This document shows, piece by piece, positions 1-64,000 of a stretch of DNA of 64,000 nucleotides (the stretch's first letter is position 1; each line of letters opens with the position of its first letter). The translations under genes were made by a program, and so were the position numbers. Source of the stretch: Phoronis australis. Taxonomy: Eukaryota > Animalia > Phoronida. The DNA is taken from NCBI GenBank assembly GCA_002633005.1, contig NMRA01000510.1, positions 63,438 through 127,437 of the forward strand, given 5' to 3'. Under the pieces are notes generated by a model. That model saw only the letters and a program-made list of their open reading frames with translations. It ran no database searches and was not told the DNA's origin.

Positions 1-2980
1 GGTGCGAAAACCCTTCCTAGACAACCTCTCGCAGCAGTTGACGACCAGATGTATAAAATACACGTATGAGCAACCACTGGGCGTTAAAAAGTGTCTAGAG
101 AGAGGTTTTCAATTCAAAAGTTTTTGCATAGTACGCTTTAGGTCTCGCGAACTAGTCTTGTGATGTTTTTTTTTACCAAAGTGTGCTTTGTAAAACTATT
201 TATCTCAGCCAGTACTGTTTGGTCCCGCGACAGATCGACTATTTTTATAGGGATAATAAGCACTTTTGGTCTCGTGACGGACCAGGCCTTTTTGTGTACT
301 CTCAGTGTACATCGTCCCTCTGCAAACTGGTCCTGTTTGTCTTTTCACCACCGATGTACAGAATGTTTTGGTTTCGTGAAACTGTTTTCAGATGATTCGT
401 TTCCAGATACATTTGACGTTTTTCGAACATGATTCAGCTTAATAAAGTGATACTTAATTGTTTATTGTCGCTTTTAATAATATACTATTGTCGCTTTTAA
501 TAATATACTATGAGCTGAGAGCACCATCGTTTGCCAGTTTTTCTCATAACGAGACAGAACACATGTTTATTTCCAGACTAACAGTACAGGTCTTAAACAA
601 CTTGAGGCTGCTGTTACGCGATCATCTGATATTCAATTTTTTTACTCCTGTCGGTGCTTCTTATGCTCTTGAATATTTGGTAGTTGTCTAAACCCCCCAC
701 ACACACCACACTTTTTCATATACGACTTTTCGTATGCTAAAAAGGTGTGTATAAGCAGATGTTCCAACAAAAATTTTTGCTGGTGGCGTGACTCATACCC
801 AGATATGCACAAATATTGTTTCACGAAACTTATGAGCTACGTTCATGCGACGAAATCGAGAAGGGTTTTAAATTATCTTAAGAAAAACTCAAGAGACATG
901 TTAAGTGCCAGAAACTTACCAGGATGCATGGAAATTTCACTATTTGGCTACAAAAACAAAAAATTGTCTTACACGGAGGGGGAAACCCCCCTCCCAACCT
1001 CCCCCCTCTCGGCGCCACGCGCCTCGGATTCGACCTTTGCGGGAATCCTAACCCCCCTTACTGAAAACGTAGATCCGCCACTGTCTCCAATAGGAGGGTG
1101 TTACAGAATAAAGACCACTTAGTGTCACTAGCTTACGCCAAAGATATTATTGAAACTATAATCTCTGTCACTGGCCAGTCTCCGCTTCGCAGGAAGTTCT
1201 TGCATTTCGAGTCTGGTGTAGTCTCCTGCACAGACCCTCGAGGTTGGTTATCCGTGACGTCAGCTTGTGAGGCCTTCCATTCACTGAGTTTGACCAAGGG
1301 TTTGACGGTGCTCACACATCAGACTACAAATTAAGCACCTCAGATGTATTTCTGGAATCCTGTTACACGAATAAACAGAGCAAAAACTTTGTGACCCATC
1401 AATGACAAAACACTGTACCCTACCCAGCCAGTAGTTGCATGTGTATAACCCTAAATAAAATAAACTTGCATACACAGTTTTACACCAAGGCCAGGAATGT
1501 TGTAAATATTCAGCAAGGTTTTTGATATTGCACATGTCAACATGATGAGTGTCAATAAACACTTACATTCGGGTAATCCATTTAACAATTATTGAAAAAT
1601 AAACAAGGACAAAAACTACAATCTAATATCAGCAAAAATCACGGTAAACTCTTAAAGAAATAGGCACCCCTGAATACCTGAAAATACAATATTTGACATC
1701 TATGTTAGTAGTTTACCAACAACCAAATGTGGTTGTGAGACTTTTACATGGTGACGACTTCGTTTGACAGGTCTGTAATTAAGTGTTTAGTCCCATCCAT
1801 ACACAGTTTTACCCTAGAGCAACATACACTAGTGCAACTTGCCCCATGTTAAACAGAGCATCCACTCTGCAAAATATAGTCAATAACTAGCACAAGGTGG
1901 AAGGAAGTTGCTGCTCTCTGCATGACAATGAACAGCTGATGTGAATATGTGTTTTAAAAAAGACCTGTATTAAAGTAACTGTGCAAGCACGCAACTAATA
2001 ATTACTTCCGCATTGCACCAGGTTTGCAGCCACATAGAACTTAGAGGTGGCACACCTAGATGGTGTAGTCAGTTGTTACAAGTGGGGCAAATTGCACTAC
2101 TTTAAATAGGGAAATAAATCTCAAACCTAGGAAAACTGGTTCCAGGAGTAACTTATTCTACTATAAGTCTGTGTATGGAGAGTGCTTTACACTCTGACAA
2201 CACTACTGTACCTCTAACATATAGCAGTTACCTCTAAATAGGCATTAACTGGCACAGAATACGTTGAATGTAAAAAGCAATTAAATATGGCTGTTTTAAT
2301 TAAAATCACATACTGTTGTCTCCCTGTGTTCCCTAAGTAGCTAACACATAGTAGTGCAGTAGGAAGTTTAAAATCTCACCAATTTCAGACAAAAACAGTT
2401 GCCCAATGGTAGACATGACACAGAACTTGAACATGGCCTGGTAAAGCATTAATTTGATGTTATGTCTTTTGTGCAAAAATGAGAAAAATAAATTTCCACT
2501 TGTCCGCCATATTGCATACTAAATTGGTGAAGGGTAATTGTCAACTGAAGCAGACTATAAGAATGCCGTCCCCAAGTTGCCATCAGCTTTTTAAATGAAA
2601 GCTTTTTCCTGGGAACCATTTTACAACGCCATATGTGTGTTTGTTCCAAGATATCTTATTGCTAAATAAACTCGTAAGGAACATTTAGAAAAAAAGCAAT
2701 ATGACCAGAAGAAAAATAGTATGTAGAAAAGTAAAACTGTTTGACTCACTATCAAGTAGTTTGTGTGCATCTTCCCACAAAATGAACAATGCTCCTCATA
2801 AAAGGTCCTTAAATTAAAAGGACAAAAACCAGTCCTCGTATTTTTTTCAAAATGTATTTTCATATATAATCCACAAATATCTCTCTCTATACCACCTCCG
2901 TTTTCACCCTGAAGAATACCATTTAATATTTCTTTGTTCGTTCAATAGGTAGCATTGAATGTACTATTCTACAATTACTA

Positions 2981-3820
2981 CTCTCGAGTTCTGAATAGCC
3001 ATATATATATATATGTATATGTATATGTATATATATACGATTATTTATGTCAGACTCTTTTTCCGGTCTATACAAAGCTTATTTGGGTATCTACGTTTAT
3101 TAATTATAGATGGTTTTTCCACTCCTCCACAATTATTTGGTCAAGATGAAATTCGGAGTTGGGTGTTTCTTACTCATTTCTTGAACCCAATTTTGTAACT
3201 CAAAATTTTTTGGACACCGAGTTTCGAACACTGGTTGCCTGAGTGAGAACTCACAATCCTAACCACTAGACAACAAGACATTCCTCTAACGAATTAGCAA
3301 TTTTAAGGATTATATATGGTTCCATGGCAAACATGGAAGTCACTTGTAATAACATGCACATGAAAAAGATTTTATTCATTAAGTATACAACTGTACATCT
3401 CAAAGCTTAAGTAATCGGACTCCCACGTATGTATACTCATAAGTAGCAACAAACACATCGTATGTATACCTCTTTGCCCAATGAAAAGTTGTAAGTTAAA
3501 AGACTTGTCAGCTGAGTCATACAAGTCAAGCCATGCCACTTTGCTTCCATCCAGAAGAGTTTACATTTTACGCAAATATGTAATCAATATTATTATTATT
3601 CCAGTCTATACTATTTTTAAAGTTCCACAAATTTGCCATAAATACCATTGATTCCATTCTATACTATTATTAATTTTTTTCGCAAATTTCCGGTCTATAC
3701 TACTATTCTACTCTTCTAGTGGCAAAAGTGTCGGGTCTATACTATTATTCCAGTCTCTACTATTATAAGAAATCTTGAAGATTTCCGGTCTATACTATTA
3801 TTGCTGTCGGAACTCGAGAG
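2981..3820. mobile_element. Non-autonomous TIR DNA transposon (TA-flanked, Tc1/mariner/pogo-like MITE)
   Basis: Ends CTCTCGAGTTCTGA (2981) and TCGGAACTCGAGAG (3820) are inverted repeats, each flanked by TA. Subterminal CC(A/G)GTCTATACTATTATT-type motif is repeated several times in 3590-3800 and once at ~3063. (TA/TG) microsatellite at 3001-3037. Confidence 0.75.
3211..3280 (-). pseudogene. Degenerate tRNA-Glu(CTC)-like sequence inside the TIR element
   Basis: Minus strand reads TGTCTTGTTGTCTAGTGGTTAGGATTGTGAGTTCTCACTCAGGCAACCAGTGTTCGAAACTCGGTGTCCA. It keeps the Glu D-arm signature GTCTAGTGGTTAGGATT, a CTC anticodon loop and a GTTCGA B box, but the acceptor stem is broken. Confidence 0.75.
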
Positions 3821-3921
3821 TATGTAGGTTTACACAACGTGACATTGCCTCCTGCACAATAGGCAACAAAGATTAATAGAGGAATGGAGACGAATATGAC
3901 AAACTGTTGGTGTAGCTCGAT

Positions 3922-5690
3922 CTAGCCAATCCTTGGAGGTTGCATAACAATACCTTCACTGTTGACAAATATACGAACTCGGTCAGTTCTATAATCCATT
4001 GTAACCATGCTGTCCTCTGGAAGTACTTGTATCTGAATGAATAAATGTCAACCTTTTACATTCCAAAGCAGTAAATGACCAATATCAACAAAATATGGTC
4101 AAGGTTTCAGAGTTTTTTTCACAGGGATAACAGCAATAGGTGAAAAAGGTCATGACCCAACTCAGGTATAAGCCAATAGCACCTACAAAGAAAATGGAGT
4201 CAGTGTGTGGCACACTCCCGTAACCTGCTCATTTTTTAAAATGTTTATTACAAAAAAACACAATGTACAATAATAAGAGTTGAGCCCAGAAAGTGCTACT
4301 TGAGCGTGACTTGCTCATTCATCACAGTTTTTCACAAACAATAAGCAAAAATGTCATGTTCAATATACCGAATAACAGTATTATCGGCAATCTCATGTCT
4401 AGCAAGTTTAGGGCCATGGCACTGTAAAAACGGTCTTGTATTGAACAACTCTGCAAATGCATGAAAAGGTGAAAAGAAAGCAAACATGCTTCGTGACCAA
4501 TGTAAGGTCTTTTACCTAGCTTTACTTAGTACCACTATTTCAATGAAATTATACGCTATTTCTGCATGTTTTAAAAAACCCCTTTAAAAACAGGTTCTGG
4601 TCTAATATTCTGGTTTAAAGGGAATGTTCACTACATTTCAAGGGGTGCAATTTTAAATGACCCTTTTATGTGTTTTCGAGGACTGTGCTTTTATCTGAAA
4701 AAAATACCCTTTTTCTGTGACATTGGGAACCGTCATGCAGTCCTGTACATGGATAGAGCGAGGTCTCAACACCTCCTGATTTGTAAGTTCAGATTTAACC
4801 ACACTTGGAGCAGGCACCTAACAGGGTCCCTAAAACGATCAAATGATTTTCACAAAACTAACTCTGCTCTACTTGCTATCTTCCAAAACCAAAAATGGGT
4901 TTTGATAAAATATTTAGCACTTTATCGATACCGCAATACTTTCTGATTCCTTAAAATTTCTACCAAGCACAAAAATGCAAGTTTCAGTTGCCTAGCACCA
5001 CTGTGACAGTACATTGCATTGGGTGTGTAACACCACTTTACGTTGTTCTTGAAAAAATTTCCTGAAGAGAAATGGGCAGTCACTGTCATTATGGTATTCA
5101 AAAATTATTTCCCAAGTTAAAGACTCAGTTTCACAGATCGGATCCCATTGAACCAACCACTATACATGCAGCCCACTATGTATAATGTTGTGATATTGAC
5201 TAACCACTATACATGCTGCCTATTTCGTATGATGTTGGGATATTGACCAACCACTATACATGCAGCCTACTACGTACCATGATGTTGGGATATTGTCCAA
5301 GAATGATTGTCTGCGCTTCTTTCCATGGCTGAAAGTGAAAAAACGTAACACGAAATTTAATCTAAGTACAAGTTATAGCAGCTAAAAAGTTTTAAACCTT
5401 CCTTCAGTCACAAAACATATTTTTATTTAGACGTCATATCTCCTGGTGCACACAGTGAAAAAATGGCCAGTGGCCGATTTGGGCAACTGCTCGAAAAAAG
5501 GTTGATTACGGGAGTATTTATTCGAGTTGGAAGGAATTAAAGACATCGATGGCCTTTAAAGGTGTCCTTCAATGAGCAAAAGGCAATTACAGCAACATAA
5601 ACACTTTAATCAGTGTGAGGCATAACTCACCGAAAAGCTTCCGGCATATGAAGGCCATATAAGATTCACTGCTAAGCAGAGACAGAGGCA
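3922..5690 (-). CDS. Potato inhibitor I family (MEROPS I13, eglin C/CI2-like) serine protease inhibitor; 5' end uncertain
   Basis: Exons 3922-4032 (IQVLPEDSMVTMDYRTDRVRIFVNSEGIVMQPPRIG*) and 5278-5328 (PWKEAQTIILGQYPNIM) are phase 0 with canonical AG/GT. Probable exon 5631-5690 reads CLCLCLAVNLIWPSYAGSFS, matching the family WPxxxG motif. Possible ATG just before a GT donor at ~5896. VTxDYRxDRVR..PRIG is the family signature. Confidence 0.85.
5152..5300. repeat. ~47-bp tandem repeat x3 overlapping an exon/donor junction of the inhibitor gene
   Basis: Unit approx. CCAACCACTATACATGCAGCCTACTACGTA(C)CATGATGTTGGGATATTG; the last copy runs into exon 5278-5328. Confidence 0.8.
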
Positions 5691-6182
5691 CTGTCTAGAC
5701 GTGTGGGTAATAAAACATGATAATTATGTCTGACCAGTTAGTGGGACTACTTCCATTTTAATGACCAAAGTTAGAATCGCAGTTGTCAAAAGCTTGCTTT
5801 GGGAGGTAAAATTTGAGTATCTCAAAATACATGACCGGTGACTGTGTTTGTGTTGGAGAGAGATGTGACCAGGTCTGTGTAAGAAATATGATTACCATCC
5901 CCACAAACTAAAACTAATTCTGTTGCCGAACCGTTCTTCGGCTTTGACCTCAGGTCAACAGTGTCCATCGTCCACTGCCTGAACATTTTCGCCCATGAGC
6001 GCACGAATTAGACAAAAAGGTCCACCTCAGTGAAACAAAAAGCCTGAGTAAACGAGACATAAGTCCACAAAGTGCACAGGAATTCGGTGCGGATGCAAGG
6101 AATTGAACGATACCAAAATCATATGTGTAAGTCGATGTCGTCATATTGTAAACAATCACCGACACTCGACAGTCAATAGAAA

Positions 6183-6318
6183 GGCCAGCTCGCTAAAAAG
6201 CAAGACTTCGCAAGATTACGTGAGATATTTCCGTGTATTTTAAAAGAGATCATGTGACTTTGGCTAAATTTTAGCTAGGTCCTAAGAAAGGTCCTAGCGT
6301 TACTGAACGCACGCCTGG
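6183..6318. mobile_element. MITE fragment, same family as 42339-42477
   Basis: CTCGCTAAAAAGCAAGACTTC...GTGAGATATT...GTATTTTAAA matches the internal part of the 42.4-kb copy in reverse; shares terminal GGTCCTAGCGTTACTGAACG. Confidence 0.65.
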
Positions 6319-6975
6319 CCCAGGCCAGGCACTCACTCAGCCTAGGCTCAGGTCAGGCTCAGCCTCAGGCCAGGGAGAAAAACTCCTCAATCCAGTTACC
6401 TTATCAACGCATTGCGGCCAACTCAACGGTTCAGACATTCTGTGATCAGGCGACTGTGGGAATTACCTCGTCCAAGTTTCGAGCCCGGTAGGCCAACCAC
6501 AATTCTTATAATCTAGCAAAAAGGCTTTTGCCTTGGCTTAGCTCACCACCACTTTTGCTTCTTCCGCTTATCTTACGCCCCTTGCAACAATTGCAATTTG
6601 AAGATAATCTAAAAATGTGCTCAGAAAGTAGGCCTAAAAGATTATACTGCTTACTCTAATTTTCAAAATCAATGAAAATTTTGAATAGAAAATATCATGC
6701 CATTCTAAAAAGGTCTTTGAATAAATCATGTTGAACGTTAATTCTATATTTATTGCAGGTGATGTGTTCCGCTTAGTAACGTTACGTCATCAGGCAAATA
6801 CATACATGAACAAAGAACCTTCACAGATCAAAAACCTAGTCTAATGTTGTGAAAAGACATTGCGTGTTTTTAAAATGTATTTTTCAGGATTATACTTGGT
6901 TTATAATCTATATGTGTCATTATTCTTATTTTACACGCAATGATATACTAAATATTCACAAAGTTGTTCAGCTTA

Positions 6976-7047
6976 TCCCATGTGGTCTAGTGGCTAGGAT
7001 TCGTGGCTTTCACCCACGCGGCCCGGGTTCGATTCCCGGCATGGGAA
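6976..7047 (+). tRNA. tRNA-Glu(TTC)
   Basis: 72-nt cloverleaf: acceptor TCCCATG/CATGGGA, anticodon stem CGTGG/CCACG with TTC at 7009-7011, T arm CCGGG-TTCGATT-CCCGG, discriminator A. Confidence 0.97.
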
Positions 7048-7053
7048 GCTCTC

Positions 7054-7058
7054 TTTTT
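7054..7058 (+). terminator. Pol III terminator (T5) of tRNA-Glu
   Basis: TTTTT starting 7 nt after the tRNA 3' end. Confidence 0.7.
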
Positions 7059-8195
7059 CCCGTTTACGGATCTCAGCAATTTTCTTCTGAATGAGTATCA
7101 ACTTTGCTGAAGACTTATGAAGGAGCAAAGGTACAATAAGGTAGCTATAAAATCTGTGGAAGGACTTTATACAAAGTTCCCGTTGCCCCCCCCCCTGAAG
7201 TAAGTACATGTTGCCATGGACGTGAAAGATTGGAGGCTGTTCATGAAAATCGTATGGCCGTACATCTTGATAGCGGCCCTCATGATGCAAAAGTGGAACG
7301 TGCTAAAAACAACGATTTAGAAAACAGCGCATAAAGTATAGAATCTGTAAGTTTCATGTGAATATCCGACCAGCTGAGCCGGTTGTATGATTTGACGCTC
7401 CGAATTTGGCCAAAATTGGACATTTTTCTGGAGTCGTTATAATGAGAAAATTGATAATGTCTGAGCTCATTTCTCCCTTCCTGTGAAGCCATTAAGAAAA
7501 AAGAAATATACTGATTGTGTTTTCTGTGTTGAAACCGATAATATTGCTTTTGAACATTTAATTTCCCGCGTTCTTGAATTCATTTCTGGACTGAGGCGAA
7601 TATGGGACTTAGCTCTCCCGGCACATGAGAGAATGGTTGATGGGAATATCCAGGCTGTTTCTGAAGGAGTGCAGACTAAAATCCGTCGGAACTCGAAAAG
7701 CAACCCATCTGAAGGGCTCAGATCCATACATCGATCGGTAACCCAAAAGACGCACAAGCGCCAAAACGCCGCACAAACGGGGTCAAAATAGTAGGAATGA
7801 CAACAAATAAACCCTTGCAAAGAAACTCAAAATATATTTGATTTACAAAATTGAGAGGACGGCCCAAAGACGCAATGCTCAGTTAACTAGTGTTTGTGAT
7901 TGAACATAAAACGAGACTACAAAAGAGCTCTAGCATTATTTGTCCTTCAAACAAAGAAGAAAACAGTGTTTGAGTATAAATCTGTCTTTATTGTCAATGA
8001 TATCAGTAACAAAAATGAAATAATGACAAGTCACTATAAACTGAATGTTTTTAAAACTGCATTTCTCCCAGGCTAAAAACGAAAATTCAAGTCGGCCTTT
8101 TACTCTCATAAAACTAGTCTCATAATATTCCCAACAGTAATAGGATTCTATTTCTATAATAGCCAGCTACCCAGGAGGAAATACAGCTGTAAATA

Positions 8196-8502
8196 CACTA
8201 CGAGACAAAAGTAATCAGACAAAATGCCATTCTTCCGTCAGTTAATAGCCAAAATTACTGGTAACTACTGATAAGCATTAGGGCGACAAAGAACGGTTTA
8301 CACACCCTACTAATTTTCTTGTTAATTCCCATTTAGTCACGAGAGAAGACCAATCTGACGATGAATTTTGGCTTATGGCTAGACAGTACAGCCGTCTAAA
8401 CTGCTACTGCCAGTTGAGACGGTGGTACGGTCTCGTCTCTGCCCAGCCGTCATAATGGGGGAATTCCAGGTCAATTTGTCTGAATACTTATGACTTGTAC
8501 TG
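8196..8502. mobile_element. MITE with ~30-bp TIRs and TA flanks
   Basis: Left CACTACGAGACAAAAGTAATCAGACAAAATG versus reverse complement of right end CAGTACAAGTCATAAGTATTCAGACAAATTG; TA on both sides. Confidence 0.65.
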
Positions 8503-9002
8503 TAGCCGTAAAAATCTCCATACTTTTCTTAGATACTTGATTGTCCATAGTGAAAATAGAAGGTTATTTTGTGAACCTTTTTATTGTTATTGACCATCAC
8601 CAGATAATGCCGTCAAAAAGCGGGATACGTTATTTGGGATACCAGATAATTATATAATTAACATGATTAATTACTTTATGGACATATCACAGGCTTATTT
8701 ATCACTGCAGCTATACACAATGTGAACAGGACTTGCATTTGTGACACTCCAACGCCGGTCAACACCAAAGTTTATCACACCTTTAAAATAACATAAACCT
8801 ACATTCCCTCAAAGAACTGAACATTTCATTTGGACGGGTACAGTAATAAAATTGGTCTCGACTCTTTTCCCTTCTTTAAGTGGGTGAAAGTGAGTTTTGG
8901 GCTCTCCAAGAACTGTCAAACTGTCAGTCTGTTGCGATAAAACAGGTTTTTCATAGCTCGTGATGATGTTGATCAGGTATAAAAACTCACTTACTACGAA
9001 CG

Positions 9003-9300
9003 TGTTTGTTGTTGATGACTTAGACGTCTTAGGGTCTTTTTCAACTAATAGAATACCGCGTAATTCTAGCCAGAGAGGAACATTGGTTTTCTCGAAAAGT
9101 AAGGAAGCTATGTTTATAAGGACCAGACAGCCAACCATAAACCGAGACCAAGGACTGCAGCTTCCCGCCTCCCCCAGTTCTAGATCCAAGTCAACAAAAC
9201 GCGAGAAACCGATTCGTCGTAAAAGACCCTCAGATGAAAGGGAAACGTCCCAGTCATCAACAACAAACAAGTTGAACCAATTGAAAAATGGCATGAGCCG
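9003..9300 (+). mobile_element. Decayed Penelope-like retroelement 3' fragment with inverted partial pseudo-LTR
   Basis: From 9060 reads VILAREEHWFSRKV/EAMFIRTRQPTINRDQGLQLP (one frameshift), the C-terminus of the Penelope GIY-YIG endonuclease. pLTR-like AAAAGACCCT...AAACGTC..AGTCATCAACAACAAACA at 9221-9269, with an inverted copy at 9003-9045. Confidence 0.75.
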
Positions 9301-9429
9301 CTGCAGTGATGCCTTACACCCTTGTGCCAAATTTCATCAAAATCCGATCTGGGGTTTTTAGTCCGAAATTAGTGAGATTTTTCTGCAATACACGGGAAAG
9401 TGAGACTGAAGTAAAATTTTCAACAGGCT

Positions 9430-12400
9430 TTATGTCACATTTTTTGCTTGAGCTGTGAATTTCCATTTCCAAGGCAAATGAACCACAGACTGTCTCAATA
9501 CGGAAAGGAACATTACATTGCCTTGGAAAAGCAAAGCTTCCATTGGCATTTCTGAGGACACTGCCAAATTTTGCACAGACCAATTAATTGAAACCATAAC
9601 GTTACTGGAGCAACCATTAAATATTTCAAATACAGCACCTGTTGAATAGGAACGCACAAAAAGAAGAACACAGTCCTGATTCTGTACATAAGAAACCTGG
9701 TTGTCATGCTGAAAGTTTGCTGGCATGTTACGCCAATCAAAATGTTGACTGTAGTCCACAACGTGTTGCTTAGCAACATCACAAATGCATAGAGGCAGGT
9801 CAACCCCGACATCTGCACATACCTTGTAGTAGGCATAGGTACTAATGCGAGTGAATGAGATAAGTTTCATTGCCTTCCGTTTACTAGGGTTTGATTTAAC
9901 GGAAACTAAAAACCCTTCCTCCACTTCAGCACCTGCTGCCAGAACAAAAATGTCCATCTTTGTTAAAACAAAATGGTGACCTGCACCATCCTGAAAAAAA
10001 CAGAATCACAGGTTAACGATGAAAAATAATCCAAGCTATGAATAATGCAAGCCATGTCATCTAAATCAAGTAATAATTGAAATCAAGGAAAATCGCTTTT
10101 TTGTTTCGTAAATTACTAAACAAAGCACGTAAAAGTGTATGCATACTGATTAGATTTTTTGCACATCACAACTGTAAATGATATTTAGTAGATTTTTACT
10201 ATGGAGATGACAACAAATGACAGCCAGTTTTAAACCAATCCAACTGCAGCTGTGCTCTCTAGTGGTATTTCTTTTAGGTTTGCCTTTGTAACTTCAGAGT
10301 TAATTCCTTGATGTTTTTTTCATCAATTTTACAAGGAAGTTTTATTATGAAGATAACAACACCTTTCTTTTTTTGTGATGGATTCAACATATTCTGCAGC
10401 AACTAGTGACCATTTTAATTATTTTTCAGTCTGTTTTTTGTCGTATGCTTCAGATCAGCATCTGCCAAACTACGCAGAGAATCCTAATGAAAATTGGCAG
10501 ATGTGTTTCTACTGACAAAACCATGACTAACGCGGATTTTCAAAAGGGTCAACCTACTGTGGTGCCCCCTAGTGACATTTTTTCGTACATAAGGTTGTAT
10601 CTGATCCTAAACCGCTTGCAAGATGTCTTTGAAATTTTGCAATTGCTTTCTTCTTAACATGACAGCAGCTGGGCGGATTCGACTATCGCTGTGGTTCCTA
10701 ACAGCAGTGGATTTTCATGAAAATTGGCAACTTGTTTTGGGAGACCATGACTTTTTCCCATTTTTGGATGGGTTGAATGTGCCATCTGATATGGCCATTT
10801 TTATGATACAAATAAACATTCCTAGAAGCAAACCCTTTGTGGTGAAGTCGTGGGTGCATTTCAACGCTGGGAGTTGCCCTCGTTACAGATGACAAATAGT
10901 ACCAAAACACTGCTTTGCCATATTCAAATTCACAAATATAGCTACCAACAGAAAATATGTTGAAAACGTGTGTGTATTCACAACACTGGTAGAAACCTTT
11001 AAAAATCAAAAAGTGCAACTTGAGCAACTATTTTAGTCCGAAATTGGTGAGACTTACTGTATTACGTACCAGGACTTGTAAGAAGATGGACCTTATAAGA
11101 AACAAACACTGGGAGTGCCCAGGCAGATACATACTACATCAGGTGATATAAGAGATGGTCCAATAACCAGAATTGGACAAAAAATTACTGGTACTAATCT
11201 TCATTAAAGTTTCAGGTAAACAAAGTCAATAGATTTTCAAAGTCTTCAAAAGAGAAACGAAAGCATTCCAGAGAGCAACACTTGGTGAAATTAAATTATA
11301 AATCATAGGAATGATGAATGTGATGACGATATTGACAATGCAAAGAATGATTACCAAGCAGCACCCTGAACAATAAATACTTGGTGAAATAAGCTGAATG
11401 AAAATGATAAGTGTCATGATTATGATGAGATGATGAATGGTGATGATAAACATGATTAAGAAATATAGCCTTGTACAGTAGATAGTAAGATAACAAAAAA
11501 GCAGAGAAATAAGTCAATAAAAGAGCAGTCAGAAAATCTCAATGCAACATCTACCAGTCCCAACATGAAACTGGCGACACACTTCATCTAGTCCTTAACA
11601 AGATAAAAATACATTCCAGGAGAATAGCTCATACTATAAGACTGCAGAGTTAGTGCTCCACAGTGTGAAAAATGAAAAACGGCCATCATAACATCACCTT
11701 TGAATCAGTGGGCCTAACAATTGGATGAGACGCACTTTGTGTGCCAAGTTCATGTCAATCGGTCAAGAAATAAATCCTGTAACATGCAACCAATGAAACA
11801 AAAACAAATTCCTATGACAGTGTAAAATACTTTGCAAAAATTCACCAAGTAATTATAGAAAACTGACATCAGGTGCTGCAGAGGTTTTCGTCTAAAAATT
11901 AGCAGACAATCGGCTGTATCTTGCAAAGAAGGGACACAGCAATAGTCGTTATCATAAAGAAATGGGCAGGTGACATTCTAATTGAAATACAAATTGACAA
12001 GATAAGTTCTACCATGAGTTACTTAATGAAGTTTGTAACACAGAGCCAGGTGCAGTAAACAGAACTGACATGTCTCGGTGTGGCTTATACTTGCAAAAGG
12101 CAAACTTCCAGGTTCATAATAATGTCTTAGGTAGATAAACAAGCAAAGGTATAAAATGAAAATTTTCACTAAGCACACATAGTACACAGCAAAATTCCAT
12201 CAAGATCCATCAAGGCCAATATCAATTTTGACTGCCCAACCAATCCCCATGCTTAGATAGTTACCATAACATGAATACTTACGTATCTACGAGATTCTCT
12301 AACATTATCAAACCTGTGAGCCATTAACTTCATACAATTTCCAAATCCTGATATTGCAGTGGGATGACTATTGTGGAACTGTTGAGAAAGTTTGTTGTTT

Positions 12401-14726
12401 AGCTGTCCAAGTGCAAACTCTGCAATAAGTGCTTGGTCGTCATTATTTCTGATTGCAACATCATCACCCTCACATAGACAGATCGCTGGCGGATACAATG
12501 GCATATCTGCACATTTCCTTTTTGGTGAAATGGTGTCAAAAAGACCCAATTGACTAATGTTGAATCGTTCATTGTATGGGCTGACAAAGGGTGTGAAGTT
12601 TGGAATTAGTGATGACAGTGTGTAATGCACATCTAAAATACTGACCAAGCGGTTTTGGTTGATTTCTAGTGCATGAACCTTTTGCTCACCAAGTAATTGT
12701 GAAATTTTTTCTGGAACAAGAATGAATAAAAATGGACGGTACAGTTCCAGTCTACCCTCAGTAGTTTTTTCAATGAATTTCCCATAGGAGTTGCCATGGT
12801 CGGACAAGAGAATGGTAAGCGTATTCTCCTGTGACTTGAGAAAATCCACATAATCCGCAAGATCTTGATCAAATGTTTGTATTCTGCGGCCAGTTTCATC
12901 GTGCCCGACATTCGTCATTAAAAAGGAAACATAGGGCAGACGGAGATCACCAAAGAGTCTCTGATATTGTTTTAAGTAGTTCACTAAATACGAATGATGA
13001 AACTGCCCATTGTAACAGACACTGTCCACGCCATGAAAAGGATCAGTCTTTCCATTAGCCTGAAGGATATCACAGCTAGCAAAAGTGATGTCCATGTTGT
13101 CGACATTAGCAGTGTTGAGCGCTTTTTGAAGCCTCTTCCACACAAGTGTAGAGGATAGAGACTTGTTAAAAGCATGCAGGTCTTTCGGAAATCCCCACTC
13201 CCAGTTCCAACACAAATCCTCTAACCACAATGTTCTGTAACCAATATTTTTCAATGGTTTGAACAGTTTTTCAACAGCCAAAGGTTTTCTGGAAAACTCC
13301 AAAAGACCAAATGGCTCCTGCTGTAAATCAACAACTCCTTCGAAAAGAGCTTGCAAGTTTTCAAATGTACGGTCTTTGATTCCTTGAAACAAGTCAAAAT
13401 CAAACACCCTTAATGGTTTTATTCCATCCTTAGCCAAGTCATGAAATTTTGCAATAGTCTTTGTCAGAGAACGATAAAAATGCATCCTTGAAACGGAATC
13501 GACAAATATCACATTGATATTAATTGACTTGTAGTCTGACATCTTACGCTGAGGTAGATTATCTATTTCCTGTCGAGCAAGCTTAATTTGGGGAGGAAGC
13601 ACCAACAACTGTACATGTTCATCCACAAATGAATCACGATCAAGATAATCACTTTCAAAATTCTTCTGAAGAATGACGGTATCTTCTGGATGCAATCTGC
13701 ATCGGACGTAACAAAAACCAAAGTGCATGGCACTGGAACCAAACTGTGTTAACTGAGTAATTCTTTTTTCCAGCTCAGAAACGGAGACGAGAGCTTGCCA
13801 GTGGACTTTACCATTTTGTGGCTGCGTTATGCCCAAGGATATGGAGCCTGAACACATGCTGGGGTTACACTTCACTTTATGCTTGCCAATATGCACTTCC
13901 TGAAATGTAGAACATTAAATGTGCATTGAAACATCAACATATGGTTGAAACTTCATAAAATTAATACCAGAATCACAAATATATACTGAGCAGAAATTTA
14001 TTTTGAAGCTCATTTTCTGTTTTAAGTTGTTGAAAATAAGGAAATGAGTTCCTTTATTACAAAGCATTCTCAATCCTATTTATACAATGGCACTATCTTG
14101 GATCAAAAAGTACATTGATTGCTTCTGTGGCAAAGCTATTGATCTCTAGTTCTTGCTGAAGGAGGATTGAAGAAGCGAACATTTTATATAGATGGCAGTT
14201 TATTACAGAAATGATTTGGTTAAGCAGGGCCATGACTAGTATCTCGACTAGCGCCCATGACAAAAAAATGGCCAAACAAATTTTCTTCTCCCTTGGTCAT
14301 CATTAATCACATGCCATAAAGTGCATTTATAGCTACCTTTATCACGCAAAATTTGAACTCCTTTTGATGATTGCAAGTGGCTGATGGTGCAGAAAAGAAA
14401 AGTTCCTCAGCCACTTTACACGATCCTGCAACAGGAGGCATCTTCTTGCATTGCACATTGTTCAAATCTACTGTCCTGCCCAGAGTTGCATTGGGACAAG
14501 TTTCTTGTAATACTTTCCATTCCGCATGAGGTGTTGAGCTGTCCTTGAAAAGACCACCATTTCCATTACTAATGCCAATTACAGATTTCCTTGCGTGTAT
14601 CCATGCAGTCTCTAGTGGATACGAACGCAGGTGGATGAGATACATAAAGATTAAGGTAATAACTATGAGTGTCCCCACTATCAATTTAAGTGTTTTCATG
14701 TGGCGGCGTCGCAAGAATGCTGGCAT
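9430..14726 (-). CDS. DUF229-family (alkaline phosphatase/sulfatase superfamily) type II membrane protein, ~855 aa
   Basis: Coding exons 14726-14337, 13899-12283, 9990-9430, all phase 0 with GT/AG. N-terminal basic stretch plus TM segment (LIVGTLIVITLIFMYL); motifs NVIFVDSVSR, RTFENL, GHD and LLSDHG. Confidence 0.88.
10140..10884 (+). mobile_element. Interspersed repeat, Helentron/HINE-like; related to 31715-32116 (left boundary approximate)
   Basis: Internal repeats with ATGAAAATTGGCA and GTGCCCCCTAGTG; 3' end CCTAGAAGCA...TCGTGGGTGCATTTCAACGCTGGGAGTTGCCCTCGTT is shared with the 31.7-kb copy. Confidence 0.5.
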
Positions 14727-14782
14727 GTCTGTGTGCCTTCTACAATTCTTTCTTGTTACCTAAAATGAATCAAGTCTTAAAT

Positions 14783-14848
14783 TAGACAATGACTATCGTC
14801 TCTATCCAGAATAGACCTATTCTGGATAGAGACGATGGTCATTGTCTA
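14783..14848. repeat. 66-bp near-perfect palindrome flanked by a 9-bp direct repeat (foldback insertion)
   Basis: 32-bp arms with one mismatch and a 2-nt loop; AGTCTTAAA at 14773-14781 and 14850-14858. Confidence 0.85.
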
Positions 14849-15599
14849 TAGTCTTAAAGCAGCCCTAGCCTTCATTACAAAAGCTTCCCATTTGGACAGT
14901 AACTGACCACATCATGTGACAATGTTGTTCACACGAGTGTGTTGAACGTTTGTCATGTTAATAGCAAAAAATCTGATTATTTGTCCGTCAAGCATGTGAC
15001 GTTACATATAATGAGATTACTGAAAGTGCCTTGGGTGAACAGCAAATTTATAATCTCACTATTTGACTGGCAAGGATATCTGATGTTGTGTTAGGAAATG
15101 AAATCCCATAACATTTTGCCAGGTGAATAGCATAAATATCAGCTTATTTGACTGGCCTGTCATTTAAGCCGTCTTATATTTGACTGACTTAATTGCCAGG
15201 AAAATAGTGTCGTCCTTAATTTTTATTTGTGTCTGAAGTGAAGAATTATGGGACTTCAGTTTCTGCTTTGTCTCAGTTCTTACGATTTAACGGAATCACA
15301 ATAAATTAATGTTTCATTATTGAACTTCATTGATATTGATACTAATCAAATAAATTAACTAATTTACCCATTCGATAATTTACTCATTAACTTAACATGT
15401 AATGACGTCTACCTGCAAAACATTCACCCCTCTGCCCCTGGCCAACCATAGCAGTCATATTCATAGCCATCCAACTAGCTGTTCGAAGACTAACGTCGAA
15501 ATACTTGTACAGCTGGCTACACAGGCTCCTCACACTTGGTTTCACTCAGACATTGTCGCTTGACCTAATTAGTAATTTGACGTGTCAGTGATTTAGATT

Positions 15600-15877
15600 A
15601 GCTTGCGTCCAAGACAGTGATGTTTCAAAACACAAGAATCACGAAAGTTATTGCAAGTCCACTGATGGTTAGCCACGATTAGAAACATTAAGGTCAAAAG
15701 CACAAACTTGAGCAGTAACCAGAAAGCTTGCTCACATCTCCCGCGGAATACTGGCTCTTTACTATTGAAGTCACAAAGCATAATTACCTACGTGACTTCC
15801 GGGCCGAGCATGGGATGTGAAGTTTTGTACTAAAGAAGTGATCAAAGATTGTTTTATGAAAATGTTGATGGAATGAG
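15600..15877. promoter_or_regulatory. Putative bidirectional promoter between DUF229 gene and AGK
   Basis: Divergent genes; locally CpG-rich; ETS-type ACTTCCGG at ~15795 next to ACGTGAC. TSS positions cannot be read from sequence. Confidence 0.5.
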
Positions 15878-18800
15878 ATGGCGTTTGTTGTAAAAATAGG
15901 AAAGACATTGCGGAATCACTGGAAAAAGTCTGTGTTCTTTTCTGTTTGTGGGATATATGGCGCGAAATACGGCAGTGAGAGATACGAGTAAGTTGAATGT
16001 GCAACCGTACTCCACTCTCCTGAGACTGAGTCCAGGCATAGAGTAGCGAGGACAACATACGTCACCAAATCGCTTCGCGTATCTGTCACCGTGTAAAATT
16101 TGCACATTGCAATCGGCAAAAAATCACTCAAAAATGCAATAAATGTGAATAAAAAATACTTCAAAGTATGAAATAAGACGTTATTTTACTTAAATGTTAG
16201 TTTTTTTCGTCGCAAAATCCGTTTAATAATACTTTGCACGAGTTTTTTGCAGCGACGTGACCGAGATTTCAAAGCAAAATGGCCGTCGGTAAAAACAACT
16301 GGTATTTGGTTTTCAACTCAGGAGAAGACTAAACTCTGGAATTTTGGCGTGAAACTTCGTGAACTTGTAGAAGAAACCCTTGCGCACGTTATTACGTAAG
16401 TATTTTTCACTTTCGTTGACTTAAAAGTTGAAAAAGTTGCCAGTTCCCGCGACCTTCAACTTTGACCTGAATTAATTGGTACATTTCCTAATTTGCACAC
16501 ATAATGAATCCTATTGCGCACTAAAGGGTTCATCAATGAACTATTTGAAACACTTGTTGCAAACGGGCCCTTCGTCGATTTCTGACAATCGTGCGTATTT
16601 CTGACTCACTTCGGGTGCTGCCGCTAGGGGTGCTCCTTCGAATCGCGGCGAATTTTTGGTTCCCAAACTAAAGCATTTCAACTTTTCCTGTTGAAAAGTT
16701 AATGTAAAAGAGACCCAAAAAGTAATTTCTCGTTGTGAGAACAATGATTCGCTCATTTAAGGTTCTTTTTTCCTATTTTTGCCTCACATTTTTGTAGGTC
16801 AGGCCACTAAGACCTGACTTGTTGCCAGGCAGGACCACCCATACTGGCCAAGACAATTTAGCCAGCATATGTCAAGGTAGAAAATGAAAACATTTTAATT
16901 TTAGAGTAAACAAATATTACAACTGTGTAATCTACTCCAGTGCTGTGTTTTCAACCAAAACTTTATGTTTAATACCATGAAAAACTATACATGCTATCAA
17001 TATTTTTTTCTACCATGAATATAGTTTTTACAAAACAATTCAGAGGTTCGTCTAGATTGTTATATATCTCAGCCTGGCCTATATCTTTCAGGTAACCTTT
17101 GTTGGAAATTGCTGTGAACCAAACCAGTTGTTATTTTCTTCATCATTTTTTCTTATAATTTCATTCCTATTTGTCAGTTTACTATCATATACATACGATC
17201 ATGTCTCGCATTTCTGTCTCATCAGACTCTGCCTTTAGCTCTTGATCCAGATCCTTCTTCTTTCCTGCTTCTACCGATTCTACTTGCAGTCAGCAAGTGA
17301 GTTTGGCTCAATACCCACTACGATAAAGATGAGGTTGTGCGCACCTTTCGGGTGTTGGACGATTTTGGTCAAGAGGACCTCGAAGTTCTGGAGTGCTCCA
17401 TATTGTATATAGGTATTCCACTGACTTAACAGCCCCCTTCCTTGAGGATGATACAACTCTGTGAAGTACTCCACTGACTTAGTGAAAGTGTTTGGCCCCC
17501 CTTCCTTAAGGATGTCATAAGTCTGTAAGGCACTCCACTGACTTTCGATAGTCAGTGAAAGGGTTTGGCCCCTTGAAGAGGCCACAAGTCTGTGTAAGGA
17601 ACTCCACTGACTGTCTGTTTACTTGCTGGTACTCACTGTCAATAATCAGTGAAAAGGTTTGACCTTCCTTCCTTGAGGATGGCTTGAGAACTTTATTTAT
17701 CTGCCCATCGTACATACCTTTATGTGTTCATATCAAGACAACTTTGGAAATAAATATTGCAGTTGTCGTTTGCATAGCATGAACTTTCCTGCATGGCTCA
17801 AGACAAGGTTTACATTTTGTTACATTGTTGTGGAAAGTATGTTTAATTTCTATTTACTGTATGAAGCTTGTATTAAAATTTTTGTTTATCATACTTTTCA
17901 TCAATACATATTTGAAATGATGTTGTTTATCTTTAATTTTTTAAAGTAATGCATTTTGACAAAGTTAAGTCAGTCGCAAACTGCATGTCAACAAAAAAGT
18001 CACAAAATAATCATATCAATGATTTGCCCAACCAATTATGAGATTTCAGCTTCCCTGATGAAAAATCTTGAAATGATACTAGCTTATTTTTTTTCTTGAG
18101 TAATTGCTATTTTATGCCAATTTGAAACGACAAAATTGTACGTACTGACTTTTCTTCGTCGGCTTTGTTGACTCTAAGGTCAATATCTTCGCACAGGAAT
18201 GTCCAATCGGAATGTTCTTTTTTGCAAAAAGTATTCATCATAAAATTTTCTTTGAAATGATGTATGACATGTCTGTCTAGGTTACGTAGATTTGTAACCA
18301 TAATATTTCAAACTCACAAATTTGATTTGACAGAATTTTTACCAAAAAATTTGACACAAAAACACCATTTTCTCCGGAACCGTAAGTCCGATTTAAAAAA
18401 TTTTTTGCACCGTTCTTTTAGTCTCATAGAGAGCTTTCTAATGATGTATATTACATGCACATTTTCTAAAATTTTTGAAAAACGTCCTCCCTACATAGAG
18501 TATGTAGCGAGCCAGCTAACTGTATGACGACTATCGTCAAAATACATCTAGGTATTACTGTGTTAATCTTTCATAGACCCCGAAATTGCACACAGCCAGG
18601 GTAGTTCTGCTCGTCACCTTGCCGTGAAACTTGTTTCAACCACCGGCGTCCTCAGCTTCTGATCGTCCCCAATACACTACATATAATACTACAAGGTATG
18701 ACACTTCCGACCAGAAATTCCACGGGTGCTTCAATTCAGCCGTCCATAGCAAACATAAAACTCAATAAATTTACACAAAACAAGAGGTTCAACAAACCAT

Positions 18801-21800
18801 GAAGAATTGTTCTTTCTCCCAATACCATTCACGGTGTCCTGTTCTGGCGACTTCGTAAGAAATTCGCAGTCAAAGAACAAAAATGTTCACAAAAAACCCC
18901 CGCACACTTCCATCGGTTGCCGCTCGAGGTCAAGGACGGTACGGAAATTGCCGGTGAGTTACGGAAGTACCGACATCATGACTTTACGCGACCGATGTCG
19001 GTACTTCCGTCGTCGTTTTGAAAACAGTATGCAGAGTATGCTCGTGTCACGTACACGCGCCATTTCCTAAATTTTTGCGACAGCTTCGCAGCAGCAAAGT
19101 CTGTTCTAAAATTCAGTTTTTCTGTATCGAAATTCTAAAAACTTACAATGAACTTCAGAAGTGAAACCAGTTCCAATAATTTGTTGACGTGTACACGTCG
19201 TGAAAGAACAACAGTTGATTGGAGAATCAGCGAAAAAAGAAACTGGGCAATAGGTGACGCAATATTTCATGGCACGAAAAGCCAATGCAGAACATCACTC
19301 CACAGTTTTAGCAGCAGAATAATAGTAGAACACCATTTTTTCCAACACTGTTAAAGAATTTAGTTTACTCAAGGAATTCTGTAGTTTTTAATGACACTAA
19401 TTTTGTGTCAGAATTTATCTTGCCACTTTTAACCAACATCAGCGCAAACCTGTATATTTAGTATACAGCTTTGTACCAAGGCTATAGTCTATGGTGCAAC
19501 AGAGCAGGCGTCCTGGCTTAGTTTGTGTCTGATCGTCCCCAACACACTGTAGGCCAATGTATAACAGTGCATTAGGGATGATCCGTAACTAAGGAGTGGA
19601 TGCCTGTGGAATCATGCAGCAGATGTTGGTAAACCAACCCTTCAAGTCTAACTTCAACAGGATTTTGTTATGGGGCTAACCAGGTTGTCCTAGCAAAGCC
19701 ATAGCAAAACAATAAAACGCAACTTTAATCACACAAATGCAGGCCCGTCAAATGATAGTTAAACTTGCCTTTTCGGTCCATATTGCATCACTGCAAGATC
19801 CTAGTACAAATAACAAAAGGCTGATAGCAGTTGTATTGAATGGGCGTCTGAATAGAACAGCATTGCATGCTATTCTTAGCTGTTTGAATTAAAAGGCCAT
19901 CCTGTATGCCTTCCATACGCCGGCTTTTCAGCGAATTATGCCTCAAACTGACTAAACCATCAAAGTCATGTTGATATGAGCACCTGTTGCACATAGAGGG
20001 ACTCCTAAGGAGGCTGTTAATGTCTTTAATTGTTCTCAACTTGAACAAACACTTTCACAATCAAACTGTTTTTTCGAACAGTCTTTCATTCAGTTGTGCT
20101 AATCAGTAAGTGGCTATTTTTCACTGCTCGCACCACCAAATGTGGAGGACCCTGATATGTGATGTCCATGTGCACTGGGCCAATGATTTTTGGGGTGGAT
20201 TTGAGCATTGCAGTCAATGCAGTGTCTGAAAAAAGACGTTTCAAGTTTTGTGCAGGGGAAGAATTTTTCCAGATGAGACCCAAATAACTGATTGATGGTT
20301 CATTTCAATGAAACTTGACTCAGAGACCTGTATACGATGTCAATGTGCTGGCACAGTTTGATTTTCAGACAGATTTGACTACTGCAGAGCCTCCTAGTGG
20401 CCCCTAGATACATACCATATGCGATGCACAGTGGGCACATGTCAATACCTCAGCATTGCTCTTGTTTGTTTCTGTTGAAAGGTCGTCATAAACTGTTTCT
20501 GTTTTCAGGGAGGAATTGTTAAGACGAGAATACTGCGCAACTGCCAGGGTAGGAATGCCAGAGTATAATAGTCTTTGTGTTGATTGAAGTAGTTCTCTGT
20601 GTTTATATACAAAGTTCAACAGGAATTAAGTTATTCAAGTGTGGACAGTTATTTCACCGTCTCATTCGAGGAATGGGAGACAGCATAGGCAGTGTCTGGT
20701 TAAGAGAGAGATCAAAATGATTCTCTGCCATTGAACATTATTTGATGAGCTTACTGTCATTCATCTTGAGAAATATGCAAAACTTAAAATTGGTGCATGA
20801 TATCAGTGTTAAATATCAGTTATTTTCATTGAATGTATTTATAGATGTTTCACTTTCTATTTAGTTGTAAATGTTTATTAGAAAGGCTGCTAAGGAGATG
20901 TTCTCTCACTTGAGTTGTTATTTATATGCTTACTTGCAGAAATATGGCAATACGTCTGTTAAAGTGGACGAGAAGCTCAAACGAGTCACAGTATTTTTAA
21001 ATCCTGCTGGAAGAAATGGGTGTGTTGTTCTGTTTCATCCCTAAAAATTGTGAGCTTTCTATTGAAATAGTGAATGTTACCTATCAGAAGCCTGGTTATA
21101 TTTGAGATCCTAGCTTTCGTGCCCATCTTGGGCTCTTCGTAGGGGCACTGGCGGGATCTGCATGTCATGTGTGTGGTACCTGGTGGTTGCCAAACACCAC
21201 CTAGTGGCCATCACTTCAGAGGAGGCATTTGGTAAATGGCAGATAATTAATGAGGAAAAAACCAGAGTTGAACTGAAGCAGGGGTTTCGAATTACCTGTC
21301 GTTTATGAACTCCTCTCTGGTGGTGTGTGACGCCAGTCAGCCACTGACCACATGTGACCACATTACATGGAGATACCCGCCAGTGGCCCTACGAAGAGCT
21401 CAAGATGGGCTCCAAAGCTAGGCTCTCAAAAGTAACAAGGTCGCAGATATAAAAAATAAATAATTGCAGGCGGTCTGGTACACGTTGTACCAGATGTGCG
21501 CAGGCCTCTCAGTTCTGCTCTTTGCACTTATCATCTGGAACCAATTTTTTATAAATATTTAGCTAAAACAAGCTGAGGAGCTAGAGACCTGACTCAAGGG
21601 TGTAGCAGTGTGCCCCATTGGTACTCGAACCCTCTACCTTGAGTAAAGAAACAAACACGTATCCCACTAGGCAACACTGCCTCCTCAAGGCCATGGACAG
21701 GCAACAATCATTGTTTCAATACTGTGTAATGGCGCCAGCTATAAGCATTCATTCCACTATAAGTTTTCTACTAGGCTTCAGGTACTAATTAAGAATCTAG

Positions 21801-24800
21801 TCAGTGTTTACCAAGAAACTTGTGTAAATTCAACATTCCTTTGGAGGCTTTTGTTACAGGAGGTATTAGTGAATGAGTAGGAACAGTAAACATTTTAATG
21901 GCAATCCTCCTCTCATTCAGCACACTCACTGCAGTTTGCAGACCTGAAATTATGTGGAAAAATGATATTTTGTCCCTCGCTTATTTTGTATGAGCCTCAA
22001 TGACAGGTGTTTCTTGTCTCACTTAATTCACACATTGTCAGTTTTGGAGGCAAAGCCCTATGTTTTAATCCTAGCAATGCACGTCTTATTAATAAGGTCT
22101 GAGCACTGTATATTTACCGCTTCATTCACCCATTCATGTGGGATATCTCATGCCGTTCCAAACATGAGGGGAAGTAGGTGACCCAGAGGCATTTGCTCAA
22201 TAGAGCGTTTCACCAACAATGGGTTAGGTACTCTTAAATTGGAACAGGAAGAAGTAATTGTAGCTGAATCACCTTGGCAACCCATAGGTGGCACTTCATT
22301 ACAGGGGCAGTTAGTGATGCATGGTTACTCTGTTGATTTCGCACACACATCAACCACAAATTCTGTATATTCAGTTTTATTTCAAATACTTTGATTATCA
22401 CAAAAATATATAATTTAGTTTGTGCAAAATAAGTAGTGTTACCATAGGTGATTGCATATCTCCATGTTGTTATTAACAATTTTTTGAATAATGTTTTAAG
22501 AAAGATTATTATCTTATCACAGAATTGTTGGCATGTGACTTTATAAAACAAATGGTTCTATGAAATTCAAATTGTAGATTGTTGTTTATTCTGTAGATGT
22601 AATGGATTCCATTTGGAACTTAAAATTCTGCTACTATTGCTACTACTACTTAAACCGATGTCTTGGATTGGTTATCAGGTCATATTTAGGACAAAAACTT
22701 GACAATTGGAAAAGAAGACATCAATATGGGACCAAAAATTTGGAAGTGTTCTTTTTGACAGTTGAAGGTATGCATTTTCTTCAATTTTGTCTTCACAGTA
22801 AAGTACGGAAGCTGTTTGAGAAGAACGCTGCTCCACTTCTACATTTGGCTGGGTTTGAGGTTAACATTGTCAAGGTAACTACATACAAGGCATTCACACT
22901 GAGATCTTATTTCACCATAAGTATTTGGAACTGTAACATTGTGGTTATTGATACAATAACTGTGACACTGGTTATTGATACAATAACTGTAACACTGTGG
23001 TTATTGATACAATAACTGTAATACTGTGGTTATTGATACAATAACTGTGACACTGTGGTTATTGATACAATAACTGTAACACTGTGGTTATTGATACAAT
23101 AACTGTAACACTGTGGTTATTGATACAATAACTGTAACACTGTGGTTATTGATACAATAACTGTGACACTGTGGTTATTGATACAATAACTGTAACACTG
23201 TGGTTATTGATACAATAACTGTGACACTGTGATTATTGATACAATAACTGTGACACTGTGGTTATTGATACAATAACTGTGACACTGTGGTTATTGATAC
23301 AATAACTGTAACTCTGTGGTTATTGATACAATAACTGTGACACTGTGGTTATTGATACAATTCTGATGCGGTGTTCTTCCAGAGACTCCCTTTCTTTAAT
23401 TTGTTTTTGAGGGATTAAGGCTTAGCTGAAACTTTGATCTGTGCATAGACTGTGTGTAATATACTTCTGTATACCTGAACACAAAAACGTCATTGCTCAT
23501 TTCCTGATGTTTTGTCTCAGTTGATCATGAAGGGAAAAGTCTGAAACCAATACTTGTCAGTTGACAGGCAGGCTCATTTTTTAGCTTGCTTATAAAACAT
23601 TTTGTTGCTGTAAATTAAATTTGTGATTTGTTGGCTAAACGTGAATATCTGCATATTACAGACAGAGGCCCAAGGTCAAGCCAAGGACTTTATGTCTGTG
23701 ATTGACTCCCAAGATGCGGATGTAGTAGTGGTTGCAGGAGGTGATGGCACAGTTTCTGAGGTTTGTTACTACTACAGAGAACATGTATTATGTTTCACAT
23801 TGATGTGACATGCGAAAGACACACATAGAGTCATAAGTCATAACTCAGAGTCCTTAATGAAAACTTACTTTGTAGAAGTTTTGTGTCCAAACAGAATTGG
23901 AGGTTTATAAATCTAATGTATTTTTTGCCAGGAATTTCTAATTAATTAGCAAAGTTGTTTTTTTTGGATTTGCCATATACTAATATGGAAGTATGATTCA
24001 AATTGTTGAGTTTGAAACAGAACTACGGGAGGCAAACTTGATTGTTTACTATTATGTTGCCCTAAAAAGTATTTAATCAAATCCCAAACTGTCCATAAGT
24101 GTGTAGCACTAATCCTGTCTCATGTTTGGTCACAGAACTATCCCAGTCTTAGTGACAAGGTGAATGACACCAACTGAAACAGGTCATGTACATTCACAGG
24201 GGTGGAACATCTCCATGGCCAGCTATGATCTGCAGAAACCAAACTTGTGGTACAAATCCCCAGACCGTGCACCAATAACCTCTGGTAGTACAGATGAGAA
24301 ATCTGGACTTTTTATAACAATCATTTTCAGCGAGTGTGTGGAGTTTAAGGTCATGTGTGTTATGCTGCATGTTTGCTGTCTGCTGTTATAGAACTCAGGG
24401 TCTGGTTTTTATAGTCAGGGGATCATATTAGCCAGAATTTATTGTGACAGCCATGTTTCCACCCCTTGCGGAGGTGACCTGCTCCAGTCAACGACGTTCA
24501 CAGCCATATTGGTTCCATGATTGAGCATGATGCTCTCCACATTCCTAGTTATTTATTTCACTAACACACTCTCAGTTCTTCCTGCTCAGGAAATCACTTT
24601 TTGAGCATGATTGTGGGTAGAGACAAGTTCTGTGGTAGTTAGTGGTCTCAGTGTTTTTTAATTGAAAAACAATGAAATTTTTTGTGACTTAAAGAGATTG
24701 TTTGCTTAGTCGCCTTGTTTTTTGTTATTTCTAGGTGATCACAGGTTTGCTTCGCAGAACTGACCAATCCTTCGTTGATGTCACACCAGTTGGGGTCCTG

Positions 24801-27800
24801 CCTTTGGGACACACCAACAGTCTGGCTCGTTTGTTGTTCACAAATCACCAGAATGACGTCAGGTACCAAGTAGGATGTGATCGCATAATCTTTCTACAAT
24901 TTGACCTGTTGTGTTATAGTTGTTGAACCATGCTGTTGACCGTCTTCAACTGTTGCAGGAGATACTGTGAATAAGGTTCAAGGTTGGAAGGTAACACTGA
25001 GCCCCTAGGCAGATTTTTTTGTAGTTCTTGGTCAAAGTCATTGCTCACAACAGTTTTGCATTGTAGAGAATTAAAGTGGTATTTACATGCTCCTAACTTG
25101 GCTAAGGAACTGAACGGTGATTCTATTTTTACATCTTTCTGTGTTAAACAATTTGCAGTTGTATTCATAGATTTTCTTACAAAATATGGAGTAAAAAGTG
25201 CTGCAAGTGGGTGACTTTCAAACTTATGACATGCCTTACAGGCGCACATACTATAAATTAAGCCGCATCTTACATAGAGAATCCTACACTCATCTCAAGT
25301 TTATGATCTGGTTAAAACCTCTTGGAAGTTTTTCAAAATCCCAAGGCTTGCCGAGGGATTTTGACGAAATTTCCAAAAGGTTTTGCCCATGTCATAAACC
25401 CGAGACGAGTGTAGGATTTGTTTTTCACATGAACATGATCTTTTTTGCCGAAAAACTTAACGTGGGTAAAACTTTAAATCGCTTGATGCAACTTATGTAA
25501 AAACACGCTTGCGCAACTCAATTACTTTTTGTCAATAGTTTTGTTTTAAACTCAACAATTGCAAATTGCACTTAGCTTTCATTTACAAATACTTAGAATC
25601 TTATAAATAGTCTTTGAAGTGTTAAAACTTAAGAAATGTTTATAAATAACAGTTGGAAGGGCTTCCCCGCACGTGAGCACTAAATTGATCACGAGACAGC
25701 TCAGCTATACAGTCTCACCGCGTTTCTTGAGTTGGGGTTCGTCTCTGTTTGAATGAACGTGGATATGGAATTCGCTGCCAAAGATGGGTGCATTTAAGAA
25801 GTTGTTTGCACTTCCTTCCAACTGGGAGTACGTACAGTTCCAACACCTGATTTGTCAATCATAACCTTGTCACCTTCACAGGTTTCCAGTATTGTTTGGT
25901 TGGCGTGCGTTTGGTTGTTGGTATTAGTGCTTTCCAGATGATAAAATGTAAGGCGGATGGATTTGTATTTTGCACTACTTTGTGATTCACCCATTCAAGT
26001 AATATCAAAAATTAGGTACTCTGTGTTATTAACCAATCGTGTCGTAACACATTCCAAGTTGTGTGAGAAAATGCTATTTCCCAGCACCAAACTTCCTATC
26101 TACCTTCCTGTGAAAATTTTATGTCATGACTGTATTTGTTTTCAGTAATATAATTTTCTTCAACTCGTTACAGGTGGATACTAGACTCTACCATGGCTAT
26201 AATTGAAAACAGGACAAAGAAGATTGATGTTATGAGTGTTACTGTAAGTCAGCAAGTTTGTAGTTATATCTCAGTTGTCTGCATAAATGAGAGAGGGTTG
26301 CAAGTTCAAGACGGTTGAAGCAATTTTTTTACAAATACGTGATAATCTTATTATCAATGTGAAACCATAGATTATGTTACATGGGCTGTCAACTCTGCAT
26401 ATTCCCAGTGCACGACATCAGTTGGGACTTCTTACCTCCAGTATGTACGTCTACTTACTTGTTTTTGTTGTTAGAGCTTGGTTTTTGCATTTGCACTTCC
26501 TGAACTATTGCCGAAATTACTTGTGCCACTACTATAGGAAGATGTTGAACAGCTTTTAAATGCTGAAGTGCTCTCTTGGGTACTTCTAGACACTGAACTA
26601 GATAACAGAATTTCACATCGGAATACACTAATTGTAAGCTAAGATTAGCATACTAAAAGTAAGTGGCACCTCCACTGGGAATTTTGTTGGAAAATATCGG
26701 AGTTGTGAGTCTGTTTATGATCTTTCATGGCATAACATTACTTTAAGTGAGATTGCGCATCCCAGGGCCAGCACTAGACAAGTGTGACTGTTATGGTGGG
26801 ACAGAAAACTTTTTCATGTTTAGTGCCTAGTCTTGACTTGTTTGCATTGTCAGAAGTAACTATTAATTAAAAGCTCTAGAGTAAGATTTCTACGACAATA
26901 CGATACTTGAGGAGAGCTCTTAGACTGTAGTTTTAAGGTTATCTGTCTCAAAATTGTTTTATCTTTATTTGAAGTTGCAGGTTTTTGACAGTGACTGTCT
27001 CATCTTCAGATTTTCCAAAAATCAGGGAATTTGTATTTCATAAGAATGTACAATGGTGTTATTTGTAGCACAGCTTCAATAGACTAGTGGTGTCTGTTTT
27101 CTAGCCTCTCATTGGTTGTTTCAGGGAGAAGAAGGTAAAACTGTATATACTGTGTCTCATATGCAATGGGGGGCTTACAGGGATACGGACGCCAAGAAAT
27201 CAAAGTGAGTAGCCTGTGTTTTGTTAGGCAATCCCAAATTTTCATCAGATGGAGATTAAGCTGTGGATTCATAGTGGAGTTCAATTATTGAAAATGACTG
27301 CTTGGAATGATATGTATTTACTTTCAATCAGTCTCAACACAATTTCAAAACCTTCTATGTCTCTTTTTAAATAAGTCATGGTATTAATTTAATGAAGTCC
27401 AGTATTTGTCTGGGTTAACACCCCAGGTGTTTATATTGAGGATCTACAAAATGAGGGAGTGAGTGTTAAAGTGACATTATCAGTGGTTTTCTGATAGGAA
27501 CCCCAAAGTAGAATCAAATTCATGACCTCAGTGATCACAGTCCAACACTGTCTTGGTGATGCTAAACCTCACTCAAACAACAGATACTGGTACCCAGTCC
27601 AACTCTCTGATGGTGGTGCTAAACCTCGCTCAATAAATGACAGATACTGGTACACAGTCCAACACCCTGGTGGTGGAGCTAAACCTCACTTGATAAATGA
27701 CGGATACTGGTAAAGTCACTGGCCATTATTTCAGTGAATGGCTGGCACACGATGATAATGGGCCATTTGTTATAAAATCACAAAAAAGCAAGGAATTTTG

Positions 27801-30800
27801 TTGCTTTATAGCTCTGGTCAAAGCTAACATCTTCAGAAAGTCCATCAAATGCAACAAATGAAAAAAGAAATTCCGATTGTGTCCTTTGATACTGTGCCTG
27901 ATTATTTCTTAGGGTTATGCAGATCCCTATGAAAGTAGTCAAATTTGGCTGACTTATGAACTTCCTACCCAGATACAAAAGTTAATGCACTGTTCTCAAA
28001 AACACTTGTTTTTGAATGTTACACTTTTGCATCAACATGCTTCCTACACGGATGACCAAGGGCTGTCGTGGAGAGTGACGTCAGTGACATAGGCCAATAC
28101 GGCACCAATATGGACAAACCCAGCAGTTTTGAACTTCCCAAAACTTCCATATTTGCTTCTTGGAGCCCTAAGGACCTTCCTGAATGTTCCAGGACCAACA
28201 ACGATGGCCGCAGACCATCATGGCGGCTACACAATTTACACAACGGATCATTCTGGAAGTGATCTGTGATTGTCTGGCACCTTTATCGGACTGGGACTTT
28301 TTAAGTTTGTCTCAAATTGTATCTCACTAACAGAAGTAATGTGTGGGCTAGGACAGTAGGGAAAGTTTGTTATTGTTTGAGACGAGGCTTTGCACATTGG
28401 CTTCACCCAAGCCTGGCCTCAAGAAATTATGAATTGTCAATTTGACCCTGGTAAAGTTGTTCAGATTCAGTCATTGTTAATTACTTGAGATTAAACGCGC
28501 ATCAAATTTATTCAGATTCTGGATCTTTGGCGGCCTGAAAGACAGAGTGACATATCTTATAGTTTCGATACTACAGAAGTGGCCTCCAACTCTCAAAGGC
28601 AGTCTTACATATGTTTTACCTTGTGATGGTTGTTCAAAGTGCTTCAAGGCTCCAATTAAAGAAGATACTCCATGGAAATGGTGGCATATTATACTACCAC
28701 CAGTGCAAAGTAAGTCAGGATATATGATCTTGAGTTTTCTCGTTAAAGCGTCTTTATCTGATAGTGTGGGTTCATGGGAAAAGAAATGTGTTCACACAAA
28801 GTAAATTGCGATATCTGTGGAAAGAAGTGCAGCTCACAAGAAAAGAATTGTATTCGTGAAAAAGAACACTTCAGTCTTTGTTGAGGTAGTCGGTGTAGCT
28901 TGTGATAGAGGACGATTATCTCCCCTGTAAGTGTGAAGAGTGAATAAAACAGCATCTCTTATACTGCCTTAGAAGTCAAAGGTCACTTAAAAGAGGTCAC
29001 TGCATTTTGAGAACCGGTTTTGTTGAGTGGATAACAAGCATCAAGCTTGTTGTCAAAATCCAGGGACCCCTGTGAGTGACTGTTGCCATTAGATGATTGA
29101 GGCAGTGATGTCAGCTGAACACTTTTCATGAGGCTAATAATGGGGAACATTAGTTTTGATAGAATCCTGTTTTGATCTCGCAGATGATCACAAAATAAAG
29201 AAGGATGTCTGCCTGTGTTGGTTTACAAGATCCTACAAAATGCCACGGCTGCTTTATGATGTTTTCTGATTCTAGTGGAAATGAGCGGGAAAAGTGTAAA
29301 TTATGTGTTCCAAAACCACAGAGGAGACTGTAAATTGAATATTGTTGTTTGGATGCATTGTGTTTTAAACTCTTATAGTTAGAATTTTGTAAATTCTAAT
29401 CATTTTTGCTTTTGTTGTGACTTACACGAACACATACCTGAATTGGACCTGGTATTGCTTAATTACTAATTACCTAACACTTTCTTTTCCTGTGAGTCCT
29501 TGGAACTTTCTGCTTCATCCATGTTAGTTAAGCTGGTCTCCTATGTTAGGCTAGTCCTTTGCACACTCATGAACATATAATTAACATATCATTGTTGTTA
29601 CGACAGCACCCTAAGCGCAGAGAACATTGTATCTTTCCTGTTCACAAAGTACCTTTAAACATTCTTGTACATGTTACATGTTGCTTAACAATAACACTGG
29701 AAAAAAGGATTATATTTTCTGCAATTTAACTCTAAATTGAGGGGTGGTTTGCACCTATAATGTGTAGTTCACTCATTGTGTTGCAGAACCTGTAACTAAA
29801 CCATCAAGAGATTACTCCCAGGTCCTCAATGAAGAGTGTGGTGTGTTGCATTCAAGAGACGTCATCACCACGGAGTTATCACTGCTCTCTAGTAATTACC
29901 AGCCCAGCTCGGTACGTTTAATTGTCTTCATAAGATGAAACAGAATGTTAAAAAAAATTCTCTGAAACATGATTACCAGAAAATGATTTTACTAGGAACT
30001 ATTTGTTGTATTCCAAGGACTCCAAAGTTTTTTTGTAAGACACAGAGGTTACAAAAAAGTGCCACGGTTAAAATTGCAGAGAAACAGACATTGTATTTTT
30101 CAGACTCTGTAGGCCTGACTGTCTTTCAGCCTTCATATTCTCCACGGAATAATTACTTATGACGGGTTATGGTTTGATGTCAATTACATTTATTCACACC
30201 GAACACGTTGTGAACTCTCACTACAAAATATGATGCGAACCTTAAGAATACCTCACAACTACTGCATCCTATGTTCAAAATCAAGACTTAAATGTTTTAA
30301 AGCTGTTATAAACCCTGCCTTCCTTAAAAAACTAAATTTTGAGTTGGACGTCTAAGTGTTATAAAACTCATGTTATTATTTACTAGTAATAGAAGGGGTT
30401 GGGAGAACAGACAGTTTGTTCTTGCTTGAGACCAAGCTTGGTAATCTGGCTTTTCGGGGTGGGTCACTTGTGTGCCAAGCATGGTCTAAAATAGTGATGA
30501 AATGTCTTCTCGTCTGGCTATAGATGGCGAGTGTTGGTAACATTTTGAAATCAGGCCTTGGACTTTTCTTCTTTTAAGATGATTTCTTCTTTTTTGGTTT
30601 CGATTTCCTTTTATTTGATCTCTTGTTTCCTCTTTTAGGTCTCTTTTTGTCATTATTTTGACTTTATTTATGCGTGTATTTCAGTTAAATTTTATAACAC
30701 AAAAAACATTCCTTTCACACAAGCCTATTTATTTGTGGAACGAGACATCACCTGGAAGATTTTCCTCTTTTTTTGTCATTGGTAATTCCAAGCGCTGTGA

Positions 30801-32964
30801 AATGTGTGTCATTTTTCAGGGGTCAAAATCTCTAGCTCTAGGCCTTGGCCCTGATAACTTGAGCAGGACACAGTTTGTTACGGAAGGGTGAGTATCAATA
30901 TTGTGCTGGATAAATACCGACAACTTGATCCATTTAGTAAATATTTTCTGACAGTTTAAGGTAGTTGTTACCTGGGAATAGAAATTTCTTTCTAATTTTT
31001 TTCAGTCTATTGCTTTTATTTAGTGGCAACGCTTCTAGTATGTTATGTGTAAATCCCCTAAGTCTTCAATTACGTTCTTTGCCACTTCTTGTTTTGGTCT
31101 CACGCTATTTATTAATAACCTACAGATTAGGGCTTGTCCATAGCATTGTTTAGAGAAGTACTGAGCTGTTTATGAGGAAGGAACATTTTTGAACAAGTTT
31201 GCTGTAGGTGAGATCTAGAAATACACCTAGTTAGGAAGGCAGTGTATTCAAGAGGAAATAATGCTGTTAAGGAGAACTGCCATTGGGCCTATGAAAGAGA
31301 AAGATACACTCCAGAAGGTTGTGGGAGTGAGATGATAAGACTTGTTAGTCTTGAACGTACATCTTGCTGCTAGTTGGGAGACAGCATTTGACTTAGAGCA
31401 AGCTTCAAAAATTTTGATTTATTAACAATTTTATTTCACACAGGAACAGCCTTTTCTTTTTGAAATGACATGTGAATTTAAAAAGTATGTATACAAACTT
31501 AGGTGCATAATAGTTGCTGTAGTGTCCCAAACCTGTCTGAAACCCTTCCAGGATCTGAAACCCTTCAAAAAGTTCTCAATTTTGTCGCGCATTGTCCGAC
31601 GTTCAATGCTGCCCATCTTTCACTTGTCATTTGTGCCAACAACTGACAAATTGTGACCTAAGTATTAAAAAATTTGTGCGACAAAGTGTTTAATTCATAT
31701 TTATATGTGGGTGTATAATGCCGTCATCTCGGTCTGGACATCCTGGCGTCCGTTGTCCGGCGTCCGCAGGTGTATCTCCTAAACCCCATGCAGGATCTTG
31801 ATGAGATTTGGCAGATACATCACTATAAAGCTGATGACGGATGACGACAAATTTGGGACTGATCCAACTGCTGGTGTGCCCCCTAGTGGCAATTTTATTT
31901 CTTTACGCTTATCTCTGTATCTTCAAAGGTCCTCATTGGATTTTCATGAAATTTGGCATATAGGCATCAGTTAGAGGCTATCCTCTCGTTTTTGGATGGA
32001 TTCGAGGTATTTTGCAACATCTAGTGGACATTTTTATCATACAAGTATACATCCCTAGAAGCACACCGCTTGCAGTGCGTTCGTGAGTGCATTTTAATGC
32101 TGTGTGTTGCTCTTATAACACTTGTTACTGTCCCACCACTTATGCTGATTTTCGTTCCTCATCAGTCGGAATTTACTAAATAAATCCATTGGTCACCAAT
32201 CCCTCACAAGTCTGTCTTAGATTGTTTGTACTTTCTGACTCATGACAAACTAATTTCAGATTGAGTTTGAAAAACTTGCAATGACTGCAACTTTTTTGAG
32301 ATGAAGATAAAAAAATTGACATCTCGCATTGCTTGTAAAAAGTTCAATTATTGCCTCTGCTGCCAGAATCATGAGAATTCCATTGCAAATAACCTTATCT
32401 TTCCATTGGTTTGTTAATTTGTTGATCTCTGTTTCAGGTGGAGAAGGATACGTGCAGATCACCCTAGCATTTGGTCCAAAGATGATGAAGTGCTAGCTGT
32501 GAGTGAATTTAGTTTTACACCAGAAATGGGAGAGGTAAGTTTGTTTCAAATTGAGAAGTGGTGTATGGGAAGTAAGAAGTTTAAAATGCAAGTCTGTGGA
32601 TCACAAGCCAAGGTTATTTGACTTACTGTGACTTGAAAAGATGAAACGATAGTTGGAAATACCAGCTAATCCACCTTCACTTTGAAACAGCAATGTATTA
32701 TGCAAACTTTATAAAGTATCTGTGATTTCACCATCTTGTGATGAATGGTACAACTTGTGTCCATGAATATCTAAAATCTTCTGGACAAAAAATTTGTCAC
32801 CTATCTGACTTGAGACTTGGAATTTATTAATTGTTTGTTCTCAGGACCTCACATGGTTTACTAATGACAGTGAAAACTATGAGGCTATGCCTATACAAGT
32901 GAAGCTGCTTAAAGATAAATTGACAGTGTTTTGTGAAGACAGTCAGAAGCCTTCAGTGTTATGA
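15878..32964 (+). CDS. AGK: Acylglycerol kinase, mitochondrial (428 aa, 13 coding exons)
   Basis: Exons 15878-15987, 20509-20548, 20940-21019, 22799-22874, 23662-23760, 24735-24862, 26174-26243, 27125-27204, 28516-28709, 29787-29911, 30820-30887, 32438-32534, 32845-32964; total 1287 nt, in frame. Motifs KTLRNHWKKS, TVFLNP, LFEKNAAPLLHLAG, VAGGDGT, LPLGHTNSL, DSENYEAMPIQVKLL. Confidence 0.95.
17400..17690. repeat. Degenerate tandem repeat (~55-70 bp, 4-5 copies) in AGK intron 1
   Basis: Recurring CTCCACTGACT...GTGAAA.GGTTTGGCCCC..CCTTGAGGATG...AAGTCTGT. Confidence 0.65.
18505..19484 (+). mobile_element. Non-autonomous DNA transposon, TAG...CTA ends, ~9-bp TSD (family B)
   Basis: Both ends align to 48596-49357 in reverse. 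Flanks TAGAGTATG / TAGTCTATG (7/9). Subterminal hairpins present. Confidence 0.75.
21082..21449. mobile_element. MITE with ~90-bp imperfect TIRs in AGK intron 3
   Basis: CCTAGCTTTCGTGCCCATCTTGGGCTCTTCGTAGGGGCACTGGCGGG versus CCCGCCAGTGGCCCTACGAAGAGCTCAAGATGGGCTCCAAAGCTAGG. Confidence 0.8.
21450..21684 (-). mobile_element. tRNA-derived SINE (degenerate)
   Basis: Minus strand: A-box-like GGCAGTGTTGCCTAGTGG, B box GGTTCGAGTACC, then CCCTTGAG core-like motif, ending in ATTATTTATTTTTT. Confidence 0.6.
22930..23361. repeat. Minisatellite, 29-bp unit x ~15, internally palindromic
   Basis: Unit CTGTGGTTATTGATACAATAACTGT(G/A)ACA; contains GTTATTG-ATA-CAATAAC inverted repeat; lies in AGK intron 4. 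Confidence 0.95.
27536..27712. repeat. 57-60-bp tandem repeat x3
   Basis: CAGTCCAAC...GGTG.TGCTAAACCTC.CT....AATGACAGATACTGGTA repeated three times. Confidence 0.8.
31715..32116 (+). mobile_element. Helentron/HINE-like interspersed repeat
   Basis: GGCGTCCG microrepeats followed by TCTCCTAAACC..GGATCTTGATGAGATTTGGCAG and GTGCCCCCTAGTGG; 3' end shared with 10813-10884. Confidence 0.55.
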
Positions 32965-34289
32965 CCTTGAAGTGCTGAGAGGACATGGTGGGTGATGAGG
33001 AGATGTGGTCTATGTTGGTGGAGTATCCTACATCATGTTGTCGAATCTTGGGTGATGTCTTAAAACTTTGTTGATAGCTAACATAACTTCTAATTGATGA
33101 AAACGGTTGTAAAGGCAAGACTGGGGAATTTTAATCAAAGTTGTAACTTGTGATCCGTCAGCATCTCGGATGCAGTTCCAGTCATTCAACAATGCGAGGT
33201 GTCTCATTGGATATTTAGTTTTTAGTAAGGTATTTGTTGGCTGCCAACGCACTATCTACTCGTTGTTTATGACTTTACTTCTAAATGATTTGTAAGTGAC
33301 AATTTTTTGTGTATTGCTCTTTCTCATTTTTTTGGAAATTGGTTTTCCAGAATGGTTTTTGACTTTAATTCCAAAACAGTTTGCAAAAAAATCTTGTTAA
33401 AATGCCACAGTGTAATTGGCCCATTGTAACTGGTCTTCTCAATATACATGCAAGCTCCTGAAAGGGGATTAAAATATTCTTAAAAGGGGAAAGCAACTGT
33501 TTTTTGATGTTTCTGTTACTAAAATCACAGAGCCCTGGTTATCTTGGAAAGACATGTTTCTGCATTTAGTTACTGTTGCCCTGACATATACTTTTTATCC
33601 ATGCAACAATGGAAAGTGGACATGTAAAGTGCCTGCACCTTGGTTCTGCATTCACCTCCATTCAACAAACAGGAATAACCAACAGGGACTATGTTTAATA
33701 TGGAGTATGTGTTTGCTCAATGCTAGTGAATGTAGAACCAAGATGTTAGTCTTGTTGAGCCAAGGGTCATTAATGCTAAAAACGTATAAGATAACCAAGG
33801 ATCTGTAATTTTACTAAAAGTAACTTGTAAAATGTTTGCTATCACCTTTAAGCACATTTAGAGCAAACTAGTCCATTCTAGCTATTTTGTTTCTTGTAGT
33901 GTTTTTTCCAAAACTATCAATGTACTGTGAGTTCATGCTGGACAAGAAAGACCCCTGAAGGTCTAATTATAAGAAGGACCTGCTATTTGCTGTGTATAAA
34001 GAACTTCTGATCATGCATTTTCTTGTTATAAATAATAAATTTATATTCAAAACATTTTGTATTGTACCTCGCCTGTTTATCTACACCTGATGGAACTGTG
34101 ATAATCTCCTAGGTAACCAAACCATTAAATAATTATTAGAACATTCCAAGAGTTCTTAGTTTAATCTTAAGAAATACTTGGTGTAGGTAAAGAACCACAC
34201 TTGAACGTCACTAACTTGAAGATTCTTGAGTTACAACTGTACCGGAAATGCAACGTATTTATATAATTTGGTACTGTAACAGGCCTGTC

Positions 34290-37200
34290 TTATTTCATCT
34301 CTGGTATCAAGTTTGGTATCTGTTTGCCTTCCAACGCGGCTATGACGTTATTTGCAGCCATAATAGCCATCTTTTGCCGCACACTTTCGCATGCACTGCT
34401 CATGTGTGGTAGAACAATACAGTTCTTCAGCGTCAGTAGCGGATGTTCTGGGGGAAGTGGTTCTGGTACGCAAACGTCGATCCCAGCAGCTCTTATGTCA
34501 CCATCACGCAAGGCAGTGTAGAGATCGTCATGCTGTACCACGCCGCCGCGGCTGGTGTTGATAAAGATAACGTTTTTCTTCATCCTCTTAAATGTTTTTC
34601 TGTTAAACACTTCCTTCGTCTCGGGAGTTAGAGCACAGCAAGCAATGATGAAGTCGCTTTTTTCAAGAATTGTATCCATGGAGACCTTTTCAGCAGGTAA
34701 TTCGCTGGCACGCGGATTTTCAAAGCCGTCATAGTACAAGAACTTGCCAATGCCATGAGGCTTTAAACGTTGGGCTACGGCAAAACCTGAAAACTAATAC
34801 TAGTTGGAGGATAACAAAATCAACATTAGGATTGTGTTTTGCAGCCAAACTGTTGCATTAAACTGCATATGTATATTGAGTAACAAATGTTTTTTCTTTT
34901 TGGTTAAGGTTTCAACATCCATTACTGTTCAATGTGTTCACTGTACAGGATGTTTTGAACCATTTTCTCAGTAATCAGAAAAAATAAATGTTAAATTGTA
35001 AGTTCTTTTTGAAACAAATTCCAGTAGATATTTTAATATCTCGTTGGCTAAAAAGACTAGATAGTACAGATAGATTAGAAAACTATCGTTTCCAGCAATG
35101 ATGTTATTTTTTGTATCTGTAGGTTGTGTCAGTTCTTTGTCTTTCATTCTTACATATATGTCATGCGTCTTAGCTTCACAATGTCCATTCGATAAATTTA
35201 ACTAATTTTTACAGTACTACAGTATTTTACCTTGCACTGCTGACTATAAGACCGCACCTCTCGTAACGTTCGGTTTTTAAGTAAATCTGAATCATCCATA
35301 TTCCTCTAATACATTTTAAAACCAACATTTTGTCGGTAACAGCGCCAGTCATCTCTTCTTATCTGTTTGGTAAAATGCGAAATTACGTAACTTCCGGTAT
35401 ACTGTGTATTTATTTCATAAAGCACATGTTGCAGGAAAGAGAATTTGGTGAGCCTGAAGTAAGTTCTTAAATGGATGCGCCTCCGCGATGAAAATAATTT
35501 GTTTAGACTTGTCCCCATCTGCTTTCTGTTGGTTTTGCATACTGTTTGATATATACAGTTGTTGTCTTGTTTTCATTATGTTACTATAATCCTACTATCA
35601 ATGTGCCGTGCTTAGACCAATATTTTTTGAAAGTTAAAATTCACCTATCCGTCCTAGTCCAACGACGCCGACCGTACTGTCCTCTAGTCCCATGCCACAC
35701 AGCCACAGGGGCTGCCATTCACCCCATTCGCCGTTTTTAACTGCGTCCATCCCTGTTAAATAGCGTTAATTAGCGTTAGCTAATACACTACTGATTCATA
35801 TATCCTGGTATCAGAATCAACAGGCATCAATAAGAATATGGCAAGATACAAAGGGTGGGCTGTTTCTAAAATCGTCGAGAATGACAAAAACGCTAACCAG
35901 GACGGCCAGTTGAACAGCACCCTTATTACACAAAGCATGAATAAATAGTGACGTGGTACTAGTCAGCGACTCATGTCGACCCTACAGCTGACGAACGTAG
36001 GGGCAATATTCCCGTATGGTTATGCCACAGTCCATGTGTTTCATGTTCTTTGTGTGACGCCGCTAGTTCCCGGTTGTCCAATTTAATCGTCTAAAAATTG
36101 ACATGTCTCTGTCACTCCCCTTCACAATACTTCATGTCAAGTGATTCGAAGACAACTCAATCGCTTTTCCAGGTATGCCGAAACGCTGTTGGCAAGAAAT
36201 ATCTTGCCTAAAACTTTTATGTGACCTCTAGGTGTATTAAAGCAGCCGAAAATGAAATGATGCCGGTGCATCCCACGACTCATTTTAAGGGCAAATAAAG
36301 CTGCAGTTCGCTGCGTTAAACTGACGCTTGCTCCCATAGCAAGATTCTTGCGTCTACAAAACTGTACCCTGGCTACGGGTACGGTTATTAGGCCTACATG
36401 AAGTTCCCTTCCATTATCAGGGTTCTTTCTTCTCGAATGCAATTTATATTCGGATCTACGAGTGCGGTTTTTACCAAGGTACGATAAGGTGGAAGATATA
36501 GTATTCAGAAATTGTCTACAGACTCATGACTTAAATGTTCTGCGAAAAGTTGCTAGATATTATAATTAATGAGGAGAAACGCCGAAATGAGTTCCTTGAT
36601 GTGAATTAATTTAGACTTGAAAAATTATTGTACTCTCTTTGTGTAATATATTGTAATGTGGGCCGGAGGCCTGTTACATGAAATGAACCTCTCAGTTATC
36701 AGCGTCATGGTTGTGACTGAGAGTTCTGCCCTGTAAGCGTTTCATGGAGAGCGACCATGATCTGCATGGTATAGGCTCCGCTTCCGTGATAGGCGGTTAG
36801 TGTTCTAAGACCAGTGATAAGTTTTCGATTGCACCACACCCTGAAATGAGCAAAACCAAGCGTCCATTCACATGCCTTCTGGAATTCGTCGCGCCACGGA
36901 CAGTAGTAACGCCACGGTCATTTCGGCTACAGAGCCAGTGGAGACGTCTGGTGTGTTGGAGACCTGTATCTTTCTCTTTTTGCACTCGTCAACGTCGATG
37001 TGGTCATATCCAACGGACATGGTGCTGACCACTTTCAGTTGAGCACCTGAATTAACAACTCAGAATTACAATTAACCGTAAGAGGGTTTCGAAACAGTAT
37101 ATAAAACGATTTACTTCTCTGTAAATTTTTTTGTATTTTTTTAAAGACACCATTTTCTTTGTTTTCAATATATTAGAATTTAGAACAAGTTTCATCACAG

Positions 37201-37462
37201 AAATATGGACACTACCGGTAAACATCATCAGTCATTTGCCTAAAAATGTCCTCCCACCTGCAGCGTCCAAGACTGAGGCATCAATTCTATCCGTCAGCAG
37301 GCAATACAGGGCGTCCGCTCCTTTGATGTTTTTCTTTAATTCCTCGGGTTTGACCGCCGTTGCCGCGTTGTCCCAAAATACTAGCTCGTATGATTTCTCA
37401 CGAAGTTTTTGAACGCCTCCCATGGGGATTTGTCTTGTTATGTACACCTTTTTGGTGCTCAT
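34290..37462 (-). CDS. GRHPR: Glyoxylate reductase/hydroxypyruvate reductase paralog A (326 aa, no presequence)
   Basis: Exons 37462-37258, 37046-36876, 35752-35645, 34786-34290 (981 nt); intron 2 has a GC donor. Motifs [34 protein letters not shown]. Confidence 0.93.
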
Positions 37463-40439
37463 TGCTGTCAATTCTTCAACGAAAAAGACTTAAATGTGTG
37501 TCATAGCTAGCATTGTGACGTAGACTTTTGTTTTCATTCACAGTGACGTAATTTCAGTACGTGAACAAGGGTTGGGGGTATAGTACTCTACTAGAAAATT
37601 GACTAATCAAGTGGCTCACTTCCAGTACGGTAGTACCTACTGTATCCTGCAGAATTTCACTGCACATGATGAGACTGCGTTTCGCCCTGTTTAGCTGGCT
37701 AAAATGAAGATTGAATTTAGCCTTCTACTCTCGTAAAATTACCGATTTTACGTCCGTTACCGACAAAAACGTCAAGAAACAAGTCAGCGGTTCATGAAAA
37801 TGCTTTAGAGTTAATGGGGGCCGGCCTTAAAACTGCTAATTGCATTGACGGTGCTTTAAATATAGTCTAGGTAGCCGGGTCATCGCACCCAAAAGCTAGG
37901 TCAATGAATACGATGGGAATTCGACCTCCGGGACCGAAAGGAGAGTTCTATGTCTATTTAATCCCGATCGGTCCTGTTGCCGGTTCAATTTTCAAAGAAT
38001 GAGCAGGGTATTTTTTTCAAAAATTCCAAAGCCGGTTTCGCTGAAGGGTTGACCCCTAAAACGGGCGAAATGCAGTTTTATTTTCGATTCGAGATTGTTT
38101 ATACATGATCTCGCAAGCCTGAGTCACACCCAGGGTTCGCAGTGTAGGATTATCCAACAAGCTAATGCATAACCTACTAAAGTTTTAGTATTTACAGACA
38201 CAGAGTTCTAGCGGAACGCTGTTTGGTCTACTAGAATTTTGCATATCAAAAGGCGACCTTAATTGGTGTAGTTGCAGAATATATTAACGATAAAATAGGT
38301 CGATTCATATCAAGAATCTGCATTTTAGACAATATCCTGACCTGGTGGCGTCATTTTTAACTCATGAGCCCACTACAAATTATGCGTCCTCCAGAACACA
38401 AATAGGGTAGGCTACTCATCTCGTAGCCACAAATTTCCCTCGGATCTGAACGTATATACATGCGCTTCTATGGACTTCAGTCATACCAGCTAGTAAGGCC
38501 ATTAGCGGCGAGAAGTGATTTGCGTCCAGAAAAAAAAAACGTGAGGCCTCTTTCGGAGCGTGGTGCGGTGGCTCTTTCAGAAGCTAGTATTTCTTGCCAT
38601 AACACCCACCTTCAGCTGTGAGTAGGAGTTGGGCTGGGGATCGAGCAAGTGAATATAATTCAGCCAAGATTAACAAATTCAACTCCGCGAGTGGCATCGG
38701 AGGCCGTGGTGATTTAGCTTCTACTCAGTACCTGGATTTTAACTTTGGTTGACTCGAAAGGTTTCACCAATGTCGTTGACAAGTATCGGGCCGGCTAATC
38801 GATAAATTTCAAATTTTTAACGGCTCTTATAGGGGTCAAAATTGAGGAAATAATGATATTTTACCACATTTTATATACGTTTGTGCAATGCCAGAAACGA
38901 TGACAAAAAGAGCCTCCATTATGTTGGTGAAGGAGGGTGCTTATGTTAATTGGTGGGTTTTTTTTAGAAATCCTCGTGAGTTCGCGGTAAATGTCACGCA
39001 AACTTTGATCTATCACCTAGCTGGCCCTCTTGCAGACAGCTCAAGTGCCAAGACGCTGTCTTATAGACTAGGCCTATAACTAAAGGAAACTGTACCTTGA
39101 ACGTTTTATCTCCAGTCCTTGTTAACTTGCGACACACCGGCTCGAATCTTGAAGAGGTCATCACGTTTGAAACCTGGACAAGAAACTTGACTGATACATG
39201 TATTCATATTAAACCGTAATGCATTCGAGCAAATAGTCTAGAGTTCGCACAAAAGTAGAATTACGCCAAAAGGATTTCGAGATCGATTTTCAGTAAAATA
39301 TTAAATTCCGGGCCCTAATGAGCAGTTAACTGGGAATGTTGATGACTTTTCTAATAACTGGCTGGTTAACTATATCGATCTGACGACAACTCGATCACGT
39401 CTTGCAGGAGCTGTTTTGCACCCAAACTAGAATACCAAATTACTAAATTACATAATCTAGTATATGGTTCACAGTAGAAACTTAACCGCTAGATTAAGCT
39501 ATTTCACGGTGTTTTAATCAGGATTTCTACGCCTAATGTTCGTGCAGTTGGCCTACACCTGAAAACTTTATTGCACAAGCAATTAAATAAGGTCTAACTA
39601 CTGGGAAAATGTCGAAAGGCGCGCTGATGTACTGTGTTCTGCTGGCGACATTAATTGTAGGTATGTCACCTCAGTTTTCACTAACAGCGTGGTGTTGTAT
39701 CCAAATGTAATGCCCTGCCAGTGGTTTAGCGAAACCGCGTCGTAGATGTACCTCTTCGCGAGGGAGATTTCACCCGTGGCTACACGATTTATCTCTCGCA
39801 GCTGTGACCGTATAGCGAACGGCGTTAAAATAGTCTGACCGTAATGTTCTGCGCTGGCGTCAGATCACGCTACTCCCACACATGTTAGTAACATAAATTT
39901 GACAGATGTATTATAAAATTGTCTTGCACATCAAACATACTGTTACAGTGTTCGTGTAATGTGCTTATTAAAAAAAACACGATCAACTGGTTTTTCCAAA
40001 GAATTGTTTGGCCCTTATAAGGGCCGTTAACTGTGGCAGGAGCTGGTGGTTTCATTGGTCGCGAATCCGTTTCAAGATACACCCTAGTGAAGTTATTCCT
40101 ATACAAGGAATGAACCCGGGGGACACTCACATTGACAAGATGACCGCATTCGCGGCGAACAGTGTACAGTACCAGAAATTGCGAATAGTCTGTGCTTTCT
40201 TGCGGGACTGGCTCGCACGGTGTTCAATAAGCCTCCTATAATGAGCCCCGGTCCGACCTCAGCACTGACCGTCTTCTACCCGCAATTAAACAACACTGCC
40301 GTCTTCTATACAGGTAATTTCCGCAAAAAGGCCCACCCGGCGATGAAACGCCCATGCCCAAATACGTTTATTTGGTGTTACAACTTCGGGTTTCAAGTGT
40401 TCAGACATTGGGACGTTCATTCGGAAATTGAAAAATATG

Positions 40440-40612
40440 CAAATTCTTCCCGAGATACATCGTCTTTCACAAAAGCGCAAGGTTTGAAGCAGTCTGATGA
40501 ACGGGTCAAATATAGTTGCGCATGTAACTCTTTTGAATGGACTTGACTGACAACTTCAAGGGTTTAGTGCCAAGCTGCAAAACCGAGATGTTGACATTGT
40601 AGAGGCCTACAT
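40440..40612 (+). mobile_element. Decayed hAT transposase fragment (PRKRIR/ZMYM1-like)
   Basis: TKAQGLKQS, then after a frameshift IVAHVTLLNGLD*QLQGFSAKLQNRDVDIVEAY; resembles the hAT LS.KLQ..D.D helix motif. Confidence 0.55.
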
Positions 40613-42338
40613 TGACATCTTATGCCATGAATGCAAAATACAAGTGTAGTTTAATTTAGGTACCTTGAAAATGCTGTCCGTTAACCGTGTAGTTTAGGTA
40701 CCTTGGTTCCTGTGCATCGACGGTCATGTTGGCCTTGAAAACGTATTGACATTATCAGCATAAATGCGTTGTTACTTTGTAAGGTTGTTTTCGATTCTCA
40801 TTTTGGTTCTATTTATACAAACTTGATTATTTATTATCCAAATTTTACCTGTTCTTTGCATATGACGAATGGTATTTAATGCATAATCGTAAGCTTGTGA
40901 AGTTCGTCGCATCTCCAGCAGTGGTTAACACTCGGCTACTGAGGTCAGCCCTGACTCATCGCGAGGGTACCGCACGTCAAATTTCAGCACCAAAAGAGTA
41001 CCCGTTTAGGTAATAAATTACAGGAAAAAAATCTAGATCAGCAAATGTTTTATCTTTATCGCAATATCGTGAAACTGATGCAAAGTACCAGCCTGGAGTG
41101 AGCAATTACCGTGTGACTACCAGCAGTACGTCGTAGTTGGCGGCAAACTGGCCGTTAAACATGTAAAGTAGAAAAAAGCATCCTCACACGGCGATTTTTC
41201 AACAAACAAAAACAAGTTTTATCTCATAACAGTGAGCTCCACACCCGATTTGCAATAAAGCGCACCTATGCTAGATTTTACTGCCCGGACACAGGCAGTA
41301 ACCGGCGAACTTGGTCCCCAGCTGCAGTTGCCGTGACTTTTCGCCGGGAAAATAATCACTTGCTAAATTGGCTTTGATTTTCGATTATTAGAGAAAAATA
41401 TTTTAAAACCTGACAAAATGTTAGAATATATACCTCTGTTGTCTACATAAAAATTCCGCGTCGCAAATGGGGGCCGGGTGGGGAAGTGTAGTAAATGAGC
41501 TGAATGTCGGCGATGGAAAATATTGCAGTGTTAGTAGCATGACGCAGTATTCTCTTTGTCACACGAATTTCCCTCATTCAACGCCCGAGTAGCTAATTAA
41601 TTTGGTAATCTTGTCCCGTGGAACACACTAGATGTTTGCGCACGGCAGGCCAGGCGGCCCGGCTCAATCGCGTAGCATCATGGCCGAATGTTTCTGTCTG
41701 AGTGGGAATTATTGCTTTTACTTTAAAGTTTAAACTCATTAATACTTAAATTATACCATCTGGAACCATGTCAAGTTTTCTTACTGATTTTATTTCGTCA
41801 CCAAATGTTTTTCTGCAGTGGCGGATCTAGGCTACAATAAGGGGGGGGGGGGCAACATTTTGTGTGAGGCCAATTGGAAATTGAGCAAAGCACGGTCATA
41901 TGCGCGCAGACAGCCCGAAGACAGCGAGGCTAGAGTGTCTGAACCTTCTACTGCAGATAAACGGAGGACAAAAAAGCGGTTGCGCAAATCTTCGGACACT
42001 TAAAACGAAGTGTAAGCCACCCGCCAGCCGCATATCGATTGTCGGGGTGAATTGTCAATTCTTTACGCTCTTGCTGTTTATTGTTTTGCTGCAGCCGGGG
42101 GGCAAACTCGCTGGTTCCCTAAGTGCCTCTAGCCAGCATACTGGCTACCGACCACCTATAGCCACGCAGGGAACCAGCGAGGGGGCACAATAATTACTGT
42201 TAAAATCTATTTGCCACATTTTGTCAACAATTTCAGTGCAAATTGTCCTATATTGGTTTTATTAAAGTTAAGGTCCGCTTTCGATTATTTTATTCCTGTT
42301 TGCAGGCTGGTAACAGAAACTGCTCTAGTCGCAGAGCC

Positions 42339-42477
42339 GGGCGTGCGTTCAGTAGATGCTAGGACCGAGCTAAAATCTAGTCAGTCACGTGTTCTTATTT
42401 AAAATACATGGCAATATCTCACGCAATCTCGTGAAGTCTTGCTTTTTAGCGAGGTCCTAGCGTTACTGAACGGGAGG
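42339..42477. mobile_element. MITE (~140 bp) with ~25-bp TIRs
   Basis: GGCGTGCGTTCAGTAGATGCTAGGACC ... GGTCCTAGCGTTACTGAACGGGAGGC; related copy at 6183-6318. Confidence 0.7.
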
Positions 42478-42777
42478 CGGTATTCTTAGCCTGGGTTCCT
42501 GACTGAATTGTACTTCCGGTTTCGCGGTTAGTTAAAAATGGCGGAGTGTTCTTTGGGTCGGAATCATGAGTTGCGCGTTTTAATGAGACATAGTATCTTT
42601 AATACCTGGTCCAGTAAAAAACAAATCCACCAAAGTTTCTGATATCCTGACAATTTCTTAATTTTTATCTTGTCATTAAAAGCAAAAATTAAAAAATTCA
42701 AAATTCACTTAATAAATATCTTCAGAAGATAATTTGATTTCCGTACCACAGCTTTATGAAACAGTTGGCCTACAATG

Positions 42778-45700
42778 CTAAACAACTTGGTAAGGCATTT
42801 GTCGTCCTTCTAATGCAGCTATTATATTCATTGCTGTTATATCGGACATTCCCTGCCTGGTGTCTATAGTTGCACTGGCGATGTGGGGCAACACAACACA
42901 ATTCTTTAAATTCAACAATGGATGATCTGTCGGAAGTGGTTCAGGCGTGGTCACATCCAAGCCAGCCGCTCCAATTTCCCCACTTTTCAGGGCCTCGTAC
43001 AAATCGTCTTGATTTACAACACCTCCACGGCTTGAATTTACAAACACTGCAGTCTTTTTCATTTGTTTGAAAGCATTTTTGTTGAACATTTCTTTGGTGT
43101 CTGGAGTCAGAGCACAACATGATACGACGAAATCTGAATTCTTAAGAAGCTCTTCAAACGAGACAAATTCTGCATTGAGTTCTTCGGCATAAGGCTTCGC
43201 AGTCTTTCCACAGTACAAAAATTTGGCAACTTTATGTGGAGCCAGTCTCTCCACCACACCCTTACCTGAAAAATGACATTTTGGAATTTATAAAAGAGTA
43301 ATTTTTGCTCTGACTACAGAAATAATAAACATTTGCCACTTTTATTTAATCACACCAACATCAGACTAACGCTCTGCTCTGTATGTTCCAGTTTAAGACC
43401 TATTTCAGTACCATATAGAGCAAGTGCTTTGCCCCAATCCCATTTCAAACAAAACACTCCAATTTGGGTGCACAACACAAGTATGTTTGAATACATGTAA
43501 ATCTTAAACCAGCGTGGAAATATAGATTACAAACATTTTTAAGTCTGATCTGCATGCCACCTACTGGCATGCAAACCAAACTTAAAAATGTTTGCAAACA
43601 AGTATATCTGTTTAAAATTTGGAATCAAAGTGGAAGAGACATCATCAAAGCCAGTTGAAAAAGAAAGCAACGTGATTTACAGGCACCAATATTTGTCAGA
43701 AATAATGACAAAAAATCAAAATCTTCCCTGAAATATCCATCTGTGAAAGACTCAACTTCGTAAGGTAGAGAACTAATGCCAACCAATCCTGTAATTAACT
43801 TAATAATGAGTTAATTAAAAATAGTCGCAAAATTGTGACGCCAATTGGACCATGTGTGCTTCACTGCTAGAAGAGAATCAAGGCTGAATACCTATGAGGT
43901 TGTCTTACACATGGGTGGTATTGCAATGTTGTGTGGTGGGTATATTTTTCTGGCAGTTATTAATAACTGAAATATGAACATTGTGCACAACCAGGTTGTT
44001 CCATAGAATGTCAATGTTTTGTAACAAGACTTCTCAATTCTCAGTTTAGTGAGCTCAAACACATAAACTAACTTCATTTGTTTCGCACAACAATATCTTA
44101 ACTTGCCAATTAAAAATGGTTGCATCCTCAATTGTATTCTGGATTGGTTGACATTTCACAGTACACTAATTCTTCAGCTATTTAGCCGACAAGTAAAATA
44201 ACATTTTGCGAAATTTCTCCACATATGTAAGATATATGTAAGCTTATTATGAGTTTGGTTTGTACTGTGTCATGTTAAAACAACATTCATTGTAAAGTTT
44301 CCATCACCTCCAGCAAGGTAATCATCTTTAGAAAACTGGAAAATGACAGTTTCGGCAATTGTTTTTGTGGGAAATAAGTGGAGTATTACTGTAAGTCACC
44401 GATAACATCATACAAATCAAATTTTACTTGCAAAATTACAAGCTGCCTACCTATTCGTCCAAGACCAACAACTCCTACAGTGCTGTTCTGAAGACCCTGA
44501 CCACATAACCAAAGGGGTTGCCACGTTCCCCACTCACCACTTTTTACAGCAGCCACACCTGAAATATTATAGTACACCAAAAAAACGTAGAAAAAATCTT
44601 AAAAACTGGTGAAATTTGAGAGCAAAATTTTAAGCACTTTTCAGGTCTTTTATTTCTTCGTCAGAATCCTATCTGGGTTTTCACCAAAAATTTGTCAAAC
44701 CTACGTGAATCCGGTGAAATCTGTAAACACATTTCCAGGCCAATATAACATGTGGCCCACATTGGAATTTTTTATTCCATTCTCAAACACAATGTCCAAA
44801 GAACTCTAGAGATACTTTGACAAACAGGAATGACATTCACACTGGAATTAACAGTGGATACCCAATTAGTTATAACATCTTTCAACCCCATGTGATGTAC
44901 AGTAGTGATCCAGTTTCAACCATAAAACACAAAGGGAATAATTGTGGCTCTTGAATCTTGGCTAAACAGACAATACATTTAGAATAAATGTATGTGTTAA
45001 ACATCTGTAATTTTGTTACCAACCTTCCATGAGTCTGCGAGATGTAGCTAACAGTAGAGCTACAGTCAACTCAGCGGTGGCATCTGTCAGTACATCTGGG
45101 GTATAACCCACTGGGATACCTCTTCGCTTGCACTCTACCAAATCTATATGGTCATGGCCCACTGACATGGTACCAACAACCTTTAAACTGGAACCTAGTT
45201 AACAATGAAAATATGCTAATTAGTGCATTTAATACAAATTACACCATGTATCTCCAGCTTAATCCCGATCTGAGTGACCATTCTATCCATGAGATTAAAT
45301 TTCCTTTGAAAACAGAAGACTGGAGTGACTTGGTGCCACAAAATACCATAAATACCGGTAAATACTAAACCCTGTTTTCGTGATTTCAACCAATCCTCGT
45401 TCTGCACCCTACTAATGCACAATTGACGTCTCACTGGAGCACTGACAAAAACAGGATTCAACAAAAAACATAAACTGGCTCATACATAGATTTGTTGCGA
45501 TCGATGTTGTAATTGGTCAAATATTTTGCCAGACCCAGAGACTGCCAGATTTTTAAAAAATTACCATTTGACTTAAAAAGTCCTGTAAAATACTGGTAAA
45601 CAATATGTATGGAAATGATTACATGTGGACAATAGATTGGAAAAATACAGACGGTTGACAAAACTTCAATGATGCCCCTTTCAGTTTCTCTTTTACAACT

Positions 45701-47202
45701 TACCAGACTAAAAAAGTGGTGACCCTGAAAACATCGCTGCCAAAGGAAGACTTTTAAGTGTAAACATATAGCCAAGTAAATTGCATTAGTAACAGGATTG
45801 AGTTCTAACTTAATTTCAAAATGAAAGGATCAACGAACATCAAAAAGTGTCAAAGTTCGTTAATCAGGTAAGCCCGTTGAACTCTATGGTTTTCAATATA
45901 ATTTCACTCAAAACTTAGATCCAACTCCCGGGCTTAACTACAGGGAGTCCAGGGGCGGTTCCATGATTTTGAGTGGGGGAGGGGGGGGGGGTAAGNATTT
46001 GCACCCCTGATCTACCAAATGGAATGTGGGAAAATCTTGGGGGGGGCTTGGCCACCCTCTAAATCCGCCACTGGAGTCATCCCTAGAAAATAACTCGCAA
46101 GTATTTCTTTACTGTTTATTGATGACAGCAAACTACGAATGATCGTAATCTGAAAGAACAGAGACAGGGGATAAATAATAGGTCGCTGATAAGTGACCTG
46201 TGATTATAATAGGTTAACAATGCTAGATGTGCCAAGGCTACAATAAATGAAGGAATCTTACCGCTAATTAAACAATGGACTTAGAGACAACAGGAACATG
46301 GTGGCTAGGGCAAACAGCAAGCGCCATCTATATGTCATAATTCTCTAATCCCGTTGTTGCCCTGCTGTGTGTGAACTTGGAATCCTGCTTAACCTCAAGA
46401 TTAAGGCTTAAGCGGAAGTGAGTGTTGCGTGAACTAGAAACTGAATATTCTTTATAGCAAGAAGGGGAAATTTTTGTTCGCATTTGGCCTCGTGATCAAC
46501 CATTTTCTCCTTTAACGCAAATGTCGCTAAACCGGAGGAATATGTGAATAGCTAAATCCATTATTGTTTGGTGAAACTGATCGCCCGTGGTTGAAAAGGT
46601 TAAAATTGACTTTATTTTATTCAAATGTAACTTGATTTAGTGCAGTGCAAATTTTTATGAACATGAACTTGATTATTTGAGTGAACTTGCCAAGTTGCTT
46701 CTAGTATTCCAAGATCACGCAACACTCACTTGAGATTTAAGCTGGATTCCAAGTTCACGTACAGCAAAAATAGTCCCTGGCCTAACCCGGATGTTATCCG
46801 AAGAATAAAGTTTAGAATGGTTACGTAATAACTTAAACTGCATAATTTACCTGCAGCCTCTAACACGTCCTTGTCTATTTTATCAGTGAGTAAACAGAAT
46901 ATTGCATCAACTCCAGCTACACACTTTAACAATTCCTCTTCCTTTGGGGGAACATCACTATCACGCTGAATCAACTCGTACTCCATTTCTTGCAAACGTT
47001 TGATACCGGCTTCAGGTAGCGTTTTCCTAGTAACATAAATACGTCGTTTTGGCAAGGAAGACATATCTCTGACTTGCAGTCGTGTACCGTTGCGTTTGGC
47101 GAGTGGTCTTGTCTTGACAGAATATTTCTGGATATCAACAAACGAGCTAAACTTGCAGGTTTTTAGGAGGTTCCTGCTGGAAGCAAACGACCGGAAACTC
47201 AT
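42778..47202 (-). CDS. GRHPR: Glyoxylate reductase/hydroxypyruvate reductase paralog B (372 aa, N-terminal presequence)
   Basis: Exons 47202-46851, 45194-45024, 44558-44451, 43265-42778 (1119 nt); same intron positions as paralog A. Motifs [55 protein letters not shown]. Confidence 0.95.
45950..46073. mobile_element. Small hAT-like MITE with 5-bp TSD
   Basis: CAGGGGCGG...CCGCCACTG flanked by GAGTC on both sides. Related ends at ~1070-1083 and ~41816-41831. Confidence 0.7.
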
Positions 47203-47500
47203 TGTTAATGGTAAAGTGAACTTTCCTGCATTCGATTTTTGTCTGTGTAAAATGCAACATTCGCGTTGTAACGTATTTCAGTTGTTTATCTTTGGACCGA
47301 AATTGTAGGGTTTAGACATCTGACACTGTGCTATTAAAGTTTCTGGTAGCTATTGCGTTCTTCATGTGTCGTTGGTAAAATAAGTCCTGTACAAAACATA
47401 CCCATTTCCGTTCACCAGGAGTGCGCTGAACTATGTCGACTTAGGTGCCCTTGAAAGTGGTAAAGAATTACGTGGATGCAGAGTCCTAAGTACGCATAGA
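47203..47500. promoter_or_regulatory. Putative bidirectional promoter between GRHPR-B and the ASB gene
   Basis: Only ~300 bp between the GRHPR-B ATG and a strong plus-strand donor (AT|GTAAGT at 47502). Confidence 0.45.
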
Positions 47501-47681
47501 ATGTAAGTCCGCAGTTGGTTCTCGTTTTTAAATGACAATTATTGTTAAATCCCATGCTACGATTTGAAGGAAACCAAACTAGACAAATTCAACCTAAATC
47601 CCTGGCTAAGTCTTAAGAGTAAGTGCAGCTCTCGGTGTGCAGGTTTGGTGACCTCGGCCTCGGGTCAGGACTTCAGCCCAG

Positions 47682-48480
47682 TAGGCAATTACATCGCCCT
47701 GGATGCCGCAGCCATACAGGGGCGATAGTACATCCCCACAAAAAGTTACTCATTTCAAAATACAGGAAATAAAATCAAATGAAACATGCATATATGCACA
47801 TGGAGTTATAAACAACTCATACCTGAAGTCTGGAGACGATTCAGTCAAGATAATTTGAACATATCGATGGAAATCTGTCACGGTTTGCTCGAATTTCTCT
47901 TACCGGGTGCCATTTTGAGGAAGTTACGTGAAATCACCCATGTCGACGAATAAAAAGTCCAAGAGACACAAATCTTACACGCAAACGTCATGCGCTTCGC
48001 TCAGTCTCGTGCTAGCCTTTGCCTAGGCAATTACATCGCCCTTATGCTGCAGGCATACAGGGGCGATAATACATCCCCACAAAAAGTTACTCATTTCAAA
48101 ATACAGAGAGGCTACGTGTTGCCTAGCCTTTGCCTAACTCACATGACTCAGTCGACATACTTTGTGGTTATCGCGCATGTGGTGAAAAAGTTAACGGCAA
48201 TCAAAAAGTGGAGTTGGAACTCTTTGCCAAAGTCACCTTAATTCTCAAAACTAAACTTCATCGAAGATATGTATAGAAGTAGAAAGGACCAATGAAGAAA
48301 GTAAGCGCTTATTTTAAATGATAGTTGTAAGTGTGGAATGTATTTTTGACGAGGTGAAAACTCAAAATCAGTGGCCGGATTTGGCCTACCGCCCGTTTAA
48401 AATACATGTAACGAAATGCATACAGAAAGCAAATGTATTGTAGCCCCTAAATGGGCAACTGAGGGGCTACGTGTTGCCTA
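47682..48480 (+). mobile_element. Non-autonomous DNA transposon family A (TAGGCAA...TTGCCTA, 9-bp TSD) containing a nested 102-bp self-derivative
   Basis: Outer TSD TCAGCCCAG/CCAGCCCAG. Inner copy 48024-48125 has a perfect TSD GCCTTTGCC. Subterminal hairpins ATCGCCC..GGGCGAT and TAGCCCCT..AGGGGCTA. Confidence 0.85.
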
Positions 48481-48595
48481 CCAGCCCAGCAGCTCAGGCT
48501 GGCAGTGAATGCCGTAGGCATGTACAGGTGACGGTCCTGTAATATCATGGAGCTACTCAACCAATTTTCTTTTTCATTGATGTGATAAAGTATGG

Positions 48596-49357
48596 TAGCC
48601 TTGGTACAAAGCTGTACACTAAATATACAGCTGTGCGCGATGTGGGTAAAAAAGTGGTAAGATAAAATCTGACACAAAATTGGTGTCATTAAAAACTACT
48701 GTAACACTCTTCCTTGAGTAAATTAAATTTGTTAACGGTGTTGGAAAAAATGGCCTTGCACCGTTATTCTGCTGCTAAAGTTGTTGAGTTTTTGGCGCCA
48801 TGAAATATTGCGTCATCTATCGCCCAGTTTCTTCTTTTGCAGATTCTTTTATCAATCTTCTTCTCCGAGGTTGTGTAGATATCACAACAAATTATTGAAA
48901 CTGGTTTCATTTAGTTATAAGTTTTTAGAATTTTGTTACCGAAAAACCAAATTTTAAAAGAAATTTTGCTGCTACCAAGCTATCATCATTTCCCGAGAGA
49001 TCTCGCGAAAATTTAGGAAATGGCGCGTGCACATGTCATGAGCATACTGTTTTCAAAACGACGATATAACTTTTCTTTGTTAGAAAAGGCGAAGGATTAC
49101 GCAAGAAAATGACGTTTATCAGATTGTTTTCCACTTAAACGGCTGTAACGGGCAATGTGAGTGTCGTTTGATTCCCAGATTCTAAATGCACCCCGTCAGG
49201 TCTTTAGCTAGATACATGTTGATACAGGTTTCACGACAAGGTGGCAAGCAGAATTGCCCAGGCTGTTTTGGCAATTTCGGGGTCTATGGAAGAAAAACAC
49301 TCATTGGTACCTAGCTGTATTTTGACGATAGTCTTCATACAGCTAGCTGGCTGGCTA
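48596..49357 (-). mobile_element. Family B non-autonomous DNA transposon (second copy)
   Basis: Reverse-complement homology to 18505-19484; ends TAGCCTTGGTAC / GCTGGCTGGCTA; flanks AAAGTATGG/ACTATATGG (6/9). Confidence 0.75.
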
Positions 49358-49815
49358 ACTATATGGAAACAGTTAGGAATCATCATTAAGCAAAATATTG
49401 AAACTCAAAGTGTGCGTGAGACAGTTGTCTCGCCAGTCCGGTCATATAGCCTTACCCTGTAGGCCTAATGAGGGGCTCCACCTGTACCAGTTACCTCAGC
49501 AGTAGCTCTCAGGAAATCTGTTTTGGAGCAGTGTCTGACTGCAGGAATTACTTTCCACACATCTATGCATGTACTATGAAGCTGGTTGCAATGTATCTCG
49601 GTAACAACATTAATCGTGGACCAATTTTTGTGCTTCAAAATCGAAATTTGAAGGTTTTTCGCAATTAAGACAGATATGCAAAGCTGAGGCTGAGGCACAA
49701 GCAACTGATAGGAAGTGCTTGCCAGGGTAGGCAAGGACTGGGCTACAAGACCGGGAATCCAGCAAGGAAGAGACTTAAAAACCAAGACAGAGACAGAATA
49801 ATCAGAGAAGTTAGA

Positions 49816-50706
49816 TTGTCAGAGAACGAAGGAAGGTATGCCCGAGCAGTTCAGATGGGTCAGCAGGGGGCGTGGACGAAGTGGGACAAAGTCTTGCAAA
49901 GGGAAATAAAGTGGGCGGACTTGTGGAAGATGTCGCCTTTGAAAGCAAAGTTTCTCATCAGATCTGTTTATGATGTACTGCCTACTCCCAGCAACCTTGC
50001 TATTTGGGGTCTTACTGACAACCCGAGCTGTATTCAGTGTGGACGCAGATGTTCTTTAGAACACATTCTGTCATCTTGCAGCGCGTCTTTGGCATCAGGA
50101 AAGTACACCTACCGGCACAACCAGGTACTGAAAGTTTTCGCAAGGGTGTTGGTTGACGAAGTCAAGAGTAAACCAAAGTCAAGAAGCCACCGGATCGAAT
50201 TTATCAGTTTCAGAAGAAGTGGCGATGAGGCAAGTAAGAAGAAGTCACCAGCGCAGAAAGGCATCCTTCACACAGCCAACGACTGGAAATTGTGGGTTGA
50301 TCTTGCCGGTCACCAGTCATCCTTCCCACAGCACATTGTCCAGACTACCCAGCGCCCTGACTTGATTCTTTATTCGGATAGTTCCCACCAGATCATCCTG
50401 ATCGAGCTCACCATTCCGTGGGAGAGTAGGGTAGAAGAGGCACACGAGCGGAAGAACCTGAAATATACTGATCTGAGGAGTGACTGCCACGTTAACGGCT
50501 GGAGGTGTTGGAGTTTTTCCGTGGAGGTTGGTTGCCGTGGTTTTCCGGCCAGCTCGGTTACTGCTATGGCAAGGTCTCTGGGCGTCTCTGCGACAGGAAA
50601 GAAGGTTCTTCTCCGCGATGTGGCCACCGAAGCTGAACAGGCATCTTGTTGGATATGGATGAAGCACCAACAGCAATACCATCAACAACCGTCAGGCAGA
50701 GCCTGA
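49816..50706 (+). CDS. C-terminal zinc knuckle plus restriction-like endonuclease part of the retrotransposon ORF (no true start codon)
   Basis: 296-aa ORF from the track starts at TTG; the frame stays open upstream to 49669; PD..(D/E)-type RLE motifs intact. Confidence 0.75.
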   Translation: MSENEGRYARAVQMGQQGAWTKWDKVLQREIKWADLWKMSPLKAKFLIRSVYDVLPTPSNLAIWGLTDNPSCIQCGRRCSLEHILSSCSASLASGKYTYRHNQVLKVFARVLVDEVKSKPKSRSHRIEFISFRRSGDEASKKKSPAQKGILHTANDWKLWVDLAGHQSSFPQHIVQTTQRPDLILYSDSSHQIILIELTIPWESRVEEAHERKNLKYTDLRSDCHVNGWRCWSFSVEVGCRGFPASSVTAMARSLGVSATGKKVLLRDVATEAEQASCWIWMKHQQQYHQQPSGRA

Positions 50707-50796
50707 TCAACTCTGTTGTCCCGCCTACTAGAGATGGTCTTGGTTTAGGGACGAAACCATTAAGGACAGTAGGAGACCAACTGAAGATGACGGTTG
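50686..50796 (+). ncRNA. Candidate permuted/pseudoknotted hammerhead-like RNA in the retroelement 3' UTR
   Basis: Six complementary helices plus GUC (50737-50739), GAAA (50753-50756) and CUGAAGA (50781-50787); details in findings. Activity untested. Confidence 0.65.
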
Positions 50797-50864
50797 AGCA
50801 CAGTTCCATCAAATGTTTAAAGTAAGCACAAACTTTTAAACAAGGGGAGCTGTCTGTTTACAGT

Positions 50865-51372
50865 GAATCCATGACAATCTGTTGCTGTTCATTTGATTAT
50901 CTCTATCTGGGTGCCATTTTTAGGAACTTACGTGAAATAACGCCTGTTGGTGAACAAAACGTCCAAGGGACATAAATTTTACCTGATATCTTCCCATTCC
51001 AGTTTGAAAGTGTCATGCACCACGTCACGCGTCTCGCGCTAGCTTTTGCCTTACTCGCGTGTGGTTATCGCGCGCGTGGTGAAAAAGTTAACCGTATTCA
51101 AAAAAGTGGAGTTGGAATTCTTCGCCAAAGTCACCTTATTTCTCATAGCTGTGCTTAGTCGAAGATATGTGTAGAAGCAGAAAAAATCACTAAAGAATGT
51201 AAGCGCCTTTTTAAGTGTAGAATGTATTTTTGACGTGGTGAAAGCACTTAATTATTCAGTGAGTGGAATTCGCCTTCCTCCTGTTTAAAATACACAGGAT
51301 GAAATTAGTGCTGAAAGCAATGATAAGTATTGTAGCCCCTAACCAGCCAACCGAGGGACTACGTGTTGCCTA
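50865..51372 (+). mobile_element. Family A copy lacking its left end
   Basis: Aligns with 47865-48480, ends CTACGTGTTGCCTA, and shows the empty site (GCTTTTGCC, 51042-51050) for the nested mini-element. Confidence 0.75.
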
Positions 51373-52088
51373 AGACTGCTTGAGTAGTCGGGCTCGACTA
51401 AAGACAGCCACATAGATTTTGTTTATATCACACTGGCAGAAAACTGCAAGGTGACACACATGCCCTCTCAAGTTGACAAATGAATCATTTCACAGCAAAA
51501 CAAGCAGTCATGAATGATGCAAACAATACTTCCCCTGGTGTAACCCCAAGGTTCCATAATTTTTATATACTAAAACTATTTTGAATCTGAAAGTTGAATT
51601 ACCTTTCACAGCAATGAAAATGTCATGTTAATCAGACACATAAATATTCTCTTAGTACTCGAATAGTATGTAACCACTTGCTGTATTGGAAGTAATACCG
51701 GGGTATATTAGCAGAGTTGGGAGACCTGGGTGAACTTTTCGTTTTCCTGTAGCTTTATATTAGGATTGCTGGAGCAAAATTTGTCAGAACGTTTCAATTG
51801 CTCAGTAGCAGCAGTAAGTAGGAATATATTTACCTGGGCAAATCTACAGTCAAGCTGACTGGTGACTAACTCAAAGTGTTCTTCATAGTCTTTAAAACCC
51901 TAGTTGGAATAGCTTCGCATGGCTCAATGACTATTGTATCGTCACTGTAGATTGGCTCAATATCAGATGTAGCTGTTACTAAACTGACTTACTGGAACAA
52001 TTAAGGAGGCAGTGTGATGGCTGATAAAAGATTTTAATTAATAAGATACTCAGTGAAAAGGTTTCAAAACTGAACATCCCTGGCCTCT

Positions 52089-52320
52089 CAGGGCTCGACG
52101 CTATTCAAATCACCAGGTCGCATTTTGCGACCCAGCCAAAATCCCTGGTTGCATTTTCAAAATCCAGCTCGCATTCATAAATGCCAGGTCGCAAAATTTT
52201 CCCGCCATTTTTACGCGTCAAAATTGATTTTTAGATCATTGAGAAAATGTTTAGATTATGTTCTTACCTGCAGCGTTAAATACTCAATATTCCAGGTCGC
52301 AAAATTGAGTTCGTTCATGC
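52089..52320 (+). mobile_element. hAT-like element left end
   Basis: Starts CAGGGCTCGAC with repeated subterminal CCAGGTCGCA motifs; right end not found. Confidence 0.45.
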
Positions 52321-53220
52321 AGGTACGGCCAGTGAGATAAATATAACTAGATATATATAGCTCATTGGGTACGGCGTTACTGTTCTTCACGACCGCCATT
52401 GAAAGGCTCTAGAGCGCAAGGCAAGTTGCGGACGTGAAAGTTGAATCCGTGCTCTCTGACACGTGCATTCGAGTAGCTATGTTTGCGATGTGAAAAGGGA
52501 GAAAATACCCGTTGAAAAAGTATCCTGGATGTTGCTAGGTCTGACCTGCTACTGGCTGTCATCAAAGTCGTTAAAGATTTAAAGTAACTCAGAGTGCAAA
52601 TTCCTTCCACTTTTTGTTCGCAGCCCAAATTTTGCAACTTAACTTGACGTTTGAAAGACATCTGTTGAAAAAAATCTGTGATACGATGCCCTAACCTATT
52701 GACGTATTTGGATGCGCGGGAACAATTCAGTGCAGTTCACAGCAAAAATGTGGTACTTATGCGGTTTACGTACTCAACAATTAGTTTTCCATGAATTGAA
52801 TAGCCTCAAAATAATTCCCGACTCGGTTCGGGTTTCCATCGGGTAATTCGAGTTTTGCTCCTCAATACCTTCCAAGTACGGGAAAATAGGTCAGTCACAA
52901 AACGACACGCCTGTCACTAGTGTTAACATTCTTTCAGAGGTACTATGAAACAAAGCCACGCTGCTTTGATGGCTGCATGAAACTAATAAACTGTGGCATG
53001 CAAACTCAATTCATGCATGAGACTGGCTTGAAGCAATGTAACTGTCAAGTCTTCCCAGGCAAAAATCATTTCTCTGAGTATGGAACAAGATTAGATTGAT
53101 TTTATATATTAGATAAGAGACAAACACGACAGTTTACAGAAGGCTCAGGTTTATTGCCAGTTTAGGTTTTAAAGATGTTTTATGATATATAATTTTAATA
53201 ACCCGTCTTTATTTTTGTAG

Positions 53221-54887
53221 GTCATTTCTTTTAACGTGTGTTGAAGAAAGTGACACCGAAGGTTTGAAGAGTTGGTTTGAAAGGCACAGTTCATGCATAG
53301 ACAACAATGATTATGGCAATGCACTTCTCTTTGCTGCTGAAAACAACAGAGTGGATTGCTTGTCTATATTACTTCAACACAGTAACCCTGCCATGTGCAG
53401 CGATGTGAGAAGAGTGGCTTTGAAACGTGCCCTCCTAAAGGGCTTCAAAGATGCAGCACGGCTGTTGATTATGACATGCAAATGCCAGAAAAATGATGGG
53501 TTGATGTGTGCCAACAGTACCCTACCACTGGCTGTTAAAATGGGAATGACAGATGTTGTTAACGAGTTAATTCAGGCAGGTATGCACAACATGTAAGGTA
53601 AATAATTATTTAAAATATTCACCCTCTCTCTTCTAAATGCCCAACGGAGTGTAATTTTGATAATTACCAAATATTATGCTATATTTTAGTAAAGGATAAC
53701 ATTAAAAATTTAATTACATTTAGCTCCTAACTTTACACTGATCCCTATAGGCCGTGAATCATTTGGATCTAATTTGGCACTTGATCTACAGTCAGTTAAA
53801 TCTTCGAAATGAACTCAATTTCTTGATTGCTGTTTTAGGTGCAGAGCCAAAAACTGATCAACTTATAGAAGGAAGACCTTGCCTGTATGTTGCAGTGAGC
53901 CAAGGAAACACAGAAATGGTATCATTTCTTCTCAAGGCAGGGTGCAAGCCTTGTTGGGCTGAACCATCTGAACTGGTCGAAGCTTCTAGCAATAATTACT
54001 TAGAAATTATGAAGCTCTTGCTGGATGCTGGAACAGCAAAACACAGCCAACATGAGGCACTGCACGTAGCTTGTAAGAGGAATAATGTGGAAGCCGTAAA
54101 GGTTCTCCTCAATCACGGACTCCATGTGAATACTCCAGTGTATGGTTTGTATCCACTTCATATTGCTGCAAGTCAAGCATCTGTTTCACTGGTATCAACA
54201 TTTCTGAAGTATGGTGCTGATGTCAATCAACTCGATATGCATGTACGACCTGCGCTGTATCACTGCTGTGTGAATTGTGGGGTGAAGTCTAATGTGCTTC
54301 AGATTACAAAAATTTTGCTCAATGCTGGTGCTAATCCCAATTTAGGCGATCCTACTCCACTGTTTCTGGCCTGCTTAAAAAAAGATTTCCAACTCGTGAA
54401 ATTGTTGGTGAATAGTGGAGCCTGTGCTTCAGTGCCATCTTACCGAGATCTCGGTCTCACACCCTTGACACTATCAATACTTAAAGGGTTAAAAGACATC
54501 ACCAGGCTGTTGATATGCACTTGTTGTGTCCAGGATTTTGATATCAGATTCCTGCACCATTCACCGCCAAAACTGTCCATTTATCCAATGCCATATGTGG
54601 GAATCGGTCACCATAGCTTTAAGACTTTGAAAGTACTAGTAGCAAGCGGTGGCCGCCTGGTGAACAGAAAGTTCCTTCCCCAGCTCATGCTGGAATTTCA
54701 GAAGTATCCAGAGTTAGTAAATTGGTTAAGCGAAGAAATGCACACCCCCCAGTCTCTCCAGCTTCTCTGCAGACGTACGATCAATCGCAGCCTTGGGCAT
54801 GGAGGTGTTCGCAAGGTGACCAGACTGAACTTGCCAAAACTTCTCCAAGAGTACCTGCAGTTTTCGGATTTGAGCGACATTCACTAG
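53221..54887 (+). CDS. Ankyrin repeat and SOCS box protein (ASB-like E3 substrate adaptor), ~469 aa
   Basis: Exons 53221-53579 and 53839-54887. Multiple ankyrin repeats (YPLHIAA, TPLFLAC, GADVN, GANPN) and a C-terminal SOCS box PQSLQLLCRRTI...LNLPKLLQEYL. Start codon probably split AT|G by an intron from 47502. Confidence 0.9.
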
Positions 54888-56622
54888 GGAACTACTAGTG
54901 CTAATTATCTTGCTGATGATATTGAAGTTAGTGGCTTGTTAAGACAATGGATTAAAAGAAACATTGCTATAAACATTTGGCTGTTACAGGATTGCAATAA
55001 TATATTAAGAAACTGGTATGGCCAAAATAAATGTGTTGATTCTCATCATGTGCTAATATCTATTCTTGTAATCTATCAGAGTCTATTCTCGTCTTGTTTC
55101 TTGTATTTCAGTTGTTATTGGTCATTAAATTGGAAAATCTACATGTTTAATCTAAGTATTTCATTGCCTTTGGTGCTTTTTAGTTGTGTAACTGATAATT
55201 GGAAGAGTGAACTCCAGTGGCAACATTTGTGGTTATTTACTTGTACCCTGAAGTCTAGTATCATGTGACAGAATAATCTGGTTGAGCATTCTGTTGTAAA
55301 CATGCTGGGATGGCATTTCTAGGCAGCTCAAGTGTTCATGCAAACTCTCCACACCTGGTTTGTATGAGTAATAATATAATGGAGATATAAGGTAATGCAA
55401 TTTATTGGTAGACAGTGATAATACTCAGTGATCACAGTGATCACAACGTTCAGCGTCATCTATAATTTACTCCTGTGACTTTAGATAAATATTTAATGCA
55501 GTAAGATTTCACTTTTTTCATACCATTGTCATTGTAGTGCGGGATGTTAAAGTTATGCTAGCAAATAAGTTTTAACACCACAAAATGCCCACGAATGAAA
55601 GGATTTGGATTTTGTCTTTGTCAACTCAACCCCTTTTGCTGAGAATGGATTGAAATTGGGTCAAGTGAAAGTTGCTTTCATGCTTTCACAATGATACAGG
55701 GTTGTTACTTGTAGGTGGAATGTTTGACACTGAGCTGCGATATTACAACTTGTCAGAAAAGAAATGTGTAAATAAAAACGCTTGTTTTGGCCATTAGGTA
55801 TGAAGCCTGCCTGTGGTGGTCTTGTACATGTTTCCATGTCTAAATGCTTCACCCTCGTGCTAATCATCAGTGCCAACATGTCTGTGCTTGTGAACATTGC
55901 AAAGAACGTAAAAATCTAATGTGCCATATTTGGTCTTCATTATATTTTGATCACATTTACATACATACAGTGTCAAATATACATGTGAACTGCTTTTGGT
56001 TACCTATTTTCTTAATATAAGAGAAAATGTTATCATTGCTTTTGATTTTTGCTTTTATGACACTTTCAAACATAAGCAGAACTGAATTGACAGCATATTT
56101 TAAACACTCGTCATTAGAGCATTATTGTCTAGCATTATTACTTATTGTTAACTCGCAAGGACAGCTTTATGTTTCCAAACATATCTTGTTCAATGGAACA
56201 AAAACTTGGCAAGCATTTATACAAAAACGTCAAAACTTTTTTGTAAAATTTCCACCAGCTTCAACTCTTGGCAGAAGACTAGGCCACACACATGTAGGTA
56301 GGCCACACACGTGTAGGTAGAGCAATTGAGAAAGTCCCAACTACAGTTCTTTCATCTCCTGAACCTAATCTCTAGTTGCTCTGTAAAGTTGTTCAAACAA
56401 ACCCTGCACAAAAGCCCTTAACTAAGTACAATATTCATGTCTAATTAGACACTACAAGAAAAACACCAGTATTTACAACCAATGAAATGACTTATATTAG
56501 TTCTCGGAATACTTAGCTGGCCTCAAAATCAAAAGGAAAACAGACACTCATTTATCACAAAAATCCAAATCGTACATTTCCAACTGCTCGGTGATCAACT
56601 TATCTCGAGCTTTCAGATTGTT

Positions 56623-59600
56623 CTAGTCATTATCTGAAAAAAATGAGACAACAGGGACTGAAATAAAAGATCATGTAACTTTTTAATAGTGTGCACAGTT
56701 CAACCAGACTAAGAATTTCAAACAGCATAAATCACATAAAATTTTCAACAAAAATCAGATTCTGGCTTAATAACGGGTGAAAGTCAGTTCATGGCTATGT
56801 GTTCCACCCTCCTCAACGGGCCCATGGGTTGGTATGTCATTTGAAACCGATCATGTTTTGTGTGAAATTTACATCATATTTCTATCGCTGCATGCAGAGG
56901 GCCCGGAAAACCATAGTCAACACCAAAATCCCCCTCTATGATAACCAGGAATTCTTAGCTAAGTAAAGATAATATAAAAAATCGCTTCTCCCTTTAAACA
57001 TACCTTCTAGGTAAGCGCCATCAGCCAACACAAGATTCAAGATCTTCTGGTAGAGATGTTCATTTGGCTTGCCCAGGATGGTGGACACTGCTTTGTGACC
57101 ATCCTCGATGGCTTCATCTTCATCTTCTTGTAGAGCCTGTGGAAAGGTACAATAAGTCACTTTAGTTACCACAATTACATGTACATATAATAAGACTAAT
57201 CTAATTCTTAAGGATGACCCCAGGAAGGATCAATGAAGCCTTCAGGCCACTAAAGAAATAAAAATAAAATTAAAGTCACAATAAACCCGTCTTCTGTCAA
57301 AAATAACTTTTCACTAATAAGGTCCTTTCATACTGACTTCACTCCAGTCTGAGTGGAGCACAGACGTAAACTGCAAACTAACCGAATCGTTCATACCGGG
57401 TTTTGGTATTTACTGGATGTTGAAGTAAACGGTAGACAATGTTGTCATCAAAGTAATCGTAATGTATCGCTGCACACAAAGATTTTTTAATGCGACAATT
57501 TGGGAACATTTACATGTTCTAATTGACGTAAGACTAAATTTTAATTCAATTGGCGATTATTTGAGCAAAGTATATATGCAACTAATTGTTGATGATAACA
57601 GTGGCTCCTGACTATAACTTTGATAGGACGCTCCCCTGTTAAATCCACCTGTTTACTGTGAAGTTAACTGGCACTCCAGGATCGAAATTCACAGTTCACA
57701 CTGACTGCCACTCCCCAAAACATCGACGTGTTGAGGTTATTGTGAGAAGGCCTTACGAAGCTTAGGAAGAACTATAAGGTTGGTTTTTACTTGAGAACAG
57801 GTTCAATAAATTGACTTGATAGGCCAGCTTCATTTATGCATTTATTAATGTCTTTTTCTTTTCAAACCCAGAAAACTGCATCTGACTAGTAAGGGACAAA
57901 CTAAGACCATATAAGAGCCATAGTACGTCATGCGCTGAACATGATATCAAGGAATAACAAAATGTTTTTTGCGAGCACAGAAATCACTTTTCACCTGAAG
58001 AAAGAGCATGTTAAAACAAATCTTATTAGAGTAAAGGTCTAACTCAAAAGTTGTCTTGTTAGACAACATGCATGTTCATAATCATGCCCTTTAAATGTGA
58101 CATGATTGTCCCTTGCGAAATCAGTACTGAAGAAAGAAATCACACTTCTGAAAACGATACAAAAATCATCACAAACACGTTCCTCAAAAACATTTGAAAA
58201 GCAGAGTAACTGCACAGCTGCAAGAAGCATACTGGCAGTGGGGGAGAGCTGCCCTACTAAGAAAGCAATCAAGAAAAAAGGATGAAAGAAAGAGGGTGTG
58301 AGGAATGGGGGGGGAGGGGCGACAGCATGATAACAGGGAGATGAAGCCTACCTGTACAGTCTTGTACGCCTTCATAAACACATCACACCCAAGCTGCTCC
58401 TCTAACTCAAGTCTACTCTCTTCTAGACGACAAAACGTATCTTCTTCACTTTCATCAAACATGGTGTCTTCACCGTCATCTGTTAACAAAGCTAATGTTT
58501 CTAAGACAAACCAGATTCACTACTGTCTCCTCCAGAATAGAAAAATTAAACTTGATTCATTGGAATTACTGAATTCACGTTGACACAAAAACTCAATGTC
58601 TACTGACTTGAGCTTAGCCATCAGTACAATGAGACAGTGTCAAGCATAAAAAGTTCTATTTTTTGTTAAGTAAAATTCTCTGCATGAGTACACATATAGC
58701 AAACATAATTTATTAGCTACGACATCTTATTTAAAGCACAGCTGAAGCTTCAAACCTGATTCCCACTCTTCTTTGCCTGGAATGATAGTTCCGTGCACTT
58801 CTCCACTGCCTTCAAGTTCATCCTTCTGGTTACGAGATGTGACCGTCTTAATGGACTTCGGCTTCTCTGATTCAGGCACATTGAGTTCACTGGCTGTGAG
58901 AGACAAAGAAAAACACAATAGTGGCACATAAAGCAACAATGATGAGAACTTTGTCAGCTTGTATAAGAGACCGGTCTCCTATGACTAAACCAATTCAAGA
59001 AATAGTGCACATTCAACACAAGTAATCATAAGTGAAACATGATTGTGTATAATCCATGAACACTCTATAAGCTCTCAACATGACATACATAAGGTATTCA
59101 TCGAATAAGGACCAAAAGAAAACAAGAGTGTAAATTCCACATATGCAACAAGTGCAATACGGTTGGTTTCAAAATTAACGTCAATGCGTAAGTACCTTCC
59201 AACAGTTTCTCCATGGTTTCTCTCAATGACTTCATGTCTTCTTCGTCTGCTTCACCACTAAATGTGTATAAAGTTAAAGGTCATAGAAATTCATGGACTT
59301 TGATATTGGTAAGATCGAGTTCAGCTAATGCTCAACATTTAATTTGAATGCATAAATCTGAGTGAAACAGAAGGTTAAATGAGACTGAAGTAACTTGTCA
59401 GTTTGAAGCCGGTTCCTAGGGTTTTCCAAATTGAGCACCAACTGATAGATTCCATGCACTCTGTACTACAAATTTCTTGAAACAGTCATGCAAACAAAAT
59501 ACACACTGTCATAATTTGGGCATGGGCACATAGTAGAAAGACTGTGATGCGTTCACATGATAATCAGGGTGACCAAAAAACTCAAATCCATAAAATTCTT

Positions 59601-61912
59601 AACTAAGCCTCCATAAATGCATTCACTCTTTTCTGACATAAAACTTCAGTTGATCAATCCAGAGCCTTAAATATACGAACCACTTGCACTATTCTTTTAC
59701 TTTTGCCAAAAAATGACATTTTTGTACAAAACTTTGTGGGTTTGCAGTTTTTGGGCCCCCTTGTAACATTGACAAGGCAAGATGAGTCCCTCACCTGTCA
59801 TCATCGTCATCACTGACATCATCACTACTTTCATCACCAGTTTTGTCCTCTTCAACTTGAGCCACCTGACAATAACAACTCAACAGTAATAACGATTTAT
59901 TGAATTGTATGTTGAAAGTCAATGACTGTCTAAGCAACAACAACTTCAACACACTGAAGACAAGACAGCATGAGGTACACCTAAACCATATTTATTTACA
60001 AATCAAACAGGTTTCAAGTTCAGTTTGCCCTATCTCACAGGCTCTATCCTTGAGCCATAATGAAATACTTTGACAATTTGGTAATGTGCTGTTCAATACT
60101 CTTCAACTACCCTTCTGCTAATAATTTGAGGTACAAAACTGAATACAACCCAATGCTTCAAACATATATTACTCAGCACTTTATCGTATGCAGAGTCAGA
60201 GTACAGATGTGCAACTAATCGTTTCAACATAGGCACTGTTTTTAGAGAGCAATGTCTCCTTATAAGTAAGTCAAAAAAGGATTTTCAGTAGCTTTTCTAC
60301 AACTTTGTGCACAGGCCACCTGGAAGTGATAACTACAAATACAGCATACAGAACACAATCCAATCAAATGACCCGGTTTACCCCAACATGATCGTTAAGC
60401 GCAAGCAGAATTCACCACGAGAGTATTCAGAATGAGCGGTCATGACAGCTTATGACGGCTCATAGCTCATAGTGCAATACAGAGCTGGTTGGTATGAAGA
60501 GCAACATACCGTATCTTCATCGGCACCACTGTCTTCACATTCATTATCTAAGTAGGCAACGTCAACACTGACACTGACAGGCTCTTGGAAGAAGAGGTTA
60601 TCTGCAGCCGTACGAAACAACTTGGACAGGTCTGGCATGGAGCACGTTCTCAACATCTGCGTGTAGTGTAAGTAAATCAATGAAAGTCTGAACATAAATT
60701 ATTGACTCAGAGTTGACAAACAGTGTAAATGGAAAGTTAGTAATGGTAACAGTGACTAAAATGTCATAACAACAAGTAAGAGTTGAAGAACTAAATTCTG
60801 AATCTGTGAATATCCATTACTGCAACTGTCCATCATTTAGTCAGTCAATCTGTGAACAGATTTTGACTAAGTATTCACTCAATAGTGGAAATGGGTAATA
60901 GAACAGTTAATACCATCAGATATCAAAATACAAATGGAAACCAAGAGAACCATTCACCATGCACGTACAAATGAAATGCATTCAAAGTTAATGACTAACC
61001 AGCAAGTGTATCTATGCATACATATGTCATCCCACTCACACAGCGTACTGAGTGCTTTCTAGTCCAAGTAAAATCAAATATTTAATCACAAAAAACACAG
61101 TATTCTTCAGGTCAACACAGTCTGTTAACACACATCACATGACCTAATTCAAATTAACTTACTGAGCGGTCAGCCATATCAAAGTGACCAGTGGTCACAC
61201 CAATCACAACTCCTGCTGAGCCCCCATGTAGACTTGACCTAAAAAAAAAAACAAAATTGTGTAAATTGGCAAAACTCTTCTACAGCAACTTGATCATTTT
61301 TTACACAATCCAATTATATCGAAATGCAAATAGCATAATGGAACCATGCTAACTTAATGTTTAAAGCAAAAGAAAGCTTATCTACAGTTCATCAGTACTA
61401 TTAAAAAACAAAAGACAAATCATTTAAAACTTACAGTTTTGGATTTGTCTCCCCTTCACTTTCATCTTCGTTTTCTATCTCCTCCACCTGGAGATCAGTC
61501 ATCTCCTGTTTCGTCTCATCCTCATCATCATCCAACTGCACTCGCTCAAACAGTTTCTGTGGTGAACCAGCCTTTGGTTCCTCCCCTTCCAACGGACTAG
61601 CCGACTTGCGTCCAGCACTGGCATCTTGCTCTGTCCGCTGGTCACGTTTGGGTGTTTTTGGGGTTCTTGGACGAGGACTGGTAGACTTCCTGCCTGATTT
61701 AGCCAGCTTGTCACCAGCTATCTCAGGACTTTCGCTCTTGGGGGTTTTCGGTGTGCGGGGACGAGGAGATTTGCGCCCTGTTTTCTCTAGGCTCTTCTCC
61801 TCACCCCACGCTGATTTGGGCGAAGCCGTGGGCTTGGTGGGTGACAACCCCTGTGCCGAGTCAGGTCTGTCGTCTGCAGCAGATATCTCAGGTATGGAAT
61901 CGACATCAGGTT
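56623..61912 (-). CDS. NEK1: Serine/threonine kinase NEK1-like, 3' exons only (kinase domain not in window)
   Basis: Exons 61912-61435, 61238-61163, 60656-60510, 59865-59795, 59257-59196, 58893-58756, 58479-58352, 57136-57004, 56633-56623 join in frame; possible 30-nt exon 62131-62102. Motifs [50 protein letters not shown] match the NEK1 C-terminus. Confidence 0.9.
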
Positions 61913-63418
61913 CTGCGCAGAAATGACATGGTATGATAGTAAACCTTTACACAAGAATAACACGACGTCGGTCGTTTGAATAATCATAGGTTGGTTCTCA
62001 CGGTACTTCAAGTGCAATCTTAGTCGTATTAATGTGGCCCCTGATTAGGCATTTTCCTTATTCAACAAACACAAGGTTATTTGCATTTAAGTTAATGCCA
62101 CCTTGTAATTTCCTGAAAATGACTTCTTCACCTGATGTGGCAGAAAGCAGTGCAGTAAAACACAGATCTATGTATTAAGTAAATGCTGTGGTATATAAAC
62201 CAGGGCACTGCTACAGCAGGTCTCAGAGATAAAGGTACAGCACACATCACGAAATTTTGTCCGACTGGTTGGCTAAGAGTCGACGACCGGCGGTTGACCA
62301 GTCGGCTAATTTTTAGCGACCGGCAGCAGGCCGCAGAGCCGACTCATAAGGGGAACCCCCAGCCGACTCTCTTGCCGACCAGCCATCAGCCCGGCTGGTC
62401 GGCTGTTATTTTTAGGCTAGAGTTCTGTAGCAGTTGCGTAATAGGTTGTCAGGCTGATACCGCTTTGCGTGCCCATGCATATTCGTCTCGGCACAGGGTC
62501 AAATAAATCAACTAAGTTTTACTGTGTCTCCCTTACATGAGTTCCCATTGGTTGAGTAACACCACTAATTGGATGGTTGAAGACAAGTGGTAATATTGAA
62601 CATTGGATTATGGACAATGCAACAAGTTTTGGATAACAAAACGTGAGACTCGTGACATTAACAAGTTGAATTTGATTGCCTGCTTCCCGATCAATATAAC
62701 GCCGTAGTCATTTTGTAAACACAGCTATTTTTGACAGTCTTCACCCACACTTGTTTTTTGTTTGTGTTACGCCAAACTCTATATTTTTGCGTTTTTAAAG
62801 TTCTTCACGGGTCTCCTATCATGTGCCCATTATGATGGGATAGTGACTGAGGTGTTGCAACAAAGAACTTTTACTCCAGGGATTTTATTTTCATAGTATT
62901 AACCCTTGCAGTAAAGACACAAAATACATGGTCCTGTATGCCCTATGCCCACGGACTTGTAAGGCTCTAACTTTGAAGTTATATGGTTTCAATTTCCATG
63001 AACTTAGACAGTGACATCAAAAACAGAATTACCACTGTTGAGGTTACAACCAATTTCAGCTTTGCGCATTCCGTTTCCATGCATCAGCATCATTAAAATC
63101 TGCGATAGTTACAGGTATCATTTGGTCATTCACGTAGTTTTCTGACAACATATTGACATTATAAAACAATTTTGAACAGGAAGATGTGAATACGTGGTTA
63201 AGAGATATGTGTCTCTACAGGGCATTTGTGCATGAATCTTTGGTAAAGCGATTGCGATGTCTAAAAAATAAAAGAAAAACAATACACCAAGGTGCACTTT
63301 TTGAGAAGCAAAGCGTCTAAGGATGTTTATAGCGCATGATCTGGCCACCTTAGGTAGTAAGTGATGCTCAATGACATCTGGCAACTATGGCGGCAAAATA
63401 AAAGTAACATGCTTGTAT

Positions 63419-63534
63419 NNNNNNNNNNNNNNNNNNNNNNNNNNNNNNNNNNNNNNNNNNNNNNNNNNNNNNNNNNNNNNNNNNNNNNNNNNNNNNNNNN
63501 NNNNNNNNNNNNNNNNNNNNNNNNNNNNNNNNNN
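63419..63534. other. Assembly gap (116 N)
   Basis: Run of N; a single N also occurs at 45996. Confidence 1.
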
Positions 63535-64000
63535 AAAGTCGGCTTTTGAGGGCATTTTTAAAACTTAATATGTTTGGTTGATGCATTCAGTCAGTGCCCA
63601 AGTCTTACATCAAATGTACGCGTGGGCAGAAAACGTATCCGCGTAAAGAAAAAGTTGCGTTTTAAAAACTTTCGGAGCCGTGTGTTGTCACGGTCCTACA
63701 TTAATCACAGCATTTCTTCAAAATTCAGATGAACAAAGTTTACGGCATACCGACTACAGAGTCACGGTCTTAGGCATACGTTGTAATATCAGTTGAATTA
63801 TATGTAATAACTGTGAATAGCACGTACGCGCACAATAAGCATTCACATTAATTTTATATCTGATCACAATTCTTCTCCTGCTAACAATCGTTTTCATAAT
63901 TTTCGGAAAGAACGTGGAATAAAACATAATAATGATAGTCCAGATTCTACATTTGAAGATGGCACATGCGTTCATCGACCAGCAGATGAAAGAACACGAT

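Follow-up and report, generated by a model that had tools for sequence, protein, structure and literature searches.

Hammerhead ribozymes of type SGC (HRIMA-1 and its variants; Eckert et al., 2023, PMC10085705) share with the motif reported here the block order S, G, C, a short linker between stems I and II, a helix at the outer ends of these two stems and a full catalytic core. In the available parts of that paper cleavage is given at 0.007-0.19 per minute, cleavage depends on the helix that joins stems I and II, and this helix can follow stem III with no linker despite the apparent distance in the crystal structure; by our reading of the published primers the cleaving ribozyme SGC-1 would be an example of this zero-linker arrangement. 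The search pattern used there permits a single U between A9 and G10.1, and the authors state as a rule that CUGAnGA runs straight into stem II, whereas in our motif the stem II strand lies upstream of the S block. Two further differences are that the link between A9 and G10.1 here consists of a helix (helix a) and a hairpin, and that both strands of the helix corresponding to the one joining stems I and II (helix c) reach stem III through a kink-turn pattern; a term search of the accessible supplement of Eckert et al. found neither 'kink' nor 'k-turn'. The sources of type SGC given there are metatranscriptomes, whereas this motif was found in animal retrotransposon DNA.

The hammerheads of Penelope elements and non-LTR retrozymes resemble our motif in other respects. 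According to the available portions of the papers describing them (PMC4209133, PMC7229834, PMC11167929), there is one of them in each unit of head-to-tail or partial tandem arrays for which a circular template was proposed, reverse transcription starts internally, a nucleotide is tolerated between positions 9 and 10.1, and a U3-A8 variant exists. They differ in being type I, often minimal and dimeric, and also in their proteins, as Penelope proteins have a GIY-YIG nuclease and retrozymes encode none, whereas the element described here has an R2-like reverse transcriptase and a restriction-like nuclease. The same reports propose a circular template for Penelope elements, for which internal initiation was shown; for retrozymes circular RNA was shown and a host ligase is apparently relied on, self-ligation of animal retrozymes being only 1-3% compared to 30-80% with RtcB. 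The HDV-like ribozymes of R2 and L1Tc (PMC6765202) are likewise, in the text available, self-cleaving RNAs of non-LTR elements freed from a longer transcript, but they are of another class, lie at the 5′ end and release their product, whereas our motif lies at the 3′ end, copies span the predicted cut and the products would be bridged. Hammerhead variants with additional helices are mentioned in the accessible text of a 2026 paper, although the study cited for them (Forgia 2023) shows in its accessible part only length variants, and a term search of the available text of a 2026 preprint on animal retrozymes found no mention of Hero. HERO is a clade of elements with a restriction-like endonuclease (RLE; PMC4640811).

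The window analysed here is a stretch of 64,000 nt from contig NMRA01000510.1 of the phoronid Phoronis australis, and it contains a 5′-truncated copy of a retrotransposon (Table 1). Its boundaries were evident from same-species reads and contigs, loose ends of which fell before 49688 and behind 49680, placing the truncation at approximately 49681-49688, and behind 50826 (11, 11 and 5 reads in three RNA runs, together with DNA contigs), placing the 3′ end at 50826. The copy has no poly(A) tail, and CA or GCA (2-3 nt) was likely duplicated at its insertion site. Its open frame aligns only with the last ∼330 residues of full-length relatives, so that the CCHC finger and nuclease motif of the C-terminal part are kept while the reverse transcriptase is absent; the match of this frame to zf-RVT was weak (E 3e-5, under the curated cut-off). 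Five full-length relatives (1123-1180 aa) have the plan of RLE-type non-LTR elements, a single ORF with reverse transcriptase, CCHC finger and PD..D/E..K nuclease, and RVT_1 was found in all five; the solved structures closest to their proteins are R2 proteins, and the Penelope-like hallmarks (telomerase-like reverse transcriptase, GIY-YIG nuclease) are absent from the element's relatives. The named relatives of the window frame among the 120 matches listed, from a total of 262, were proteins from fish, molluscs and lancelets that are either of reverse transcriptase type or uncharacterised, with identities of 38-48% among the matches listed. It is on these relatives and on the preliminary description of the locus that we presume the label Hero to apply. 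A single ORF with reverse transcriptase and RLE is also found in the fish elements Zebulon and HERO, and Zebulon, as Bouneau and colleagues are said to have described in 2003, forms partial tandem copies. No description of a ribozyme or of a circular template for Zebulon or HERO elements was found in the literature searched, nor of any ribozyme for Hero elements, and the term 'type-SGC' occurred there in one paper only.

No relative of the element was found among the viral contigs searched. Prokaryote genomes contained four loci (L080-L083), all on short contigs and likely animal DNA inside prokaryote assemblies; these were left out of the motif counts, and the core motif was visible in L082. 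In the surroundings of the window copy there is an exon of a host gene for a D-2-hydroxyacid dehydrogenase (46726-47277, minus strand) and a host gene for an ankyrin-repeat SOCS-box protein (53751-54887, plus strand). A different interspersed repeat is present in two copies (47860-48480 and 50865-51375; 72-89% alike in ungapped blocks), contains a palindromic 31-nt block and, in its second copy, begins ∼40 nt past the end of the element.

The preliminary description had proposed a hammerhead core surrounded by six helices (a to e and a hairpin), and all of these were found by reading the sequence directly. The hairpin with the ORF stop codon in its loop was confirmed but its extent was corrected, as one more pair, G50695.U50717, can form, with the result that helix a, the hairpin and G10.1 abut without a linker. 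The folding energy was unremarkable (z = -1.46), as calculated by a program that cannot form pseudoknots. The commonest change within the motif in same-species copies, G50696A, converts a G.U pair to A-U. As had been anticipated for a motif that standard searches would miss, Rfam gave no ribozyme match in positions 44000-56000 of the window or in 14 loci.

Table 1. Features of the retrotransposon copy and of its 3′ motif (positions in the window).
Feature	Position	Strand	Basis or remark
Hero-like RLE non-LTR retrotransposon copy, 5′-truncated	49681..50826	+	Read ends; alignment of relatives
Open frame, 345 aa, stop to stop	49669..50706	+	CCHC zinc finger and restriction-like endonuclease (PD..D..E..K) at the C terminus; lacks the RT part
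Helix a, 5′ strand	50686..50694	+	Pairs with 50788-96
Hairpin, 7 bp, ORF stop TGA (50704-06) in loop	50695..50717	+	Strands 50696-701/50711-16 plus G50695.U50717
Helix b = stem II, 5′ strand, starting at G10.1	50718..50722	+	Pairs with 50748-52; covariation
Helix c, 5′ strand (counterpart of the type SGC stem I-II 'I' helix)	50724..50729	+	Pairs with 50768-73; covariation
Predicted kink-turn, non-bulged strand (3n, G2n, A1n)	50730..50732	+	Published kink-turn definition
Stem III, 5′ strand (helix d, 50733-38), U16.1, C17	50733..50739	+	Predicted cut between 50739/50740; GUC 50737-39
Stem I, 5′ strand (helix e)	50740..50746	+	Pairs with 50774-80; covariation
Stem II, 3′ strand; G12-A13-A14-A15.1; stem III, 3′ strand	50748..50761	+	GAAA 50753-56; helix d 3′ strand 50756-61
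Predicted kink-turn, bulged strand (3-nt bulge, G1b, A2b, C3b)	50762..50767	+	Sequence pattern
Helix c, 3′ strand, then immediately stem I, 3′ strand	50768..50780	+	Read directly; covariation
CUGANGA core strand (C3-A9; CUGAAGA 50781-87), then helix a, 3′ strand	50781..50796	+	Core alignment
3′ tail as far as the abrupt end of inserted copies, where reverse transcription is inferred to start	50797..50826	+	Copy and read ends

A metagenome scan returned 369 relatives, from which 79 loci were retained. A descriptor built from helices and spacings with no core letters, its spacings chosen from the window copy and relatives, matched 45 of 80 segments, as against 1/69 reverse complements and 2/207 shuffles; CUGANGA, UH and G10.1 were present in 41 of the 45 (with GAAA in 40 and AAAA in one). 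An alignment of 33 sequences (A2), obtained from 41 by removal of eight close relatives (L018, L032, L043, L052, L053, L061, L064 and L070), had 89.4% of its cells paired, compared to 60.1% after shuffling and 31-42% when slid, and showed compensatory change at 38/40 pairs. The top 22 of its 6361 column pairs by covariation were all proposed pairs; the outer three pairs of helix e were weak (42.7% paired), stem I being mostly 4-7 bp across copies. A second set, blind to structure, was chosen by GAAA and CUGANGA alone (62/80; nine were too short and nine gave no match), and after removal of 90%-alike sequences it comprised 48 sequences with a mean identity of 50%. Here again each of the 22 strongest covarying column pairs, of 6375, was one of the proposed pairs. 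Against the maximum from each of 100 simulations on a tree, 13 pairs scored above the 95th percentile, all of them proposed and together representing all six helices (a rough null of our own, not R-scape).

A covariance model gave 75 matches, every one on the element's strand and one of them in the window, and placed the motif in 70 of the 79 loci. Conservation and covariation across related elements, as expected in the preliminary description, were thus obtained, and an origin of the fold by chance is ruled out by the descriptor controls, the compensatory changes and the structure-blind covariation. We consider it virtually certain that the RNA fold is real, and by these comparisons of sequence the motif is carried, deeply conserved, in the tail of a widespread animal retrotransposon. 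The nine loci with no match comprised four that end too early, one (L009) that breaks off inside the motif, and four (L045, L050, L071 and L076) that lack it. T-rich tails with no visible motif were seen in L045, L076 and L083, which are possibly another subgroup. The tandem lineage of L050 (2660-2900) and L071 (2750-2990) has a 5′ hairpin array and no hammerhead motif in its tail; the idea that another ribozyme class takes its place there found no support, as the L050 tail had no Rfam ribozyme match and z = -1.1.

Hammerheads obey the NUH rule at the cleavage site, and G8 and G12 have roles in catalysis. In the 71 aligned rows the core letters were C3 in 65, U4 in 70, G5 in 70, A6 in 71, G8 in 67 and A9 in 71, with position 7 free, and the GAAA strand had G12 in 68 and A13 and A14 in 71 each; the G10.1-C11.1 position in alignment A2 was G-C in 32/33 and G.U in one. 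The cut site predicted after C50739 is supported, and UH is found there: U16.1 was present in 71/71 rows, and position 17 was C in 28, U in 26, A in 16 and a gap in one, G never occurring (0/70, and also 0/54 non-redundant copies). Across 75 sequences the C3-G8 pair was CG in 65, UA in 3, UG in 2 and CU in 1, with 4 gaps, and the joint change to U3-A8 occurred in L025, L068 and L039 (two distinct sequences from one lineage); U3-A8 covariation has been reported in Penelope hammerheads, in the text available of PMC4209133, PMC7229834 and PMC11167929. The near-invariance of G12, G8, G5 and A6 while the letters of the helices turn over, the absence of G from position 17 and the covariation of C3-G8 match the constraints of catalysis.

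With respect to the defining features of a hammerhead, CUGANGA lies next to stem I, G10.1-C11.1 is followed by GAAA and stem III, UH has an H that is not G, and the C3-G8 pair is present. The exception is that A9 does not lead to stem II within 1-2 nt (block C of Eckert et al.) but enters helix a, with G10.1 following the hairpin. The variant thus lacks one defining feature of all described hammerheads, and this opened link between A9 and G10.1, which no tested hammerhead is known to have, could slow or stop catalysis; function is likely, and we judge that the ribozyme is very probably active. No pile-up of RNA read ends was seen at 50739/40 in about a fifth of each of three same-species runs (∼20-50 deep, both strands, fragmented), a sample of little power for this purpose, and no indel scars were found at the cut in 36 close pairs, except for an 11-nt deletion between short repeats in L074. 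Contigs that begin close to the cut (one base past it in L001, and one at 50739) were not taken as cleavage ends, as contig ends follow assembly branch points.

The strand order noted in the preliminary description, pseudoknotted and outside types I-III, was confirmed: the blocks run S, G, C with crossing helices, and the nested junction of types I, II and III (CGS, GSC, SCG) is absent. Its assignment of helices d, e and b to stems III, I and II is also supported. The S-G-C order and the helix linking stems I and II, both as in type SGC, are present, helix c lying after the 5′ strand of stem II and before the 3′ strand of stem I, but the stem II strand that in type SGC directly follows CUGAnGA at the 3′ end is not there; the motif would therefore work like type SGC and yet is not to be filed as one. 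The insertion of helix a and the hairpin between A9 and G10.1 is likewise upheld, the three links from A9 to helix a, to the hairpin and to G10.1 all being zero in 39/54 non-redundant copies (6 had longer links, and in 9 the links could not be resolved). From this we infer that helix a, the hairpin, stem II and the G12.A9/A13.G8 pairs would make a perfect four-way junction between A9 and G10.1. In one respect the preliminary description is partly outdated, as the order UH, GAAA, CUGANGA has been published as type SGC (PMC10085705, available text); the new features are the opening of the core, its closure by a predicted kink-turn and the element that carries it. No description of the motif was found in the literature searched, a body that takes in few of the subscription journals and little of Repbase Reports.

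Kink-turns (McPhee et al., 2014, PMC4382518, available text) contain, like the loop between helices c and d, a bulge of 3 nt and then a G.A and an A.G pair, and most copies here have 3n = G or 3b = C; the kink-turn of our motif, predicted from its sequence pattern, differs in that it would close the arm of a ribozyme. The 3-nt bulge with GA/GA was found in 40/54 copies, including that of the window, while 14/54 did not fit; GA/GA with other bulge lengths was found in at most 1/54 each at 1, 2, 4, 5 and 6 nt and in 12 at 0 nt. For 31 of the 40 the sequence rule predicts from the 3b.3n pair, most often A.G, that folding needs only Mg2+. The spacing across this arm was tight, that between G10.1 and U16.1 being 19-20 nt in 49/54 copies and the other 27-29 nt in 50/54, whereas the length of the linker between stems I and II was variable; stem III was mostly 5-7 bp. 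Because related copies are not independent, binomial significance for such counts would be overstated. The divergent copies L035 (1777-1888) and L075 (570-677) have no kink-turn pattern, and in these a longer helix c (11 bp) joins stem III across a one-sided bulge.

To the preliminary description the fold had looked sterically impossible in a monomer, so that a dimer or a switch with melting of helix c might be needed. This objection is weakened by the kink-turn pattern, by the covariation of helix c and by the fact that type SGC ribozymes with the same helix cleave, and a monomer is favoured because a sharp kink-turn bend would bring helix c back to the upper ends of both stem I and stem II. 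The fold would thus likely work as a single molecule. In this arrangement only stem I falls inside the 3′ cut product, whereas helices a, II, c and III (26 bp in the window copy) bridge both products; in types I-III and SGC a single stem bridges the cut.

Internal repetition at 3.64-3.84 kb, head-to-tail, was found in 13 loci, some of these being collapsed assembly loops. Among 63 motif copies with at least 150 nt downstream, 22 run into a conserved 5′ UTR, although 5 of the 22 supplied the reference UTRs, and the junction between units was identical in L010 and L018. Solo copies that have a tandem relative all (8/8) stop 4-8 nt ahead of the first UTR hairpin and carry no poly(A). The 5′ boundaries of longer-than-unit copies, of which six were inspected, lie in the ORF (L021, L024, L058 and L068), in helix a (L040) and in the tail (L039), none at the cut, and the upstream partial units are intact through it. 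Between the predicted cut and the structured 5′ UTR of the unit that follows lie ∼90 nt, and inserted copies end ∼90 nt downstream of the cut, a result that does not agree with the earlier suggestion of 3′-end processing at this site. The ends of the solo copies, and boundaries of longer-than-unit copies lying away from the cut, suggest that the template likely extends past the start site, with no break at the cut.

The 5′ UTR (L001:95-340, L005:155-400, L007:1880-2130, L017:118-360 and 17 more) contains 4-5 hairpins spaced by ∼22 nt, whose loops resemble GAA(N)AGA and whose spacers are GAC, followed by a three-way junction, the loop of which may, as judged by eye, pair with a conserved downstream GCUA (L069 alters both sides), and by a GC hairpin ahead of the likely start codon. 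These structures had no Rfam match, and are possibly protein-binding and translation-start elements. The two head-to-tail units in L007 (1-5600) are only 70% alike, pointing to a switch of template between subfamilies or to insertion at the end of another unit.

A circular template would explain both the extension beyond the start site and the continuity across the cut, as proposed for Penelope elements. In the mechanism we propose, the kink-turn would fold helix c back, so that stems I and II are tied to each other within a single molecule; transcripts that read through tandem copies would be cut once per unit; the four helices that bridge the products would allow the two ends of a unit to pair again, after which either the ribozyme itself or a host ligase, for example RtcB, would join them; and the element's protein would bind the hairpin array, start just upstream of it and go round, giving truncated, full and longer-than-unit inserts. 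That the RNA adopts a monomeric hammerhead-core fold, cuts after C50739 and is rejoined to circles copied from an internal start is, taken as a whole, a proposition that we rate slightly better than even, and if the ribozyme is active a circular template seems to us reasonably probable. Much more tentative, and on balance doubtful, is the fuller proposal that this is a hammerhead topology beyond the six proposed permutations, its core opened at A9/G10.1 by a four-way junction and closed by a kink-turn such that the products are retained after cutting, that a cut-and-rejoin lock circularises unit-length RNA with no protein ligase, and that an R2-like reverse transcriptase integrates it by internal priming. 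Exchanging 26 bp of pairing for closure of a circle may be slow, and the presence of at least one tandem lineage (L050/L071) lacking the motif counts against the circular reading.

As tandem DNA and circular RNA yield the same junction, the genomic pattern would also be explained by uncut read-through transcripts. An active ribozyme might then set the 5′ end of the messenger, comparable to the HDV-like ribozyme of R2, or limit read-through, with insertion proceeding from uncut tandem RNA and no circle. This account uses the same core and tandem evidence, agrees with the distance of ∼90 nt from the cut to the next unit's 5′ UTR, and has precedents in the release of R2 and L1Tc from co-transcripts and in uncut oligomers as Penelope templates (PMC6765202, available text). 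However, the translated RNA would differ from the copied RNA, and the bridging of the cut products by four helices would be unexplained, so that we think it unlikely. Less likely still is that the RNA is cut and never rejoined, the helices holding the nick closed while the reverse transcriptase jumps across it; the 26 bp that bridge the products would suit such a process, and template jumping by the R2 reverse transcriptase was reportedly described by Bibillo and Eickbush in 2002, but jumps should add or lose bases and none were found at the cut in the 36 close pairs or in reads. A catalytically silent scaffold bound by the element's protein, like the structured UTRs of R2, would agree with the absence of RNA read ends at the cut, with the fact that every copy runs through the site and with the opening of the core at A9/G10.1; the near-invariant core guanines and A6, the restriction of position 17 to C, U or A and the covariation of C3-G8 argue against it, and we hold it to be improbable. 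Finally, a core formed only as an RNA dimer or once helix c melts is the least probable of these, for although Penelope elements and retrozymes have dimeric hammerheads, tandem transcripts hold two copies and covariation is blind to whether pairs form within or between molecules, known dimers rescue a stem III of 1-2 bp and not one of mostly 5-7 bp, the kink-turn pattern and fixed spacing point to a monomer, and a type SGC ribozyme lost cleavage when the equivalent of helix c was broken and regained it on repair (PMC10085705, available text).

If the proposed cleavage and circularisation are correct, the rule that CUGAnGA runs straight into stem II, on which the published permutation searches rest, would be broken, and a large animal ribozyme family would have been missed as a consequence. 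Hammerheads would be added to the RLE-type LINEs, for which only HDV-like ribozymes were found described in the literature searched. RNA circularisation could also make use of a hammerhead that has a single exit helix and keeps its products bridged, and circular templates with internal priming would be indicated for a relative of R2, a group now used for gene insertion.
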